Of a stretch of 64,000 nucleotides of DNA, positions 1-64,000 are shown piece by piece. This stretch comes from an uncultured Methanosarcinales archaeon (GTDB lineage: Archaea; Nanobdellota; Nanobdellia; Woesearchaeales; CAYZNE01): positions 179,608 through 243,607 of the forward strand of contig CAYONI010000001.1 in assembly GCA_964405295.1 (NCBI GenBank). Reading direction: 5' to 3'. The stretch's first letter is position 1. Each line of letters starts with the position of its first letter. The notes under the pieces are model-generated. The model was not told the DNA's origin. It ran no database searches and saw nothing but the letters and a program-made list of their open reading frames with translations. The position numbers were made by a program, and so were the translations under genes.

Positions 1-1019
1 TCAGATGCAAAATTATATGCACCTGCATTCAAAAAAATTATCCTATCACCAACATTAAGGGGTTTTAGATAAACCCTGTATCTAAATAAGTCCATTGAAC
101 AAGGAGTTGTTCCCTTAATAGTATACGCAACAATTGATTTATCCTTTTCAGCCCTTTCTTTAGTATATTCATCTTTAACTTTTAATTTTACCGGGACAAT
201 TAATGCATCTAAATCAGTATTATAAACTGAGGCATTAACAATAACATTATTCTCATAAATCCCGATAATTTCAGTTATTAATCTTGCTGCAGGAGCAGAT
301 ATTGCTCTTCCAGGCTCAACAACCATCTTAACATGATGAGCATTCAAAAACACTTTTAACTCAATAATCTTTTTCTTAATAGAATCCAAAACCTTAATAT
401 TTGTGTTTGCATACTCTGAAGGAATTCCTCCACCAATATTGACAATATTAATACAATTAATGGTTTCTTCGGTTAAATTATTTTCTAATTCGTAAACCAA
501 ATTCCACTCTGCAAGGTTTTGTGTTTTCCTGTGGAAATGGACACCAAGATGAACTATTTTTTCTCTAACATCTTTATTTTCACTTAATTCTTTTATTCTT
601 TTGTTAACAATTTCGGAATACATTCCAAAAACAAAATGTTTTTCTGTTCTAATAGTATTTTCTTTTAGTTTTAATCTTAACAACAAATTAATCTTAACAT
701 CATTTTCTTTAAGAAAATCTATGAAAATATCTAAATCAGACTCATTATCAATTATAAACCAAGTTATTCCTTGATCAAGTAAAGACTTGATAACTTCTGC
801 AGTCCATGCCTGGGCTAGAAACATAATCCTGGATTTATCCTTAATATTCTTTAACTCGTTAATAAAATGAACACTAAACATACAATCAGTATTTATCTCT
901 AGAATTTCCGTAACTAGAGGATTAGTTTTAGAACTATATGAAATAACATCAGCCAAATTTTCTAATTCATGATATTTCTCAAGAACAACTTTCTTCGATA
1001 TCTCAAAATAGGGCTTCAT
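1..1019 (-). CDS. PLP-dependent Orn/Lys/Arg/DAP decarboxylase family protein (runs off the window edge)
   Basis: Not in the ORF track; manual translation from ATG 1019 gives MKPYFEISKK...YSSKTNP (PLP lysine motif), GVHFH, NIGGG, EPGR, PCSMD, NAGAY. ATGA overlap with the upstream gene stop. Confidence 0.85.
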   Translation of the reverse strand, partial: MKPYFEISKKVVLEKYHELENLADVISYSSKTNPLVTEILEINTDCMFSVHFINELKNIKDKSRIMFLAQAWTAEVIKSLLDQGITWFIIDNESDLDIFIDFLKENDVKINLLLRLKLKENTIRTEKHFVFGMYSEIVNKRIKELSENKDVREKIVHLGVHFHRKTQNLAEWNLVYELENNLTEETINCINIVNIGGGIPSEYANTNIKVLDSIKKKIIELKVFLNAHHVKMVVEPGRAISAPAARLITEIIGIYENNVIVNASVYNTDLDALIVPVKLKVKDEYTKERAEKDKSIVAYTIKGTTPCSMDLFRYRVYLKPLNVGDRIIFLNAGAYNFAS

Positions 1020-1951
1020 AATAATCCCTCATCAATTAAATCCTCTAAAGCTGCAATCATAGCAAGAGGAAATAATATTGTCACATCACCTATAACTGTT
1101 GCAACATCTGCTTCATCTTTTACTTTACCCCAAGATTTTGCTTCAGATGTCGTTGCTCCGCCCATACTCCCAGATGTTTTATGTGCAGTTGTCATAAATA
1201 ATGCATACTCTGCACCACCATTAAGCAATGTTGAAAGAATAGCATGATGCTTTGATGTTCCCCCTCCAAGAGAGATTACTGCTTTTTTCTCATCATGGTT
1301 TGTTGCAAACAAAATATTTCCAAAATCTTTTACTGTATCAATAATAAAATCTTTGTGTTTTTGTTGAAATAAATATAAATGAAATCCAAAACTACCATCG
1401 GTTATTGCAGGACAAAAAATAGGAACATTATTTTTTGCAGCTTGAAATAAAATAGATTTTTCATCATTTAATATTAAACCAATTTCTTTTAATAAATTCG
1501 AAACAGCCCACCTTTTTTGTTTTTGATATAACTTATCTAGAACAGGCAGCATAAAATCTTCAAAATTCATATAACTCTCGTTCGTAATATACAAATTTCC
1601 TACTCTGTTAACCCCCTGTTCATGTAACTCAACATCATCTGCATTAAAATTTCCTATGGGAAACTTTTCTCCTGTTGCCCTCATAATATCTTCCTCGATT
1701 GCACCAACAGTTGTAACAATAACATGAGCCATCTTTAACCTTATTAACTGAGCAAAGAACCCTCTAAGCCCAGAAGTAACCATGTTGCTTGTAAAAGTAA
1801 GAAAAGTTTTAGCATTATTCTTTTTAATCTTAACAATAAGTTCTTTCGCCTTGTGTAACTCAATACTTTGGAAACCAATATTTCTATACCCTTTAACTAA
1901 ATCTTGGATACTCATTCCCTGCTCCCATAAAAAATCATTAACATATTCCAT
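1016..1951 (-). CDS. dys: deoxyhypusine synthase
   Basis: TSNMVTSG, IEED, NRVGN, TDGS, GGGTSKHH, EAKSWGK motifs; ATG 1951 follows an AGGTGA SD (track start is GTG 1960). Confidence 0.93.
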   Translation of the reverse strand: MEYVNDFLWEQGMSIQDLVKGYRNIGFQSIELHKAKELIVKIKKNNAKTFLTFTSNMVTSGLRGFFAQLIRLKMAHVIVTTVGAIEEDIMRATGEKFPIGNFNADDVELHEQGVNRVGNLYITNESYMNFEDFMLPVLDKLYQKQKRWAVSNLLKEIGLILNDEKSILFQAAKNNVPIFCPAITDGSFGFHLYLFQQKHKDFIIDTVKDFGNILFATNHDEKKAVISLGGGTSKHHAILSTLLNGGAEYALFMTTAHKTSGSMGGATTSEAKSWGKVKDEADVATVIGDVTILFPLAMIAALEDLIDEGLL

Positions 1952-1980
1952 TATAATCACCTTAATATTAAATTAGAAAA

Positions 1981-2110
1981 TCACAAAAATTTATGAACAA
2001 ATTTTTGGATGCCAAAAAAGTATGCTTTTTTGCTCATAAATATGGGTAAAACTATCAAAATGTAGAAAAACTTAACTATTTGCTTTGATAGTATTTGATA
2101 AACCCATAAC
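1981..2110 (-). promoter_or_regulatory. structured 5' leader of the dys/decarboxylase operon (candidate cis-regulatory RNA)
   Basis: Stems UAUGGGU/ACCCAUA, ACUAUCAAAG/UUUUGAUAGU and AUUUAUGAGCAAA/UUUGUUCAUAAAU; G-U pairs favour the minus strand. Confidence 0.5.
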
Positions 2111-2129
2111 CATTAGGAGAACATTTTCA

Positions 2130-2137
2130 TTTATAAA
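2130..2137 (-). promoter_or_regulatory. archaeal TATA box for the dys operon
   Basis: TTTATAAA preceded on the minus strand by an A-rich BRE-like tract. Confidence 0.55.
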
Positions 2138-2221
2138 TGTTTTTAAGAATCTAAACGAAAATCTTTATAAAGAACTTAAACAAATCTAGACTATAATAAT
2201 AGAGGTGCTAGAAGTCATAAA

Positions 2222-2737
2222 ATGAAAAAGGATTCTTTAAAAAAAATTCTTCCATTTCTCATAATTGCAATAATTGCTGCAACTATAATATTTCTTCCTG
2301 GAGGAGTTAGAACATTTATTGACAATTTTCTTTTTGGTATAAGCAATTTTCTTAATTTAGGAATATTTACTAATGAAACATCACAAATCATCTTAGTAAG
2401 AGGGTTATTACTAATAGTAACATATTTTGCCTTTAAAGGAATTTTAAAAAAAATAGGGCATTTCAAAGAAGAGAAAAAACTTACTATTGGCGCATCATTA
2501 ATTATTGCTATAATTACAAGCCTTGCACTACCAAAAAGTATAATCTCTTCTTTAGCAACAACTGCCTCAACATTTATTTTAATGATACTGGTAATAGCAT
2601 CTGCTGTATGGGCTGCAAGACAATCATTCAAAACTTTAAAAGGGCCATTATGGAAAGAACTTTTGGGATTAATATTACTAATAATCACAACCATAATCTT
2701 AAATGCTATATACACAACAATGATTGCAACAATATAA
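2222..2737 (+). CDS. hypothetical multi-pass membrane protein
   Basis: 171 aa with about 5 hydrophobic segments; GAGGTG and TTTATAAA upstream. Confidence 0.75.
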   Translation: MKKDSLKKILPFLIIAIIAATIIFLPGGVRTFIDNFLFGISNFLNLGIFTNETSQIILVRGLLLIVTYFAFKGILKKIGHFKEEKKLTIGASLIIAIITSLALPKSIISSLATTASTFILMILVIASAVWAARQSFKTLKGPLWKELLGLILLIITTIILNAIYTTMIATI

Positions 2738-3392
2738 AATGTTAATTCAAGAAGCTTCAATACCCGTATTTGTAACAGCAACAAAATGGATAGTTATAAT
2801 ATTCTATTTCTTAATCTTTCTAAAAATTCTATATATTCTTCGAATACTAAAATACAAAGATGCAAAGAAAGATATTAATTCCGGTGGAGAAGAAGGCAAT
2901 AGAAGAATAAATGATCCAAATGACCCGCATTATTACAAAAGAGAATTAATTAATAAAATTAAGAAAGTAAAAAAAGAAACAAGTGCAGCCAAAAAATTAG
3001 TAAACAAAAACAAAAAAATAAAATCTCAAGCAAAAAATGATCTTAAAACATCAATAAATGAAGCAAAATATAAAACAAAAAAAGTTGAAAGCTTGCTACA
3101 CAAGGCAAAAGCTTCTCAAATAGCAGAACTAGAAAGAATAATTCAAGAATCAAGAACTGAATTAAGATTAAAAAAAGGATTATTTGAAAAAAGTTTAGCA
3201 ACAGGTTCAGATGCGATAAAAAGAAAAAAGTTAGTCGATAAAGTTACAAACGCACAAGAAAGATTAACTAAAGCTAGAGCCTTATACAAATTAGCTAGAA
3301 TAAAGAACCTAAAATCGAAACAAAGATTAAAAAATGCAATAATACTACTTAAAAGAGTAATAATAAAAATTGCAAGAAAAATTAAGTCCTAA
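2724..3392 (+). CDS. hypothetical protein, N-terminal TM helix plus basic coiled coil
   Basis: 222 aa ORF (true start may be ATG 2739); one TM segment then a K-rich helical region. Confidence 0.7.
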   Translation: MQQYKMLIQEASIPVFVTATKWIVIIFYFLIFLKILYILRILKYKDAKKDINSGGEEGNRRINDPNDPHYYKRELINKIKKVKKETSAAKKLVNKNKKIKSQAKNDLKTSINEAKYKTKKVESLLHKAKASQIAELERIIQESRTELRLKKGLFEKSLATGSDAIKRKKLVDKVTNAQERLTKARALYKLARIKNLKSKQRLKNAIILLKRVIIKIARKIKS

Positions 3393-3394
3393 AA

Positions 3395-4936
3395 ATGGAA
3401 GTAAACTTAGATAAATTGGATTCTGAATTAGATAATGCAATTAGAGAATTAGAAGAAAGTATGCTTGAAACACAACAGGAACTTACAGGGGAGACAGTTA
3501 AAGAAGAAAAGATTGAACCAATAAAAAACGAAGGAAAAGAAATAGAAAAAGATATTAGCGAAATAAAAAGCAGAGCAGAATCAATAGATGCTAAGGTCAA
3601 AAATATTGAAGACAACCTTGTTAATATTGTTGAAATGATTGAAAAATTACAATCAAACCCTCAATTAGAAAAAGAAATAGAAAAAGAAAAAAGAAAAAAC
3701 GAAGAAGAAATAAAAAAACTTACCGTTAGTGATGAAGAACTTGAAAAACAGATAAAAGAAGAAAAAGAAAGGATAAACAAAACAAAAGAAGAGATAGAAG
3801 AAACAAAGAAGAAAATATTTGCGAAAATCAAAGATTTAAGAGAAAAATTTGAACTACAAAAAAAAGAGCATAGAAAAGAACACTCCGAAGAAGGGAACCA
3901 AAGCAACGAAAGATATCTTGAAATTCAACAACGAATAAAAACCCTAGAAGACAAAATAAAGCTTCTCGATAAAAAAGAGGAAGAAATTAAAACGTTAGGT
4001 GAAAACAGGTTAAACGAGATAAATAAAAGAATAAAAGAATTGGTTGATAATCTACTTGATAAAAACAGATTTATTGAAAAGCTCGCAGAACTTAGCGAGC
4101 TGGCAAACAATAAAGATAAAGAACTATCTACAGCAATTAAAGAATTTATTAAAGCATATAATGAAAAAAAATCAGTTAGTAAAAAAACAAAAAACCTTAT
4201 TAGAATTTACTCGCAAATCGAAAAAAAGAAAGAATCATTCGATAACTCTATCAGAGAAAGAGAAAAATATGAAGAAGAAATTAAGAAAAAATTTAAAGAA
4301 AATAAAAGAAACTTTTATTATATAAAACTATTTAACCAGAATTCATGGAAAGAAAAAAATATAATTGAGAATAATAATTTCCAAAAATTTGCAAAAAGAG
4401 CTGAATTTCTTATCAATAATCTAAAAGAACATAACAAGAAATTAAAATATATTGAAAAATTCAAATTTAAAAATGAATATAATCCTAAAATAACTGTATA
4501 TTGGGAAACTAAAGAGTTAACAAAAGAGATAAAGAAATTAAAACAGCATTCAAAAAAACTAAAAACCTTCATCAATGAAGCAAAAGAAATTATTATAAAT
4601 ACAAATACCCAATTCATGAAAGATGAAAAACGAGCAGATGACTTTAATGGAAACATAAGCAATAGTTCTCAGTTTAAAATAAAAGGCAATGCAAACCTTC
4701 AAGTAATAACTTATTGCACGAGATTTATACTTTATATTCTTGAAAGAATTGATTCAATAGAGTCAGACAAAATAGGGTATAAAGAAATTTATGAAAAATT
4801 AAATTCAGGAGTACTAAAAGAACAGAAAAATGAACTTTATCAATTCTTAAACACAAATGAATGGAATTACAATCTGCCATTTAAACCAGCATTAGTATAT
4901 ATTTTCATTGAAAGATTAAAAGAACTAGCAAAATAA
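3395..4936 (+). CDS. hypothetical long coiled-coil protein
   Basis: 513 aa with E/K-rich heptads; 2 nt after the upstream stop. Confidence 0.75.
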   Translation: MEVNLDKLDSELDNAIRELEESMLETQQELTGETVKEEKIEPIKNEGKEIEKDISEIKSRAESIDAKVKNIEDNLVNIVEMIEKLQSNPQLEKEIEKEKRKNEEEIKKLTVSDEELEKQIKEEKERINKTKEEIEETKKKIFAKIKDLREKFELQKKEHRKEHSEEGNQSNERYLEIQQRIKTLEDKIKLLDKKEEEIKTLGENRLNEINKRIKELVDNLLDKNRFIEKLAELSELANNKDKELSTAIKEFIKAYNEKKSVSKKTKNLIRIYSQIEKKKESFDNSIREREKYEEEIKKKFKENKRNFYYIKLFNQNSWKEKNIIENNNFQKFAKRAEFLINNLKEHNKKLKYIEKFKFKNEYNPKITVYWETKELTKEIKKLKQHSKKLKTFINEAKEIIINTNTQFMKDEKRADDFNGNISNSSQFKIKGNANLQVITYCTRFILYILERIDSIESDKIGYKEIYEKLNSGVLKEQKNELYQFLNTNEWNYNLPFKPALVYIFIERLKELAK

Positions 4937-4949
4937 ACTATTTAAGAAA

Positions 4950-5915
4950 ATGACCGAAAGAAGTAAAGCAAGAAGAAAAGTGAAACATCAAAGGAACTCC
5001 AATGTACTTATAAGGAGAATAAAATCATATAATCTAAAATCATATAAAACCCTTAAAAAGATAGAACAGCATACAGACACTAATTATTTAAGAAACATTA
5101 TTAACAGAAGAAATGCCAACCAGATAAAAAAAGAATTTATGACATTGTACAAAGAACTAAGAACCATGCTCATATTAACTCGTAAAGAATATCTTTACTA
5201 TGAAACGTTGTCACACAGATTAATAGAAAACTTAGAAGTTACAATCGCTAGACTTAGTGCATGCAAAAAAACAATAAATAGAAGTTCTGATAAAACACTT
5301 AAAGATATAGATATTGAAAGACTACGAAGTAATCTAAAACATAATGTACTAGCTGGATTTAAAAGTAATTTATGGCTGGGAATTAAACAAGCAAGGGATG
5401 CTAAAAACGAACACCAAACAGTAAGGGAAGGAATAAGCGCACTTTTAACAGAGAAAAGAATGTTTCACAATATAAAAACGGAAGCTAAAAAAGTGAGGAA
5501 AGATGTTATATTTGAAAGGGGTGTAAAGAAAAAAATAAAAGAACTTCCAAAAGATATTAAAAAGATATTAGACTCTAAATCAAAAAACAAAAAAGAAGAA
5601 ATAAATAAAAAATTAGCCATAATAAAAGAAGAATATGAAATTATGAATGATGAACTGAGCCATCTATCCCGTAGCACAACAACAAATATTAGAATTTATT
5701 TTATAATTCTTGGCATCATAACAAATTTAGATAAACTCTACTCTATAATTAATAATTCTGAGAAACACATCGAAAAATTTCCTGAAAAAGAAATGAAAGA
5801 ACTAAGACATTGGCGAAATAAAACCATGGAAGAAGTTGAAGAATATCAAAAAAAAGAATTTGCTCTTGCTAAAGTACTATTTAAAGAATTTAAAAAAAAC
5901 CAGCAAAGAGCATAA
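4950..5915 (+). CDS. hypothetical basic helical protein
   Basis: 321 aa ORF, co-directional and tightly spaced. Confidence 0.7.
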   Translation: MTERSKARRKVKHQRNSNVLIRRIKSYNLKSYKTLKKIEQHTDTNYLRNIINRRNANQIKKEFMTLYKELRTMLILTRKEYLYYETLSHRLIENLEVTIARLSACKKTINRSSDKTLKDIDIERLRSNLKHNVLAGFKSNLWLGIKQARDAKNEHQTVREGISALLTEKRMFHNIKTEAKKVRKDVIFERGVKKKIKELPKDIKKILDSKSKNKKEEINKKLAIIKEEYEIMNDELSHLSRSTTTNIRIYFIILGIITNLDKLYSIINNSEKHIEKFPEKEMKELRHWRNKTMEEVEEYQKKEFALAKVLFKEFKKNQQRA

Positions 5916-5987
5916 TTTGTTTATAACCAAAACATTTATGAAAAATAAACCACGAATAAGCTAAAAAGAACATATGAGGTAAGAAAA

Positions 5988-6374
5988 ATGCACCACCATC
6001 CAGGAAGAGTTATTTTATCATTAATATTCACAGCGATCATGCTTGCAGCAGGATTGATACCATTATTAGCACATTACGGAGTGATAGGGTGGAATATAAC
6101 ATTTCTATTAACTCCTTTAGGAAAATTCTTCACGTATGTTCTTGCAGGTGGAGCACTATTTATAGTAATTGATTCCTTTGGTGAAGGATTAAGCACTGCC
6201 GGGGGAAAATTTACAATTTTTGCCGGGTTACTACTTTTAATTATTGGAATATTCCCCATTGTAGGGCCAACAATACCTGTAATTAATAGCATACTAAGCC
6301 CATTAGTGTATTATTTCCTTTTTGCATTTGAAGGACTAGTGCTTCTTATTAGTACATTTATGGTTCAAACCTAG
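5988..6374 (+). CDS. hypothetical 4-TM membrane protein
   Basis: GAGGT SD; four hydrophobic segments with internal duplication (GLIPLL..LLTPL / GIFPIV..ILSPL). Confidence 0.75.
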   Translation: MHHHPGRVILSLIFTAIMLAAGLIPLLAHYGVIGWNITFLLTPLGKFFTYVLAGGALFIVIDSFGEGLSTAGGKFTIFAGLLLLIIGIFPIVGPTIPVINSILSPLVYYFLFAFEGLVLLISTFMVQT

Positions 6375-6391
6375 ACTAGATTAATTTTTTA

Positions 6392-7171
6392 CTATTTCTT
6401 TCTTTTTAAGTTTATTAGAAGAATCGCTCCAAGAACAAACATTGCTAAACTAAACAACTGTCCTGTTCCTAAACCAAGGAATATTGCAGGATCTTCTCTA
6501 TAGAAAGTAACAAGAAATCTTAATAAACCATACAGTGTAATAAAAGTAAAAAAAACAAAGCCGTGCTTTTTATTTTTCTTCTTAATTAAATAACTTCTCT
6601 GGAATATCAAGAAAAATCCAATAAATACATTCTTTAATGCTTCATAAATTTGGCTCGGGTATCTACAGCCCTCAACTCCATAGTTAGAATAATCTATGCA
6701 AAACCAAGAATTGCTTATTTTTCCAATCAATTCTGCATTAATGAAATTTGCTATTCTACCGAGAAACAAAGTGAATGCTGCAGGAATTGAAATAATGTCT
6801 GCAATTTCAAGAAAATTAAGCTTATACTTCTTGCAGAAAAAATATAATACTAAAACTATGCCAATTAATGCTCCGTGGAAAGACATTCCTCCTTGCCACA
6901 AAGCAAAAATATTAAGAGGATTATGAAAATAATATGAAAGATTATAAAACAGAACTTCTCCTAGTCTAGCTCCAACAATTGTTGCAAGAATAAGATAAAT
7001 GGTAAATTTATCAACTAACCCTATTGTTAAGTTTTTTATTTTGTTATGTTTTGCAAAATGCTGAAGAATTAAGTAAGATAGTACAAAGCCTATTGCATAA
7101 ACAAGGCCGTAATATTTAACTGTAAAGGGGCCAATACTAAATAAATTTGGATTTAAATTATGTATAAACAT
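6392..7171 (-). CDS. lgt: prolipoprotein diacylglyceryl transferase
   Basis: YYGLVY, GARL, GGMSFHG, GRIANFINAELIG, YPSQIYE signatures. Confidence 0.93.
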   Translation of the reverse strand: MFIHNLNPNLFSIGPFTVKYYGLVYAIGFVLSYLILQHFAKHNKIKNLTIGLVDKFTIYLILATIVGARLGEVLFYNLSYYFHNPLNIFALWQGGMSFHGALIGIVLVLYFFCKKYKLNFLEIADIISIPAAFTLFLGRIANFINAELIGKISNSWFCIDYSNYGVEGCRYPSQIYEALKNVFIGFFLIFQRSYLIKKKNKKHGFVFFTFITLYGLLRFLVTFYREDPAIFLGLGTGQLFSLAMFVLGAILLINLKRKK

Positions 7172-7172
7172 T

Positions 7173-7826
7173 TTAATTGATTTTTAGTTCTTTAAATAAT
7201 TGCTTAAATAATTTATTGTGATTCTTAAATACCATATCTGCACCTGAAAGATACTTTTTATTCAGGGTAGTTTCAATGGCATAAACTTTCAAACCTGCAG
7301 ATTTTGCAGATTGAATTCCAAAAGGAGCATTTTCAATAACAATTGTTTCTGATTTTTTTGCGTTTAAACCTTTTACTGCTTTTTCATATTCTTCAGGGTA
7401 AGGTTTGCTGTTTTTTACTTCATCTCCGGTTATAATAAACAAAAAAATATCAGGGAATAGTTCATGAATTTCTGCTGTGGCAATTTTTTTATTTTCTCCT
7501 GTTGCAACAGCCATTTTTATCTTGGCCTTTTTTAATTTTTGTAAGTATTTTAATATTTTATAAAGTTTTGTCTTCCCCTTTTTTTCAAATAATTCAAGCT
7601 TAAGATTATGTATTTTCTCTTTTTGAACTTCAGAAATTTTTATTCCCTGTGAATCAAGAATGTAAGTTAAATACTGTTTATTACTTGCGCCTTCTTTGAG
7701 ATAAAATTCTTTTTTAGGTATCTTTACTATGTTAAATTGTTTTAATGCCTTTAACCAAGCGTAAACATGTCGAGGCATATCATTTATTAAAACACCATCC
7801 ATATCAAATATAATATTCTTTATCAT
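7173..7826 (-). CDS. HAD-superfamily phosphatase (beta-phosphoglucomutase-like)
   Basis: FDMDGVL, VATG, KPYP, IENAPFG; the start must be ATG 7826 because the track start overlaps a tRNA. Confidence 0.9.
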   Translation of the reverse strand: MIKNIIFDMDGVLINDMPRHVYAWLKALKQFNIVKIPKKEFYLKEGASNKQYLTYILDSQGIKISEVQKEKIHNLKLELFEKKGKTKLYKILKYLQKLKKAKIKMAVATGENKKIATAEIHELFPDIFLFIITGDEVKNSKPYPEEYEKAVKGLNAKKSETIVIENAPFGIQSAKSAGLKVYAIETTLNKKYLSGADMVFKNHNKLFKQLFKELKIN

Positions 7827-7842
7827 TTTAAAAAAACTAAAA

Positions 7843-7916
7843 TGAGCCAAAGGAGATTCGAACTCCTGTCTACCGGTCCGAAGCCGGTTGCACTATCCAG
7901 ACTATGCTATAGGCCC
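7843..7916 (-). tRNA. tRNA-Arg (TCG)
   Basis: GGGCCTATAGCATAGTCTGGATAGTGCA ACCGG-CT-TCG-GA-CCGGT AGAC AGGAG-TTCGAAT-CTCCT TTGGCTCA; no encoded CCA. Confidence 0.95.
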
Positions 7917-8011
7917 ATAATATATTCTATAGAACTGATTGCATTTAAATAATTAACTAAAGAAAATAAAATATACAATAGAATAATAGTTAAAACAAAA
8001 TCAATAATAAA

Positions 8012-8296
8012 TTATTTCTTTGTTAAAACAATTTCTATTGTTGAGACTCGGACTTCTCTTCCTTCTTTATTCTTAAAATCCTCGGAATCAATTGCAATAT
8101 TTTTCACATCAATTTGATTCTTTAAGAAACGTTTAACAGTAACTTCTGAAACGTCAACAGCTCTACTAATAAATTTTCCTCTTGCTTTTACTATGACTTC
8201 ACTCGCATTCTTAGTTGTAAACTGCATTACAACAGCAGTTACATAGTTCATAAATGGTTTTTCTCCAATAAAAATGGAGTTATCTTTGCCTTCCAT
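8012..8296 (-). CDS. albA: DNA/RNA-binding protein Alba
   Basis: IGEKPFMNYV, KARGKFISRAVD, VSTIEIVL. Confidence 0.95.
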   Translation of the reverse strand: MEGKDNSIFIGEKPFMNYVTAVVMQFTTKNASEVIVKARGKFISRAVDVSEVTVKRFLKNQIDVKNIAIDSEDFKNKEGREVRVSTIEIVLTKK

Positions 8297-8332
8297 TTTT
8301 TAGCCCCCTGTTCTCTAGTGATCTTGTAGTAA

Positions 8333-8533
8333 CTATTGAAAATTAATTTTATCATGTCTTTTTAAACGAGTCATATAACCTGCAATAACATTTCTTAATT
8401 TTTTTGAAGATACATCACAAGTTTCTTCTACAACTTTCTTGTTCTCTTCAAAATTATCTTTAATTTTATCTTTATGCTTATGCATTATTTCCTTAGTTGT
8501 TCTTTTAATCATCTGTGTTTTTATTCTTCCCAT
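8333..8533 (-). CDS. rps17e: 30S ribosomal protein S17e
   Basis: MGRIKT...FEENKK...SKKLRNVIAGY; start at ATG 8533. Confidence 0.95.
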   Translation of the reverse strand: MGRIKTQMIKRTTKEIMHKHKDKIKDNFEENKKVVEETCDVSSKKLRNVIAGYMTRLKRHDKINFQ

Positions 8534-8710
8534 TAAGTTACCCCTATTTAGCGTATTATTAACATAGAGCAAAATATTACTATATTTTAATGCAGTTAAC
8601 AAAGAATGATTTATAAATATTGTGCTGAATTAAGGAATTCCGATAATAGATAAAACACATCCGAAAAAAGATACTAAACCCTTTTTAAGATTACTTATAA
8701 CCTAATAATC

Positions 8711-9172
8711 ATGGGAAAAAAGGATAATCTTGAGAATCAATTAATAAAACGCCCAAAAAGGAGAATAAACAGAATAATTAACATTAAAAATGCATTTTTA
8801 ACAGGATTAGCTATAGGTAGCATATTGACGTATAATACACATGATAAATTAATTGAACTCAACAGCCTTAAAAACTACAAAATCGCTCAAAATGGGCTCA
8901 TAAACCCTTATCACACAATAATAGAAAGAAAAACAATAAATGATACCTTACTGGTATATATCACTGATAAGAAAACTAATGAAAGCTATGAGCTCTTTCG
9001 AAATCTCAGATTAGGAAATTTTGAAGATAGACTAAACTCACTAATAGGTGATGAGAATGATAAAGAAAGCATAATTGGCAAGTATGGTCAAATAAAAGAA
9101 AGTACTCAAGACAAATTCAAAAAAGCATACAAAACAGTAACGAATTTCTTCAAAAAGACTATTAATGACTAA
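8711..9172 (+). CDS. hypothetical protein with one weak hydrophobic segment
   Basis: 153 aa ORF filling the intergenic space. Confidence 0.6.
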   Translation: MGKKDNLENQLIKRPKRRINRIINIKNAFLTGLAIGSILTYNTHDKLIELNSLKNYKIAQNGLINPYHTIIERKTINDTLLVYITDKKTNESYELFRNLRLGNFEDRLNSLIGDENDKESIIGKYGQIKESTQDKFKKAYKTVTNFFKKTIND

Positions 9173-9281
9173 CATTTAATTCAGAAAATATTAAAACCCT
9201 CATTCTTAAACAAGACATATAAACAATAATTATTTAAAGTAAATATAATTACCTAGAATAAATAACATATGGGGGGATATT

Positions 9282-9827
9282 ATGAAAACAGGATATACCG
9301 TAGCAGATTGCATGACTGAGAATCCTCTAACAACAGGACCTGAAACAACAATCAAAGAAACAGCAAAATTAATGAAAAAAAATAAGCTAGGAAGCATTAT
9401 TATTCTTGAAAATAATAAACCAACAGGTATTGTTACAAATCAAGATTTAGTTTTTAGAGTAATAGCTAAAGGTTATTCGGCTAAAAACCCTATAGAAAAA
9501 ATAATGAGTAAAAGTATTGTTCGTATTTCTCCAAGTTTAGACATTTTTGAAGCACTTGACGTTATGAACAAAAACTTAATTAGACACCTTAGTGTTGTAA
9601 ATAAAGGCAAACTAGTTGGGTACATTACACTAAAAGATATTCTTAAGATAGAACCAGCATTATTTGATTTATACGCAGACAAAATAGATGCAAGACTACA
9701 AGGAGACAATAATTTAAACCCATTATATGACAATGATGGTATTTGCGGAATGTGCGGGAATTATGCCAAAAGATTGTTTAATGTTAATGGGACTAAAGTT
9801 TGCAATATTTGCAAAAAGAAAAAATAA
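9282..9827 (+). CDS. CBS-domain pair protein with C-terminal Zn ribbon
   Basis: Two CBS repeats (GIVTNQD, GYITLKD); CGMC...CNIC. Confidence 0.9.
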   Translation: MKTGYTVADCMTENPLTTGPETTIKETAKLMKKNKLGSIIILENNKPTGIVTNQDLVFRVIAKGYSAKNPIEKIMSKSIVRISPSLDIFEALDVMNKNLIRHLSVVNKGKLVGYITLKDILKIEPALFDLYADKIDARLQGDNNLNPLYDNDGICGMCGNYAKRLFNVNGTKVCNICKKKK

Positions 9828-9850
9828 AAAGATTTTTAATTTATTAAGCA

Positions 9851-11788
9851 TTAATTATTTAATAATATCTCGACACCTTTACCAAATATTTGCTTTAAAT
9901 CTTCAAATATTTTTTCTTTAATAAAAGCTTTTTTCGGAATAGCTATACTCATAATAACTTTTTCCAACTCTTCAAGATTAGAATCAACATAATTAAGAAA
10001 CTCGCCATTTTTACCAATATCTGCCTTACTTATTTTATCCCTTTTTTCTAGATCATGCACGATAAAGGCCTTATTTCCTAATAAAATAATTTCACCATAT
10101 TTATTACCATATTTAACTCTTATCTTTGTTTTATCAATTGACTTAGCTCTCTTTCTCTCGATATGATCAACCAATACTTTAATTGAATCCTTACCAGCCT
10201 TTACAGCAGTCCTAATCTCATGATTAGTAAGCTTCTTAGATACATATGCCTTTTTAGTATCAAAAACCTTTTTTATATCAGTAAAAACCTTTTCTGAAAT
10301 GATTCCTGCATGTATTACATTATCTTCAAAAGATTTCAATATTTTATCTTTTGTTATTGTTTTAACATTATTCTCTAATTTTAATATATCTCTCATCATC
10401 GTAACAAGAGCATTATAAGAATTGATAACTGCTTCCTCCTCTTTAGATTCACTAATTTGTTGGAATAACTTTTTCAAACGTTTCAAATATTTCTCTGATA
10501 ATTTTAATAATTCATCTACTTCTTTACCAGTCATCTTTGTTTTGTCACCATGCTCCATCTTTTTTCTAGTGTCAATTATCCTCTTAAGAATTGCCACATA
10601 TTCTGGTTCCAGTAATTTTTCTTTCTTAACAAATATATCACTCATAACTTTTGGTGATTCATTAGGCGTAGGTGGAGCAATGCCCATCATCATTAAAGCA
10701 GCTTGGCTTGGAGTTAAAGTTGCCCAGAAAAAATCTTCCATACCAATTTCTTTAAGCTTTACCTTAACACGTTCAAGTAATTGATCACCAGAATGAACAT
10801 ACATTTCTATTGCTTCAGGACTTGGCTTAATTTTTCCCATTTGCAACAACTGTTTCCAAGGCATAAATATTCCCTTATCAAATAAAGGTATACCATCTCT
10901 TAGGAGTGTAAAAATAACAGGATTAGCTTCTTTTATACTATCCCAGAAGTCAGTCAATATGTAAACCTGAATATTTAATTTATTTTTTATTCCAGTCATG
11001 TTACCAGCATCAATTCCCATACCAATAATTATGGCCCTAAGCTTATCTCGCAATTCTGCACGACTCATCTTTTTTACATCAGTATCATCAATAACTATGT
11101 ATACATCTATATCAGACTTAGAATGAGCTTTTCCTTGAACGAGAGATCCTGCCAAACAGTATGAAACAATATAATTCTCAAATTTTTCAAGAACCATCTG
11201 CTTATGGATTTCCGAAATCTTTAACGCAGACATCATTCCTCTATCAAAAACCGGAGCACTAAGTGCAATTTTCTTTAGCAATTCATATTTCCCATCAGAA
11301 CAAGCTTGCCACAAATCAGTTACAAGTACAGATTCAATCTTTAAATTCTTATCAATATCCTTAGCAGATTCTTGCATTATCTTTGCAAGTTTTTCTCTTA
11401 AATCATCTTTACTCATCTTTTTAGAATCTGCATCATCCAGTAAAATAAAAACATTAATTGCATCTTTTTCTTCTTGAGTAAGTTCTTTACCCTGTTCAGG
11501 CTGGTTAGGAGGCAATAAACAAATACCCATTATATAACCTTGGAATTTAGAAACAACCTTCTTTTGATATTTATCAAGAATATTTTTTATTTTCTCAAGT
11601 TTTTCTTTGGCTTCATTAGGCAAATCTGCCGGAAGATTAGAAGTTAAAGCATCTAACTTAACATTATCAGAATTTGTATTCTCTTTTAATTTATAATCAG
11701 CAGACTTAACTGATTTAATATCAACAGAATTAGTTTTTTTAGATTTAGATTTTTTTTTAGTTTTAACAATTTTTTTCTTTTTAGACAT
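9851..11788 (-). CDS. nucleotidyltransferase (MNT) / HEPN-like multidomain protein
   Basis: AGSLVQG...SDIDVYIVIDD polymerase-beta motif, a degenerate upstream copy, and a downstream RKKMEH (Rx4H). Confidence 0.8.
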   Translation of the reverse strand: MSKKKKIVKTKKKSKSKKTNSVDIKSVKSADYKLKENTNSDNVKLDALTSNLPADLPNEAKEKLEKIKNILDKYQKKVVSKFQGYIMGICLLPPNQPEQGKELTQEEKDAINVFILLDDADSKKMSKDDLREKLAKIMQESAKDIDKNLKIESVLVTDLWQACSDGKYELLKKIALSAPVFDRGMMSALKISEIHKQMVLEKFENYIVSYCLAGSLVQGKAHSKSDIDVYIVIDDTDVKKMSRAELRDKLRAIIIGMGIDAGNMTGIKNKLNIQVYILTDFWDSIKEANPVIFTLLRDGIPLFDKGIFMPWKQLLQMGKIKPSPEAIEMYVHSGDQLLERVKVKLKEIGMEDFFWATLTPSQAALMMMGIAPPTPNESPKVMSDIFVKKEKLLEPEYVAILKRIIDTRKKMEHGDKTKMTGKEVDELLKLSEKYLKRLKKLFQQISESKEEEAVINSYNALVTMMRDILKLENNVKTITKDKILKSFEDNVIHAGIISEKVFTDIKKVFDTKKAYVSKKLTNHEIRTAVKAGKDSIKVLVDHIERKRAKSIDKTKIRVKYGNKYGEIILLGNKAFIVHDLEKRDKISKADIGKNGEFLNYVDSNLEELEKVIMSIAIPKKAFIKEKIFEDLKQIFGKGVEILLNN

Positions 11789-11892
11789 ATTCTCTCACCC
11801 AAAACTAGTTTATAACTATAAGCATTATTCAAGATTAAAAGTTATATCTACATTTATAAAGTTTATGAGATATTTATCGAAAATAAAAGAAA

Positions 11893-12168
11893 TTAAATTT
11901 TACTAAAAGCTGTTAAGAATTTTTTATTAAGCGACTCTATTCTTTTCATAGCTGAAATAACTGCTTCAGAAGCAGATCCTTTAGAAGTTTCAATAATAAA
12001 TTGAGGAATAGAAACAAGTGGATGCGTTGTTCTATAAGATGAAACTTTAACATCAGGATCATTCCAAAGCTCTTCTTTAAGTAAATTACAAAAAGTATGA
12101 TCAACCCCACTCAATTCGAAGAAAAATCTATTTTTTGTATTTTCAATTATTTTTATTTCAATTGCCAT
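11893..12168 (-). CDS. rpoL: RNA polymerase subunit L (Rpo11)
   Basis: DHTFCNLL, YRTTHPL. Confidence 0.93.
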   Translation of the reverse strand: MAIEIKIIENTKNRFFFELSGVDHTFCNLLKEELWNDPDVKVSSYRTTHPLVSIPQFIIETSKGSASEAVISAMKRIESLNKKFLTAFSKI

Positions 12169-12176
12169 TTTAAACC

Positions 12177-12374
12177 TTAAAACTTTTTGAATTTTGAAGC
12201 AATATCAATTAAATCAACATGCCCTAAAAACATTACTCTACAACAAAATCTTTCTAAGCCTAAATCATTAAGAATCTTTTTCTGATCTTCGCCTTTAAGA
12301 CTTCTCTCTTTAAATTCGTCCCATAAATGGGCAATTGGCTTTCCACATGAAAAACATCGTATAGGGATTATCAT
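12177..12374 (-). CDS. rpoN: RNA polymerase subunit N (Rpo10)
   Basis: [16 protein letters not shown]. Confidence 0.97.
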
Positions 12375-12437
12375 TTTTTTTTTACCTGTGTGATTTTTAT
12401 CGTAGCACGTGTTAGTGATACGCTCAAAAGTTCTTGA

Positions 12438-12848
12438 TTATCTATAGGACTTTTGACGTTTTGATCTTGCTTGGCCTTGACTATTTGGTTTTGAAACTTC
12501 TTTAAATCTTACATCTGAAACAAGCATCGCTCTGTCATAATCAAGAAAAAGTTGCTTTAAAGAAGGACTATGCTCAACCAACGCTTTTGAAATAGCAATT
12601 CTTATTGCATCAGCCTGAGATGAAAAACCTCCTCCAGAAACTCTAACACTAATATCAACTTCATTAGCAACCTTATCTGCTAAAATCATTGGTTCTTTTA
12701 TTCTTAATGCATAAAAAGCTGGTTTAAATAATTCAATAGTAGTATTATTAATAAGAACCCTTCCCTTGCCTTTTTTTAGAACGGCTCTAGCAACTGCTGT
12801 CTTTCTTTTACCGCTTGTTTGAATTAATAAATTATTCTTCTTGGTCAT
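12438..12848 (-). CDS. rps9: 30S ribosomal protein S9
   Basis: GKRKTAVARA, GGGFSSQA, QKSYR; ATG 12848. Confidence 0.96.
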   Translation of the reverse strand: MTKKNNLLIQTSGKRKTAVARAVLKKGKGRVLINNTTIELFKPAFYALRIKEPMILADKVANEVDISVRVSGGGFSSQADAIRIAISKALVEHSPSLKQLFLDYDRAMLVSDVRFKEVSKPNSQGQARSKRQKSYR

Positions 12849-13263
12849 TCTTCGCACCTAAAAACTTACATATATCTTTTACAGTAACAAATTTAAGATA
12901 AGGTAATTTTGAAATATTGCATTCATTAAATTGTGTTATTTTTTCCTTAGCAAACTCTTCAGGAATCCCTGCATAACACATAATTCTTTTATATGCTTCT
13001 GCTCCACGAGCAACTTTGTAAGGAAGCATTCCCCTAATAGTTCTTCTAACAAATCTATCAGCCATTCTTGGCAAAAAAGGTCCTTTTGAGTGGATTCCTC
13101 TTATCATTCTTTTCTGATAATTAGCAAGAACTGATTTTTTCTCACCTGTAACAACTGCCTTTTCACAGTTAATTAATTTGATAGTTTCACCTAGAAGAGC
13201 CTTCTTGGCAATAATTGTTGCAAGTCTTCCAAGCACCATATCAGTAGCATCAATAACGATCAT
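12832..13263 (-). CDS. rpl13: 50S ribosomal protein L13
   Basis: IDATDMVLGRLA, RGMLP. Confidence 0.96.
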   Translation of the reverse strand: MIVIDATDMVLGRLATIIAKKALLGETIKLINCEKAVVTGEKKSVLANYQKRMIRGIHSKGPFLPRMADRFVRRTIRGMLPYKVARGAEAYKRIMCYAGIPEEFAKEKITQFNECNISKLPYLKFVTVKDICKFLGAKNDQEE

Positions 13264-13272
13264 GTTTACACC

Positions 13273-13626
13273 TTATCCAATTATCCTAATTCCTTTTGCT
13301 TTAGGATTCTTTTTCATTAATTCTTCAATAGATAATACTTCTCCATTTTGTGAAATTTTTGATTTTGCGTTCTGTGAAAAGGAATAAGCAGAAACTGTTA
13401 GTTTATGTGTTAATTCTCCTGAACTAAGAACTTTCCCAGGAATTATAATTAATTCTCCATCTTTAGTGACTTTATCTAATTTTGAAAGATTAACTATTCT
13501 TCTATTTCTAGTAGGTTTTTCAAGTTCTGAAGCAATTCTCTTCCAAAATTTAACCTTCTCAGTAATAGCTAACTTCTTTAATTCACTAATTAATTTCTCC
13601 TGCATAGGATTTTTTACTCTATTCAT
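13273..13626 (-). CDS. rpl18e: 50S ribosomal protein L18e
   Basis: VNLSKL, IPGKVLSSG. Confidence 0.95.
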   Translation of the reverse strand: MNRVKNPMQEKLISELKKLAITEKVKFWKRIASELEKPTRNRRIVNLSKLDKVTKDGELIIIPGKVLSSGELTHKLTVSAYSFSQNAKSKISQNGEVLSIEELMKKNPKAKGIRIIG

Positions 13627-13649
13627 TTTCTTAGTTTTAACATTAAATA

Positions 13650-14426
13650 TTATTTTGTTGCTTGTTTGATTATTTTTTGTGTTAATTTCAAAACCTTTTC
13701 ATATTCTACCATAGCACTATTAAAAACTGTAGCAGCTTTTAATTGACCCCAAGATTCAAAGGTAAATATAAAATCAGTATCACTATAATCAACAGTAAAC
13801 CCATTCTCTTCGAGGTCTTGTTCTAAAGCACCATTATATTTTAAATGATCAATAATTTTAATTTTATTTCCTGTAATTGAAAGCACTTTTGAATTATTCT
13901 TTATTAAATCTTTATTAGCATCTTTACCTGCAGTAATTATAGGAAGTGATCTAAAACCAGCTAAACCAGGAGACCACTTTGAATGAATTCTTCCATGACC
14001 CAAAACCGCTGTTGCCTCAAACTCTATTTTTTGGTGTGCTAGTAACTTAACTAGTGGAGTATCAGGATAAACTGGAACAATTTTTGGGTCGGTTGATTTT
14101 ATGTCCTTTGCATAAACTGTTTTTGGACCTTCAGCTTTTAATACCATTTTAAGTTGGCATTTTGCACAACCTACACCTTTACATGAACATTCTTCAGGCA
14201 AATTATACATCTTCAAATCTGTCTTAAGTGGCAAAAGACCTAATCTCAAGGCAAGCATTTCATCATATAACACTGAATCATTTTGTCTGAATTCAATATC
14301 TTCAATTGCCATTGTAGGAACTTCTGCAAGTATTAGTCTTCTCAAAGTATTAACATAAGCAGAAGTAGTTCCTTCTAGTAAAAATATTAATTTATTCTTT
14401 GATTTCTTTAGAGCTGTAATCTTCAT
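13650..14426 (-). CDS. rpoD: RNA polymerase subunit D (Rpo3)
   Basis: NTLRR..EVPTMAI, LGLLPL, HSKWSP. Confidence 0.96.
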   Translation of the reverse strand: MKITALKKSKNKLIFLLEGTTSAYVNTLRRLILAEVPTMAIEDIEFRQNDSVLYDEMLALRLGLLPLKTDLKMYNLPEECSCKGVGCAKCQLKMVLKAEGPKTVYAKDIKSTDPKIVPVYPDTPLVKLLAHQKIEFEATAVLGHGRIHSKWSPGLAGFRSLPIITAGKDANKDLIKNNSKVLSITGNKIKIIDHLKYNGALEQDLEENGFTVDYSDTDFIFTFESWGQLKAATVFNSAMVEYEKVLKLTQKIIKQATK

Positions 14427-14857
14427 TATACCCTTCGACCTCTTCTTCCACCTTTTTTTCTACAGCCTCCATGAGGCATAGGTGTAACATCTTCTATAAA
14501 ACCAATTCTCAAACCCATTCTCGACAAAGCTCTTATTGCTGCTTGTGCTCCTGGACCTGGACTATTTGGACCATTATGTCCTCCTGGAGCTCTTATTCTT
14601 ATGTGCAAACCATTAATACCTTTTTCTTTTACTATTTCTGCAAGTTTTTTTGCTGCGTTCATTGCTGCAGTAGGACTAGATTCTAATCTGTCTGACCTAA
14701 CTACTTGACCACCAGAAACTCTAGCAATAGATTCTGAACCAGTAATGTCTGTAACATGAAGTATAGTATTATTATATGAAGCCAAAATATGACAAACACC
14801 CCACCTTATATTTTGTTGCGGTCGAGGTCTTCTAGTATCTGTTCTTTGAATTGCCAT
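14426..14857 (-). CDS. rps11: 30S ribosomal protein S11
   Basis: [33 protein letters not shown]. Confidence 0.97.
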
Positions 14858-14859
14858 TT

Positions 14860-15651
14860 TTATTCTTCCTTCTTCTTTTCAACAGAAGGTTCTTCTGCTT
14901 TAATCTCTTTAACAGGATTCTTTTTTTCTTCTTTAACAACAGGTTTTGTTTTTTCTTTTACAACAGGATCCTTTTTTCCTTCTTTTTTAGAAGTAGATTC
15001 TTTTTTTTCTTCTACAGAAGGAGTTTCTTCTTTTTTAGATTTGATATTAGTATTATTAACTTCTTTAGGCTTTGATTTTATATCCTTCTGAATTTCATTA
15101 GCTTCCTTTTTCAAAATAACTTTTGTTTTCTTATCAATAGCTTTCCTTTCAGGATGATCTTCACTATAAAGGCTTGAAGAAACTGTAAAATTAATAAACC
15201 CTTCTTCTTTTATAGGAACAAGATATCTTGGAGAAGTAATTTTTTTGTCACCAATTAAAACATGCCCATGAATTATAAATTGCCTTGCTTGTTTTTGAGA
15301 TCTAGCAAGTCCTTTCTTAAATAAGACTGTTTGTAACATTCTATCAAGAACATCTTTTATTTGCAATGAGAAAATAGCATCAAAAGTTTCACTTCCAGCA
15401 GTAATTAAACCAAATGATTTAAGTTTATTCATCATTTGTTCTCTCTCTAAATCTGCTTGTGTGCCTTGCATAGCAATAAGCTTCTTTGCTTGGTCTTTAT
15501 ATTTTTTAAGAATAGATGAAAACTTCCACAATTCTTTCTTGTTTTTTAGCTTATATTCTTTAAGAAGTTTAATTTCCTCAACAATTCTAGATTTTTGCCA
15601 AGGATGAATAGGGGTTTCATACTTTTTTCTTATTTTTTTAGGATCTCCCAT
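14860..15651 (-). CDS. rps4: 30S ribosomal protein S4 with K/E-rich C-terminal extension
   Basis: [23 protein letters not shown]. Confidence 0.96.
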
Positions 15652-15652
15652 C

Positions 15653-16108
15653 TTACTTTCTAGACACCCCTTTCTTTTTTAAACCAGGAACTGCCTTACC
15701 CTTATTCCTTCTAAAATTTGATTTTGTTCTTTGGCCTCTTACAGGAAGTTTATGCATATGTCTTACACCTTTGTAAGATCTCATTTTAATCATTTCCTTA
15801 AGATCACCGTCTACAGCAAAAATTAAGTCAGAACCAACAAGATGTTTATCCTCTCCTGTTTCTTGATCTTTTCTTCTGTTAAGTAACCAAGATGGAGCGC
15901 GTGGATTTTGGATTTCTTTTTCCAAAGATTTAATTTCAGCTTCAGTTAAGTCTCCTGCTTTTTTAATTCTATCAACTTTTGCATTTAAACATATCATATT
16001 AGCAAACATTATACCAATACCTTTTATCTTTTTTAATGCATAAAGAACTGATTTTTCTCCTTTAACATCTGTATTTGAAATTCTTACTAAGTGTTTGAAT
16101 TCTGCCAT
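15653..16108 (-). CDS. rps13: 30S ribosomal protein S13
   Basis: IKGIG, LPVRGQRT. Confidence 0.97.
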   Translation of the reverse strand: MAEFKHLVRISNTDVKGEKSVLYALKKIKGIGIMFANMICLNAKVDRIKKAGDLTEAEIKSLEKEIQNPRAPSWLLNRRKDQETGEDKHLVGSDLIFAVDGDLKEMIKMRSYKGVRHMHKLPVRGQRTKSNFRRNKGKAVPGLKKKGVSRK

Positions 16109-16142
16109 TTTATTTAATTCTTAATTAATATAAATTATTTTT

Positions 16143-16188
16143 TACCGAGAATTAGCAATCCAACCCTATAATCGCTTGCACTCGGGTA
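16143..16188 (-). promoter_or_regulatory. hairpin in the 5' leader of the S13 operon
   Basis: UACCCGAG/CUC-GGUA and AGCGAUU/GAUUGCU stems, downstream of TATA 16220-16227. Confidence 0.45.
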
Positions 16189-16318
16189 TAATCAATTTAT
16201 CCTAGTGAACTGAGGCTTCTTTATAAATGTTTTGTTTGGTTAAAACATACAATAATCTTTATGATAATTATTAAACCTTTGCATCAATTATATAAATAAA
16301 ATGAGTTTCTAAAGTAAT

Positions 16319-18049
16319 ATGATGCCTGATTATAAAGAGTATATGAAAGAAATTATTAAGTATATTAAGAAAGAGAAACCAGATAAGATAACTCTTAGTA
16401 AAAAGAAAATTAAATTGTGTAGCAAGTATCACCTTAGAGAAATGCCTAATGACATAAAAATATTAATGTCTGCACACAAAAAAGATATCGAAGATATAGA
16501 AAAATTTCTTTCAATTAAACCAATAAGATCAATAAGTGGTGTTGCAGTTGTTGCGGTTATGACAAAACCATTAAAGTGCCCTGGTACTTGCACATATTGC
16601 CCTGGTGGGGTAAATAGTTTTTATGGTGATACACCAAAATCCTATACAGGAAAAGAACCTGCTGCAAGAAGAGCTGCAAGAAATCATTTTGATCCCTATC
16701 TTCAAGTATTTAATAGATTAGAACATTACATTGTTTCAGGACACGTTCCTGACAAAGTTGAACTAATAATTATGGGTGCAACCTTTCCTGCATTCGACAA
16801 GGAATACCAAGAAGAATTTATTTATTATGTATTTAAGGCAATGAATGATTTCTCTAAATTATTTTATGATAAAAAAGAGGTAATAAATTCTTCTAAATTC
16901 AAAAAATTCTATGAACTTCCTGCAGATATCAATGATTCAGACAGAACAAAGAGAATACATGCTAAACTTTTAAAAATAAAATGCCCAATAATAAATGTTA
17001 TTGGCATCAAAAAACAGAATAAAAATAAAAGAACTCTAGAAGAAGAACAGAAAATTAATGAAACTGCAAAAATAAAATGTGTCGGGCTAACAATTGAAAC
17101 AAGGCCTGATTATGCAGGCAGAGAAATAGGAAACAATCTTCTTAGATTGGGTACTACCAGAATTGAACTTGGAATACAAAGTGTTTATGAAGATGTTCTA
17201 AGGGGAGTAAAAAGAGGACACACAGTTAAACAAAGCATTGAGTCAATTTCTATTCTAAGAGATCTTGGGTTTAAGTTAAATTTTCATATGATGCCTGGGC
17301 TTCCAGGAGTTAACAGAAAAAAAGATTTGGCAGGACTTAAAAAATTATTTTCTGACCAAAATTTTAGACCTGATATGTTAAAAATTTATCCTTGTATGGT
17401 CATGCCAGGCACAGAGTTATATGAATCATACAAAAATAAAGAATTTAAACCATTAACAACTAAAAAAGCTGCATCTCTGATTGCAGAGTTCAAAAAATTT
17501 GTTCCTAGATCTGTAAGAATTATGAGGGTGCAAAGAGATATCCCAAGTAATTTAGTTAGTGCAGGTGTTGATAGAACAAATTTAAGACAATACATAGAAA
17601 AAGAATTAAAAAAGAAAAAATTAAAATGCAACTGCATAAGATGCAGAGAAATTAAAAATAATAAAATTACAAATCCAGAGTTAAACATTGAAGAATATGA
17701 AGCAAATAATGGAATAGAATTCTTTATATCTATTGACGATAAAAAAACAGATAAAATAATTGGTTTTTGTAGATTAAGATTCCCTGCAAAACAATTAAGG
17801 AAAGAATTCACTAAAAGAACTGCAATTGTTAGAGAACTTCATGTTTATGGGAAAACAACTTCTGTTGGTAAAATTGGCAAAAAAGCACAGCACAAAGGAT
17901 TCGGAACAATCTTACTAAAAACTGCAGAGCTAATCTGTAAAGAGAATGATTATAATAAACTTCTTGTTATCAGTGGTGTGGGGGTTAAAGGATATTATAA
18001 AAAATTAGGTTATAAAAAAGAAGGGATTTATATGAGTAAAAAAATCTAA
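16319..18049 (+). CDS. elp3: tRNA U34 carboxymethyltransferase Elp3 (radical SAM + KAT)
   Basis: CPGTCTYC, ETRPD, ELGIQS, RELHVYG, QHKGFG. Confidence 0.96.
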   Translation: MMPDYKEYMKEIIKYIKKEKPDKITLSKKKIKLCSKYHLREMPNDIKILMSAHKKDIEDIEKFLSIKPIRSISGVAVVAVMTKPLKCPGTCTYCPGGVNSFYGDTPKSYTGKEPAARRAARNHFDPYLQVFNRLEHYIVSGHVPDKVELIIMGATFPAFDKEYQEEFIYYVFKAMNDFSKLFYDKKEVINSSKFKKFYELPADINDSDRTKRIHAKLLKIKCPIINVIGIKKQNKNKRTLEEEQKINETAKIKCVGLTIETRPDYAGREIGNNLLRLGTTRIELGIQSVYEDVLRGVKRGHTVKQSIESISILRDLGFKLNFHMMPGLPGVNRKKDLAGLKKLFSDQNFRPDMLKIYPCMVMPGTELYESYKNKEFKPLTTKKAASLIAEFKKFVPRSVRIMRVQRDIPSNLVSAGVDRTNLRQYIEKELKKKKLKCNCIRCREIKNNKITNPELNIEEYEANNGIEFFISIDDKKTDKIIGFCRLRFPAKQLRKEFTKRTAIVRELHVYGKTTSVGKIGKKAQHKGFGTILLKTAELICKENDYNKLLVISGVGVKGYYKKLGYKKEGIYMSKKI

Positions 18050-18582
18050 ATTTTACTTCTCATGTTTAGAAAATGCTTGATTTCATTTGAAAGCTCACCC
18101 AATTTTATGCTTAAATCAGCCATTTCTTTTATGGCCATTTCATTTTTCCTTAAAGAGAAAATAACCTTACCAAGTGTTTGATAAAAACTTTTAACCCAAT
18201 TCCTGCCATCTTCAACTTTGAAAAGATCTTTATAATCAGCAATAACCGATCCATTAATCTTTATTTTTATCTTACCTTTACCAATCTTGACTTTTTTCCC
18301 ATTAACATTAACAATTTTCTCAACATAATTATCTGCTTCAATCTCGACATTAACAGTATGTTTATAATACTCAGTTATTTTTGCATCACCGTAAAGTTTT
18401 ACAGTGATAATTCGTCCTTCAAACCCACCGTTTTTATCCTTGTATAGTAATTCTTTTGGTTTATATCTATTTTTCTTAAACCATTTAATAATGCCCCTAT
18501 AAACATTATCAAATAAAAATTCTCCTTTAAACTTTACAATTGCAGGACCCGAGGTATTCAAGATCCATTCTGCTTGTGACAT
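18046..18582 (-). CDS. hypothetical protein
   Basis: 178 aa beta-rich ORF with an upstream TTTATATA box. Confidence 0.75.
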   Translation of the reverse strand: MSQAEWILNTSGPAIVKFKGEFLFDNVYRGIIKWFKKNRYKPKELLYKDKNGGFEGRIITVKLYGDAKITEYYKHTVNVEIEADNYVEKIVNVNGKKVKIGKGKIKIKINGSVIADYKDLFKVEDGRNWVKSFYQTLGKVIFSLRKNEMAIKEMADLSIKLGELSNEIKHFLNMRSKI

Positions 18583-18628
18583 AACAAGATTATAGAGTGC
18601 ACAATATATAAATGTTTTTGTTAGATGA

Positions 18629-19603
18629 TTAAAAATAATCAGAATAAAGCTCTTCTATTACATTTACACTAGATGCCAAATTAACCTTTTTCATAAAAAC
18701 AGAATTGTTTGTTAAACCTTTCATTAAATAAATTAAATTATTCTTTAACAAAACATATCTTAATTTTTCTTTAACTGCTAAAGAGATTAAGTCTTTTATT
18801 ATATTTTGTTTTTCTTTTGATAAAATGTGTTTTTTGTTTTTTAAGATTATGTTGGGATCATTTAAAACAGGATTAAATTTAATTGAATTAATTATCCTTT
18901 TATTTTTAATTTGTTCAAAGATTAGAGGATTGCTCAGTGCAGCCCTGCCAATCATTATACCATCAGGATTAATCTTTATAATCTCTTTATATTTATCATA
19001 TGAATCAATGTCTCCATTAATTATTATACTCATTTTAGGAAAATCTTTTTTTATATCTATTAAAGAATCATAGGTGGCAACTTTCTGATAAGAATATTTA
19101 TTTGGTCTTGCATGAATATAAACTTTATTAATATTTGATTCTTGTAAAATTCTTAGATATTCATTAATCTCAATATTATTTTTATCTGTCCCAAGTCTTA
19201 ATTTAACACTTGGAATAATATCATGCAACTTAGATTGAACTGCTAATTCCAAACACAATTCTTTCATTAGAACTTTATCTGTTAGTATTCCACCACAAAT
19301 CTTTTTTTGTAACATAGTAGATTGTGGGCAACCCATATTAAGGTTGATTTCTTTTATGCTAGGGATTAACTCTTTTAGCTTTTTTATTCCTTTAGCTAGC
19401 TCTTTCTTATCAGAAGTTCCTATCTGAAATACTGTTTTTTGTAAATCTCCTTTAATAAATTTTAACTTATCTTTCTCAATCTCTGAACCCAACTTATCCA
19501 ACATAATTAATTCAGAAAACACAAAATCTGCACTATTCTCTAAAAGAATATGTCTATAAACATAATTACTTAAGAGATTCATAGGAGCAAAGTATAGTTT
19601 CAT
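18629..19603 (-). CDS. dus: tRNA-dihydrouridine synthase
   Basis: APM, NLNMGCP, VKLRLG, IHAR, NGDI, MIGRAAL.NP. Confidence 0.92.
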   Translation of the reverse strand: MKLYFAPMNLLSNYVYRHILLENSADFVFSELIMLDKLGSEIEKDKLKFIKGDLQKTVFQIGTSDKKELAKGIKKLKELIPSIKEINLNMGCPQSTMLQKKICGGILTDKVLMKELCLELAVQSKLHDIIPSVKLRLGTDKNNIEINEYLRILQESNINKVYIHARPNKYSYQKVATYDSLIDIKKDFPKMSIIINGDIDSYDKYKEIIKINPDGIMIGRAALSNPLIFEQIKNKRIINSIKFNPVLNDPNIILKNKKHILSKEKQNIIKDLISLAVKEKLRYVLLKNNLIYLMKGLTNNSVFMKKVNLASSVNVIEELYSDYF

Positions 19604-19687
19604 AATATTAAGTAAGAAGGTGTTATTTATAAAAATTAAGTTAAGTATACAAAATGCAACACTTATATTTTTAATAGACTAAAAAAT

Positions 19688-20227
19688 TTATAATAATTCT
19701 CGCTTTAGAATTTTATGTGCACGATTAAGAATTTTAAATTGTTCTGTGTCTCCTGTAGACATATCAGGATGTGCTTTTTTAGCTAAGTCTTTATATTTCT
19801 TAGTTATGAGAGCTAAATCCAAACAATCCTCATCAACACCTAAAAATCTTCGGGCTTCTTTTCGTTCTTCTTCAACTTCATTAGATTCAGAAAAATCAAA
19901 AATAAATTGTTCAAATGTTTTTTCGCCTGCAAGAATTTGTTTTACTTCAAACTCAATAATCTTAGAAACAACAAATAAATTTTCAACATAATTATTACCT
20001 GAATTATAACTATAATGTAAACGATATCCGTCAAGATACCAAGTAGATGTAGCAGGAAATTTCTTCATTGCAGCAGGTTCAAGTTTCATAAAAATATCAT
20101 CTTCGGTAACACTAATAGAACGCAGAGTATTTATAATATTATTATAAAATTTCTGTGATCGTCTTATAAATGAATCTTTAATTGCTATTGCATTAAATTC
20201 ATATCCTTTTATTGTTAATATTGCCAT
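19688..20227 (-). CDS. J-domain protein (C-terminal J domain)
   Basis: KYKDLAKKAHPD...FKILNRAHKIL. Confidence 0.9.
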   Translation of the reverse strand: MAILTIKGYEFNAIAIKDSFIRRSQKFYNNIINTLRSISVTEDDIFMKLEPAAMKKFPATSTWYLDGYRLHYSYNSGNNYVENLFVVSKIIEFEVKQILAGEKTFEQFIFDFSESNEVEEERKEARRFLGVDEDCLDLALITKKYKDLAKKAHPDMSTGDTEQFKILNRAHKILKRELL

Positions 20228-20313
20228 TTTATATAATTACAAAGGAATACTCCTTTGATTATTGGGTGTTTTCAAATCACTAAGAATTTATGCTTTTCGT
20301 GAATTGAAAAGTA

Positions 20314-20387
20314 TGGGACCTCAGGGATTTGAACCCTGGACATCTACGTCTTCAGCGTAGCGCTCTCCCAGTCTGAGCTAAGGTCCC
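20314..20387 (-). tRNA. tRNA-Phe (GAA)
   Basis: GGGACCTTAGCTCAGACTGGGAGAGCG CTACG-CT-GAA-GA-CGTAG ATGTC CAGGG-TTCAAAT-CCCTG AGGTCCCA. Confidence 0.97.
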
Positions 20388-20403
20388 AATAAAAAGAGAA
20401 AAA

Positions 20404-20610
20404 CTATTGGCTTTTTTCCATGTAAGCGCATTTACCACAAGTCCATCTGTCCTTGTGTTTTGCCATAAAAACTCCAGCACCACACTTAGGACATGTCTTG
20501 TTTTTAGAGACTATTTTGTCCCCTTCAAGTTTGTAAGCTTTATGAATTTTATAACCTGGTTTCTTTACTTTCCCTTTTGTTTTTTTATCTTTTCCGCCTT
20601 TATTAACCAT
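20404..20610 (-). CDS. rps27ae: 30S ribosomal protein S27ae
   Basis: CPKCGAGVFMAKHKDRWTCGKC. Confidence 0.96.
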   Translation of the reverse strand: MVNKGGKDKKTKGKVKKPGYKIHKAYKLEGDKIVSKNKTCPKCGAGVFMAKHKDRWTCGKCAYMEKSQ

Positions 20611-20625
20611 TATGATCACCTATTA

Positions 20626-21081
20626 TTATTCTTTTTTCTCCTCTACTTTTGGAGTTTCTTTCTTTTCTTTTTCTTTAGGTACTTCCTTTACAGCTTCTTT
20701 TGCTGATTTAGCTTCTTCTTTCTTTTCTTCTTTTGGAGCTTCTTCTTTTTTCACTTCAGCAGGTTTTTCTTCTGTAGAAGCTTTTTCTTTCTTTTCAGAA
20801 ACTTTTACTTCGATTCTTTTTAACAAATATTTTGGTTCGATTCTATCTTTCTTTTCTAAAGAATCGTAAATATGTGCTTCAAAATCTGCAGTATTTGAAC
20901 CATAAATAGTTTTTATTTCTTTAATAACAATTAAGTTCTTTTCAACTTTTAATTTTTTTGCTAATTCTTCAATTAACCACATTCTAGAAGGTGTTTTTTT
21001 ACCTGAAAAATGCAATTTCCCGGTTATATTTCTTCTATCAAGTAACTTTTGAACTTCATCAGCGATTATTTTTAATTCCAT
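20626..21081 (-). CDS. rps24e: 30S ribosomal protein S24e with K/E-rich tail
   Basis: LLDRR, TPSR, IYG...AHIY, IEPKY; sits before S27ae. Confidence 0.92.
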   Translation of the reverse strand: MELKIIADEVQKLLDRRNITGKLHFSGKKTPSRMWLIEELAKKLKVEKNLIVIKEIKTIYGSNTADFEAHIYDSLEKKDRIEPKYLLKRIEVKVSEKKEKASTEEKPAEVKKEEAPKEEKKEEAKSAKEAVKEVPKEKEKKETPKVEEKKE

Positions 21082-21095
21082 ATTATAAACCTCAT

Positions 21096-21281
21096 TTAAT
21101 TAATTTTTATTGCATAATCTCCTTTTGATTTTATATCAATTTTTTTTGCAATAAATGATTTACTAGCATCAAGTACATTTATTTGTCCTTGGAAATTATT
21201 TGTAAAAGCATTTTTTTTACATATAGGACAAATCAATCCATCAACAACAATCTTACAATTTTTACAAACTTTTTTTTTCAT
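21096..21281 (-). CDS. spt4: transcription elongation factor Spt4 (RpoE'')
   Basis: CKNC..CPIC, GDYAIK. Confidence 0.93.
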   Translation of the reverse strand: MKKKVCKNCKIVVDGLICPICKKNAFTNNFQGQINVLDASKSFIAKKIDIKSKGDYAIKIN

Positions 21282-21290
21282 TTTAGCACC

Positions 21291-21851
21291 TTATTTCTTT
21301 TTTGCTTTTTTTACACCACTAAGATCTTCAACAATCCATTCTTTTTTACCAAGACCTTCTTGTCTCATTGTTATTGCAATTTTAGGATTATTAACATCCT
21401 TATATGAAACTGCAATAATCTTACCATTACAATCATCATTCACTCTTAATGATCTGTGTGTTTCTTTACCAAGTAATTGCTTATCTTTTGAAAAACTTAC
21501 GAAATCATTAATCGATTGACTTATGTGAACCATCCCCTCAATTGGGCCCATACTTAAAAATGCACCAAAATCTGTAATATCTTTAATTTTTCCAACCAAT
21601 ACTTCTTGTAATTCTGGTTGAAAAGTCAACAGAGTAAATTCTGTCTCAAAATACGTTGCAGCATCTTCAGGAATTATTATTCCATCCTTGATACTATCAA
21701 CATCTAATACATCTATTACTAACCCTAACTCTTTTGAGATAAAGCCAGAATATATATTTTTTATTGCCTTAACAATGGATTCTCTGGTGTCATCACCGTA
21801 CATTGTTGGGGGTAATCTCACATGGTCTTTGACCTTGACTTTATAATACAT
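21291..21851 (-). CDS. rpoE1: RNA polymerase subunit E' (Rpo7)
   Basis: VRLPP, FGAF..GPIEGMVHISQ, TMRQEGLGK. Confidence 0.96.
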   Translation of the reverse strand: MYYKVKVKDHVRLPPTMYGDDTRESIVKAIKNIYSGFISKELGLVIDVLDVDSIKDGIIIPEDAATYFETEFTLLTFQPELQEVLVGKIKDITDFGAFLSMGPIEGMVHISQSINDFVSFSKDKQLLGKETHRSLRVNDDCNGKIIAVSYKDVNNPKIAITMRQEGLGKKEWIVEDLSGVKKAKKK

Positions 21852-21866
21852 TTTGAATAACCTCGC

Positions 21867-22277
21867 CTACTTTAGAAGCAAAACTTTTTTCTTTTGCCTC
21901 AAAGCAAAAACCCAAACATTCCTGTTTGTAGCCTTACTTATTAATTCTTTATCTACAGTTGCTATAGCACTATTAAACCCCTGTTTTTGATATTCAAGAG
22001 CTTTCCTAAGTATTACATCATCTGTATGCTCGTTGGAACCCTGTTCTATTTTTAAGTTTTTTTGTTTTATAAGTTGCAAGCCTAGCTTAGCCGCAGCTTT
22101 CTCTTTTGCGCTTAATTCGCTGCTTATAGCTAAAGTATCTAATTCCGAAATAACATTTTGCAAAATAATCAATTCAACCTGGTCATCTGCATTTTCAACT
22201 ATTTCTTGAAAAATATCAACTCCAAATCTTCCAGGGATTAATAAAAAATTTGTATCAATTATTACTTTTAAAACCAT
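21867..22277 (-). CDS. PIN-domain protein (Fcf1/Utp24-like)
   Basis: IIDTNFL, TDD, ATVDKEL, LRQKK; conserved position before rpoE1. Confidence 0.9.
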   Translation of the reverse strand: MVLKVIIDTNFLLIPGRFGVDIFQEIVENADDQVELIILQNVISELDTLAISSELSAKEKAAAKLGLQLIKQKNLKIEQGSNEHTDDVILRKALEYQKQGFNSAIATVDKELISKATNRNVWVFALRQKKKVLLLK

Positions 22278-22374
22278 AACATAAAGTATTTAATTCGTTT
22301 TTATAAAGGTATTCAGTATTATTTTAATCAATGAAACATAAATCTTTATAAACAACTAATTTTTCCCCAAGAAC

Positions 22375-22629
22375 ATGAAAGCAGTAATAGTAAATTTTAG
22401 AAGAAACAGACATACTACCTCTAGTAACCACATGATTGTTGCTATTGAAGGTGTAGACTCAAAAGATAAAGCAGAAAAGTTTGTTGGAAAAGGTGTTACT
22501 TTTAACACTGGCAAAAAAGATATAGCTGGAAAGGTTGCAAGCACTCACGGAAACAGCGGTGCAATAAGAGTAATCTTCGAGACTGGAATGCCAGGACAAT
22601 GCCTTGGAAAAGAAGTTAAAATCAACTGA
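22375..22629 (+). CDS. rpl35ae: 50S ribosomal protein L35Ae
   Basis: HGNSGAIRVIFETGMPG. Confidence 0.93.
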   Translation: MKAVIVNFRRNRHTTSSNHMIVAIEGVDSKDKAEKFVGKGVTFNTGKKDIAGKVASTHGNSGAIRVIFETGMPGQCLGKEVKIN

Positions 22630-22643
22630 TTCTACACTTAAAT

Positions 22644-22883
22644 ATGGTAAATGCTGAAGAAATAACGATAAATATCGGTAAGAATGGTTTATCAGATAAT
22701 ATCTTAAATGAAATAAACGTAGTTCTAAAGAAATACAAAAAAGTTAAAATTAAATTTTTACAGAGTGCTTCTGAAAGAAATAATCTTGATGAAGCTACTA
22801 AGCTAATTCTTTCTAAGACTCAAGCAAAAATTCTAAAAAAAATAGGATTTACTATACTTATCTCAAAAACACAATCTTTCTAA
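22644..22883 (+). CDS. YhbY/CRM RNA-binding protein
   Basis: IGKNGL...VKIKFL...IGFTILI. Confidence 0.88.
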   Translation: MVNAEEITINIGKNGLSDNILNEINVVLKKYKKVKIKFLQSASERNNLDEATKLILSKTQAKILKKIGFTILISKTQSF

Positions 22884-22997
22884 AACAACAGAATAGTGGC
22901 TGATTAGCATGTTCAGTAGCAAAACATTTAAATACTACCTATAATACAATATTTTATAAAACAAATTTCACTAATATTTATTTGGAGGATTAAAAAA

Positions 22998-23384
22998 ATG
23001 AAAAAACTGCTCTCATCTTTAAAAAATAGAATTGAAAAATCAAGATTCAAAGAAAGCGATGAAAACCCTGAAGAATACGTTGAATTAAATACAGATATGG
23101 AATCTGAACCTTCATCAAAAATCATTGTTAGACCTTTTAATTTAGAAGATTTCTCAGATGTAAAACCTATCCTTGATTCTTTAAGAGAAGGATACACTAT
23201 TGCACTTGTTAATATTAAACATTTAAAAGAAAAAGATTTAGTTGAATTAAAAAGAGCAATTAACAAACTAAAGAAAACTTGTGATGCTATTGAAGGAGAT
23301 ATTGCCGGGTTTGGTGATGATTTCCTTATTGTTGCGCCCAGTTTTGCAACAATTTACAGGGCAAATACTGAAAACATAGAATAA
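22998..23384 (+). CDS. sepF: cell division protein SepF (archaeal type)
   Basis: LREGYTIALVNI...GDIAG..FLIVAP. Confidence 0.85.
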   Translation: MKKLLSSLKNRIEKSRFKESDENPEEYVELNTDMESEPSSKIIVRPFNLEDFSDVKPILDSLREGYTIALVNIKHLKEKDLVELKRAINKLKKTCDAIEGDIAGFGDDFLIVAPSFATIYRANTENIE

Positions 23385-23419
23385 TTGTTTTTTTTTATTT
23401 ATTATGATCAGGTGAATTT

Positions 23420-23911
23420 ATGAATATTCTAATATACTACATTTTAATTTCGTTTCTACCACTAATTGCAAACTTTGTAGGGTATATTATAAGCATGTGG
23501 TCTGCATATGAATTAGAAGATATAAGCAAATATTTGGATACAGGTATAAGAATAGTTTTCGTATTCATACTAGGCTTTGCATTATCAGAATTAGAATTTA
23601 CAGGATTTATCATATTAATCGTATTTATACTATATAGTTTAAGTCACTACTTCTGGAAACTTGAAAAACTAAACTTATTGGTTTTTGCAATATTGATAGT
23701 TTTAATGCCAAACCCACTTATCTTAACGCTAATATTTATATATTTTATAATCGCAACAACACTTGCATACTATAAGCTACATAAAACAAAAGAAACAAAA
23801 TTTGTTATGTATCCAATGCACGCAGTACATTTTATGAAGAAATATTGGGTTTACTATTTATTTATATTGATAGTTTTAATATTGATGTTCTATATTATAT
23901 TAGTAATTTAA
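23420..23911 (+). CDS. hypothetical membrane protein
   Basis: Very hydrophobic 163 aa ORF with an AGGTGA SD. Confidence 0.75.
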   Translation: MNILIYYILISFLPLIANFVGYIISMWSAYELEDISKYLDTGIRIVFVFILGFALSELEFTGFIILIVFILYSLSHYFWKLEKLNLLVFAILIVLMPNPLILTLIFIYFIIATTLAYYKLHKTKETKFVMYPMHAVHFMKKYWVYYLFILIVLILMFYIILVI

Positions 23912-23925
23912 TTTATATTAAAGAA

Positions 23926-24867
23926 TTATTCTTTTTTACAAACAAAGAAACAGTGATCTTTCTCATAAGGGTCTAATTCTCTATAATCAACAATTTCTGT
24001 GTGTTTTTCAAGTTTTTCTCTTGCCATTTTGAAAATGTGCTTTGGCTTTTTTGTTACATCAACACTCCTTGCTTTTAATGCAAGTAATGCAAAGCCACCT
24101 TTCTTTAGAAATCTAAAATTTTTCAAAAATATATCAACTTGTTCTCGTTGTGCAATATCCATAAAAATTACATCAACTTCAGGAACCAAATCCTCATAAT
24201 CTTCTGGTTTATTAGCATCTGCAATTATTGGAACCATATTCTCTCTTTTTTGGCACAAAAGATAAAGATCCCTAACAACTCTTGGTGCAAAATCTAAACA
24301 AAATACAAACCCTGTTTTACCAACCATATCACTAACGTAAGAAGGAGTAAATCCATGGCTTGCACCAAGATATAGGACTTTTGATCCCTCGCTTATTCCT
24401 AGTTGAGAAACTTTTAATGCAATTGCAGATCCCAATTTAGATCGCCTATAATCCCAATTTCTCATTTCAACTAATTTGCCGTCTATGTTTTTAGTAAACA
24501 CTCTTTCTCCGAAAAAAGTTATTCCAGGAGTTAGGTTTTCAGTGAATAGATCAACGTTTCTTCTTTTGATATCCATGTAAGTGTTAGGAAATTTAATTGA
24601 TGTAAATTGCTCTCTAAGATTTTCTTTTACAGGACTTTTAGAGAATTCTCTTCGATTGTTTCCGAATGCAGATTTTCCTTTTCGATCATTATTAAATTTT
24701 CTGTCTCCACCGAATCTTTTTTCACCAGCAGGTTTTCTATCTCTATCAAAAGGTTTCTTATCTCTACTAAATCTGCCGCTACCGCCGCCACGTTTTCGAT
24801 CGCTGCTAAAACCTCTACCTTGAGGTTTACTATTCTTTCTCTGTTCCTGATATTCTTTAAAACTCAT
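23926..24867 (-). CDS. flpA: fibrillarin-like rRNA/tRNA 2'-O-methyltransferase with N-terminal low-complexity extension
   Basis: RSKLG, VLYLGAS.G.TPS, DANKP, DIAQ, KARSVD, LDPYEKDH. Confidence 0.95.
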   Translation of the reverse strand: MSFKEYQEQRKNSKPQGRGFSSDRKRGGGSGRFSRDKKPFDRDRKPAGEKRFGGDRKFNNDRKGKSAFGNNRREFSKSPVKENLREQFTSIKFPNTYMDIKRRNVDLFTENLTPGITFFGERVFTKNIDGKLVEMRNWDYRRSKLGSAIALKVSQLGISEGSKVLYLGASHGFTPSYVSDMVGKTGFVFCLDFAPRVVRDLYLLCQKRENMVPIIADANKPEDYEDLVPEVDVIFMDIAQREQVDIFLKNFRFLKKGGFALLALKARSVDVTKKPKHIFKMAREKLEKHTEIVDYRELDPYEKDHCFFVCKKE

Positions 24868-25613
24868 TTTAATTTCTTTTCTAGTTGTTCTAGAAGCTTA
24901 TCTCCTATAAATTCCCCTTTAAAATAATCAACTTTTGCTGCAATACTTACTTTTGCTGCAAGCATTCTTGCATATCTTCCCTTGTCTTTTGGTTTAGCAT
25001 TTGCAACAAGTGGGTGTGTTATTAAAAAACCATACTTAGGACATTTTGCACCGGTTTTCAAGTGTCTGAATAGTGCAACTTCTGCCCCAAGCATTTGAAT
25101 TGTAGATGCAGGGAATATTGCTAGATGTTTTAATGAACCTGCAATCAGCATAAGTTTTGCACTTATCATTGTGCCCAAAATGTGTTTGACATTGGGCATA
25201 TATTTTACTAGTATAGATTCTAAGTATTCTTCAGTTTTATCTCTTAGATCAAACAGAGAAACAATTTGTTTTGCAAGAGCAACTATTGGTTCAACATTTT
25301 TCTTTTCTAATTCTGCACCAATTGTCTTTTCTAATTTTAGATCACTCATTAATTCTTTTTTTGTTTTACTTGAAATAAGTCTTGCAAAAGTCTTATTATC
25401 ATTAATAGCACCATAAAGTTCAGGTAAATATAAACCTGCATGTTCATTTAATCTTCTGGATAACATATTAACCAACTTATCTATTTCATTTATTTCAGAA
25501 ATAGCTTGCACAAGGAAATTGTCTTGATTAACAGAAACCCTTAGCTTTTCAGCTGTAAGTTGAAAACATTTCTTTCTGTATTCTTCCCTGTTTGCATCAA
25601 AATTCTTTAACAT
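24864..25613 (-). CDS. nop5: box C/D RNP scaffold Nop5 (N-terminally short)
   Basis: PASTIQMLGAE.ALF, PKYG, AAKVD; ATGA-coupled to fibrillarin. Confidence 0.92.
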   Translation of the reverse strand: MLKNFDANREEYRKKCFQLTAEKLRVSVNQDNFLVQAISEINEIDKLVNMLSRRLNEHAGLYLPELYGAINDNKTFARLISSKTKKELMSDLKLEKTIGAELEKKNVEPIVALAKQIVSLFDLRDKTEEYLESILVKYMPNVKHILGTMISAKLMLIAGSLKHLAIFPASTIQMLGAEVALFRHLKTGAKCPKYGFLITHPLVANAKPKDKGRYARMLAAKVSIAAKVDYFKGEFIGDKLLEQLEKKLK

Positions 25614-25651
25614 AAAGCATACGAAACAAAGACCATTTTAAAAGGTGTTGG

Positions 25652-26770
25652 TTAAATAAGCACATTCACTGCACCTATAACAACCAATGTAATTATTAGA
25701 TATATCAGTGGCCTCGAGATATAAACTGAATATTCAGGTTTTCTATCACCCTTCTTTTTTGCTGATTCAATCATAAATAAGACTAAAACTAATTGTATAG
25801 TACAAAATATTGCACCAACAATATTTAATATCATAGAAAAAGATGCAAACTCTTTTACAACAAAAAATAAGGCTAAAGGAATAATAGCTGCAAGCAAAAA
25901 TGAAACTCTGTTAGAAACTCTAAAATCATAATTAAATATCTCCTTTGTTGCTAAACTAATTGGCAAAGCAGAAGTAAATAAAGCAAAAAGTGCAAAGAGA
26001 CTTCCTATTAGAAAGATTGCAGGACCAAACAAAGAAGTTAAACCTAAAACAGCTACTTCAGTAGTTCCAGAACCAGTTACCCCAACAGTTATAATTGAAA
26101 AAAAGGCGTATATCAAAGCAATAATAATGGTCCCAGTTATTATAGCCTTTTTCATACTCTTCTTATTTTTTTCTAATTCTTCACTCATTTCAGGTATTGC
26201 AGCAATACCATAAAATGCAAACATCAAAACTCCGTATGGGACGAGCAAGTTTTTTGCAGAGAAAACATTAATATTTGCTAGCGACATTTTTGGAACCAAC
26301 AAAATAATTAAAAAAATTACGAAAATGAGTATAATTAAGGATGCACCTAATTCCGATTCTTCTATAACTTTCAAACCAAAAGAGAGTGTAACTGCAAAGA
26401 TTAAGAAAAAGATTATACTACCAAATATTTCTGAGATTCCAAATAGTTGAGCAAAGACTTTTCCTGCTGCAAGAATGTATGCTGCCATTATAAGATAAAA
26501 TATTATGAGTGCAGATATCATCATGATTAATTTTGCTTTTTTGCCAAGATATTTATCTGCATATCCTGTTAGTTGATGTTTTTGATTTGTTCTTAGAACA
26601 ACTTCACCAAAACCGAGATTTAAATAGAGCATAATTAAAGCAATTATTGTTAGAACAATTATTCCTGTTATAACACCTGCCTTTGCAAAAACATATGGTA
26701 TTCCTAAAATTCCTGCACCAATTGTGCAGCCGACCAAAGTTGCAACTGACTCATAAAAACTCACCTTCAT
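25652..26770 (-). CDS. amino acid permease (TyrP/Mtr-like)
   Basis: GCTIGAGILGIP, about 11 TM segments. Confidence 0.88.
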   Translation of the reverse strand: MKVSFYESVATLVGCTIGAGILGIPYVFAKAGVITGIIVLTIIALIMLYLNLGFGEVVLRTNQKHQLTGYADKYLGKKAKLIMMISALIIFYLIMAAYILAAGKVFAQLFGISEIFGSIIFFLIFAVTLSFGLKVIEESELGASLIILIFVIFLIILLVPKMSLANINVFSAKNLLVPYGVLMFAFYGIAAIPEMSEELEKNKKSMKKAIITGTIIIALIYAFFSIITVGVTGSGTTEVAVLGLTSLFGPAIFLIGSLFALFALFTSALPISLATKEIFNYDFRVSNRVSFLLAAIIPLALFFVVKEFASFSMILNIVGAIFCTIQLVLVLFMIESAKKKGDRKPEYSVYISRPLIYLIITLVVIGAVNVLI

Positions 26771-26873
26771 AAACCTAATCTCTTATCATAATTTTAAAAG
26801 GTTGTTATTTTAACAATAACTTTTTAAACTTCTTAACTAATAAAAGTATAATTATACTAATAGAGGTGCTCTT

Positions 26874-27932
26874 ATGAATAATAAAAAATCTCAAGCAGGA
26901 ATAGAATTTCTATCAACTTATGGTTGGACTATTCTAGTTATTGTATTAATGATTGGAATTATGACATATTTTTCAATGGACCTTGAGGATAGTGCACCAG
27001 AACAATTTATTTTAGGAGATGTAAATATTGAACATTTTGCACTGTCTGAACCATCAGACACCACTCATGGTTTTGGTTTTCAAGTATACAGTGGAACTTT
27101 TGGAAAATTAATTTTTAATTTTCAAAATCCGGAGTTAGATGAAATAATTCTTAATAACCTCTCTTTTACAGTAGACAATTCTGAACTCGTAGTTGAATGC
27201 CTTCCTTTAGGTAGTATACTACCAGGTCAAAGTCAAGATATAGAATGTTGGTTATGTAAAAACGATGGAGGATCTAGTTGTACTGATTTTCTTAGCCAAA
27301 ACACAAAAACTAAAATTGTACTTGAAATAAAATATAAGATTGCAGATAAAACATTCACAAAAGTTTCATCTGGTTCAATTTATGCTCAAGCTACAGAAAC
27401 AACTACAACTACACCAGCACCTCAAGACGAGTGTAATAATTTCTTGCATGATGATACAGATGGAAAAATGGATCAAGAGGATTATTCTTGTCATTGTGGA
27501 AGTCTTGAATCAGAGACAAAACAATGTGGATATGATAAAGCATGTTATATGATTGATGGAGATGATTGTGCTCCTACTCTCTTATGTGATGAATATTGGT
27601 TGACTACACCAAGTCAAACTCGAAACATAGGTATTTGTAAATATGATTCTACTGCTGCAGTAGAATGTAGAGACAATGACAATTGTGCAAGAGATAGTGG
27701 ATTTACTTGTATAGGCACAGGTAATAGCTGTTCACGTTTAATACGATTTATGGATCGTGGTTGTGATACTGGTGATGATGAAGATTGTGAAGGAGCATAT
27801 ATTTGTGATTCAGTAAATTTTTGTAAAATTGCGCTAGGAGACCCTTGTAGAACTAACGATCAATGCGCAGAAGGGACTACTTGTAGTATAGCATTACCAC
27901 AAACCTGTATTCCAATTATAGTTACACCATAA
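26874..27932 (+). CDS. type IV pilin-like protein with Cys-rich C-terminal repeats
   Basis: Class III signal KKSQ|AGIEFLSTYGW, Thr-rich linker, 20 Cys in the C-terminal half. Confidence 0.85.
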   Translation: MNNKKSQAGIEFLSTYGWTILVIVLMIGIMTYFSMDLEDSAPEQFILGDVNIEHFALSEPSDTTHGFGFQVYSGTFGKLIFNFQNPELDEIILNNLSFTVDNSELVVECLPLGSILPGQSQDIECWLCKNDGGSSCTDFLSQNTKTKIVLEIKYKIADKTFTKVSSGSIYAQATETTTTTPAPQDECNNFLHDDTDGKMDQEDYSCHCGSLESETKQCGYDKACYMIDGDDCAPTLLCDEYWLTTPSQTRNIGICKYDSTAAVECRDNDNCARDSGFTCIGTGNSCSRLIRFMDRGCDTGDDEDCEGAYICDSVNFCKIALGDPCRTNDQCAEGTTCSIALPQTCIPIIVTP

Positions 27933-28064
27933 TCATATTTTGTTAGAGAAGCTCCAAACCTTAAAGAACCCAGTCTGGTGTTATAAAACCACTAGTCCTA
28001 ACTTATTTTACGAATTGGGGAAGAATTTGTGTTTGTGAAAACGGATTCACCGCGACACCATAAT

Positions 28065-28424
28065 CTATAACATTTTTAATTCTTTTGTTATTTTATCTAT
28101 TTTTTCAGAATCATCTGGACCAATAGCTGCACAAGTTACTGTCGGACCTTTAAAGACAGTTTTTCCTGCATCAGTTATAGTAGCTGTTTGTAAACCTGAT
28201 TCTTGTGCTTTATTTACATAGAAATTTAATTCTTCTAGATCTTTTACTTTAAGACAAACTTTCTTCATACCAATAGATTTCCATAATTTAATTTTCTTTT
28301 TTCTAGAACTAAGCACTGCATCAACACTCGCGTGTGCAACTTGAGCTGCAAGTTTACCTTTCGGCATCTTCAAATCTGCCCTTACAAGAATTACTTGTTT
28401 AATATCAAAAAGTTTTACAAACAT
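28065..28424 (-). CDS. pth2: peptidyl-tRNA hydrolase Pth2
   Basis: KQVILVRADLKM.KGKLAAQVAHA, DAGKT, AIGP. Confidence 0.95.
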   Translation of the reverse strand: MFVKLFDIKQVILVRADLKMPKGKLAAQVAHASVDAVLSSRKKKIKLWKSIGMKKVCLKVKDLEELNFYVNKAQESGLQTATITDAGKTVFKGPTVTCAAIGPDDSEKIDKITKELKML

Positions 28425-28657
28425 TACAAAACCACCAATTCGTATAATATTTTCACAATAAAAATCACTGATAAAAGAATGATAAACCAATTTTCTACCA
28501 TAAAGGGTATGCCAATATTAAACAAAGCATGACCATTTCTTAATGCAATTAACGCCACAACAAAAGTACAGAAAAACAATATTAATAATGATAACAACGA
28601 AATTATTAATTTCTCTTTGTTCTTATTCAAAACAAATAAATCATATTTTACTTCCAT
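28424..28657 (-). CDS. small 2-TM membrane protein
   Basis: AGGAG SD; TAATG coupling to pth2. Confidence 0.7.
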   Translation of the reverse strand: MEVKYDLFVLNKNKEKLIISLLSLLILFFCTFVVALIALRNGHALFNIGIPFMVENWFIILLSVIFIVKILYELVVL

Positions 28658-28815
28658 TTTAAAATCTCCTTACGTTTAACTCACACCCCTATTTTATATT
28701 AAATGTAATAATCTTATAAAAACTTTATGCTAATTAACGAATTTCTTGATTTTAACGAATATCCTTCGAAATAAACCAGCTAAGCTATTTAACCGTAAAG
28801 AATCATACATTTTTT

Positions 28816-30234
28816 ATGAATAATCAAGCAATTGAAATTAAGAAAACAGATCTAAATTATAAAGATATATACTCAGGCAACATTCATTCTTGGTTTCCTA
28901 ATCTAAGAAAAGAAAGAACAGAAGAATTTATAGAATTCATTAATGGAATTGTTGCAATTAGAAAAAAATTATATGAAACAAAAAAACCAATATGCTTGAT
29001 TGATCCATTATCAACTTATGCAAGCGCATTACTTTTTACTAAAGCAGATATTGATACAAAACAATTGTTTTATTTTAATATATACGAAGGACAAAGAGAA
29101 AAAGACAAGACTTCAACTACCTTAGTAGACAAAATAAGAAACTCTTTCATAAGAACAATAAAAAACGACCCACTTGATATTGAACAAAGAATTGATTCAT
29201 TTTATTCAAGTATTACATCATTCTCAAAATTAGAATTAGAAAAATTAGAAGATAACACAAGAATAGAAATAACATATAAGAACAAAATTGTTATTTATCC
29301 TCAATTAGAACAAACCATTAAAATTAATCCAACAAGCAAATTTTCTAAATTTAGAGAAGAAAAGGTTGTCGGAAATAAAAATGCAATTAATTCTATAATG
29401 ACACTGATGAATATACTTAGCTTTTATAATATTGAGAAAAAGGAGAATGCGTTTTTAGATATAATCCCTTTTTCTAAAATAATAACTTTGCTTGGCGCAG
29501 CAGGAACAGGCAAAACTATGATAACCACAAAAGCTATTGATTATCTTGCAAATAAATGTGCAGGATTGAATAAACCCTTTATATTTTTACCAGTAAATGC
29601 AGACACAAAAAGTGAATATAAAAGTTTATCAGAAAGACAATTAAAGAGAACATTTGATATCGCATATAAAGGAGATGCTATAAACATAATCTTAATTGAA
29701 GAAGTTGATACAAAAATATTCTCAAGAAATAATATTGACAATAAAAATTCTGCTGAACAATCATTTACAGGTGCGTTTCTAGAAGCAATCGAAGGAACAG
29801 ATAAATATCTTGGAAACTTCGGGATTATTATAACCTCAAATAGGCGTACAAATCCCGACAAAGGCATTAAAAGAAGATTTATGGAGAATGTTGTATATGC
29901 AACAGGCCTAGAAAAAATAAAGGATCATATAACTGTTTTCAAAAATAAATTAAAAAAAGGAATTGAAAACAATTATGTACAAATTAAGCATTGGAAACAA
30001 ATTGGTGAACAATCAAAATATAACAAGTTTCAAGGTGGAGACATAAAAAATATTTGTTTAAGAATTAATAAAGGCATAATTTCAAAACTTAACTTTGATA
30101 AAATTCACAACAACCCGATAAAAATACTTGAGCAATTAGCAATAATTAAAGATAAAGATATTCTTTATGAAATAAAACAATATAAAGCAGATTCTTTAAA
30201 ATTCTCAAAAGATTTTCTTAATGAGGCAAAATGA
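28816..30234 (+). CDS. AAA+ ATPase with uncharacterised N-terminal region
   Basis: Walker A GAAGTGKT, Walker B ILIEEVD, sensor TSN, arginine finger RRF. Confidence 0.88.
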   Translation: MNNQAIEIKKTDLNYKDIYSGNIHSWFPNLRKERTEEFIEFINGIVAIRKKLYETKKPICLIDPLSTYASALLFTKADIDTKQLFYFNIYEGQREKDKTSTTLVDKIRNSFIRTIKNDPLDIEQRIDSFYSSITSFSKLELEKLEDNTRIEITYKNKIVIYPQLEQTIKINPTSKFSKFREEKVVGNKNAINSIMTLMNILSFYNIEKKENAFLDIIPFSKIITLLGAAGTGKTMITTKAIDYLANKCAGLNKPFIFLPVNADTKSEYKSLSERQLKRTFDIAYKGDAINIILIEEVDTKIFSRNNIDNKNSAEQSFTGAFLEAIEGTDKYLGNFGIIITSNRRTNPDKGIKRRFMENVVYATGLEKIKDHITVFKNKLKKGIENNYVQIKHWKQIGEQSKYNKFQGGDIKNICLRINKGIISKLNFDKIHNNPIKILEQLAIIKDKDILYEIKQYKADSLKFSKDFLNEAK

Positions 30235-31119
30235 ATGGAAAGTATTGATGACTTAATAATGAATGAATGGACAAGCAAGTATATGAACGACAAAAAAAGT
30301 ATGGCTAAAAGATTTAGGACATTCAATAAAACATATTTTGAGAATAAAATTTTAAAAAATACAGAGAACACTGAGAATACTGAGAAAGATAAATCTAAAA
30401 TGCCAAATAAAATATTAGCTAGAATATATGAACTACATAATTTTACAAAAAACCTAGAGCAAATTGACTTAACCTCTGATGATAAAATAAAAGCCAAAGA
30501 GCTTGATGAATTAATTTTTTATGTTAATAATAATTATAATAATGCATTTAACAAATACGCAGAGGAACAAAAAGATTTATCCATGATTAACCTCAAAGAC
30601 ATCAAAAAAGAACACATATTAAAACTACATAAGAACTTTTACAAAAATCACACCCTTAGTAAAATTAATTTTCTTATAACAGATATGAATTCTACAATTG
30701 CATATTTCGAACAAAAAAAGAAATCAAGAAAAAATAGGGAATACAGTTCTGAATTAAAAAAAATAAGAACACAATATGACAATATAAATTTTCTAATTAG
30801 CTGCTTAAAAGATCAAAATGATATTGAGGATGATGAATTAAAACAGATAGCAAATAAAGAAAAATTTATGTCAGAGAATATTGGACAAATCTTAACCCTT
30901 ATTAATAAAGAAGAAAAAATAGAAAAAAGAAATAAAAGATTCTCAGTTGCTGGAAAAACAATAAGCATACTTGCTATAATTGCAGCACTATGGCAAATTG
31001 GAAACTTCTCATATGATAATAGAACCCAAATAAAGGAATATTACAATAATAAGATAAAACCAGAAATATATGAATTAAAGGAAAGAACAATAGATAGAAT
31101 ATTATACAAAGATGAATAG
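30235..31119 (+). CDS. hypothetical helical protein with TM segment near the C-terminus
   Basis: 294 aa; ISILAIIAALWQIG; abuts the ATPase stop codon. Confidence 0.72.
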   Translation: MESIDDLIMNEWTSKYMNDKKSMAKRFRTFNKTYFENKILKNTENTENTEKDKSKMPNKILARIYELHNFTKNLEQIDLTSDDKIKAKELDELIFYVNNNYNNAFNKYAEEQKDLSMINLKDIKKEHILKLHKNFYKNHTLSKINFLITDMNSTIAYFEQKKKSRKNREYSSELKKIRTQYDNINFLISCLKDQNDIEDDELKQIANKEKFMSENIGQILTLINKEEKIEKRNKRFSVAGKTISILAIIAALWQIGNFSYDNRTQIKEYYNNKIKPEIYELKERTIDRILYKDE

Positions 31120-32193
31120 CTATTTCTTACTAAAAACAGACCTATTAAATTGATAACTTTTGGTAAGATTTTTCTTTTTAGCAACACCATAATATGCTGC
31201 AATCATTAAACCTATTGCTGCAGTAATTGAATCTCTTACCCTTGTCAATAATCCAACACCAAAACCTATTGCAGAGTTAAGACCAATCGTATTAAATAAT
31301 GCAACTTGTCCTCCTTCAAGTGTTCCCATTGCAAATGGAACAGGTATCAGATATGACGCACCAACAACCGAGAATGTTAAAAATATCTGAAGCATGTTTG
31401 CATCAAACCCGAATATAAGCATTGCAAGTTTAAACTCTGCAAACATCAGTCCCCAGGCAATAGCCATAACAAATAATGCTGAAAAAAAATGCCTTTTGTC
31501 TTTCTTATAAAATTTAGTTATTAATTTCTCGATATCAATTAACTTTTTAGTTACATTCCCGAATTTTTTTAACTTGTGTAATCTAAAAAACTTATAGATA
31601 GTCATAATAAACCCTTTTTCGTTTATTATTTGATATATACCAAAACCTATTAACCCGAGAAATATTATTGAGACTACAACAATAAGAAATTTTAAGTTAT
31701 CTGGAAGAGCATAATTCAAAACCAAAATAACTGCTCCTACAACAAAAAATAATGCTGAACCACTAAGCTCAAGACTTTTATCAATTATAATTGTTGATAA
31801 AGATTCATGAGTTTTAAGACCATAACGTTTAAGCAATGCTGCTCTTACAGGCTCTCCACCAAGTTTTGCACTAGGAGTAATATAACTAACCCCATACCCT
31901 GCGAGATAAGATTTTACTAAATAAATAAATTTTATCTTATGTTTTTGCGACAAGAGAATTAAGTTCCATCTAAAAACTGAACAAAGGATTATAAATACAG
32001 AAAGTACAAAGTACAGTATAAGATACCAAATATTTGCATTCTTAAGAATATCAAAAAAATCCTGTAAATTAATATTCTTAAATACTAACCAGAAAAGGAT
32101 TACACCAACAAGTATTGGAATACTTATTTGAAATGCTAATTTAAGTTTTTTATTTAGCGGTTTCTTTTTCATCTTAAATATTATAGAAGCCAT
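31120..32193 (-). CDS. flippase-like / lysylphosphatidylglycerol synthase TM domain protein (UPF0104)
   Basis: RW, ITPSAKLGGEPVRA, IPVP..GTLE. Confidence 0.88.
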   Translation of the reverse strand: MASIIFKMKKKPLNKKLKLAFQISIPILVGVILFWLVFKNINLQDFFDILKNANIWYLILYFVLSVFIILCSVFRWNLILLSQKHKIKFIYLVKSYLAGYGVSYITPSAKLGGEPVRAALLKRYGLKTHESLSTIIIDKSLELSGSALFFVVGAVILVLNYALPDNLKFLIVVVSIIFLGLIGFGIYQIINEKGFIMTIYKFFRLHKLKKFGNVTKKLIDIEKLITKFYKKDKRHFFSALFVMAIAWGLMFAEFKLAMLIFGFDANMLQIFLTFSVVGASYLIPVPFAMGTLEGGQVALFNTIGLNSAIGFGVGLLTRVRDSITAAIGLMIAAYYGVAKKKNLTKSYQFNRSVFSKK

Positions 32194-32212
32194 CTATTTT
32201 GGTTTATAAAGT

Positions 32213-32860
32213 TTATTGAGAATTTGCATTTACTCCAAGATACAAATTTCGTATAGTGTCATTAGCTACAACATGCGCATATTTATTATGTTGTATCCAT
32301 GCTTTTGTTTTCTTATACCATTGCAATAAAGAAGAAGTTTTTCTATGTTTCCAATTAAAAAAGTCTCTGTTAGTTTTATTATTACCTGCAATAAACTGTG
32401 TTCTTTCATCATCATTCCACACCATAAAAAATGGAACCCTACCTTGTGATAAATAATCAATTATTTTTTTAACATCATCAACATGGCTATCTTTCTTAAA
32501 AAGTCCATATTCTTTGGTAAACGCCTTTTTAGGAATTGAAATCACCAAAGTTCTTAATGGCTTAAAACCCAAAAGATTACCTTCATTAGTATATGCCTCC
32601 TGATCAGCTGTAGGACAATAATTAGAAGAAGTAACTAAAGCTAAATTCTTAGATTCTTTTGCCTCAAAAACCCCTTTACCACCCAAACCTTCTTTATAAC
32701 TAATAGGTGACTCTTTCTTTTTTAGAAAATTAATAGTTTCGTCTATTGATTCCCCACGATACTTTCCTCTAGTTGAATGAGTTGTCCTAATATGATCAGG
32801 GTGAAAATAGTTCTTATAAGAATTAAGTGACTTTGGAAAATATATATGTATTTCATGCAT
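32213..32860 (-). CDS. hypothetical protein (possible ADP-ribosyltransferase-like fold)
   Basis: ORF with upstream GAGG; weak HST / GKGVF pattern. Confidence 0.65.
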   Translation of the reverse strand: MHEIHIYFPKSLNSYKNYFHPDHIRTTHSTRGKYRGESIDETINFLKKKESPISYKEGLGGKGVFEAKESKNLALVTSSNYCPTADQEAYTNEGNLLGFKPLRTLVISIPKKAFTKEYGLFKKDSHVDDVKKIIDYLSQGRVPFFMVWNDDERTQFIAGNNKTNRDFFNWKHRKTSSLLQWYKKTKAWIQHNKYAHVVANDTIRNLYLGVNANSQ

Positions 32861-32982
32861 TTTAATCAAACAAAATTATCCTCTACTTATAAAACTTTCC
32901 TAATTAACACCTTTAAAGTAGTAACATACACCCAACCATTAGATTTATAAATAAATCAACTTTCCTTACTCTTAATTAGCTT

Positions 32983-33042
32983 AGGCTAATGCCAATGATT
33001 TGTGATGCTGGAAACAGCGGAATGAGGGACGTATTCTAGTCT
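32983..33042 (+). promoter_or_regulatory. K-turn-containing 5' UTR of the L7Ae gene
   Basis: UGA-UGCUG-GAAA-CAGCG-GAAU-GA core closed by AGGCUA/UAGUCU; TATA at 32944-32951. Confidence 0.6.
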
Positions 33043-33067
33043 CAAATTAACAAGATAAGGTGAAAAA

Positions 33068-33376
33068 ATGGAAGAAGCATATGAAGCTATTGAATTAGCA
33101 AAAAAATCAGGAAAAATTTGTAAAGGTGCTAACGAAGTAACTAAAGCACTAGAAAAAGGAAAAGCAAAATTAGTAGTCTATGCAAAAGACGTTTCTCCAG
33201 CAGAAATTGTAATGCACCTACCAATACTTGCAAAAGAAAAAAAGGTAATTTGTATTGAAGTAAGTAGCAAACAAGAATTAGGAGCATCAGCAGGATTACC
33301 CTTAGGAACAACTGCCGTTGCAATTACCGAAGAAGGAGACGCAAAAGATATGATAAAAATATTATCTACAAAATAG
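33068..33376 (+). CDS. rpl7ae: ribosomal / RNP protein L7Ae
   Basis: KGANEVTKALE, DVSP, ELGASAG. Confidence 0.96.
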   Translation: MEEAYEAIELAKKSGKICKGANEVTKALEKGKAKLVVYAKDVSPAEIVMHLPILAKEKKVICIEVSSKQELGASAGLPLGTTAVAITEEGDAKDMIKILSTK

Positions 33377-33385
33377 GTGACATAA

Positions 33386-33673
33386 ATGGCAGATAAATCA
33401 CAACAAATGTCTAAACGACCCGCAAAAGACGATAAAAAAACAGGAGTTCATTTCTCTCACGCAGTTCCAGCAATAGTAGAAGAAGTAATGGGAAGAACTG
33501 GAACAAGAGGAGAAGCAATTCAGGTTAGATGTAAAATTCTCGAAGGCAGAGATTCAAACAAAGTTATTAGAAGAAATGTTCGAGGACCAATTCAAAAAGG
33601 TGACACTTTAATGCTTAGAGAAACTGAAATTGAAGCAAGAGCATTAAACAAAGCAGGAAGAGGTCATAATTAA
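33386..33673 (+). CDS. rps28e: 30S ribosomal protein S28e
   Basis: [24 protein letters not shown]. Confidence 0.96.
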
Positions 33674-33674
33674 A

Positions 33675-33881
33675 ATGGTTAAATGCAGTTTTTGCGGAAA
33701 ACAAATCACAAAAGGCACTGGTGAAATGTACATTAAAGCAGATGGAAAAATATTCTATTTTTGTTCTAACAAATGTGAAAAAAACCAGATTTCCCTAAAA
33801 AGAAAAGGTAGAAACCTAAAATGGACTGAAACTTTTGCAGCTGAGAAAAAGAAAAAACAAAGTTCAGCTAAAAAGAAATAA
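33675..33881 (+). CDS. rpl24e: 50S ribosomal protein L24e
   Basis: CSFCG, FCSNKC, KWT. Confidence 0.96.
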
Positions 33882-33972
33882 ATCTTTTTTTTATTCAGTT
33901 TTTCGGTGCTAATAATTTTTTACAAAATTATTGAGCACTTATTAATTTTAATAGATAAGAGGGTGTAAAAAT

Positions 33973-34557
33973 ATGATTGAGAGAACGTTAGTATTACTAA
34001 AACCAGACGCAGTTCAAAGGTCTCTTATTGGGGAGATAATAACTAGATTTGAACGTTCAGGTATGAAAATAGTTGCTAGTAAGATGACTATTGCTAATAA
34101 GAATATGGCTAGTGACCATTATATTGCTGATGAAGAATATCTTTTAGGAGTAGGTAATAAAGCTAAATCCACTGCGGAGAAAAGAGGAGAACCTGTTACT
34201 GAAACTGCTTTAGAGATTGGTACTAAAATTAGAAATATGAATATGGATTACCTAACTATGAGCCCAGTTTTTGCTATAATTTTAGAAGGCCATGATGCAA
34301 TTGCTCATGTAAGAAAACTTGTTGGTAATACTGAACCGAAGCAAGCTTTCCCTGGGACAATTAGAGGAGACTATTCTTTTGATACATATAAATTAGGTGA
34401 TGTTTCAAAAAGACCAACACAAAATCTTATTCATGCTTCAGATTCAGTTGAAGCTGCTGAAAGGGAAATAAGTGTTTGGTTTAAACCGGAAGAAATTCAT
34501 TCTTGGAAAAAAATTGATGAAGCAATTCTCTACAGAGGATTAAACGATAAAAAATAA
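33973..34557 (+). CDS. ndk: nucleoside diphosphate kinase
   Basis: ERTLVLLKPDA, PGTIRGD, NLIHASDS. Confidence 0.96.
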   Translation: MIERTLVLLKPDAVQRSLIGEIITRFERSGMKIVASKMTIANKNMASDHYIADEEYLLGVGNKAKSTAEKRGEPVTETALEIGTKIRNMNMDYLTMSPVFAIILEGHDAIAHVRKLVGNTEPKQAFPGTIRGDYSFDTYKLGDVSKRPTQNLIHASDSVEAAEREISVWFKPEEIHSWKKIDEAILYRGLNDKK

Positions 34558-34582
34558 TAATTAAATATAAGGTGATATAAAA

Positions 34583-36748
34583 ATGGCAAAAATGGTTGAT
34601 CGTGTAACAGAACAGATGAAACATCCTAAGAATATTAGGAATATTGCAATCTGCGCTCATATTGATCACGGAAAAACAACATTTTCAGATAATCTACTTG
34701 CAGGTGCAGGAATGATGTCTGAAGATCTAGCAGGGAAAGCTTGCGCTTTAGATTTTCATGATGATGAAGCAGAAAGAGGAATTACAATTGACAGTGCAGC
34801 AGTATCTATGGTGCACAAAGTTGGTGATACAGACCACTTAATTAACTTAATTGACACTCCAGGGCACGTTGACTTTGGTGGAGACGTTACTAGAGCAATG
34901 AGGGCAGTTGATGGAGCAATTGTTTTATGCTGTGCATCTGAAGGAATTATGCCTCAGACAGAAACAGTTCTAAGACAAGCATTGAGAGAAAGAGTTAAAC
35001 CGATTCTATTTATTAACAAAGTTGATAGATTAATCAAAGAATTAAAATTAACTCCCGAAGCAATGCAAGAAAGATTTGTAAAAATTATTGCAAGTGTTAA
35101 TCAATTAATAATGGACATTGCAGAAGATGGTTACGGAGAAAAATGGCAAGTTAATGTTATGGATGGATCAGTTTGTTTTGGTTCAGCATTCCACAATTGG
35201 GGATTAAGCGTTGGGTATATGCAGAAAAAAAATATTACTTTCAAAGAAATAATTGAAGCCTATGAAAATGATACATGGAAAGAACTTGGGAAAAAAGCTC
35301 CAATACACGAAGTCGTATTAGATGCTGTTATAAGACACCTTCCAAGTCCAATAGATGCAACACCGTATAGAATACCAAAACTATGGCATGGAGATATAGA
35401 ATCAGAAATGGGAAAATCTCTATCTAATTCGAATCCAAATGGACCATTGAGTTTTGTAGTTATTAAAGTTGTTATTGATCCACAAGCAGGAGAAATCTGT
35501 ATGGGAAGGCTTTACTCAGGGACTATGAAAAGAGGAGAAACTGCACACTTGAACATTGCAAAGAAAGATGTAAGAATACAACAGGTATATATTTATAATG
35601 GAGCAAAAAAAGAAATCGTTGACAATGTTCCTGCAGGAAATATTATTGGTGTTGGAGGATTAAAAGACGCTTATCCTGGCGAAACGGTTACAATCGGAGT
35701 ACAAGAACCTTTTGAAAAAATAACTCACATCTTTGAGCCAGTTATCACTAAAGCTATTGAAGCAAAGAAACCAAGTGATTTGCCTAAACTAATTGAAGTT
35801 TTAATCCAAGTTTCAAAAGAAGATCCAAGTATACACATTGAGATTAATCAGGAAACTGGTGAACACCTAATGAGTGGTATGGGAGAACTTCACCTAGAAA
35901 TTATTGAAGAGAGAATCAAAAAAGACAAGGGTGTTGAAATTCAAACTTCTCCTCCAATAGTTACTTATAGAGAAGCAATAATGAAAGAAACACCTTCACC
36001 AGTTGAAGGAAAATCTCCTAACAAACACAATAAGTTCTATTTCAAAGTTCAACCAATGCCTGAAGAATTGAGAACTGCAATCAAAAGCGGCCTAATTCAT
36101 GAAGGAAGAATCAAGAAAAAGGATCCAGCTATGTGGGAGGCACTTACTGATGCTGATATGGACGCAAAAACAACTAGAAAAGTTAGAGACATCTTTAATG
36201 GAAACATGTTGATTGATGGAACCAGAGGGATTGTTCATATTGGAGAAATTATTGAAATGGTTATGGATATGTTTGAAGATGTAATGAAAGCAGGACCTCT
36301 TGCAAGAGAACCTTGCGTTAATGTAATGGTTACATTGGACGATGTAAAACTTCACGAAGATGCAATCCATAGAGGCCCGGCACAGGTTTATCCTGCTGTT
36401 AGAGAAGGTATCAGAGGAGCAATGGATCAATCAAGACCATTACTATTTGAGCCCCTGCAAACTCTTCGATTTGAAGCACCTGTAGAATACATGGGAGAAA
36501 TCTCTAAGTTAATTTCTAACAAGAGAGGACAACTTTTAGATATGCAACAAGAAGGAGTAAGTGTAACTGTTATTGGTAAAATGCCTGTAGGAGAAATGTT
36601 TGGTTTAGCTTCAGAACTTCGAAGTGCAACTGGTGGAAGAGGATCTTCATCTCTAGTTGATCAGGCATTTGAAAAACTTCCAGAAGAATTACAAACTAAA
36701 ATTGTTGGACAAATCAGATCAAGAAAAGGTCTAAATGTAAAAGAGTAA
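34583..36748 (+). CDS. fusA: elongation factor aEF-2
   Basis: AHIDHGKTT, DTPGHVDF, NKVD, diphthamide loop HEDAIHRG. Confidence 0.98.
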   Translation: MAKMVDRVTEQMKHPKNIRNIAICAHIDHGKTTFSDNLLAGAGMMSEDLAGKACALDFHDDEAERGITIDSAAVSMVHKVGDTDHLINLIDTPGHVDFGGDVTRAMRAVDGAIVLCCASEGIMPQTETVLRQALRERVKPILFINKVDRLIKELKLTPEAMQERFVKIIASVNQLIMDIAEDGYGEKWQVNVMDGSVCFGSAFHNWGLSVGYMQKKNITFKEIIEAYENDTWKELGKKAPIHEVVLDAVIRHLPSPIDATPYRIPKLWHGDIESEMGKSLSNSNPNGPLSFVVIKVVIDPQAGEICMGRLYSGTMKRGETAHLNIAKKDVRIQQVYIYNGAKKEIVDNVPAGNIIGVGGLKDAYPGETVTIGVQEPFEKITHIFEPVITKAIEAKKPSDLPKLIEVLIQVSKEDPSIHIEINQETGEHLMSGMGELHLEIIEERIKKDKGVEIQTSPPIVTYREAIMKETPSPVEGKSPNKHNKFYFKVQPMPEELRTAIKSGLIHEGRIKKKDPAMWEALTDADMDAKTTRKVRDIFNGNMLIDGTRGIVHIGEIIEMVMDMFEDVMKAGPLAREPCVNVMVTLDDVKLHEDAIHRGPAQVYPAVREGIRGAMDQSRPLLFEPLQTLRFEAPVEYMGEISKLISNKRGQLLDMQQEGVSVTVIGKMPVGEMFGLASELRSATGGRGSSSLVDQAFEKLPEELQTKIVGQIRSRKGLNVKE

Positions 36749-36808
36749 TTATTCTTTTTCTTTTTTTATTATTTATAATTATGTTCAAGCACTAATAAAC
36801 CTTAAGAC

Positions 36809-38278
36809 TTACAACTTATCTAATTCTTCTTTTGCAACCTTCAAGAAATCTTCTTCTTTATCAATAGGAATCATTGCGCCTGCTGCATGCTTATGCCCTC
36901 CTGCTTCACCACAACCAAGCTTCTCAATCATTTTAGTCACCATTTCCTGCAGGTCAATATCTTCGTTATTACCAACAACACGCATAGAAATCTTAATTAT
37001 CTTTTCAGGAATATTATGAGCAAAACTAAGAACATAATAATCTTTAGAAAACCTATTATTCATTGTCAAAATAGATGCAACAGTTCCTATTATTGTGTAC
37101 ATGATATTATTTTGTGCATTGATAATCATGTATTTATCTGTTTGAATAATTGCATTAGTATTATATTTTAATTGTTTTTCTATCCAGTTCATTCCATGAA
37201 CAATTTCAATCTTGTAATCTTTATGTATTTGTTTTGCTTCAAGCTTAAATTCTGGCTCATTGAGACAAGCATAAACTCCTGTCTTTGCTTGATCCATTCT
37301 TCCACAAGCGTTTAATATTGTGGAGAACTCCTTTGCATCTTTGAAAGTTCCATTATCCTCGTCAACCAACTCATAGGTTGTTGTAAAAACTTTTTCATAA
37401 TCAGTTAAACCTGCTTGAATTCTTTTTACAATAATGTGTTCTGCAAGCCTACTCTTCTCTTTTTCGGTTAAATCAACAAAAGTTTTTAGATCTTCATTGT
37501 CTTTAACAGGATTAATCTCTAATTGTCTAAGAAAAAAAACTATTGCTTTCTGATCACCAGTTATTCCTGGAATATTAAGGTCAGAACTATACTCAAGAAG
37601 TTTTACAAGCGGTCTTGTTTGTTTTCCAAAAAGGTTTAGTTCTTGTTTTATCTTAATCTTTTTTTGCTGAATCGCAATATCTAGAATAATATTATTTAAG
37701 CCTGTGAAACCACCATTTAATTCCTGCACGTCTCCAACCGCACCAATTAGAGCAATGTGCGCAAAATCATAATTCTTTTGATTTAACAATCCTGCAAAAA
37801 AGAACACTGTTCCACTTCCAGAAATATGCGCAGAACCATCTATCCCAACAAGATGAGGATTAACGTGAACAATATTGGATTCTGCCTCTTCCTGAGGAGT
37901 ATGGTGATCAAAAATTATAATCCTTTTATTTTTTAAATGAGAATTAATACTTTTTAATTGACTAGAACCCAAATCTGTAATAATATAATAAGTGAAATCT
38001 TCCTTTGCAAGTTCTTGACACACCTCATCTGTTAACTGTGAGTAAATAGTTAGATTATATTTTCTATTTTCATTATTTAATGCATTTAACATTCCTGCTG
38101 CAGAAGTTATTCCGTCTGCATCAAGATGACTTATTATTCTAATAGTCTCATTTTCAGGAATTTGCCTAAAGAAAGCTATTGCTTTATCCACCATTTTAAT
38201 GAAATTATTGTATTGCTCTTCAGAAACAGGATTGATACTTTCAAAGTTAATTGAACCGTTATCTCTTAAATTTATCAT
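36809..38278 (-). CDS. RecJ-like DHH-family phosphoesterase
   Basis: HLDADG, TDLG, FDHH, GGHKHAAG. Confidence 0.92.
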   Translation of the reverse strand: MINLRDNGSINFESINPVSEEQYNNFIKMVDKAIAFFRQIPENETIRIISHLDADGITSAAGMLNALNNENRKYNLTIYSQLTDEVCQELAKEDFTYYIITDLGSSQLKSINSHLKNKRIIIFDHHTPQEEAESNIVHVNPHLVGIDGSAHISGSGTVFFFAGLLNQKNYDFAHIALIGAVGDVQELNGGFTGLNNIILDIAIQQKKIKIKQELNLFGKQTRPLVKLLEYSSDLNIPGITGDQKAIVFFLRQLEINPVKDNEDLKTFVDLTEKEKSRLAEHIIVKRIQAGLTDYEKVFTTTYELVDEDNGTFKDAKEFSTILNACGRMDQAKTGVYACLNEPEFKLEAKQIHKDYKIEIVHGMNWIEKQLKYNTNAIIQTDKYMIINAQNNIMYTIIGTVASILTMNNRFSKDYYVLSFAHNIPEKIIKISMRVVGNNEDIDLQEMVTKMIEKLGCGEAGGHKHAAGAMIPIDKEEDFLKVAKEELDKL

Positions 38279-38424
38279 AAATTCTAGTGACAACAAAGGG
38301 TTTATAAATTTGATTATTGAACCATAGAAAGGTATATATAGTATTATGCTTGATGAAAATAAAAGGACTTCTTAGTAAAAAGTCCATTTTAAATAAAAGA
38401 GAGTGTGGGTTATTTATAATTAAA

Positions 38425-39045
38425 ATGAAAGGAAAATTTATATCATTTGAAGGTATTGAAGGCTGTGGAAAATCTACACAATCAAAATTATTAGCAGCAT
38501 ATCTAAAAGAGAATAAATCTCTCAACATAAGATCTACAAGAGAACCTGGGGGACCAAAAATATCTGAGCAAATAAGAAATATTCTTTTATCAATAGAGAA
38601 TGAAGAGATGCTACCTAGAACTGAAGCATTATTGTATGCCGCAGCAAGATCACAACATACTGGTGAGTGGATTATTCCAGAATTAAGAAGGGGAATTTGG
38701 GTTATATCAGACAGATATTTTGATTCTACAACAGCATATCAAGGTGATGCAAGAGGTCTTAGTATAAAATCGCTTGAAATGCTAACAAATTTTGCAACTT
38801 ACAATACTAAACCAGATTTAACAATACTTGTTGATTTACCAGCAGAAATAGGCCTTAGCAGAATAAATCCTGGTGAAGCAGACAGAATTGAAAAAGAAGC
38901 CATAGAATTTCACAGAAAAGTAAGAAAGGGATTTCTTCGGATTGCAAATGAAGAACCAGAAAGAATTTATGTTGTTGATGGAAAACTAGGAATTGAAGAA
39001 ATTCATAAAAAAATTATCAAAGAAGTGAATAGAAGATATTTCTAA
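38425..39045 (+). CDS. tmk: thymidylate kinase
   Basis: EGIEGCGKST, REPGG, DRYFDSTTAYQ; ATG 38425. Confidence 0.95.
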   Translation: MKGKFISFEGIEGCGKSTQSKLLAAYLKENKSLNIRSTREPGGPKISEQIRNILLSIENEEMLPRTEALLYAAARSQHTGEWIIPELRRGIWVISDRYFDSTTAYQGDARGLSIKSLEMLTNFATYNTKPDLTILVDLPAEIGLSRINPGEADRIEKEAIEFHRKVRKGFLRIANEEPERIYVVDGKLGIEEIHKKIIKEVNRRYF

Positions 39046-39078
39046 AACCTTATAAATAATAACTGCATTCTCTAGTCT

Positions 39079-39684
39079 GTGACACAAGAACTTATTCAAG
39101 AGGGTGCAGAAGCTAAAATCTTTAAAAAGATAGAGGGTAATGTAACCACAATTATCAAACAGAGAATTAATAAAAAGTATAGAATTGAAGCTATTAATAA
39201 ACTTTTAATTCCTCCTAGAACTCGGAGAGAGGTTAAAGTAATAACTAAGTTGAAAGAACTAAAAATAAATGTTCCAGAAATAATCTCCACAAACAAGAAA
39301 GATATTATTGAGATGGAGTTTATAGAAGGAAATAAAATAAGAGATATCTTAGACAACCAAATTAACATAGCAGAAGAAATAGGCACAACTCTTGCACTCA
39401 TGCATGACAACAACATAGTTCATGGCGATTTAACAACATCCAATATGATTTTTAATAACAAACTATACTTTATAGATTTTGGACTAAGTCTATTCTCACA
39501 AAAATTAGAAGATAAAGCAGTCGACATTCACTTATTTAAACAGGCATTAGAAAGCAAACATCATAAAATATATGAACAAGCTTACAAATTATTTATTAAA
39601 GGTTACAAAAAGAGCAAAAATTATAAAGAGGTGGCTGAAAGATTAAAAAAGGTTGAGAGTAGAGGAAGAAATATTAATAAATAG
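39079..39684 (+). CDS. bud32: KEOPS kinase Bud32
   Basis: GAEA, HGDLTTSN, IDFGL, EDKAVD, RGR. Confidence 0.95.
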   Translation: MTQELIQEGAEAKIFKKIEGNVTTIIKQRINKKYRIEAINKLLIPPRTRREVKVITKLKELKINVPEIISTNKKDIIEMEFIEGNKIRDILDNQINIAEEIGTTLALMHDNNIVHGDLTTSNMIFNNKLYFIDFGLSLFSQKLEDKAVDIHLFKQALESKHHKIYEQAYKLFIKGYKKSKNYKEVAERLKKVESRGRNINK

Positions 39685-39692
39685 GCCACAAA

Positions 39693-41537
39693 ATGAGAAA
39701 AAAAATAATAATTACAATTTTAATATTCATTATATTACTAGCATCTTCTGCTTATGCCACCACCTCACACATCTATCTTCTTAGTGTAGCAGATATTGAA
39801 AACGAAACTCAAGGCAGAATTGCAGATCTCAATCTAGAGATTACACCAGGAAAAGGGAGAGTTTTTTTTCAATCTTATCCCCTTAGTCAAATTGATACAC
39901 AAATAAGTACAAGATTTGCAAAACAATATGCCTGTAACTTCTTAGATATTGATTGTTCTAACTTAGATTTCTTTTACACAATATCATCAACTGGAGCACT
40001 TGTTGGAGGACCAAGTGCAGGCGCAGCAATTACTGTACTTACTATTGCAACTTTAGATAATGTAAATATAAGACAAGATGTTATAATGACAGGGACGATT
40101 AATTCAGCTGGGATGATTGGGCCTGTTGGAGGAACAAAAGCTAAGATTGAAGCAGCAGAAACAAACGGTTTTATAAAAGTTTTAATACCAAAATGGTCAA
40201 ATCTTGATGAAGAAAAAAATAATTTTAGTCTCTTAATTAATGATACAGATGAGAACTTTACTACAGCAAACTATAATATAAACAGTTACTTAAGCATCAA
40301 TCCAGTTGAAATAATAAGTGTTAATCACATAACAGAAGCATTATATCATTTTACAGATAAGAATTATTCAAAAAACAAAAAATTCGAAACACCTGATAAA
40401 TATCAGAATACTATGGATAGATTCTCAGAATTACTATGCAACAAAACAGAAAAATTACAAAAAGAAGCTAACTTATCATTAAAAGATATAAATTATAGTT
40501 CTGAAAGTGGAAAAATAGATCAACTTGTCAATTCACTAATAGCAAACTTTACAAATAATACTTTTGATGAATACACTGCAACCAGAAGGCTTGTTGATGC
40601 ATATACAAACTATAATAACTCTAGAAATGCACTAAATTTAAATAAATCTTATTCAGGTGCAAGCTTTTGTTTCGCAACAAACGTTATTTTAAGAGAAATA
40701 ATCTTAGCATCAGAAGACAATGAATCATTAAATAGAATAAATAATGAAACAACTCAAGAAGTTGCAAATTTTGTAGAAGAAATAAAAAATCGGGAAATAG
40801 ATTCTATTATAAAATTGCAAACTAAACAAATTGTTCTTGAAAGATTATCTGATGCAGAAAAATTATTAGAAGGTGAACAAACGCCTGCTAATCTTGGTTA
40901 TGCAATAGAGCGTTTGTATAGTGCAAGAGTTTGGTATGAATTCTTTGATATTGAAACAAAAAAAGAAAAAATTGACAAGGAACTATTGGATAATATTTGT
41001 AAAACAAAAATAATGGAAACACAAGAAAGAATTACATATCTTTCAACAATAATTCCAAACGGTTTTTCTGATCTCAAAGACAGTGTGTCTGAGGCAGATG
41101 ATCTTCTTGAAAATGGAAATCCTGAAGCATGCATCTATATCGCATCATTAGCAAAAGCTCAAGCAAATATGGTTTTAACAACTGCATATTTACATGAAAT
41201 AAATATGACTGAATTTTTTTATGATAAAAAAGAAATTGTTAGTAATTTAATTGCCAGTGAACTTAATCAAGATGTATTCCCAATTGCAGGCTTAAGTTAT
41301 CTTGAATATTCTGAATCGCTAAAAGATTTAGATCTAACATCTGCATTACTCTACCTCGAGTATGCATCTGAACTTAGCAATCTTAGAATGTATTTTCCTA
41401 AAAATAACAAATTTAATACTATAAGATTTTATTTTGAGAATACAACTAATATATTTATAAGCTTAGTAACAGGAATAATATTTGCATTTTTAATATTACT
41501 AACACATAAATTATTTAACAGAGCCAAAAAAAATTAA
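39693..41537 (+). CDS. exported Lon-like (S16) serine protease without ATPase domain
   Basis: Signal peptide, GPSAG, TGTI, GPVGG..AK dyad, C-terminal TM. Confidence 0.88.
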   Translation: MRKKIIITILIFIILLASSAYATTSHIYLLSVADIENETQGRIADLNLEITPGKGRVFFQSYPLSQIDTQISTRFAKQYACNFLDIDCSNLDFFYTISSTGALVGGPSAGAAITVLTIATLDNVNIRQDVIMTGTINSAGMIGPVGGTKAKIEAAETNGFIKVLIPKWSNLDEEKNNFSLLINDTDENFTTANYNINSYLSINPVEIISVNHITEALYHFTDKNYSKNKKFETPDKYQNTMDRFSELLCNKTEKLQKEANLSLKDINYSSESGKIDQLVNSLIANFTNNTFDEYTATRRLVDAYTNYNNSRNALNLNKSYSGASFCFATNVILREIILASEDNESLNRINNETTQEVANFVEEIKNREIDSIIKLQTKQIVLERLSDAEKLLEGEQTPANLGYAIERLYSARVWYEFFDIETKKEKIDKELLDNICKTKIMETQERITYLSTIIPNGFSDLKDSVSEADDLLENGNPEACIYIASLAKAQANMVLTTAYLHEINMTEFFYDKKEIVSNLIASELNQDVFPIAGLSYLEYSESLKDLDLTSALLYLEYASELSNLRMYFPKNNKFNTIRFYFENTTNIFISLVTGIIFAFLILLTHKLFNRAKKN

Positions 41538-42847
41538 GTTGTTAATAACTTTTGCCTAAGCTCCAGAAGTTTTCTGCCTTTATCTTCACCTTGTTCTAAG
41601 TATAGTTCAACTTTCTTATCATGAACAACCCTCATAGCAATATCTATAAAAGACCCCAACTTACGAGTATTCTTGATGTTCTTAAGATATGGGATCACAA
41701 TCTTAAAATCGGCTTGCTTATTTATAGATTCACCTAAATAAAGGTTTAATAACCCTATCAATACCTCTTTTAATTTATCATCAACCTTATCATCTTTAGA
41801 ATTTTTGTTCTTAAGATATACACCAGAATAATTTAGCAATGATTTTAAACCTAAAAAATTTAATATTTCATTTGAATCTTTTGAAAGCAACTCGCTTGAT
41901 TCTTCAAGAACATACATTATATCATCAATATTTAACTTATTTGAAATATGCTCAAGTATAAGTCTTTGATCTTTTATATAAATATCAAACAAAACAAATG
42001 ATCCCAAAAAAAGATCATCAACAAACCCTGTTCCTTCTTTGATAGTATCGGCGATTACATCATTTGATAATGCAAAATAAGCTAATGCACAATTTATTTC
42101 ATGTTTTATTACCCAATCAGACCTAGGACTTTTCTGTATCCCATATAGAATCTTAAAAATAGGTAATGCAAATTTTAATATTCCCCTATACTTTGAGCTC
42201 ATATCAATCTTTCCTAGTTTAGTTTCATAATCTACAAACACATCTTCTATACTTAATTCATTAAAAGGAACTTCCTTAAGCGTTGACCTATACTCTTTGA
42301 TTGTCTTCTCAACATCAAAAAATAATTCTTCAACAGTTATTAAATTATCCAAAACGCTCTTACCCACTTTCTTCGATTTAAGCAACTCATCATATAAGAA
42401 TGCAATAACACCTAATAATTCTTGACCCATAACTAGAGAAAATTCTTTATCATGTAGATTAATCTTATTTAATGAATCATAACCAACTTCTTTTTTTATT
42501 AATTCAATCTTATTCCCAAGAATTGTTTCGCACTCATGCAAGTTCTCTGATAGAAATTGATCAACACTTTCTTTAATATACTCAGAGAAAAAACTCATAA
42601 GTATTTCTTTTCGATATTTTCTAAGATCATTAATAATTAACAAACAAACATATAAATCATCAACAAAACTTTTTTCTTCTAAAACATTATCTGGTACAAC
42701 ATCTTCAGGTATAATAAAATATGATAGAGCCACATTAACATAAATCTTTGTTTTCCAATCAGATTTGCCACTAAGAGAAATCCTAACTAAAATTTTATAT
42801 AATAAGTTTAATTTATTACGAATACCTTGATCAACCATATGAATCAT
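41534..42847 (-). CDS. tandem DUF1232 (YkvA)-like protein
   Basis: Two copies of SDWxxK...ALxYF...DVxxD...FVDDL. Confidence 0.75.
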   Translation of the reverse strand: MIHMVDQGIRNKLNLLYKILVRISLSGKSDWKTKIYVNVALSYFIIPEDVVPDNVLEEKSFVDDLYVCLLIINDLRKYRKEILMSFFSEYIKESVDQFLSENLHECETILGNKIELIKKEVGYDSLNKINLHDKEFSLVMGQELLGVIAFLYDELLKSKKVGKSVLDNLITVEELFFDVEKTIKEYRSTLKEVPFNELSIEDVFVDYETKLGKIDMSSKYRGILKFALPIFKILYGIQKSPRSDWVIKHEINCALAYFALSNDVIADTIKEGTGFVDDLFLGSFVLFDIYIKDQRLILEHISNKLNIDDIMYVLEESSELLSKDSNEILNFLGLKSLLNYSGVYLKNKNSKDDKVDDKLKEVLIGLLNLYLGESINKQADFKIVIPYLKNIKNTRKLGSFIDIAMRVVHDKKVELYLEQGEDKGRKLLELRQKLLTT

Positions 42848-42922
42848 CCACTAAATACTTAATCTATTCTATATAAAGAAGGGTAATTTAAAAGTTTTGT
42901 CGTAAAAAAAATAAGAAATAAA

Positions 42923-44686
42923 CTACTTTTTAACTAATTCTTCAAGAATGGCTGCAAAAGCTTGTCTTGTTATAAGAACGCCGATAGTTACTCCGGCCAT
43001 AGTTGTTAAAGCAAAACCTTTAACTAATCCTGCACCTGCAAAATACAAAGGAAGCATTGCTACCATTGTAGTAGAGTATGCAGCAATAATTATGAATAAA
43101 GCTTTTTTGAATCTTTGTTTCCAAGTAAGATGTGATTCTCCAATAGCATTCTTCATTGTTTCGTCTGTTATAACTATTTGGTCATCTACACCTGTTCCGA
43201 CAGCAATTAAGATACCTGCGATTGCAGCAATATCAAGATTCCATCCTACAAGTGAAGCAAACCCTAACAAAATAAATACTTCTGAAAGCATTGTTATAAT
43301 AACAGGGATTGAAACTTTAAGATTTCTATATCTAATAAAGATTACAAGTGAAACACCTATAATTGCAAGTAACCCTACTAACATAATATTCTTAATAAAT
43401 TGTTCACCAAGAGTTGGACTAATAGTATCAGTTTTTACAATATTGATTTTAACAGGAAGACTTCCAGTTGTTAGAACAGTTTGAAGTTTTTTCATGCTAA
43501 CAATTGCATCGTTTGCAGCAGATTGTTCATCTATGCCACTTCCAGAACCACTAATCATTATCTCTGTTACAGCATTACCACCAAGTTCAGCACCAATTCT
43601 TAATTCATCAACAAACTCATCATCAAGATACAATGTAATTGATTCATTAAGATATTCCCTTCCGTTTTCAACAACAATAGGTAATTCTGCAGTAATATCT
43701 GCTTGTTTTTGCGCTGCCTCAGGAGTAAGTGAGATACCAAATCTAAATCTGCAAGTATATAAGTCGTCAGAAACAGGCCCGCAACTTCCGTATTCAAGCC
43801 CTGCTTGATCTCCTGCTCTAGCAACATAAGTTATATCTTTACCACCAATAAAAACAACTTCGCCACCGATCTTTGCTTCAAATTTTCCTTGCTGAGAAAT
43901 AAGATCACGAATCTCTTCACTATTAACTCCTGCAATTTCTACAAGTACATATTGATCGCCAGTTCCGGTAAAACCTTTTACTTCTCTAACAACAATATCT
44001 GTTAAACCATAAACATTTAATCTTTGTTTTATATTATCAATAACCAGCTCCATAACATCTGTATCGACATGCTCATCTAACATTAAAAGAACTCTTGTCC
44101 CTCCCTGAAGATCAAGACCCTTTTTAAGATTATTACTTGGTGCAGGATAAACACTAAAACCAATATCTGCTGGGCCAAGAACATTCTTTATTGTTTTATT
44201 TATAATTTCGGTACGCGTAACATTTACCGTTTCATTAATAGTTTCATTAAAAACTTGTTCTGTGATATCAATAGATTCAGTTTCGTTTAACTCAATAATT
44301 TCGTATTCAGGTTGAACTTTTAATCTATAAGTATTATAATCATTAATCAAACAACCAACAACAAAACAGAATTTTCTGTTAACTGTTTTTACACTAATTG
44401 ATTGGTTAATTTTAAGATCTTTTGTAAAGGTAAAGTAATCCTCTACAGTGTCTATATTTTTATTATTAAGTGCAACAATTACCTCTCTTGCCATTGGCTG
44501 AGTAGTTCTTGGGCTTGCAATTCCTGCAACTGCAGCTGCACTATCTTTAGAAATTGTTCTGATTGCAACACCTGTGTTTCCAACAGTTAAGAATTGTATT
44601 GCGAATAGAGAAAGAACTAATGCAATGATTAATATAATTACTCTTGTCTTTTTCAATATCCTTTTTGTTACACCATTACTGCCCAT
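42923..44686 (-). CDS. secD: protein translocase subunit SecD
   Basis: GLDLQGG, GSLP, GTGVDDQIVI, GFALT. Confidence 0.93.
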   Translation of the reverse strand: MGSNGVTKRILKKTRVIILIIALVLSLFAIQFLTVGNTGVAIRTISKDSAAAVAGIASPRTTQPMAREVIVALNNKNIDTVEDYFTFTKDLKINQSISVKTVNRKFCFVVGCLINDYNTYRLKVQPEYEIIELNETESIDITEQVFNETINETVNVTRTEIINKTIKNVLGPADIGFSVYPAPSNNLKKGLDLQGGTRVLLMLDEHVDTDVMELVIDNIKQRLNVYGLTDIVVREVKGFTGTGDQYVLVEIAGVNSEEIRDLISQQGKFEAKIGGEVVFIGGKDITYVARAGDQAGLEYGSCGPVSDDLYTCRFRFGISLTPEAAQKQADITAELPIVVENGREYLNESITLYLDDEFVDELRIGAELGGNAVTEIMISGSGSGIDEQSAANDAIVSMKKLQTVLTTGSLPVKINIVKTDTISPTLGEQFIKNIMLVGLLAIIGVSLVIFIRYRNLKVSIPVIITMLSEVFILLGFASLVGWNLDIAAIAGILIAVGTGVDDQIVITDETMKNAIGESHLTWKQRFKKALFIIIAAYSTTMVAMLPLYFAGAGLVKGFALTTMAGVTIGVLITRQAFAAILEELVKK

Positions 44687-45674
44687 TAGATTCACTCTTT
44701 ACCTTTGGTCTATCTTTTCTTTCTAAGTATAATCTTAGTATACCAACATTTTGTATCCATGTATTAATTATGTCAATAACTAAACCAATTAATAATATTG
44801 TAAATATTTGTTTTAATTCTGGTGATTGAGAAATCACGATTCCAACGATAACAGTTATTAAAGTTGTTGCATTCATAGTGATTCCTGTTTTTAGAGCGTC
44901 ATAAACCCTAGTCATTACACGGCCTTTTTTCTCTCTGATAACCCTTGTAGAAAGAAGAATGTCCGTATCAACAGAGTAACCAATCAGCATTAATAATGCT
45001 GCAATACCCGCAGTGCTAAGTTTTATTCCGAAAATATTAATTGCAGCAATTGTTACAACAATATCTGATAAAGCACAAAGTATAACTGCAAGACTTGGAC
45101 TTGCCTGTTTGAAGATAATAAATACTACAATTGACATAAAGATAAATGCGATTATAATTGCAAGAATTGCATCTTTAAAGAATGAATCCCCTAAACTTGA
45201 ACCCATTGTTGTAACAGATAAACTATCGCTGTCTTTTATTCCTGGCGAAAGCTTTTCAAGTTCATTTATTATTGCTTCACCATTATCAGTCATATCTGAT
45301 TCAATATTAAATCCCCTGGCAACACCTGCCTCAGATAAAACCCTTATACTAAATTGATTATCAGGAAGATTTGATTTTAGTTGATCTTCTATTACATCTA
45401 TATTTATATTACCTGCAACAACAGTAATTGCTGTTCCACCGCTTAAAGAAAATCCTTTGTTTACAAACTCACCTGTTTGTACAACGTTCATAATAATAAT
45501 AGTTATTGCAATTAATAAAATTGCGAAAGGAATAAAAATTAATTTTTTATATTCATCTTCATATATTCTTTGAAAAAATCCTCTTCCTTTATCTGATGAA
45601 ATTTTATTTTGTTCAACACTTGCATCAGAAAATTGTTTCTCTTTCAATAATTGCCTTCTTTCTTTTCTATTCAT
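44676..45674 (-). CDS. secF: protein translocase subunit SecF
   Basis: LSGGT, IGYSVDTDILL, NTWIQN. Confidence 0.93.
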   Translation of the reverse strand: MNRKERRQLLKEKQFSDASVEQNKISSDKGRGFFQRIYEDEYKKLIFIPFAILLIAITIIIMNVVQTGEFVNKGFSLSGGTAITVVAGNINIDVIEDQLKSNLPDNQFSIRVLSEAGVARGFNIESDMTDNGEAIINELEKLSPGIKDSDSLSVTTMGSSLGDSFFKDAILAIIIAFIFMSIVVFIIFKQASPSLAVILCALSDIVVTIAAINIFGIKLSTAGIAALLMLIGYSVDTDILLSTRVIREKKGRVMTRVYDALKTGITMNATTLITVIVGIVISQSPELKQIFTILLIGLVIDIINTWIQNVGILRLYLERKDRPKVKSESNGQ

Positions 45675-45719
45675 CTTGTTATTTGAATTGTTGTAATATT
45701 TTATTTATAAGTTTTATTA

Positions 45720-46082
45720 TTAGAATTCATCTAAATCTTTTAACTTATCAAGATATCCATTTTTTTTCAACCAATTTATTTGTATTGGCCTATATTTAAA
45801 TAAAATATCCCCTTTTTCATCTCCGCCGAACTCCCAAGGTTCAACAAGAATAGTGTCTCCTTCTCTAACCCATAAATGTCTTTTTAATCTTCCAGGAATT
45901 CTACAAACCCTAGTATTGCCATCAATACACCTTACTTTTGCTCTGCTACCACCAAGTCTTTGCTCTAAAATACCTATAACTTCTTTGTCTCTTGGAGTCC
46001 TAACTCGGAATACTTCTTCTTCAGAATTGTTACCTTTCTTACCTTTTCTGAAAGGCTTTTTTTTCTTTTTAACAAATGCCAT
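45720..46082 (-). CDS. eif1a: translation initiation factor aIF-1A
   Basis: LGG..VRC.DG..R.CRIPGR, WVREGD. Confidence 0.96.
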   Translation of the reverse strand: MAFVKKKKKPFRKGKKGNNSEEEVFRVRTPRDKEVIGILEQRLGGSRAKVRCIDGNTRVCRIPGRLKRHLWVREGDTILVEPWEFGGDEKGDILFKYRPIQINWLKKNGYLDKLKDLDEF

Positions 46083-46137
46083 CTAAAAAACAAGAAAAAG
46101 AACTGCATTTAAAAATGTTGTTGGTAAAAAGAAGAAA

Positions 46138-46548
46138 TTATTTCTTCTTACTCTTCTTAGGTTTTTTCATCTTCTTTGTGATTGCAAGTTTATGATTGCA
46201 TTTTTCACAAAAGAAAATTATTGCTTTTGTTCCCATGAAGGATTTTCTTTTAAATGGAACTTGAATTGCGCCATCATTTTTACATTCAGGGCAAGTATAT
46301 TCAATATTACACATTAATGTTTCTTCATATTCTTCTTTAGGGATAGTATAACCACACTCATTACATTGATATTCTTTTGCTCTTATCTTTGGCCTTCCTG
46401 TTTTAGGATCTTTTGGTTTTGCAATTAATCCTTTTTTGCATTTAGGACAAAGCTCTTTAAAAACCCAAGCTCTTGCTTTAAAACCTTCATGTTCTCTGAT
46501 TGTCATATATAATAATTCATCCATCGATTCTGGTTGTTTTAATTCCAT
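46138..46548 (-). CDS. multi Zn-ribbon hypothetical protein
   Basis: CPKC, CNEC, CPEC, CEKC; GAGGT SD. Confidence 0.8.
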   Translation of the reverse strand: MELKQPESMDELLYMTIREHEGFKARAWVFKELCPKCKKGLIAKPKDPKTGRPKIRAKEYQCNECGYTIPKEEYEETLMCNIEYTCPECKNDGAIQVPFKRKSFMGTKAIIFFCEKCNHKLAITKKMKKPKKSKKK

Positions 46549-46798
46549 ATTACTTACCTCACTATTTTATAACTAAATTTAACCAATATTTTACTATGTA
46601 AAACCAGGTTATATATAATCTTTATGTTACCATTATATAATAACTTGAAATCAATTCTTTAAAACAAAAAACCCTGCAATAAACGAGGGAAGTTTTAAAC
46701 ATAAAAACCCAAAAGCTTTTTAAATACTCTCTAATTCCTTCACTTAAATTAATAAATGCAATTTATTTAAAAAAAGCGGAGGCTAGGGTAAATATAAA

Positions 46799-48100
46799 AT
46801 GGCAGATAAAAAACCACACATAAACTTAGTATTTATCGGACACGTTGATCACGGTAAATCAACTACAGTCGGAAGATTATTGTTTGATACAGGAAATGTA
46901 TCAGAACAGCAAATGAGAAAATTCAAAGAGAAAGCAGCAGAGCTAGGAAAATCTGGATTTGAATTCGCATATGTTATGGACAACTTAAAAGAAGAGCAAG
47001 AAAGAGGAATTACTATTGATCTTGCACACAAAAAGTTTGAAACTGACAAATACTACTTTACTATTATTGACGCACCAGGACACAAGGACTTTATTAAGAA
47101 CATGATTACTGGAGCTTCACAAGCTGATGCAGCTGTTGTAGTTGTTGCAGCAAATGATGGTGTAAACGCACAAACTAAAGAACATATTTTCTTATCAAGA
47201 ACTCTTGGTGTTGGCCAAATTATTATTTCTATTAATAAAATGGATATCAAAGGTGTTGAATATTCTGAAGAAAAATATAATAAAGTTAAGGAAGAAGTTT
47301 CTGCTTTGTTAAAGAGTGTTGGGTATAATCCAGAAGAAATCACTTTTGTTGCAGCATCAGCTCAACTTGGAGATAATGTTGCTAAGAAATCTGATAAAAT
47401 GGATTGGTATAAAGGACCAATTTTATTAGACGCAATTAACAGCTTAAAGGCCCCAGAAAAACCAACTAATTTACCGTTTAGAATGCCTGTTCAAGATGTA
47501 TACAACATTACAGGTATAGGTGTTGTTCCTGTTGGAAGAGTTGAATCAGGAATCCTAAAACCAGGAGACAAATTAATTGCAATGCCTGGAAGAGAAGGAA
47601 CTGGTGTTAGTGGTGAATGTAAAACAATCGAAATGCATCATGAACAAATCAAGGAAGCAATTCCTGGAGACAACGTTGGTCTTTCAGTTAGAGGCTTTGG
47701 TAAAAAAGACTTAACAAGAGGAGATGTTATTGGACATCCTAATAACCCACCTACTGTTGTTACTGAATTTACTGCACAAATTGTTGTATTAAATCATCCT
47801 AGTGTTATGACTGTTGGTTACACACCTGTATTCCATATTCACACAGCACAGGTTGCTTGTCAAATTGTAGCAATTGAGAAAAAACTTAATCCTGCAACTG
47901 GAGAAGTTCTTGAAGAAAACCCTGACTTTATTAAGAATGGGGATGCAGCTATTGTTAGAATTAAACCTACTGTAGCATTAGTAATCGAAAAGAAGAACGA
48001 CATTCCTCCATTATCAAGATTTGCAATCAGAGATTCTGGTGCAACTGTTGCAGCAGGTATGTGTATCGATTTAGTTAAAAAAGATATGACTAAGAAGTAA
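46799..48100 (+). CDS. tuf: elongation factor aEF-1 alpha
   Basis: [18 protein letters not shown]. Confidence 0.98.
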
Positions 48101-48187
48101 ATTTTTACTTCATTTTTATTTTTTTAAATTCAGAGATTATTAGTCCAATTCTCTGATATTTTATTAAATTTTAGGAAGGAAATAACC

Positions 48188-48499
48188 ATGCAAAAAGCAA
48201 GAATAAAACTAGCAAGCACAGATATAGACAAGATAAACTCTGTATGTAAATATATCAAGGATATTGTGGATAAAACTGGAGTTTTGATGAAAGGGCCAAT
48301 CCCTTTACCAACTAAGAAACTTAAAATTACAACAAGAAAAAGTCCTTGTGGTAATGGTAAAGCAACTTGGGATCGATTCGAAATGAGAGTCTACAAAAGA
48401 CTTATTGACCTAGGTATTGATGAGAGAACACTAAGATTGGTTATGAGAGTACCGATTCCTGAAGGTTTAAGCATCGAGATTGAAATGATCAACAATTAA
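48188..48499 (+). CDS. rps10: 30S ribosomal protein S10
   Basis: [19 protein letters not shown]. Confidence 0.97.
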
Positions 48500-48537
48500 A
48501 ATTTCTTAATTTTTTTTTACAAACTTTTTCTATTTAA

Positions 48538-49302
48538 TTAAACTCTAAATAACTTTGTCTCTTGATATCTATTTGATACTGTAAGCTTTTTAGGCTTAGC
48601 TTTGGACTTTTTTAGATTAAGATACATATTTTTATAAGCAAGTTCTTCTGTATTATTATTTAAACTCAAATGTGCAAGAACCAAATTATTTAATTTGCTT
48701 GCATTCTCTAATGCTAACAATGAAGCTTGGTGATTACTTAAATGCCCAACATTAGAAGCAATTCTTCGCTTTAAAAATATAGGGTAACGCCCATTCTGTA
48801 ACATATCTTCATCATGGTTGCTCTCCAGAATAATTGAATCAGCATCTTTAACTGCACCTATGACATTACTACAAGGCTTACCTATATCTGTCAATACTGC
48901 GAGAGAATTACTTCCATGAACTATAAAAGAAACAGGATCTTCTGCATCATGACTTTTACTAAATGCGTTTATTTCAAATCCTACTCTCCTAATTGTCTCA
49001 TTATTCTTTATAAAATTAACTTGATCTTTATCGAGTGTTGTTCTTGCATTCAGAAATGTCTTTTTTGTAATAAATATTTCTGCATCTGTTTTCTTTTTTA
49101 GAACATCTAGACCTTTTATGTGGTCTCTATGCTCATGAGTTATAAATATTGAATCAATCTTTCTTGGATTTAATTTTAGATTTTCTAATCTTAAGAATGT
49201 TTGTTTGCAAGATATTCCTGCATCTATTAATATTAGTTTCTTGTTTTTTTCAATAACAAAGCAATTTCCTGATGAACCTGATGCTAATGCTGCGAATCTC
49301 AT
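48538..49302 (-). CDS. MBL-fold metallo-hydrolase (YycJ/WalJ-like)
   Basis: SGSSGN, DAG, THEHRDH, ESNHD, GHLSN; ATGA-coupled to kae1. Confidence 0.9.
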   Translation of the reverse strand: MRFAALASGSSGNCFVIEKNKKLILIDAGISCKQTFLRLENLKLNPRKIDSIFITHEHRDHIKGLDVLKKKTDAEIFITKKTFLNARTTLDKDQVNFIKNNETIRRVGFEINAFSKSHDAEDPVSFIVHGSNSLAVLTDIGKPCSNVIGAVKDADSIILESNHDEDMLQNGRYPIFLKRRIASNVGHLSNHQASLLALENASKLNNLVLAHLSLNNNTEELAYKNMYLNLKKSKAKPKKLTVSNRYQETKLFRV

Positions 49303-50291
49303 TCTTCTCTCCAACTAACAACAACCTCATCTGTTCTTTCATAGGGTTTGACAATACTGTCTGCCATAGATGTAGAAACACCTGCATTCAACATCAATCC
49401 ACCAGTTAGAGCAATCATTGCTGCATTATCCAGGTTATATTGATTTTCGAGAATATAACACTTTATTCCTCTTTCTTTTGCAAGTATCTTTGCCATTTCT
49501 TGTAACCGAGAATTGCATGCAACTCCCCCACCAAGAAGTATCTCTTTTTTGCCTGTGTGAGCAATTGCTCTTTCTGTTACTTCCATGAGCATTGCAAAAA
49601 CAGTTTCTTGTGCAGAATAACATAAATCTTTTAATTCATATTCTTTTGATTGCAATTTTTGTCGAAGATTGGTTAGTATTCCACCGAATACCAAATCCAT
49701 TCCTTTAACATTATATGGGAGTTCAATAAAATTATTTGAGCCCTTTGCAAGTTTATCTATCTTTGGTCCTGCAGGAAATCCTAACCCCGCATATCTACCA
49801 AAACTATCTAAAAAGTTTCCAATACCCACATCCAAGGTTTCACCAAATATTCTGTATTTATGCTCATCGTAGGCAACTATTTGTGTGTTTGCACCTGAAG
49901 CATAAACAAGTATTGGATCTTTTGCACCTAATAGAACTCTTCCAACTTCTAGATGCGCAATACAATGATTAACACCTATTAATTGTTTACTTAATAATAA
50001 ATGCAAACTTCGTGCAAAGGTTGCACCAATTCTTAGAGCAGGCCCAAGGCCTGGACTTTGAGAAAAAGCTATTGCATCAATATTTTTACTAGAAATATTT
50101 GTATCAACTAATGCTTTTTGAAATAAATCTATGAAAACTTTTAGATGATGCTCACCAACTTTAAACGGGATCATTCCACCTTCTTCTGTTGTGTAAGAAC
50201 CTCTAAGATTGCACAAAACTTTCTTGCCCTGAGTGATTGCAATCCCAAAAGTGTGTGCAGTACTCTCTATTCCTAAAATAATTTTGTCCAT
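49299..50291 (-). CDS. kae1: t6A threonylcarbamoyltransferase Kae1
   Basis: GIESTAH, HCIAH, SGANT, GETLD, GGVACN, DNAAMIA. Confidence 0.96.
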   Translation of the reverse strand: MDKIILGIESTAHTFGIAITQGKKVLCNLRGSYTTEEGGMIPFKVGEHHLKVFIDLFQKALVDTNISSKNIDAIAFSQSPGLGPALRIGATFARSLHLLLSKQLIGVNHCIAHLEVGRVLLGAKDPILVYASGANTQIVAYDEHKYRIFGETLDVGIGNFLDSFGRYAGLGFPAGPKIDKLAKGSNNFIELPYNVKGMDLVFGGILTNLRQKLQSKEYELKDLCYSAQETVFAMLMEVTERAIAHTGKKEILLGGGVACNSRLQEMAKILAKERGIKCYILENQYNLDNAAMIALTGGLMLNAGVSTSMADSIVKPYERTDEVVVSWREE

Positions 50292-50330
50292 AAGAAAGTA
50301 AAAGAATTAATTGTTTTTAATACTTTTGCA

Positions 50331-51608
50331 TTAAACATAAGTTATATCAGGAATTTTCGTCGGTTTTACATTTTTACTTCTTAAGACTATAAGAGATCTT
50401 TCAAGAGGAGTTAGCATTAAATCTTTAATTTTCTTAGGCATTTTACAATACTCAATTGCAACTTTATTTTTATGTGCATAAATTTTAAAATATGATAATT
50501 CATAAGAGGGGTAATAAATATCGGGTAAATACTTGAATCTATTCTTAATTCTTCTCATCCTCTTTAACCAAGTTCCAGTATTTATTAAAACTTTTTTACC
50601 AATTTTTTCCAAAGAAACATTGTGAGTGTGTGCAGTTACAAAAATATCAACACCATTTTTCTTAAAAAGTTTTCTCGTATAATCAATAACAGTATTATAC
50701 TTATTTCTTTTTACACCTTCGTCACCAATTACATGGTATCTTATTAATGCTTTCTTAAAATCTCTTATAAGTAAATATAATGGAACTGAAATCAAAAGCA
50801 AGAATATAATTAGAATAATATCTATCGTTATAATAACCATAATCGCTCTTCCAACTAATCCCAATTTAAGTATTGGTCCATATATTGATACTCCTGGAAA
50901 TACGCCAAACTGTTGTAAAACTAAGAATAGTAATATTAAAAAACTTAATGTCAACATTAAAATAAAAGGTAATAAAAAATATCTTAATAAAGGACTCATT
51001 TCTTTGTAAAAATAATTTGAAAACAGCCAATGAGGAACTGCTTCGTCAGGAGTTACTGATTCAACATCTTTTATCCAAGGACGTTTTGCAACTTCTGAAG
51101 ATTTACCTGCACCTATCAATAATTTTTGAGCTACATGAAATCCCAATGGCTTGTAGTTCTTATCATCAAATGGTATAAAAGATGTTGGTTCATCTTGTTG
51201 ACTTCCGTGCTCAATCCAAATCTTCTTACCAGCAACACTTCTTATTATATATTGTTTTGATTCTAAATTAATATTATACTTCTTTAGAAGAAATTTATAT
51301 TTCTTATTACAAACAAGTTCATGATCATGATTACCAGGAATAATGGTTATTTTTATTTTTGCCCCAGTTTTCTTAAACTGATTAAATAATTTTTTATGAG
51401 TATTAAGAACATATTTTAATTTATTTGAATTTTCAAGTTTAGATATTTCCCAGAAACCAAAAGTATCTCCTACAATTATTAATTCTACATCTCTTTCTTT
51501 TTCTAATTTCTTTAGAAAGATTATTAATTCTGGTTCAAACTCGCATTCATTTAATGGCCCATCACCACCTATGTGTAAGTCACTAATAAAATAGTATTTT
51601 TTAGCCAT
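50331..51608 (-). CDS. calcineurin-like metallophosphoesterase with a 2-TM insertion
   Basis: SDLH, GD, GNHD, EHG, AHTH, NTGTW. Confidence 0.88.
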   Translation of the reverse strand: MAKKYYFISDLHIGGDGPLNECEFEPELIIFLKKLEKERDVELIIVGDTFGFWEISKLENSNKLKYVLNTHKKLFNQFKKTGAKIKITIIPGNHDHELVCNKKYKFLLKKYNINLESKQYIIRSVAGKKIWIEHGSQQDEPTSFIPFDDKNYKPLGFHVAQKLLIGAGKSSEVAKRPWIKDVESVTPDEAVPHWLFSNYFYKEMSPLLRYFLLPFILMLTLSFLILLFLVLQQFGVFPGVSIYGPILKLGLVGRAIMVIITIDIILIIFLLLISVPLYLLIRDFKKALIRYHVIGDEGVKRNKYNTVIDYTRKLFKKNGVDIFVTAHTHNVSLEKIGKKVLINTGTWLKRMRRIKNRFKYLPDIYYPSYELSYFKIYAHKNKVAIEYCKMPKKIKDLMLTPLERSLIVLRSKNVKPTKIPDITYV

Positions 51609-51682
51609 AAGCCAAATATTAGAATTGTCTTTTTTAAAGGTGATGCTTTTAATAGAAATTATAGTTTAAACTTGCTGTTTAG

Positions 51683-51868
51683 TTATATTTTAACTTCTTT
51701 ACCATCATATTTAACAGGTAAGGACAATTTAAACTGATAATCTTTATCTTTTATGACCTTACCATCAATGGTAACTAACCCCTTATGAAGAGCATCATAG
51801 ACATCTCTCTTAAATTTAAATAAACCTGTTCTGAATAAAAATTGATGAATTCTAAGTTTTTTCGACAT
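51683..51868 (-). CDS. stand-alone S4 RNA-binding domain protein
   Basis: LRIHQFL..TG...R...G.VTIDG; GAGGT SD. Confidence 0.7.
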   Translation of the reverse strand: MSKKLRIHQFLFRTGLFKFKRDVYDALHKGLVTIDGKVIKDKDYQFKLSLPVKYDGKEVKI

Positions 51869-51882
51869 TTTTTTACCTCGTT

Positions 51883-53652
51883 TTATTTATTCAAAAGAAC
51901 TGCTTTAATTCTTCTAACACCTGCTGCAGAACTCTGTTCTTTTTTTATTTTAAATATTCCTAATTTATTTGTATTCTCAACATGTGGGCCAGTACAAATT
52001 TCCTTAGAAAAATCTCCAATAGTGTAAACCCAAACTTCATCAGGGTATCTTGCACCAAACTCTGCTTGTACACCAAGCTTAAGAGCATCCATTAACTTCA
52101 TTTTTTCTTTTGTAATTTCTAAACCTTGAGTTATTACTTTGTTAACAACATGCTCTATCTTTATTATTTCTTCTGGTGTAACTCTTCTTTCAAAATTAAA
52201 ATCAAACCTTAATCTTTCTGGAGTAATATTAGAACCTTTTTGTTTGATATCATCAGAGAGAATATTTCTTAGAGCTTGATTCAACAAGTGAGTTGCAGTG
52301 TGTAGTTTTGTTGTTTCTTCAGAATTATCAGATAATCCGCCCTTAAACTTTTTTTCTGCACCAACTCTTGATAATTCTTGATGTCTCTTGAACTCTTGAT
52401 TAAATCCTTCCACATCAACCTTAATCTTTTTTTCTTGAGCTAATTCTTCAATCATCTCTATGGGAAAACCATAACTTTGGAATAATAAAAATGCGTTTTT
52501 ACCGTCAATATCTTTAGTTGCTAACTTTTCAAATTGTTTTAATCCTTTTTCAAGTGTTTTTTCAAATTTGGATTCTTCTTTTCGTAATTCAGTTAGAATA
52601 AATTCTTTATTATCTTTTAATTCTGAGTATTCATCTTGATATAATTCGATAATTTTTTCCGCAATTATAGGAGTTATATTATTATCTACAATATTGACTC
52701 CCAATAATTTCAGATGCCTTATACTTCTTCTAATTAACCTTCTTAAAACATATCCTTGATCTAAGTTAGAGGGGATTATTGCCTTATGATCTCCGAGAAT
52801 AAATGTTGCGGCTCTCATGTGATCAGTTATTATTCTTAGTGAATGTAATTGTTCTGAATTTGGTTCCTGAATCTTAGCAATCCCTTGAACTTTATTCATA
52901 ATAGGTTTTATTGTACTTATTTCATAGACATCAGGTTTATTCTCAAGAATCATTGCAACTCTTTCAAACCCCATTCCAGTATCAACATTTCTTTGTAGTA
53001 ATGGAACATACTTTCCATCTTTTGTTTTATTATACTGCATAAAGACATCATTCCAAATTTCAACCCAAGTTTCATTTTCAGGATCAAAATCTTTTGGAAC
53101 TTCTTCTTTTGAATTCCAATAAAACATTTCAGTATCTGGACCACACGGACCTGTTTCTCCTGCAGGCCCCCACCAATTCTCTTTTTTAGGAAGAAAGGCT
53201 ATTCGATCTTTAGACACTCCTAAAGACAACCAAACATTTGCAGACTCCTCATCTTTTGAAGCATCATTATCTCCTTGGAAACAAGTAAATGCTAATTTTT
53301 CTATTGAAAAAACAAGCTCTTTTGTTAAAAATTCAAAACTCATTTCTATTGCTTCTTTCTTGAAATAATCACCAAAGCTCCAATTACCAAGCATCTCAAA
53401 GAAAGTTAAGTGACCTTTATCTCCGACATCATCAATATCCCCAGTTCTTATACACTTCTGCACATTAACAATTCTTTTCCCTAACGGGTGTTCTTGCCCA
53501 ACTAAGAAAGGAACTAAAGGATGCATTCCTGCAGTTGTGAATAATACACTAGGATCATTATCAGGTATTAGTGAAGCAGAATCTATCTTTTTATGATTAT
53601 TCTTTTCAAAAAACTTGAAATATTTCTCTTTTAACAGCTTTGAACCATTCAT
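51883..53652 (-). CDS. alaS: alanine--tRNA ligase (short form lacking C-Ala)
   Basis: FTTAGM, QKCIR, FFEMLGN, DTGMGFER, editing HTATH / CTGPH. Confidence 0.96.
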   Translation of the reverse strand: MNGSKLLKEKYFKFFEKNNHKKIDSASLIPDNDPSVLFTTAGMHPLVPFLVGQEHPLGKRIVNVQKCIRTGDIDDVGDKGHLTFFEMLGNWSFGDYFKKEAIEMSFEFLTKELVFSIEKLAFTCFQGDNDASKDEESANVWLSLGVSKDRIAFLPKKENWWGPAGETGPCGPDTEMFYWNSKEEVPKDFDPENETWVEIWNDVFMQYNKTKDGKYVPLLQRNVDTGMGFERVAMILENKPDVYEISTIKPIMNKVQGIAKIQEPNSEQLHSLRIITDHMRAATFILGDHKAIIPSNLDQGYVLRRLIRRSIRHLKLLGVNIVDNNITPIIAEKIIELYQDEYSELKDNKEFILTELRKEESKFEKTLEKGLKQFEKLATKDIDGKNAFLLFQSYGFPIEMIEELAQEKKIKVDVEGFNQEFKRHQELSRVGAEKKFKGGLSDNSEETTKLHTATHLLNQALRNILSDDIKQKGSNITPERLRFDFNFERRVTPEEIIKIEHVVNKVITQGLEITKEKMKLMDALKLGVQAEFGARYPDEVWVYTIGDFSKEICTGPHVENTNKLGIFKIKKEQSSAAGVRRIKAVLLNK

Positions 53653-53802
53653 TCCACTTAATAGATTGCAGTCATTTATAATATTTGCTGTTAGAATGGG
53701 GAATGCACTTTAGTTAGTTAGTGCACACAGATCTCAATTTTATTATTAGAAAAATACCACTTATTGAATAAGTTTATATAAAAACAAGTGAATTAATTAT
53801 TT

Positions 53803-54411
53803 ATGAATATATATAAGAATCTAGTTGGAGATAAAAATAAAATATTCTCTTCAATAAGAAAAGAGTTTGATACTCACCCAATAATAAAGTTTATTTCAAT
53901 TGGAGTTTTAATAATAATTTATTTCCTATTTGTTTCTAAATCTCATGGCATAAGAGATGGTTTAATAATTAGCATCACTAGTTGGTCTTTTTTTGTATTT
54001 TGCACACCTATTGCAGATGCAGGTATTTTACTAGATTTCCCAATGCGGTTAATCACAGGAATAAAAATGATTTATTCAGAAATAATTGTGTGGATTATTG
54101 CTATAAGCATTAATATTTTTGTATTCTTTAATAATCCAAGCATATATGATAAAACAATTTTATTAGCTTTATTCAAACATATTCTTGATACACCTTTCCC
54201 ATATTGGATTATAATAATTTTATCAGGAATTGGAACTTTTTTATCGATTTACATTGCAGATAACCTAATTGGGGTTAAACATTTAAGAAAAAAACATTCA
54301 AGTTTTCTGATAAAACATAAGATTGTTATCTTTGCCTTCATAATAATATTAATCATTATATCTTATGATTTCTTATTAAATAAATTAGGAGTTCACATAC
54401 CTTTAATCTAA
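53803..54411 (+). CDS. hypothetical membrane protein
   Basis: About 5 TM segments, CTPIADAG motif. Confidence 0.75.
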   Translation: MNIYKNLVGDKNKIFSSIRKEFDTHPIIKFISIGVLIIIYFLFVSKSHGIRDGLIISITSWSFFVFCTPIADAGILLDFPMRLITGIKMIYSEIIVWIIAISINIFVFFNNPSIYDKTILLALFKHILDTPFPYWIIIILSGIGTFLSIYIADNLIGVKHLRKKHSSFLIKHKIVIFAFIIILIIISYDFLLNKLGVHIPLI

Positions 54412-54557
54412 TAATTAGATTACTAAAAAAAGCGCAACTAACATATATGCACCCCAATTGCGAGTACACACAAGTCTCAGAAAGGAAAGAATCATTTAAG
54501 CACCTAATTAAACATAAAAAGTTATAAACTAATAATGCAAATACTAGGATTATTAAT

Positions 54558-57257
54558 ATGGAAGAATTAAAAAATATTCATAAAGTTTCGTTGGAAAAAT
54601 TTTATAAAATTTTTAATACAACAGAACAAGGATTATCTAGTTTAGAAGCAAATAAAAGATTAGAAAAAATTGGCAAAAACATTCTTGTTACCAAAAAGAA
54701 AAATTCTATGATTATTAATTATCTTAAACAGTTTAGCAATTTTTTCGCAATACTATTACTTGTTGGTTCAATACTTGCTTTCTTAGCAAACCATCTTTAT
54801 CCAGGAGAAGGAAACTTATACATTGGAATTGCATTATTAATAGTTGTTGTTCTTAATGCAACATTTACATTTATTCAAGAATACCAAAGTGAAAAGATTA
54901 TGGAATCATTTAAGAAAATGCTTCCTTCAGAAGTTTCAGTTCTAAGAGATAATAAACGTGTTAAAATACTTGCAGAAAATCTTGTGCCCGGAGATGTAAT
55001 TTTTCTTGAAGAAGGGGATAAAATACCTGCAGATGCAAGAATATTGGAATCTAATGGAATGAAAGTTGATCATGCATCAATCACAGGAGAATCCGAACCA
55101 CAACTAAGAAAAAATATTCCTACCCATAATAATATTCTAGAATCAAGGAATGTATTATTTTCAGGAACTCTTGTTCAAACAGGCAATGGAAAAGCAGTTG
55201 TCTATGGAATAGGAATGAATACTCAAATTGGAAAAATTGTAAAACTTACAAAAGAAACAAAGAGTGTTAAATCTCCATTACATAAAGAGATTAATCATTT
55301 TATTAAAATTATATCAAGAATAGCAATAATCCTTGGCATAATATTTTTTCTTGTTAGTCTTTTCCTTGGAAATAAAGCAACTGCTAGTTTAGTTTTTGCC
55401 ATAGGGATTATTGTTGCAAATGTTCCTGAAGGACTATTACCAACTGTTACCCTTTCATTATCAATGGCTGCCAAAAGAATGGCAAAGAAGAAAGCACTAA
55501 TTAAAAATTTAGAATCAGTTGAAACACTGGGTTCAACCACAATAATTTGCACTGACAAAACAGGAACACTCACAGAAAATAAAATGAGAATAGAAACTAT
55601 TTTTATGAACACAAAAGAGTTTGGTATTGATGAACCAAACCTAAAAGATAAAATTGGCGTTTCTCATCTTATAGAAACAATGAGTCTTTGCAACAATGCA
55701 TACATCAATCACAAAGGAGAACATTTTGGTGACCCAACAGAAACAGCTCTCATAAAATTTGCAAACACACAAAACAATGTTGATTCATTAACAAATAAAC
55801 ATAAAAGACTTAGAGAATCTCCTTTTGATTCTAAAACAAAAAGAATGATTACCTATAACAAATACAAAAAGGGTATTCGTGCACATCTTAAAGGTGCGCC
55901 AGAAGTTATTTTAGAAAAATGCAATAAAATACGTATTAATCAAAAAGTTAGAAAATTAACGAAAAAAGATAAAACACTAATTATCAATAAATACAAAGAG
56001 ATTGCATCCAGAGGAGAAAGAGTTCTAGGTTTTGCATATAAAGATATTAAAACAGTTAAAAGCCCTGAAAAAGAATATATATTTACAGGATTAGTTGGAA
56101 TGATAGATCCTCCTAGAAAAGAAGTTCCTATGGCACTAAAAGATTGTAAAACAGCAGGAATTAAAGTAATTATGATAACCGGGGATCATCCACTAACTGC
56201 AGAAGCCATTGCTAGAAAAGTTGGGATAATAAATAAAAATGCAAAATCAAATATTATGCTTGGAGATGAACTTACAAAAATATCTAGTAATAAATTAAAA
56301 GCGTTCCTAAAAAAAGATAACATACTTTTTGCAAGAACTGCTCCTGCTCAAAAGCTACAGATTGTAAAAGCTCTACAGGCAATGGGAGAAGTTGTTACAG
56401 TTACAGGAGACGGAGTTAATGATGCACCTGCACTGAAGAATGCAGACATGGGTGTAGCAATGGGTGTCATAGGTACAGAAGTTGCAAGAGAAGCAAGTGA
56501 CATGGTTTTAATGGACGATAATTTTGCCACAATAGTAAGTGCAATTGAAGAGGGCAGAACAATATTTGAAAACATTAAAAAGTTTATAGCATATATATTA
56601 ACCAGTAATGTTCCTGAGATTTTACCATTTATCGCATTTGTCGCTCTAGGATTACCTCTTCCCTTGACAATCATACTTATTTTAACCATTGATCTGGGAA
56701 CAGATCTTTTACCTGCTTTAGGATTGGGATCAGAAAAACCAGAAACTGATGTTATGACCAAAAAACCACGATCAAGAAAAGAAAGATTGCTAACTAAAAA
56801 TTTATTATTTAGATCCTATGGCATAATAGGAGTGATACAAGCCGCAGCAGGATTTGCAACCTACTTCTTTATTCTTTATTCAGGAGGATGGGTCTGGGGC
56901 CAAACATTAGCCACAGACAGCCTTTTATACATGAGAGCAATAAGTGGATTCTTTGCAAGCGTAATAATTGCTCAGATTGCAGATGTTCTTATTTGCAGAA
57001 CCAAAAGAGAATCAATATTCAAAACAGGAATTATTAAAAATAAACTAATACTATTAGGAATACTAACAGAAATATTATTAGTATTCTTTATTGTTTATGT
57101 TCCCATAGGAAATAAATTCTTTGGAACAGCACCACTATCATTATTAGAATTAAGCATAAGCATTCCTTTTGCATTATTAATCTTCTTTGGTGATGAACTA
57201 AGAAAAAAGCTTATTAGAAACAACAACAAGTTTGTTTTAAAGTATTTAACTTGGTGA
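54558..57257 (+). CDS. P-type ATPase, Na+/K+-ATPase-like (P2C)
   Basis: TGES, VANVPEGL, DKTGT, KGAPE, TGDGVND, SNVPE, IDLGTD. Confidence 0.93.
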   Translation: MEELKNIHKVSLEKFYKIFNTTEQGLSSLEANKRLEKIGKNILVTKKKNSMIINYLKQFSNFFAILLLVGSILAFLANHLYPGEGNLYIGIALLIVVVLNATFTFIQEYQSEKIMESFKKMLPSEVSVLRDNKRVKILAENLVPGDVIFLEEGDKIPADARILESNGMKVDHASITGESEPQLRKNIPTHNNILESRNVLFSGTLVQTGNGKAVVYGIGMNTQIGKIVKLTKETKSVKSPLHKEINHFIKIISRIAIILGIIFFLVSLFLGNKATASLVFAIGIIVANVPEGLLPTVTLSLSMAAKRMAKKKALIKNLESVETLGSTTIICTDKTGTLTENKMRIETIFMNTKEFGIDEPNLKDKIGVSHLIETMSLCNNAYINHKGEHFGDPTETALIKFANTQNNVDSLTNKHKRLRESPFDSKTKRMITYNKYKKGIRAHLKGAPEVILEKCNKIRINQKVRKLTKKDKTLIINKYKEIASRGERVLGFAYKDIKTVKSPEKEYIFTGLVGMIDPPRKEVPMALKDCKTAGIKVIMITGDHPLTAEAIARKVGIINKNAKSNIMLGDELTKISSNKLKAFLKKDNILFARTAPAQKLQIVKALQAMGEVVTVTGDGVNDAPALKNADMGVAMGVIGTEVAREASDMVLMDDNFATIVSAIEEGRTIFENIKKFIAYILTSNVPEILPFIAFVALGLPLPLTIILILTIDLGTDLLPALGLGSEKPETDVMTKKPRSRKERLLTKNLLFRSYGIIGVIQAAAGFATYFFILYSGGWVWGQTLATDSLLYMRAISGFFASVIIAQIADVLICRTKRESIFKTGIIKNKLILLGILTEILLVFFIVYVPIGNKFFGTAPLSLLELSISIPFALLIFFGDELRKKLIRNNNKFVLKYLTW

Positions 57258-57330
57258 AAATAGATACATTTCTTTGTTAGGGATATTATGAACTGAGAAC
57301 GGTAATACCATTTTGGATAAATCACTTTTT

Positions 57331-58791
57331 CTATTCTTTAAGTTCTTTTTCTGCTTTGTAACGTTGATATCCTTCTTCATATTTTTGTATTAACATAATA
57401 TTACCTAATGAACTAGCAGTTCCGGCACTAATTGCAAGATCCATATCATCAGGAGGATTATTCATCAACTCTTGGGGTGTTTTTCCTTTATCTCTATATC
57501 TCATATAATAACTCATTCCTTGAGCAAAATCATCTATTTGTAATTCACTTGCAAGTTTGTTCACTGCCTCTACAGGAAATGTAGTACCATAACTAGTTAT
57601 ACTGCCTATCATCATGTTAGAACCACCAGCAATGATCCCATAGCTAGCAAGAGTATCCCTAGCAACTTTTTTATCCATTGACCACCTAATATAAGTATCC
57701 ATGGTTTGTATAAAATGAGTAGGTTTTTTTATGTCTTTTTTATAATCATCTAAAGTTAATTTTGCTATTAGCCATTTATGTTCTTTATCTGCATCTTTGT
57801 AACTAGTATGAAACCAATTAATGGGGTTCAGTCCACTAAAGAAAGTAATATCTTTAAGTTTTTGCCAAGTAGTTGGTTCAAGTAAATGTTGCAATGAAGA
57901 TTTCCATACTCCTGAACCTCCAAAAACAAGTTGATCATTACTTCTTCTCATTACAGCTATCCGTTTTATTTTTCCATCTACCTTTAGTTCAATAACTTTA
58001 TATTCATTAGACTTAAGAGTTCTATATACTAATTCCAATTGTTCTTGTTCTTTATTTTCAAGTTTAATCCCTTTGGGTGGAATAAATTTACAGCCACCTT
58101 CGACCCGTTTATATCCTTCTTTACATGCACATAAAGTATGTATTTCTTTTGTTTTTGAATCAACAATTTCAGTTTTTATTTTTTCTTGGGGACTACAACC
58201 ATTAGCATCATAATCATCAAATGTCCAATTTATTACACAATCAATCTTACCTTTATTATCATAAGCAGAACACTCCTCATACTCGATTTCTCCAAAAAAA
58301 GTTGCGCCCATCCAATCATTAAAATTGTCAAGTTCAACAAATTCAAAATCGACGATGTCATTGTAAAAATCTTCTAGAAAATTAGTTTCATTATCATCAT
58401 TGTCAATTTCATCGTAGTAATCATCATAATTTCTATTATCATTATCACTCCCTTCAAAATCTTTTACTAGAACAACAATATCTTCTCCAGGGCACATATC
58501 ATCTGTATGTATACAAGCATAAAGACATCCAGGACAAGAGGTATACTCCCAATCTCTGTGACATGCTTTATTGGGATCATTAGGTTTTTCATTAATTGAA
58601 CCTACTGAACCACAGACACAATCTTTGGTATAACTATAATGTGCATCAGCTATTGAATTACAATCACTTTGAACACAACCTACACCACTCATTCTCTGCC
58701 ACTCATATCCTGGTTTACAATCTTGGGCATTTACTAAACTAGTAAAAAGAATAAAAAATGTTAAAAATATAAAGATTATAGTTTTTTTCAT
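57331..58791 (-). CDS. secreted Cys-rich protein
   Basis: Sec signal MKKTII...VNA|Q, 10-Cys N-terminal domain, acidic linker, EGF-like CACKEGY...GC. Confidence 0.8.
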   Translation of the reverse strand: MKKTIIFIFLTFFILFTSLVNAQDCKPGYEWQRMSGVGCVQSDCNSIADAHYSYTKDCVCGSVGSINEKPNDPNKACHRDWEYTSCPGCLYACIHTDDMCPGEDIVVLVKDFEGSDNDNRNYDDYYDEIDNDDNETNFLEDFYNDIVDFEFVELDNFNDWMGATFFGEIEYEECSAYDNKGKIDCVINWTFDDYDANGCSPQEKIKTEIVDSKTKEIHTLCACKEGYKRVEGGCKFIPPKGIKLENKEQEQLELVYRTLKSNEYKVIELKVDGKIKRIAVMRRSNDQLVFGGSGVWKSSLQHLLEPTTWQKLKDITFFSGLNPINWFHTSYKDADKEHKWLIAKLTLDDYKKDIKKPTHFIQTMDTYIRWSMDKKVARDTLASYGIIAGGSNMMIGSITSYGTTFPVEAVNKLASELQIDDFAQGMSYYMRYRDKGKTPQELMNNPPDDMDLAISAGTASSLGNIMLIQKYEEGYQRYKAEKELKE

Positions 58792-58916
58792 AATAAATGT
58801 ATTAGGTATTGCTAATTTATAAATAATTTCTTTTTTTGAGTAAAGAGGATGCAACACACATAAGTAGGAATAAAAAAAAAGAAACCTTTATATTCTGTTG
58901 ACAATTAATTTGAGTT

Positions 58917-59516
58917 ATGAGCACATTTTCAATTAAATATATACTTTTACTTATACTAGTCTTGGTATTAGCAGGTTGTTCTGGATCAAATATCAAAGAT
59001 GATTTCTGTGGTGTTCATATTAACTATCAATATTGTAAATGTGCATTCCATAATGAATATTGTGATAGTATAGGAATGAGTAAAAGTGAAGCAAAAACCT
59101 ATGTTTATTCAGAATATGAAACCTGGCTTGACACGCAATTAGAAGAAGATAAATATGGTATTATTGAGAAAGACGGAAACCTTTATCTTAACTCTGAACC
59201 TAGAAAAGTATTATCTATTAAAACAGAAGATTTGCCTGTCTGGGCTCGTGGAAAGATTGCTACTGTTGGCGCAACAATTGCAGTAGTTGGGCCACCTGAT
59301 ACAATTATAGAAGGTGACAGTAATGTTCTTCTTGATGGGCTTCCTATTGCAAGAGAAGGAGATGGGACTGCTCAAAGAGGAGAAATTATTGAAGGTTCAG
59401 AAAATATATTTGTAAATGGCAAACCTGTAGCACTCATTGGCAGCCAAACAGTAAACCCTATGGTGACTGGAACTGTACCTCATGTAGGTGGACCAATAAC
59501 TAGTAACACTAACTAA
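58917..59516 (+). CDS. lipoprotein with C-terminal PAAR-like domain
   Basis: Lipobox LAG|C21; PIAREGD, PVALIG, GPPDTI, PHVGGPI. Confidence 0.85.
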   Translation: MSTFSIKYILLLILVLVLAGCSGSNIKDDFCGVHINYQYCKCAFHNEYCDSIGMSKSEAKTYVYSEYETWLDTQLEEDKYGIIEKDGNLYLNSEPRKVLSIKTEDLPVWARGKIATVGATIAVVGPPDTIIEGDSNVLLDGLPIAREGDGTAQRGEIIEGSENIFVNGKPVALIGSQTVNPMVTGTVPHVGGPITSNTN

Positions 59517-59577
59517 ATTAGAACCATCTTCTTTATTAAATATAATTCAAAGATAAAAAATCAGTGAAGAAAAAGTA

Positions 59578-60324
59578 TTATTCTTCAACTTCTACTTTCC
59601 CATAATATTTATATGCTATTTCTGGTCGATAAAAATGCATCCAGTCTTGCGAATTTTTCCAGTCTCCACCCCACTTCCAACCTTCCTCTTTGAATATTTT
59701 TACAATTTCTGAATCTGCTTGGAGTGTTCCTTTTTTACTTAGATCACGAGGATAATTTGGAGAATTTGGTAAACCTTTTTTGATAAAAGGATTTAGTACA
59801 GAATTTATGTCAATAGCTGCTCCAAAAGCATGATCTGAAATCTCGTTACTATTTTCTACAAAACGCCAATCAAATGCTCCGCAATTATTAAGTCTTGAAG
59901 ATGTATTCCAATTAAACATACTAATTGGAAAAATACTTGTCATAGGGAAATCCGTTTCTAAAAGAATTCTTTTGAAAATTCTCTTTATTGAAGATACTAA
60001 ATATTTATTGATGATGATTTGACCTGGATATATTTGATTATTAAAACCTCTGTAATCAACATTAACTAGTTCTATTTGATCAATTATTTCTTGAGGTACT
60101 TTTTTTTCCCTAAGAGAATCCAAAAACTCTTTTTGAGTCATAAGTCGCGGTTGGATAATAGGTTGTTTGTAGTTTAAAGGATTTTCTAATATTTCTTTTA
60201 AGGTACGCGAAGGCCACAATTTCAGTGCTATGTTTTTTGTTTGTAGATCTTTGGTCTTTGATTTTTTAGTAGAATCTTTTAATTTAATTTCTAGTTGTTT
60301 AAGTCTCAGATTCATTTCATTCAT
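59578..60324 (-). CDS. M15 family Zn peptidase (peptidoglycan peptide hydrolase type)
   Basis: R...SDHAFGAAIDIN, WKWGGDW, DWMHF. Confidence 0.9.
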   Translation of the reverse strand: MNEMNLRLKQLEIKLKDSTKKSKTKDLQTKNIALKLWPSRTLKEILENPLNYKQPIIQPRLMTQKEFLDSLREKKVPQEIIDQIELVNVDYRGFNNQIYPGQIIINKYLVSSIKRIFKRILLETDFPMTSIFPISMFNWNTSSRLNNCGAFDWRFVENSNEISDHAFGAAIDINSVLNPFIKKGLPNSPNYPRDLSKKGTLQADSEIVKIFKEEGWKWGGDWKNSQDWMHFYRPEIAYKYYGKVEVEE

Positions 60325-60601
60325 AATTTTTATCGGAATTGTACGTTTTATAACTTTTTCTATTATATTTTAAGTATAGGATAAATTGTTCTTTCAAAGT
60401 AAAAGCTATATATTCATAGAACGGATTTTTTCTTTTTTTAAAAGAAAAATGTGATTTAGACTAATGGAAACTTATGCATTTAATAGTTATTATATTCAAC
60501 TTCTGGATTACTTAAAATGTAAAAAAAGGAGAAGTTCGTTACACACATATGCTAAGCTTTATAACTAAATGTAGTTTTTGCCACATATAATGAAAAATAC
60601 A

Positions 60602-61888
60602 ATGTCATTTCAAGATTTGGATTTAATACCTGCACTTCAAAAAGCGCTAACTAAACAGAAATATGTAATACCTACACCTATACAATCAAAAGCTATTCCC
60701 GGGTTATTGAAAGGTAACGATTTGATAGGAATTGCACAAACTGGTACTGGTAAAACCGCAGCTTTTGTACTACCTATCCTTCAAAGAATGATTGAAAAAT
60801 ATCCTAGGAAGATTAAAACGTTAGTACTTACTCCTACTAGAGAACTTGCAGCCCAAATTGGAGAAAGTTTTTCTGCATACGGCGAGTTTCTTAAATTTAA
60901 ACATACAGTGATTTTTGGTGGAGTAGGACAAGGAAAACAAATTCAGGAATTAACTAGAGGAGTAGATATTGTTGTTGCAACACCAGGTAGATTACTAGAT
61001 TTACTTAATCAAAGAAAACTTACCCTAAGCAATATAGAGTTCTTTGTATTAGATGAAGCAGACAGAATGCTAGATATGGGATTTATCCATGATATTAAAA
61101 AAGTAATTTCAAAATTGCCCAATAAAAGACAATCATTATTTTTCTCAGCTACAATGTCTTCAAAAATTAATCAACTTGCAAAAAGCCTACTTAAAAATCC
61201 GATTCATGTTGAAGTTGCACCACAAGCAACGACTGTTGAAATTATTAAACAGCATATTTTTTTTGTTGACCAATCTTCAAAAGAAAAACTATTGTTAGAA
61301 CTTCTAAAACATGAGCATCTTACAAGCATTTTAATTTTCACTCGAACAAAACATAGGGCAAATAAGGTAGCACTATTCCTTAATAAAAATAATATTTCTT
61401 CTGACGCAATTCATGGAAATAAATCACAAACCGCAAGAACTAAGGCAATTAAAGATTTTAAGACTGGTAAAATTAAAGTACTCGTTGCAACTGATATTGC
61501 TGCAAGAGGGATAGATATTGATAATATTTCACATGTTATAAATTTTGAACTTCCAAACGAAGCAGAAAGCTATGTTCATAGGATTGGGAGAACTGCTAGA
61601 GCTGGAGCTGAAGGAACAGCTTTTTCATTTTGCGCAGCTGAAGAAAGAAATTATCTTAGAGATATTGAAAAATTAATAAGGCAAAAGATTGATGTAATGG
61701 ATCATACATTTCATTCAGAAACCGCTAAAAACGCAGTGGGCGCAGCAGCTAAACCACCACCAAAAAAATCTTTTAGTAGAAATTCTAAATTTAAACATAA
61801 ATCTAACTCTGCGTCAAAGAATAAAAAATCATTTTCTAAAAATAATAAAACAGGGAATAAATTTAAACGAAAACCTAGAAGTAGGTAA
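60602..61888 (+). CDS. DEAD-box RNA helicase (RhlE-like)
   Basis: AQTGTGKT, PTRELA, DEAD, SAT, HRIGRTAR, basic tail. Confidence 0.96.
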   Translation: MSFQDLDLIPALQKALTKQKYVIPTPIQSKAIPGLLKGNDLIGIAQTGTGKTAAFVLPILQRMIEKYPRKIKTLVLTPTRELAAQIGESFSAYGEFLKFKHTVIFGGVGQGKQIQELTRGVDIVVATPGRLLDLLNQRKLTLSNIEFFVLDEADRMLDMGFIHDIKKVISKLPNKRQSLFFSATMSSKINQLAKSLLKNPIHVEVAPQATTVEIIKQHIFFVDQSSKEKLLLELLKHEHLTSILIFTRTKHRANKVALFLNKNNISSDAIHGNKSQTARTKAIKDFKTGKIKVLVATDIAARGIDIDNISHVINFELPNEAESYVHRIGRTARAGAEGTAFSFCAAEERNYLRDIEKLIRQKIDVMDHTFHSETAKNAVGAAAKPPPKKSFSRNSKFKHKSNSASKNKKSFSKNNKTGNKFKRKPRSR

Positions 61889-62143
61889 ATAAATTTTATT
61901 ACACTTTCTTAATTTAAAATTCTAATTCAAAAGCAGAAAAATAATATTACAAGATCATAGACATGTTAGCACAAACATGTACTAGATGTTGGTCAGGAGA
62001 ACTGCGACTGCGAACGGTAATATTATTACCAAAATAAATCATCTATATTTATGGTGTGGATGATGTTCTTGGTCACAGAATAATAAATATTTATAAATGA
62101 TAATCCCCATATTACTATATTATATACTAATTGCATAATAAAA

Positions 62144-63157
62144 ATGACAAAAGAAAATAAATCTAAAGAATATATTTATCTGATTGCAATTATTGCTATA
62201 ATTGCTATTGTAGGTATTTTAACAGTAAACAATATAAATCTAGAAAATATTGGTGGCAAAGCATATACCAAAGAAGAATATTCATATTATACAGAAAAAG
62301 ATATATCCCTAATAGAAAAATTTGCTGATGCAGTAGAAAAAGAAGAATATATAAAAATAGAACTAAGTGATGGTTTAAAAATAGAATTTTATTTAACTAG
62401 CACACTGGAACATTTTGTGGAATTTTCTGAAGAAATAGAGCCTATTGAAGTAAATGAATTTATAAACAATAATGCGCGTGAATCAGATCCTTTATTCAAT
62501 AAAATTGATAAATTCTTCAAATCTCCACAAATTAAAAACTTACCTTTTTATAATGTTGAAATAAATACCAAAAAAACTGAACTAAAGCAAACAATCTTAG
62601 ATAATGTTCAAGGAATTATACCAACAAGAGGCTGCTCCTGTGGTAATAGTTTAACAATTTGTTTATGGGCAAGTCAAAATCTTTGTGCGACTGGAAGTGG
62701 CGGGGGAAATATTTGGTGTTTTCTAGAAGATACAGAAATAGATTTAAATGAGAAAAGCGAAAAAATCCAGAATATTATAATAGGGGATATTGTTAAATCT
62801 TATGATACAGAAAATAATGAAATAGTTTATTCAGAAGTAACTAATATTTTTAAAGGCAAAACAAAGGAGTATTTCCTAATAAACAATAACTGGCAAGTAA
62901 CACAAAATCATCCTTTTTGGATAGATGAAAAATGGAAAAAAGCATCAAATATAGAGGTAGGTGACTTTTTAATGTCAAGTAATAAACAAGATATAAGGGT
63001 AGAATCAATAATAAAAATTCATGAAAATGCAGACATTTACAATATTGAAGTTAATAATTACCATAACTATTTTGCAAACAATGCACTAGTGCATAATAAA
63101 GCATTTGTTGGTGGATACATTACAAGTGTTAGTATTAAAATTTCTTTTACATTCTAA
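62144..63157 (+). CDS. membrane-anchored protein with Cys-rich segment and Hint domain
   Basis: N-terminal TM; Hint from CFLEDT to LVHN. Confidence 0.88.
   Translation: MTKENKSKEYIYLIAIIAIIAIVGILTVNNINLENIGGKAYTKEEYSYYTEKDISLIEKFADAVEKEEYIKIELSDGLKIEFYLTSTLEHFVEFSEEIEPIEVNEFINNNARESDPLFNKIDKFFKSPQIKNLPFYNVEINTKKTELKQTILDNVQGIIPTRGCSCGNSLTICLWASQNLCATGSGGGNIWCFLEDTEIDLNEKSEKIQNIIIGDIVKSYDTENNEIVYSEVTNIFKGKTKEYFLINNNWQVTQNHPFWIDEKWKKASNIEVGDFLMSSNKQDIRVESIIKIHENADIYNIEVNNYHNYFANNALVHNKAFVGGYITSVSIKISFTF
62717..63097 (+). other. Hint / bacterial intein-like domain (127 aa)
   Basis: Block A CF, block B TQNHPF, block F IYNIEV..HNYFA, block G VHN; no endonuclease. Confidence 0.9.
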
Positions 63158-63209
63158 TTAAAAACAGTACAGAAAAACACTCAAATAAGTAATCACCAAA
63201 ACTAAAAAG

Positions 63210-63230
63210 AGGTAATTATAATAATTACCT
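63210..63230. repeat. perfect 10-bp inverted repeat between convergent genes
   Basis: AGGTAATTAT-A-ATAATTACCT. Confidence 0.6.
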
Positions 63231-63444
63231 AATAATCTTCTGGCATCACTGCATAAAGAATACCCAACATCTATTAATATAAATAAGGGCTGTAGAATGA
63301 TGTTACTCGATTTAGTAACAGTGATACTAATGAACCTCCAGATTAACAGAGCACACAGGTCACTAAATCTATAATATCAAAATCCAAAAAGAAATATATT
63401 GATTTATTGTAATTTTAAATCAAAAGAAGAACTACTTTTTAGCC

Positions 63445-63960
63445 TTAACTTTGAAGACTACTTTTTGTGGTTCCACCACCAATAAATCTTCCAACACACT
63501 GAGTACAAGTACCTCCTATATGACATTCTTGTGGACCAGTCTCAGTACAAATAGCAGGCCCATTATATCCTGATGCTGCAATACAATAACAATTCCACAT
63601 TCCCTGTCCATAATCGCCCCTAAGAGGTTCACCATCAGAATCAAATGTAGTAAATATACCTGGCTCTGTTTCGACTAATCTATCATGCTTTAAAATTTCA
63701 AGGGTATCGCAACCGTTTAGTACAACTCTCTTTACAATTTTTTCAGCTAACAAATATTTTGTTAAATCAGATTCTTCAAAATTAGATTCATCAATCATAC
63801 TAGTTTCAATTGCTTGTCCACCAATATTATCATAATTTAATTCTTCAGTAGGAAAAACAACAAAAACTTTATTACCACCTAGAAGAATCGCAACAATCCC
63901 TACTATGGCAATAATAGCAACAAGTGAAACTAATACATACTTATCATTTTTTATATCCAT
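63445..63960 (-). CDS. membrane-anchored protein with C-terminal Cys-rich peptide (likely paralog of 62144..63157)
   Basis: AIIAIVGI TM, NIGGQA, CYC...IC-x7-C..C..C; GAGGT SD. Confidence 0.82.
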   Translation of the reverse strand: MDIKNDKYVLVSLVAIIAIVGIVAILLGGNKVFVVFPTEELNYDNIGGQAIETSMIDESNFEESDLTKYLLAEKIVKRVVLNGCDTLEILKHDRLVETEPGIFTTFDSDGEPLRGDYGQGMWNCYCIAASGYNGPAICTETGPQECHIGGTCTQCVGRFIGGGTTKSSLQS

Positions 63961-64000
63961 AAATATTACCTCTCAAATATATCATAATTAATTAAAATAA

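Follow-up and report, generated by a model that had tools for sequence, protein, structure and literature searches.

A predicted lipid-tethered PAAR cone with rotated repeats in a Woesearchaeota-like archaeon

Results

Gene and domain organization

Within the window, by which we mean the whole 64,000-nucleotide stretch of DNA analysed, an open reading frame at 58917..59516 on the plus strand (stop codon included) encodes a protein of 199 amino acids. It was recognized from the ORF list and the sequence itself, and a word-indexed search returned ~55 full-length homologues of ~200 aa with 45-92% identity. As the earlier note on this DNA had described, the protein carries a lipobox at Cys21 followed by a four-cysteine domain. 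About 30 nt upstream of the ATG, at 58887..58894 on the same strand, TTTATATT is a candidate archaeal TATA box read from the sequence; if used as such, it could imply a leaderless or short-leader mRNA.

The chain falls into four parts, all on the plus strand. A signal peptide (58917..58979) comes first, with an N-terminal hydrophobic leader that ends in the lipobox L-A-G-C, the consensus at the end of such signal peptides being [LVI][ASTVI][GAS]C; the mature protein is predicted to begin with Cys21, in lipidated form. Residues 22-78 (58980..59150) form the N4C module, a helical domain whose four cysteines (C31, C40, C42 and C49) sit in the pattern FCG..YCKCAFH..YC of the translation. The full-length AlphaFold2 model places its helices at 37-45, 49-52 and 56-77 with a pLDDT of 90-95, and Foldseek and VIA searches with this full-length model gave no convincing match for the module, the best being IsdB with Z 2.0. 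Next comes a family-specific extension, residues 79-111 (59151..59249), delimited by conservation and by a separate module model: a beta-hairpin (residues 79-92), then a strand (98-101) and the first PAAR-like motif. Among 37 diverse members, L106 and P107 of this extension are invariant and G81, P95, L99 and D105 nearly so. The remainder, residues 112-199 (59250..59513), is assigned as a complete PAAR cone by Pfam, VIA-align and tests of repeat order. Three PAAR-like motifs, LPVWAR, LPIARE and KPVALI, occur in the C-terminal half, and the cone presents, in sequence order, a GPPD loop (repeat '2', to about residue 128), a TAQRG loop (repeat '3', 129-161) and an NPMVT..PHVGGPI loop (repeat '1', 162-197).

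The assembly that carries the gene measures 1.27 Mb in 98 contigs, is 96.8% complete and has a G+C content of 31.5%. The contig of the gene encodes archaeal EF-1alpha and Kae1, and among homologues that bear a name, those nearest to the protein belong to MAGs of Candidatus Woesearchaeota and Nanoarchaeia. The sequencing runs listed include none of RNA and two of DNA; the latter two are marine metagenomes, and one may be the source.

Export and lipid anchoring

Several features point to export by Sec and attachment to a lipid. The cysteine at position 21 is kept in at least 90% of 20 aligned homologues, and most of the ~200-aa members satisfy the lipobox pattern. A gene for a bacterial-type Lgt, the prolipoprotein diacylglyceryl transferase, lies in the same window (6392..7171, minus strand; PF01790, 223.6 bits, matched at G000:C1:186020-186757, which corresponds to window positions 6413-7150), and LspA, the signal peptidase II, is encoded on contig C5 (PF01252, 89.8 bits). 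In a control search, the Lgt and LspA families matched only in bacterial controls (for Lgt, the 10 bacterial control genomes). A crude scan counted 22 lipobox-like N-termini among the 1355 ORFs of at least 100 aa in the genome. The lipid anchor claimed in the earlier note is in keeping with all of this: the lipobox is conserved, both Lgt and LspA are encoded, and the whole family is built for export and tethering. From these sequence features we infer lipidation at Cys21 and display towards the outside.

A complete PAAR cone

The assignment of the C-terminal half to the PAAR family, made in the earlier note, was confirmed by sequence profiles and by structure. Pfam PF05488 (PAAR_motif) matches in two stretches with 64.5 bits and an E value of 1e-17, against a curated cut-off of 27, and PHROG 281 ('PAAR motif') agrees with an E value of 4e-12; NCBIfam NF033420 (T6SS_PAAR_dom) stays below its cut-off (34.8 versus 124 bits) and covers only positions 18-78 of the 94 in the model. 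The full-length AlphaFold2 model, built with 20 homologues, reached a pLDDT of 82.8 with a weak C-terminal tail, and its best Foldseek matches were the PAAR chains 4jiv_D and 4jiw_D. VIA-align superimposed residues 112-196 of this model on residues 2-88 of 4jiv_D with Z 10.1 and an rmsd of 1.3 A over 75 aligned positions.

A second model, restricted to residues 74-199 and built with 64 family members, gave a pLDDT of 95.9 and a pTM of 0.87, the extension at residues 79-111 reaching a pLDDT of 97. When it was compared exhaustively with 48,161 chains, the top six were all PAAR proteins (Z 10.0-4.7) and the seventh chain dropped to Z 3.0. The six are c1882 (Z 10.0; for 4jiw_D the rmsd is 1.9 with 78 of 93 residues aligned), T4 gp5.4 (Z 9.0), P1 (Z 8.4), phiKZ gp163.1 (Z 8.3), 9jg9_B (Z 6.3) and Pvc10 (Z 4.7). 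This ranking identifies residues 112-199, as modelled, as a complete PAAR cone with the three-repeat conical beta fold.

Rotation of the repeats

The sequence order of the repeats differs from that of canonical PAARs. In phmmer comparisons with solved PAARs, residues 171-195 of the query fell on residues 4-28 of 8gra_J and residues 114-181 on residues 42-110, and SalCis10 (9rce_c) gave the same split match. Among the 262 proteins fetched in our searches, 61 canonical PAARs matched in swapped order (residues 167-197 of the query on 2-32 of the target, and 111-172 on 39-110), 100 were collinear with the query and belong to its own family, collinear meaning a match that runs through residue 190 or beyond, and none showed another order. 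We built a canonical profile of 102 states from the 61 PAAR domains, which were chosen by the swap itself, with the solved structures 8gra_J and 9rce_c as the independent reference; no canonical matches with another order existed to be dropped from the set. Against this profile, the unrotated segment 97-199 matched as two swapped pieces, profile positions 43-97 with 52.2 bits and positions 2-32 with 34.5 bits. Once the segment was rotated by 65-70 residues, a single collinear match to positions 2-96 with 83-88 bits resulted, and only then did residues 97-112, which include the end of the extension, match canonical profile positions. The comparison before and after re-permutation thus upholds the 2-3-1 order read in the earlier note, as do the swapped matches to 8gra_J and to the 61 PAARs.

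At the structural level, the alignment to 4jiv_D and 4jiw_D stays collinear despite the swap of the sequence motifs, because the three repeats are structurally equivalent; the permutation is therefore visible only in the repeat-specific sequence motifs. A full-length collinear match to a known PAAR class, which would have spoken against a permutation, is accordingly absent in sequence but present in structure, where the equivalence of the repeats accounts for it. It is most accurate to call this a rotation of repeat identity from 1-2-3 to 2-3-1, with the cut at a repeat boundary. Since the structural alignment is collinear, the rotation leaves the chain ends at the places where canonical PAARs have them, and it need not change function.

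The PAARs with the motifs CPMVT..PHVGGPI, GPPD and TAHGG (8gra_J, the 'T6SS spike protein Paar'; 9rce_c, SalCis10; and the Bacteroidota proteins P0073-P0120) have these three motifs in common with the window protein, together with 40-50% local identity and the same cone. The cone is probably derived from canonical spike-tip PAARs of this type, the likeliest route to the 2-3-1 order being duplication followed by trimming. Canonical PAARs of T6SS and eCIS show the order 1-2-3, lack a signal peptide, form the very N-terminus of their proteins and retain the Cys/His ligands, whereas the window protein has the order 2-3-1, a lipobox leader, an N-terminal stalk and one ligand of four.

The apical metal site

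In canonical PAARs, three His and one Cys, or two residues of each kind, coordinate the apical Zn (PMC10715212), and in EAEC the Zn-ligand residues are required for T6SS activity. A MAFFT alignment of 99 family modules places the ligand columns at 123, 153, 180 and 189, an equivalence that comes from sequence rather than structure and takes its ligand roles from the same paper. In the window protein these columns read V123-Q153-N180-H189, the lost Cys of the GPPD loop corresponding to V123. Seven members, the window protein counted, show this V-Q-N-H pattern, and most other family modules read V-H-D-x, while C-H-C-H is found in 14 of the 99, P0042 and P0131 among them. The predicted apical metal site is therefore decayed in the lineage of the window protein but not clade-wide. 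The original statement that most Zn ligands are lost holds for this protein, in which three of four are replaced and one His is left; it does not extend to the whole family.

A clade of tethered, permuted PAARs

An exhaustive phmmer search of 1.84 billion representatives returned 680 proteins with E <= 0.001, 95 of them with E <= 1e-10, and 98 of the 262 proteins fetched form the permuted clade, which has apparently not been described before. The 98 members sort into two architectures. Type A, ~50 of the 98, comprises proteins of ~200 aa from Woesearchaeota/Nanoarchaeia with a lipobox, an N4C module and the cone at the very C-terminus, as in the window protein. Type B, ~35 of the 98, comprises proteins of 300-800 aa in which an N-terminal hydrophobic leader is followed by a variable domain, the cone and a conserved domain of ~70 aa (..EVGD.VVIG...KGS.IL..PL...YPAGT..) that has no family assignment, and then mostly by a C-terminal TM helix. 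For this EVGD domain the ESM Atlas gave nothing usable (scores at most 0.79), and phmmer with P0155 against the PDB returned PAAR matches only, none of them for the EVGD domain. In both architectures the cone is predicted to be extracellular and held by a tether to the membrane. The N4C module also occurs without PAAR, at the head of 330-1100-aa proteins of Patescibacteria/Parcubacteria; Pfam found no family in nine of ten such N4C-headed proteins, the exception being P0192 with FecR/DUF5667.

The longer relatives suggest that the PAAR fold could serve here as a generic extracytoplasmic module, for instance as the ligand-sensing part of tethered regulators, of which the short lipoprotein would be a minimal version with no role in contact. 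In P0137, a Type B protein, three cytoplasmic winged-helix domains follow the TM helix, and in P0131, also of Type B, a Zn ribbon does so (the P0131 cluster includes a protein labelled Thermoleophilia bacterium); the FecR/DUF5667 protein P0192 would fit as well, being headed by N4C. We nevertheless regard such a scaffold or sensor as improbable for the protein described here. Regulatory tails of the winged-helix or Zn-ribbon kind are found in only a few members, the window protein lacks any cytoplasmic part, and the strong conservation of hairpin and cone points to a specific interaction.

Injection-system genes

Does the genome encode an injection machine whose spike the cone could sharpen? 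Profile searches found none of Phage_GPD, Phage_base_V, Phage_sheath_1, T4 gp19 and gp25 in this 96.8%-complete genome, and a profile search of its contigs found one PAAR match. Baseplate_J matched contig C8 with 52.1 bits. This contig, 21,194 bp long with 35.1% G+C and all genes on one strand, encodes a terminase, a portal, Mu-F, a major capsid protein, a cement protein and a neck terminator, together with a DUF3383 sheath, a Dit-like protein, a Pam3 gp18 plug, an E217 gp41 hub, a central spike with a phi92-type N-terminal OB domain, a sheath initiator, Baseplate_J and DUF2612. In sequence, the sheath matches those of Yersinia phage fEV-1 and several Vibrio phages with 50-53% identity. The assembly does, then, hold contractile-tail genes, in the form of this myophage structural module. 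The contig is probably that of a bacterial myophage mis-binned with the MAG, or at most a virus. Its spike, P0319, ends in ..NHTHD.., an HxH motif of the kind that binds iron at the apex of gpV/phi92-type spikes and lets these do without a PAAR, and we read the C8 tail as not being a system that uses the lipobox-PAAR protein. The search for VgrG, sheath and tube genes that the earlier note had recommended thus yielded no PAAR-using system, while contractile-tail genes did turn up on C8.

Carrier genomes of 1.1-1.5 Mb, all of them MAGs of 93-97% completeness, were searched as well. The three other cone carriers (G216, G370 and G219, which are 93-97% complete and in one case consist of a single contig) are without Phage_GPD, Baseplate_J or a sheath above cut-off, and so is G052, which has only the N4C module. 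The five-family search missed the C8 tail, so a negative outcome of such searches in other genomes carries little weight.

These results bear on the most conventional alternative, namely that the protein is a spike tip after all. It would then cap the trimeric beta-helix of a fibre or injection apparatus that is unrecognised, highly divergent or assembled via Sec, and whose genes belong to the archaeon, to a virus of it or to its partner organism. The cone is complete and very confidently modelled, the C-H-C-H set kept in 14 of 99 modules would fit a tip that is still intact and sharp in some members of the clade, and standard family searches can overlook tail modules, as they did on C8. PAAR homologues outside the classical Gram-negative T6SS hosts are covered by a 2021 survey, which reports only PAAR_D3 from archaea and discusses eCIS or Phage_GPD neighbours (PMC8651086). 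A parallel for such a tip is found there in the PAAR_H2 of Firmicutes, a Gram-positive group, which adjoins Phage_GPD without eCIS or T6SS genes. We still consider a spike tip unlikely. A Sec/lipoprotein leader is at odds with assembly on a cytoplasmic spike, each polypeptide comes with a tether of its own, and the longer form has another extracellular domain on either side of the cone. Against it stand also the lack of Phage_GPD and Baseplate_J in the three other carriers, a gene neighbourhood that is not conserved, and the end of the C8 spike, presumably the mark of a spike that forms its own apex.

Distribution and gene neighbourhood

Of the 401 genomes that sample the phylum, 4 carry the cone, the genome of the window among them, and one more has N4C alone; a genome of the same genus is without a lipobox-PAAR protein. 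Six full-length loci from species-representative genomes (L002-L007) have no neighbour in common with the window or with one another, and an operon-based reading was rejected for want of a conserved neighbourhood in these six. Distribution and context together are those expected of a mobile accessory gene and not of one with a core function. A search of IMG/VR viral contigs with two patterns returned no relative. The neighbouring genes encode a P-type ATPase, a DEAD-box helicase and alanyl-tRNA synthetase, with no defence-island context, and PHROGs gave only endolysin-like matches for an M15 peptidase and HINT-type matches among the neighbours.

It could be imagined that the protein acts in defence, as a tethered blunt cone on the surface that catches incoming phage or injection spikes by their uncapped beta-helix tips, or blocks them in some other way. 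The roles put forward in the earlier note, a decoy for spikes, the base of a fibre or a tip for contact with a host, are conjectural. The patchy, accessory-like distribution (4 of 401) and the predicted surface location would suit such a decoy, and, judging by their titles, the solved complexes 4jiv, 4jiw and 4ku0 have the base of a PAAR bound to the tip of a spike. Incoming spikes, however, normally arrive capped or self-sharpened and would offer no free tip, the gene has no defence-island context, and no archaeal virus with an uncapped spike was identified. A decoy role is thus very unlikely.

Divergently from the cone gene lies a gene for a secreted protein of 508 aa (57331..58857, minus strand) with an N-terminal 10-Cys domain at ~58474-58728. 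With 48-51% identity, this domain matches the N-terminal domains of P0121 and P0125, in both of which a permuted cone follows it directly in the same chain, a fusion present in 3 of the 98 clade members. Elsewhere the 10-Cys family, of which we found 45 proteins, occurs in proteins of ~410-560 aa, several of them named Patescibacteria, Parcubacteria or Gribaldobacteria. The neighbour gene and the lipobox-PAAR gene are each present in a single copy in the genome. Because their adjacency is not kept in the six related loci, the link between the 10-Cys neighbour and the cone protein is suggestive only. The ESM Atlas gave nothing usable for the 508-aa neighbour (TM at most 0.26), its own model having a pLDDT of 0.34. 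A predicted complex of the cone module (residues 74-199) with the 10-Cys domain (residues 44-128) scored 0.00, the partner itself being poorly folded, and so bears on binding in neither direction.

Discussion

The protein described here combines a fold known from spike tips with an N-terminus that belongs to exported lipoproteins. Its best structural matches are the Class 1 PAARs VCA0105/c1882 (4jiv_D, 4jiw_D) and the phage proteins T4 gp5.4, phiKZ gp163.1 and P1 (Z 10.1-8.1, rmsd 1.3-2.4 over 72-79 residues). A hydrophobic N-terminal segment before a PAAR domain is likewise present in prePAAR effectors, which are T6SS cargo with a prePAAR motif, N-terminal TM helices, Eag chaperones and a C-terminal toxin. 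Unlike these, the window protein has no Arg, Asp or His in residues 1-20, carries a conserved lipobox and contains no toxin domain, the chain stopping three residues past the cone, and no T6SS was found in its genome. Class 1 PAARs and phage tips bind an apical Zn via His/Cys and cap gp5/VgrG beta-helices (PMC10715212); in the window protein, by contrast, the site is degraded, and the sole spike of the assembly, that on C8, ends in an HxH of its own.

How does this compare with what has been written about the family? In a 2012 survey of polymorphic toxins, PAAR is described as strictly T6SS-associated and N-terminal (PMC3482391), and the main text of the 2021 PAAR survey makes no mention of 'permut', 'lipoprotein' or 'signal peptide' (PMC8651086). 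Throughout this literature the domain figures as the tip of T6SS, eCIS and phage spikes. Among the main texts of openly accessible papers, a literature search found no permuted, lipoprotein or DPANN PAAR.

We lean, with moderate confidence, towards the view that the protein is a lipid-tethered surface cone that acts as a passive binding or capping knob and not as the tip of a projectile. It would be exported by Sec, processed at Cys21 and then anchored in the outer leaflet, probably by its lipid, on the surface of a Woesearchaeota-like DPANN archaeon, where the short helical four-Cys stalk and the conserved beta-hairpin would present the cone at the outer face of the membrane. There, the cone would most likely bind or cap a surface structure or the structure of a partner. 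A knob is preferred over a projectile tip because the leader is unfit for assembly on a cytoplasmic spike and because each polypeptide anchors itself; a cone that throughout the clade is predicted to be extracytoplasmic and tethered would not ride on a contractile spike assembled in the cytoplasm. The patchy distribution suggests a part in cell-cell or host contact, or in conflict.

A more specific proposal, which we offer as speculation and hold to be doubtful, is that the permuted, tethered PAARs constitute a contact device without a contractile machine, present in episymbiotic DPANN and in some monoderm bacteria. In such a device, the partner or host would offer a structure with three-fold symmetry, such as an S-layer pore or a trimeric fibre, for the cone to dock onto, cap or plug, and the 10-Cys neighbour would belong to the same surface complex. 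If true, a non-ballistic contact device of this kind would be a second use of a fold known only as a sharpener of spikes.

Finally, we would like to place these proteins in the context of the organisms that encode them. Bacterial-type lipoprotein machinery and modular leader domains common to DPANN and Patescibacteria are documented here, and the window protein would be a concrete candidate for a surface component of the contacts that DPANN archaea make with other cells, which are poorly understood. A clade of ~100 sequences that is Sec-exported, tethered, rotated in its repeats and mostly metal-free would show that the PAAR fold is active outside injection machines.

Discussion

The DPANN archaeal genome that carries the predicted PAAR lipoprotein gene (window 58917-59516, plus strand) encodes both bacterial-type Lgt and bacterial-type signal peptidase II according to profile searches. 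The gene for Lgt lies in the window itself (6392-7171, minus strand; 223.6 bits) and that for signal peptidase II on another contig of the same assembly (C5:51304-51675; 89.8 bits). Among the control genomes both families gave matches in bacteria only. Of the genome's 1355 ORFs with a length of 100 aa or more, 22 have lipobox-like N termini.

The 4-Cys domain that leads the PAAR lipoprotein and the 10-Cys secreted leader of the protein encoded at 57331-58857 (minus strand; relatives P0275-P0318) are each common to DPANN archaea and Patescibacteria, and a single Parcubacteria contig of 584,723 bp encodes one protein of either type (P0060, 4-Cys; P0300, 10-Cys). The two leaders look like exchangeable heads on variable, uncharacterised C-terminal domains. 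In the longer type B relatives (among them P0121, P0155 and P0137), a conserved domain of ~70 aa (..EVGD.VVIG..KGS.IL..PL..YPAGT..), without a match in Pfam, PDB sequences or Atlas, follows the permuted cone and precedes the C-terminal transmembrane helix.

How might the repeat order have been rotated? In alignments of the PAAR lipoprotein with the canonical PAAR chain 8gra_J, residues 171-181 of our protein match twice, at residues 4-14 and in the region of residues 100-110, a stretch past the third repeat that resembles the start of repeat 1. This stretch may be the remnant of a fourth repeat and a hint that the rotation was born of duplication and trimming.

The 21.2-kb contig C8 of the assembly (L023:1-20000) is a structural module of a myophage that spans terminase through baseplate. 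Its G+C content is 35.1% versus 31.5% for the genome. The sheath it encodes shares 50-53% identity with the sheaths of Yersinia phage fEV-1 and Vibrio phages, and the spike protein ends in an HxH motif. Contig C8 probably comes from a phage of bacteria and was placed in the archaeal MAG by binning.

Two further proteins are encoded near the PAAR gene. In the membrane-anchored protein of 337 aa at 62144-63157 (plus strand), residues 207-313 form a Pretoxin-HINT domain (E 3.5e-13); because only ~19 residues remain C-terminal to it, no toxin domain follows. Convergent with the PAAR gene, 59578-60324 (minus strand) encodes a 248-aa protein with a Peptidase_M15_4 domain, by sequence of the D-Ala-D-Ala carboxypeptidase type and endolysin-like, and none of the six related loci has a homologue. 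The presence of a predicted peptidoglycan-directed enzyme in an archaeal carrier hints at partners or prey among bacteria.

Follow-up and report, generated by a model that had tools for sequence, protein, structure and literature searches.

The window analysed in this work, by which we mean the whole stretch of 64,000 nucleotides, contains at 62144..63157 (+ strand) a gene which, according to the list of open reading frames, codes for 337 amino acids plus a stop codon. Its product is an orphan surface protein which is anchored in the membrane and contains a Hint domain within its chain. At the N-terminus, Lys-rich residues 3-8 precede a hydrophobic anchor (residues 11-28; 62174..62227, +) and AF2 models a helix over residues 3-29, an arrangement suggesting N-in/C-out topology and an outward-facing ectodomain. 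The host is a marine archaeon with a genome of 1.27 Mb, of the small-genome, DPANN-like kind; its assignment to the archaea is based on the proteins encoded in the window, and no SSU rRNA was found among the 98 contigs of the genome. The next gene downstream is convergent and codes for a 171-aa protein on the opposite strand (63445..63960, -), while PAAR-motif and peptidase M15 genes are located 2-3 kb upstream of the Hint gene. The search of the flanking spacers for RNA elements with Rfam gave nothing at gathering scores, the only match being a chance-level one to a snoRNA (E 0.8). Two marine-metagenome DNA runs contain the gene, either of which may be the source sample, and no RNA runs containing it are listed.

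Residues 192-318 (62717..63097, +) are a genuine Hint domain, which extends from Cys1 to a terminal His-Asn. Its 127 amino acids begin with C192 (TGT codon at 62717-62719), the sole Cys within Hint, include an intact block B (T253-Q-N-H256) and end with H317-N318, followed by K319 (CAT AAT AAA at 63092-63100). The +1 residue is therefore Lys, as also in the orthologue P0002, and Cys, Ser and Thr are absent from this position. Pfam PT-HINT (PF07591) matched residues 207-313 with 50.4 bits against a cut-off of 27.7 (E 3.5e-13) and was also recovered in a six-frame search of the own genome, while Pfam Hint (PF01079), with 20.6 bits, stayed under its cut-off of 29.7. The AF2 model of the domain has pLDDT >90, and in fold comparison all 30 solved chains at Z of at least 8 were inteins, bacterial intein-like (BIL) domains, Hedgehog or Vint, with BIL domains and inteins matched at Z 15-22. 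The top match was 2LWY (Z 21.8, rmsd 1.2 over 130 aligned residues, 27% identity), followed by BUBL BIL2 6TMM (Z 21.6, 29% identity); in the PDB sequence search 6Y75/6TMM came best (E 5e-9), and 2LWY was found at E 7.7e-7.

In a Hint alignment of 23 rows there is no variation at H256, V316, H317 and N318 and hardly any at C192 and T253, and Lys stands at +1 in 11 rows, compared with a Lys background of 9.1%. An N-terminal Cys, a block-B Thr-x-x-His, a C-terminal His-Asn, which excerpts of PMC4031507 and PMC7765530 give as the defining feature of type-A BILs, no Cys, Ser or Thr at +1 and a variable, non-conserved host protein are all found here. Judged from these sequence features the domain appears to be of the type-A BIL kind, and being intact, with the HN end and without a +1 nucleophile, it should autoprocess. 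The preliminary description of this DNA had already delimited the same 127-aa Hint with Lys at +1 and had likened it to A-type BILs with an HN end; the PF07591 match and the fold bear out the former, and the latter is supported by the nearest solved relatives being BIL domains.

The same Hint type is present in 69 of the 301 genomes of the order (G000 included), where it is joined to unrelated large proteins. In these related archaea some copies close the protein but for a tail of 1-7 residues and others have hundreds of residues after them, and with placement so varied the domain behaves as a shuffled cassette and not as a site-bound intein. As a contrast case, one relative (L027) carries a genuine intein, with Ser at +1, in GyrA.

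Between the anchor and Hint there are two distinct regions. The alpha/beta ectodomain body (residues 45-156; 62276..62611, +) is an orphan consisting of helix 51-65, strands 70-73, 79-84 and 90-102, and helices 103-156, with AF2 pLDDT means of 64-93 for the 10-residue blocks of residues 41-150. Fold comparison gave no match to it above Z 4.7, and the ESM Atlas, queried with residues 40-191, returned no feature match and structural TM values of at most 0.33. The body is followed by a Cys-rich, Gly-rich linker (residues 157-191; 62612..62716, +), modelled at pLDDT <50 over residues 156-188 and ending in GGGNIW, directly after which lies the N-terminal scissile bond, W191|C192. Its four Cys (C164, C166, C173 and C181) are invariant in P0002 and, being even in number, could pair among themselves. 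Similar linkers precede the Hint domains of unrelated proteins in related archaea, a Cys-rich stretch followed by a Gly/Pro/Thr linker standing before Hint in 9 of 26 copies from relatives. The possibility that the Cys-rich stretch is a degenerate form of a known Cys-rich repeat was rejected, as Pfam at E<=1 was empty, also for the upstream stretches of six relatives. The open reading frame and the N-flank, tail and neighbour strings quoted in the preliminary description are all present in the sequence; what it had taken for a small Cys-rich peptide is instead an anchored ectodomain of ~110 residues plus a tail, with the Cys-rich stretch as a low-confidence linker.

The host protein has very few relatives. 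Its sole orthologue among 5.8 billion clustered proteins is P0002, with 51% identity and the same architecture including Hint. The word-index search of these proteins returned the protein itself, P0002 and P0003, the last matched via Hint only and combining a phage-tube-like N-terminus and the same Hint type with a tail of ~70 residues; when residues 283-337 alone were used in such a search, only the protein itself was found among 21 candidates. Exhaustive phmmer with residues 40-191 against 1.84 billion representatives gave the protein itself, P0002 and P0006, the last a repeat-rich protein of 1188 aa with 40 residues matched at E 7.5e-4, which we judged spurious. When the 301 genomes of the order were searched in six frames, strong matches were limited to residues ~160-333; one genome (G024) gave a match to the ectodomain (74 residues, 32%), whose per-genome E of ~1e-3 loses significance once all 301 are taken into account. 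A Hint-less homologue was found neither in the 5.8 billion clustered proteins, nor in the 1.84 billion representatives, nor in the 301 genomes, and scans of metagenome contigs and genome contigs did not locate the genomic locus of P0002. A family of two members offers no covariation and no Hint-less allele that would prove the flanks to have once been contiguous. Within this pair Hint with its linker is the best-conserved part (58% identity, compared with 41% for the ectodomain and 41-42% for ectodomain and tail).

The C-flank of 19 amino acids (residues 319-337; 63098..63154, +) consists of K319, a GG hinge and an amphipathic strand, residues 325-336, which AF2 models with pLDDT means of 63 and 74 for the 10-residue blocks covering it. 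P0002 retains GGYITS and, at the odd positions 329-337 of the tail, the hydrophobic residues, and its polar positions differ. No Pfam domain was found in the tail. A C-terminal sorting signal and an outer-membrane beta-signal were considered for it and rejected, because the host is archaeal and the tail has neither a basic end nor a hydrophobic helix. Weak fold matches span model residues ~89 to 337 with 76-82 aligned residues, covering ectodomain and tail and leaving Hint out.

Docking of the tail was modelled as a complex of residues 40-160 with residues 192-337, two pieces of one polypeptide, in three runs accompanied by three controls. The ipSAE was 0.71 (0.74, 0.69 and 0.71 in the individual runs), while the best of the three controls reached 0.02; the control in which the ectodomain was replaced and Hint with its tail retained scored 0.02. 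Contact agreement in the runs was at least 77%, with partner pLDDT of at least 83, and the confident interface of the partner comprised residues 322-337 only. In the complex model the tail runs antiparallel to ectodomain strand 89-104, with pairs 98:327, 94:331 and 92:333. The ipSAE mark is reached by 116/157 solved complexes and 2/215 mismatched pairs, counts which hold only roughly here because the alignment was self-supplied, and in these predictions just 2-3 alignment rows cover the flanks. As no structure related to the ectodomain has been solved (best Z 4.7), the docking score is unlikely to reflect a known complex that the predictor had learned; a modelled amphipathic strand may nevertheless attach itself to an exposed sheet edge where the real one does not. 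Two predictors thus agree on the 19-aa tail as a predicted strand of the N-terminal domain, and Hint, together with its Cys-rich linker, seems to interrupt this fold just before the predicted last ectodomain strand. The earlier proposal that Hint is inserted in its host is retained in this form, the interruption being indicated by the predicted tail strand; the part of it that called upon flank paralogy with the neighbouring protein has been given up for the reasons given below.

According to that proposal Hint had been inserted in a Cys-rich surface peptide paralogous to the convergent 171-aa neighbour, so that its removal would restore an F[VI]GG ending. Both proteins indeed have an anchor followed by N[ILT]GG[QK][AV], a combination present in only 4 of the 2526 ORFs of the genome, as well as a CxC motif and further Cys. 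A collinear BLASTP alignment joins their N-terminal halves (residues 11-102 vs 11-114, 107 columns), but at a non-significant E of 63; the best BLASTP E value for the pair is 11, tblastn at E<=10 retrieves neither protein with the other, and hhalign, run on two alignments of 2 sequences each, aligns just 19 columns, all in the membrane helix, with 11% probability. The Cys-rich N-flank scores 25 against the Cys-rich end of the neighbour, where the shuffle mean is 27.0 and 3194/5000 shuffles reach the score, and the Hint-less join, in which the F[VI]GG ending was supposed to be restored, does no better than shuffles, scoring 33 against a mean of 27.9 (941/5000). The tail alone beats most shuffles of its comparison with the neighbour's end (27, mean 16.2, 42/5000), through the short F[VI]GG, a motif picked post hoc, beyond which the residues of the neighbour are polar and unconserved and do not form an amphipathic strand like that of the Hint protein. 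The IC-x7-C spacing cited in the same context is lost in the sole orthologue, which has C-x5-C. The neighbour has a paralogue of its own on another contig (C2) of the same genome (65% identity), and its AF2 model, with a mean pLDDT of 39.5, makes fold comparison with the Hint host impossible. The match of the flanks to the neighbour is not above chance, nothing beyond the anchor and leader at the N-terminus is shared by the two proteins, and we regard their paralogy as highly improbable; as far as the sequence comparisons go, the neighbour does not appear to be part of the Hint system.

In our opinion the locus rather probably encodes a type-A BIL which excises itself from an orphan, membrane-anchored, outward-facing protein, leaving behind a ligated or nicked ectodomain. 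Each chemical step in what follows is one that we infer. Hint and the preceding flexible four-Cys linker would lie between ectodomain body 45-156 and the last strand, 325-336. An N-to-S acyl shift at C192, suggested by the intact Cys1 and the block-B Thr and His, would convert the W191-C192 bond into a thioester, and cyclisation of N318, to which the invariant His-Asn points, would cut the N318-K319 bond. As there is no Cys, Ser or Thr at +1, the branched ester cannot form. The freed amine of K319, or its side chain, would adjoin the thioester, and its attack would ligate the flanks; alternatively, water would win at the thioester and the flanks would stay separate. Hint would leave either way, with the tail strand remaining docked on the ectodomain, so that the mature product would be a ligated ectodomain or a nicked, two-piece one. 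Type-A BILs give mainly cleavage products according to the excerpts of PMC4031507 and PMC7765530, and ligation may therefore be minor or absent.

A stronger version, in which the BIL-type Hint inside the fold is a true splicing element that uses the conserved +1 Lys as nucleophile and rejoins the ectodomain halves extracellularly, seems to us unlikely. The attack would come from the epsilon-amine before, or from the alpha-amine after, Asn cyclisation, and the docked tail strand would act as a clamp letting amine ligation compete with hydrolysis. A Lys at +1 in 11 of 23 rows, a strong over-representation, has also been weighed in favour of another, rather improbable reading, namely transfer in the manner of Hedgehog or BUBL, in which an outside nucleophile, an amine or hydroxyl of a lipid, of an S-layer protein or of a partner cell's surface, takes the thioester, the C-terminus of the ectodomain becomes attached to this target and the tail merely holds Hint in place until the attack. 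BUBL BIL2, the best sequence match and second-best structural match of our domain, conjugates its N-flank to Lys of other proteins, as described in PMC8616854; the thioester would stand at the end of a ~35-residue linker; and the relatives with tails of 1-7 residues (four among the copies listed) can productively use N-terminal chemistry only. The invariant terminal His-Asn, in turn, argues that C-terminal cleavage is used as well, the tail is conserved as a strand and predicted to dock on the protein's own ectodomain, and Hint is followed by no target, sterol-recognition-like or adduct-recognition region. Nor is the domain of the Hog type, as it has a His-Asn end and no such region after it, and Hedgehog 1AT0 is matched by fold only (Z 17.9).

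Two further readings concern what the domain does with its tail, or whether it acts at all. The loss of processing, with Hint retained for a structural or binding role at the surface of the cell, has a small chance of being true: the thiol of a secreted Cys1 could be oxidised outside the cell, but C192 is the lone Cys of Hint, the four linker Cys could be satisfied by pairing with each other, none of the catalytic residues has been lost, the orthologue and 22 relatives conserve these positions too, and no part of the protein is better conserved than Hint. We consider very unlikely a release in polymorphic-toxin style, by which the 19-residue C-terminal peptide would be freed to act as toxin or signal or on membranes. 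PT-HINT is the best Pfam match, a C-terminally placed HINT has been proposed to free the toxin domain in polymorphic toxins (PMC3482391, in excerpt), P0003 pairs its phage-tube-like N-terminus and this Hint type with a ~70-residue tail, and the upstream PAAR-motif and peptidase M15 genes could be read in the same sense. Against this, the toxin domains so far described are far longer than 19 residues, and the prediction has the peptide buried in its own ectodomain, as one of the strands. Its core pattern shows no polymorphism when the two orthologues are compared, and downstream there is a convergent gene instead of a co-directional immunity gene. The C-terminal toxin domain and the adjacent immunity gene that characterise pre-toxin Hint domains are both missing here.

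Self-excision of a type-A BIL, the reading which we prefer, can be compared with several known systems. With the Clostridium thermocellum BIL 2LWY the domain shares the fold, the N-terminal Cys, block-B Thr and His, the His-Asn and the lack of a +1 nucleophile, and like type-A BILs it sits in a non-conserved secreted protein rather than in a conserved enzyme. It differs from them in its archaeal, not bacterial, host, in the four-Cys linker before Cys1 and in a C-flank of 19 residues for which the prediction is a strand within the domain of the N-flank. Type-A BILs with their His-Asn ends can splice through the freed amine, with cleavage products dominating (PMC4031507, in excerpt). In Tetrahymena thermophila BUBL1 BIL2 (6TMM/6Y75) the acceptor is a Lys amine, with which an isopeptide is formed (PMC8616854, in excerpt), while here Lys is the +1 residue; the flanks there are ubiquitin-like and the setting is the eukaryotic cytoplasm, whereas here they are an orphan ectodomain and a 19-residue strand, and neither Pfam nor fold comparison detected a ubiquitin-like fold in the Hint protein. 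With the PT-HINT domains of bacterial polymorphic toxins (CdiA, Rhs, MafB) our domain has in common the Pfam family and the location near the C-terminus of a surface protein, but here the host is a small protein of 337 aa with an anchoring helix at its N-terminus, and the 19 residues after Hint contain no toxin domain and are followed by no co-directional immunity-like gene downstream. The mini-inteins NpuDnaB 4O1R and gp41-1 6RIZ are similar in fold (Z 18.7-19.6), in the Cys1, TxxH and HN motifs and, if the docking prediction is right, in interrupting a folded host domain. In contrast to them, there is here no homing endonuclease, and the host is neither conserved nor cytoplasmic. A canonical intein has Cys, Ser or Thr at +1 and a conserved host that also exists insert-free; here +1 is Lys, and no Hint-less allele was found.

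The type of domain is thus already known, and what appears to be new is a conserved tail predicted as an antiparallel strand on the N-terminal domain. BIL and PT-HINT domains are known and few have been tested, those described in the cited excerpts coming from bacteria and ciliates. The protein offers a small and tractable construct (ectodomain of ~110 residues, Hint of 127 and tail of 19), suited to asking whether nucleophile-free or Lys-mediated ligation occurs in a natural extracellular archaeal protein and whether the docking of a split fold drives ligation. Should Hint be merely another self-cleaving end module, the case would be an ordinary one. If splicing by Lys is true, the +1 Lys, which about half of the copies in related archaea have, would mark a clade of 'Lys-splicing' DPANN surface Hint cassettes. 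With 69/301 genomes containing this Hint type, the case is one more indication that shuffled self-cutting cassettes serve tiny symbiotic archaea in decorating and remodelling the proteins of their surface.

The open reading frame at 62144..63157 (+) encodes a protein of 337 aa, and both the ORF list and the translation agree with its preliminary description. The protein starts (+ strand) with a Lys-rich stretch followed by a hydrophobic helix, and a four-Cys, Gly-rich linker (+) ending in GGGNIW leads to C192 (codon TGT, 62717-62719, +), the first residue of a Hint domain that closes with H317-N318 (63092-63097, +); the translated sequence continues with a tail of 19 residues (+), K319 being the first. 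The host is an archaeon, because the window encodes the archaeal proteins aEF-1alpha, aEF-2, Kae1, Elp3 and a DHH-CID (GAN-type) nuclease. Its genome comprises 1.27 Mb in 98 contigs (31.5% G+C, 96.8% completeness), a search of which revealed no assembled rRNA, and size, composition and gene content suggest a DPANN-like organism. The Hint gene was present in two sequencing runs only, both of marine-metagenome DNA, either of which is possibly the source sample.

Three genes for secreted or surface proteins are located 2-5 kb upstream of the Hint gene. The first (57331..58857, -) encodes 508 aa rich in Cys, the second (58917..59516, +) a PAAR-motif protein resembling lipoproteins (PF05488, E 1e-17), and the product of the third (59578..60324, -) resembles peptidase M15/D-Ala-D-Ala carboxypeptidases (PF13539, E 4.6e-19). 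The PAAR protein and the cell-wall peptidase look like bacterial weaponry or tools of wall remodelling. On the other side, the convergent 171-aa neighbour (63445..63960, -) is followed by a 418-aa Cys-rich protein (C1:243977-245233, -), partly past the window end, so that the contig ends in a series of Cys-rich surface proteins.

Pfam assigned residues 207-313 to PT-HINT (PF07591) with 50.4 bits, above the cut-off of 27.7 (E 3.5e-13); this is the only such copy in the genome, and the intein, Hedgehog-Hint and Vint models gave weaker matches. In the AlphaFold2 model, built on a 23-row alignment, residues 192-318 have pLDDT > 90, and among ~48,000 representative PDB chains the closest fold is that of 2LWY, a bacterial intein-like (BIL) domain of Clostridium thermocellum (Z 21.8, rmsd 1.2, 130 residues, 27% identity), followed by BIL2 from the BUBL1 locus of Tetrahymena (6TMM, Z 21.6); mini-inteins come next at Z 15-20, and Hedgehog 1AT0 reaches Z 17.9. 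The same two BILs came out on top of a sequence search of the PDB (E 5e-9 and 7.7e-7). H256, V316, H317 and N318 are invariant in the alignment, and C192, T197, G214, D215 and T253 nearly so. At sequence level every feature of a type-A BIL is present, namely Cys1, TxxH, the His-Asn end, no nucleophile at +1 and a non-conserved host protein; from canonical inteins the domain departs in its +1 residue and host site. Lys occupies +1 in 11 of the 23 rows, against a background of 9.1% Lys in those ORFs of the genome that reach 150 aa, a frequency which is a description and no test, because the rows are related. The primary papers on BIL domains are reportedly those of Amitai in 2003, Dassa in 2004 and Aranko in 2013.

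Among 5.8 billion clustered proteins, a word-index search returned the protein itself, its orthologue P0002 and a further protein, P0003. P0002 (373 aa, 51% identity) has the same architecture including HN-K, and its tail carries the same GGYITS motif. Identity amounts to 41% in the ectodomain, 58% in the linker, 58% in the Hint and 42% in the tail, so the Hint is constrained at least as much as its host protein. The similarity of P0003 covers the Hint portion only. This 383-aa metagenomic protein combines a phage T4 gp19-like tail-tube domain (PF06841), this Hint type and a tail of ~70 residues; its HN is likewise followed by Lys, a CxCxNxL motif ~30 residues before Cys1 resembles CSCGNSL of the Hint protein, and P0003 may represent a tube protein whose cargo is self-released. 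Exhaustive phmmer with residues 40-191 recovered the protein itself, P0002 (E 1.6e-25) and one 40-residue match in a repeat-rich 1188-aa protein (E 7.5e-4), which we regard as spurious. Matches were found in 69 of 301 genomes of the same order, a tally that includes the genome under study, all three others of its genus and one flagged as unpublished (G112); they are confined to residues ~160-333, and the open frames containing them measure 265 to > 8000 residues. No Hint-less relative was found in the 5.8 billion clustered proteins, the 1.84 billion representatives used for phmmer or the 301 genomes.

The copies in the retrieved loci of relatives start with CF(L/T)xGT, end with LVHN and are followed by 1-7 residues (L004, L012, L023, L030), by 38, or by > 500. 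In 9 of 26 rows at least four Cys occur within the 50 residues before Cys1, and a Gly-, Pro- or Thr-rich linker comes next. Because Cys-rich stretches often precede the Hint of relatives, the four-Cys linker is this protein's version of a recurring spacer, and not a peptide product; Pfam recognised no family in it or in the relatives' stretches searched. Lys at +1 contrasts with the canonical intein of a related archaeon (L027, G027:C25:1081-1524), which has Ser in this position and lies within an apparent GyrA motif, ...GQGNFG|C...HN|SVDGD. Two or more tandem Hint copies with Thr/Ser-rich linkers between them share one open frame in L003 (G270:C36:1-2257), and C-half and N-half Hint matches alternate in runs at G222:C77:4023-5297 and G049:C93:6298-7807. 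The tails of L005 and L008 read HN-K-G and then run on over hundreds of residues in repeats rich in Gly (GG..L.L.GG.A..); these may be beta-helix-like fibres placed after, not before, the Hint.

In the AlphaFold2 model residues 45-156 fold into a compact-sized alpha/beta domain (mean pLDDT per 10-residue block 64-93 over 41-150), residues 156-188 are unstructured (pLDDT < 50) and residues 325-336 extend as a single long strand (63 and 74 for its blocks). Weak non-Hint fold matches (Z 3.3-4.7) span ~89 to 337 with only 60-104 residues aligned, which fits a modelled unit of ectodomain and tail with the Hint skipped. A two-chain model of residues 40-160 and 192-337 gave an ipSAE of 0.71 (runs 0.74, 0.69, 0.71) against 0.02 for the best of three controls, both chains being parts of a single polypeptide, a situation that tends to favour such docking tests; at least 77% of contacts agreed between runs and partner pLDDT was at least 83. 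Of 157 solved complexes 116 reach the ipSAE mark, as do 2 of 215 mismatched pairs, counts that are only rough here because our own alignment was used. The partner's confident interface consists of residues 322-337 only; the tail runs antiparallel to residues 89-104 (98:327, 94:331, 92:333) and contacts helices 111-121 and 134-155. When an unrelated protein took the place of the ectodomain, with Hint and tail kept, ipSAE was 0.02, and the predictor is unlikely to have reproduced a solved complex, because no solved structure is related to the ectodomain (best Z 4.7). Between P0002 and the Hint protein the odd positions of 329-337 are hydrophobic in both (V/I, I/V, I/V, F/Y, F/Y) and the even ones change (S/E, K/E, S/S, T/S). 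This pattern agrees with the models, in which the tail looks like a part of the upstream domain, and we consider its role as a structural strand probable.

The preliminary description saw the Hint as inserted into a Cys-rich peptide paralogous to the 171-aa neighbour. BLASTP of the Hint protein with this neighbour gave a best E of 11 (63 for a collinear N-terminal stretch), neither protein retrieved the other by tblastn at E<=10, and hhalign of two 2-sequence alignments reached 11% probability over 19 membrane-helix columns only. Aligned with the Cys-rich end of the neighbour, the Cys-rich N-flank (161-191) scored 25, less than the 27.0 that shuffles averaged (3194 of 5000 equalled or exceeded it), and the Hint-less join 33 against 27.9 (941 of 5000). 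Only the tail taken by itself stood out, scoring 27 against 16.2 (42 of 5000) through a short F[VI]GG, with join and N-flank at chance; the supposed C-x7-C spacing is C-x5-C in P0002. Past F[VI]GG the residues of the neighbour's family are polar and show no conservation, in contrast to the amphipathic strand predicted for the Hint protein. Contig C2 of this genome encodes one close paralogue of the neighbour (65% identity), and the neighbour's own AlphaFold2 model (pLDDT 39.5) is too poor for fold comparison. Judged by sequence, a flank match is not supported; the N-terminal parts may be very distantly related. Common to both proteins is an N-terminal module that starts rich in Lys and Asp and continues with an AI(I/V)AIV-type anchor and, 10-25 residues after it, N[ILT]GG[QK][AV]. 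A pattern search located it in 4 of the genome's 2526 ORFs of at least 60 aa: the Hint protein (62144-62260), the neighbour (63820-63960), the C2 paralogue (C2:86947-87465) and a 399-aa, Cys- and acid-rich protein (C5:18607-19806). P0002 is without the GG motif. The module may act as a leader, or as a signal for processing, that is specific to the lineage, and our guess is that it contains a double-glycine-like site.

By established Hint chemistry, for which we drew on PMC4031507, PMC7765530 and PMC8616854, C192 would form a thioester with W191 and N318 would cyclise and free K319; no branched ester would arise, because +1 is not Cys, Ser or Thr. With the tail docked on the ectodomain the Hint would be gone in both outcomes, and the ectodomain, ligated or nicked, would keep the same architecture. 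From its sequence the Hint is very probably autocatalytically active, and, given the conservation of C192, H256 and the His-Asn end, an inactive domain appears quite improbable. We lean towards an active Hint that leaves behind an ectodomain without it, either ligated or nicked. Ligation as the main outcome is doubtful: in type-A BILs the freed amine can ligate, yet products are reported to be mostly those of cleavage (PMC4031507). Passing of the thioester to an outside nucleophile, for which BUBL BIL2 with its N-flank moved onto a Lys side chain offers a precedent (PMC8616854), is unlikely here. Release of the 19-mer as an active product is very improbable beside the predicted docking of the tail. 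To the paralogue model, which has the F[VI]GG ending and the N-terminal module on its side and the chance-level N-flank and join against it, we give hardly any credence.

The Hint domain type itself is already known, and the HINT of bacterial polymorphic toxins is described in PMC3482391 as a releasing peptidase. Searches of open-access PMC and bioRxiv turned up no paper that reports this Hint type from DPANN surface proteins. The predicted split-fold topology and the prevalent Lys at +1 are worth testing at the bench.
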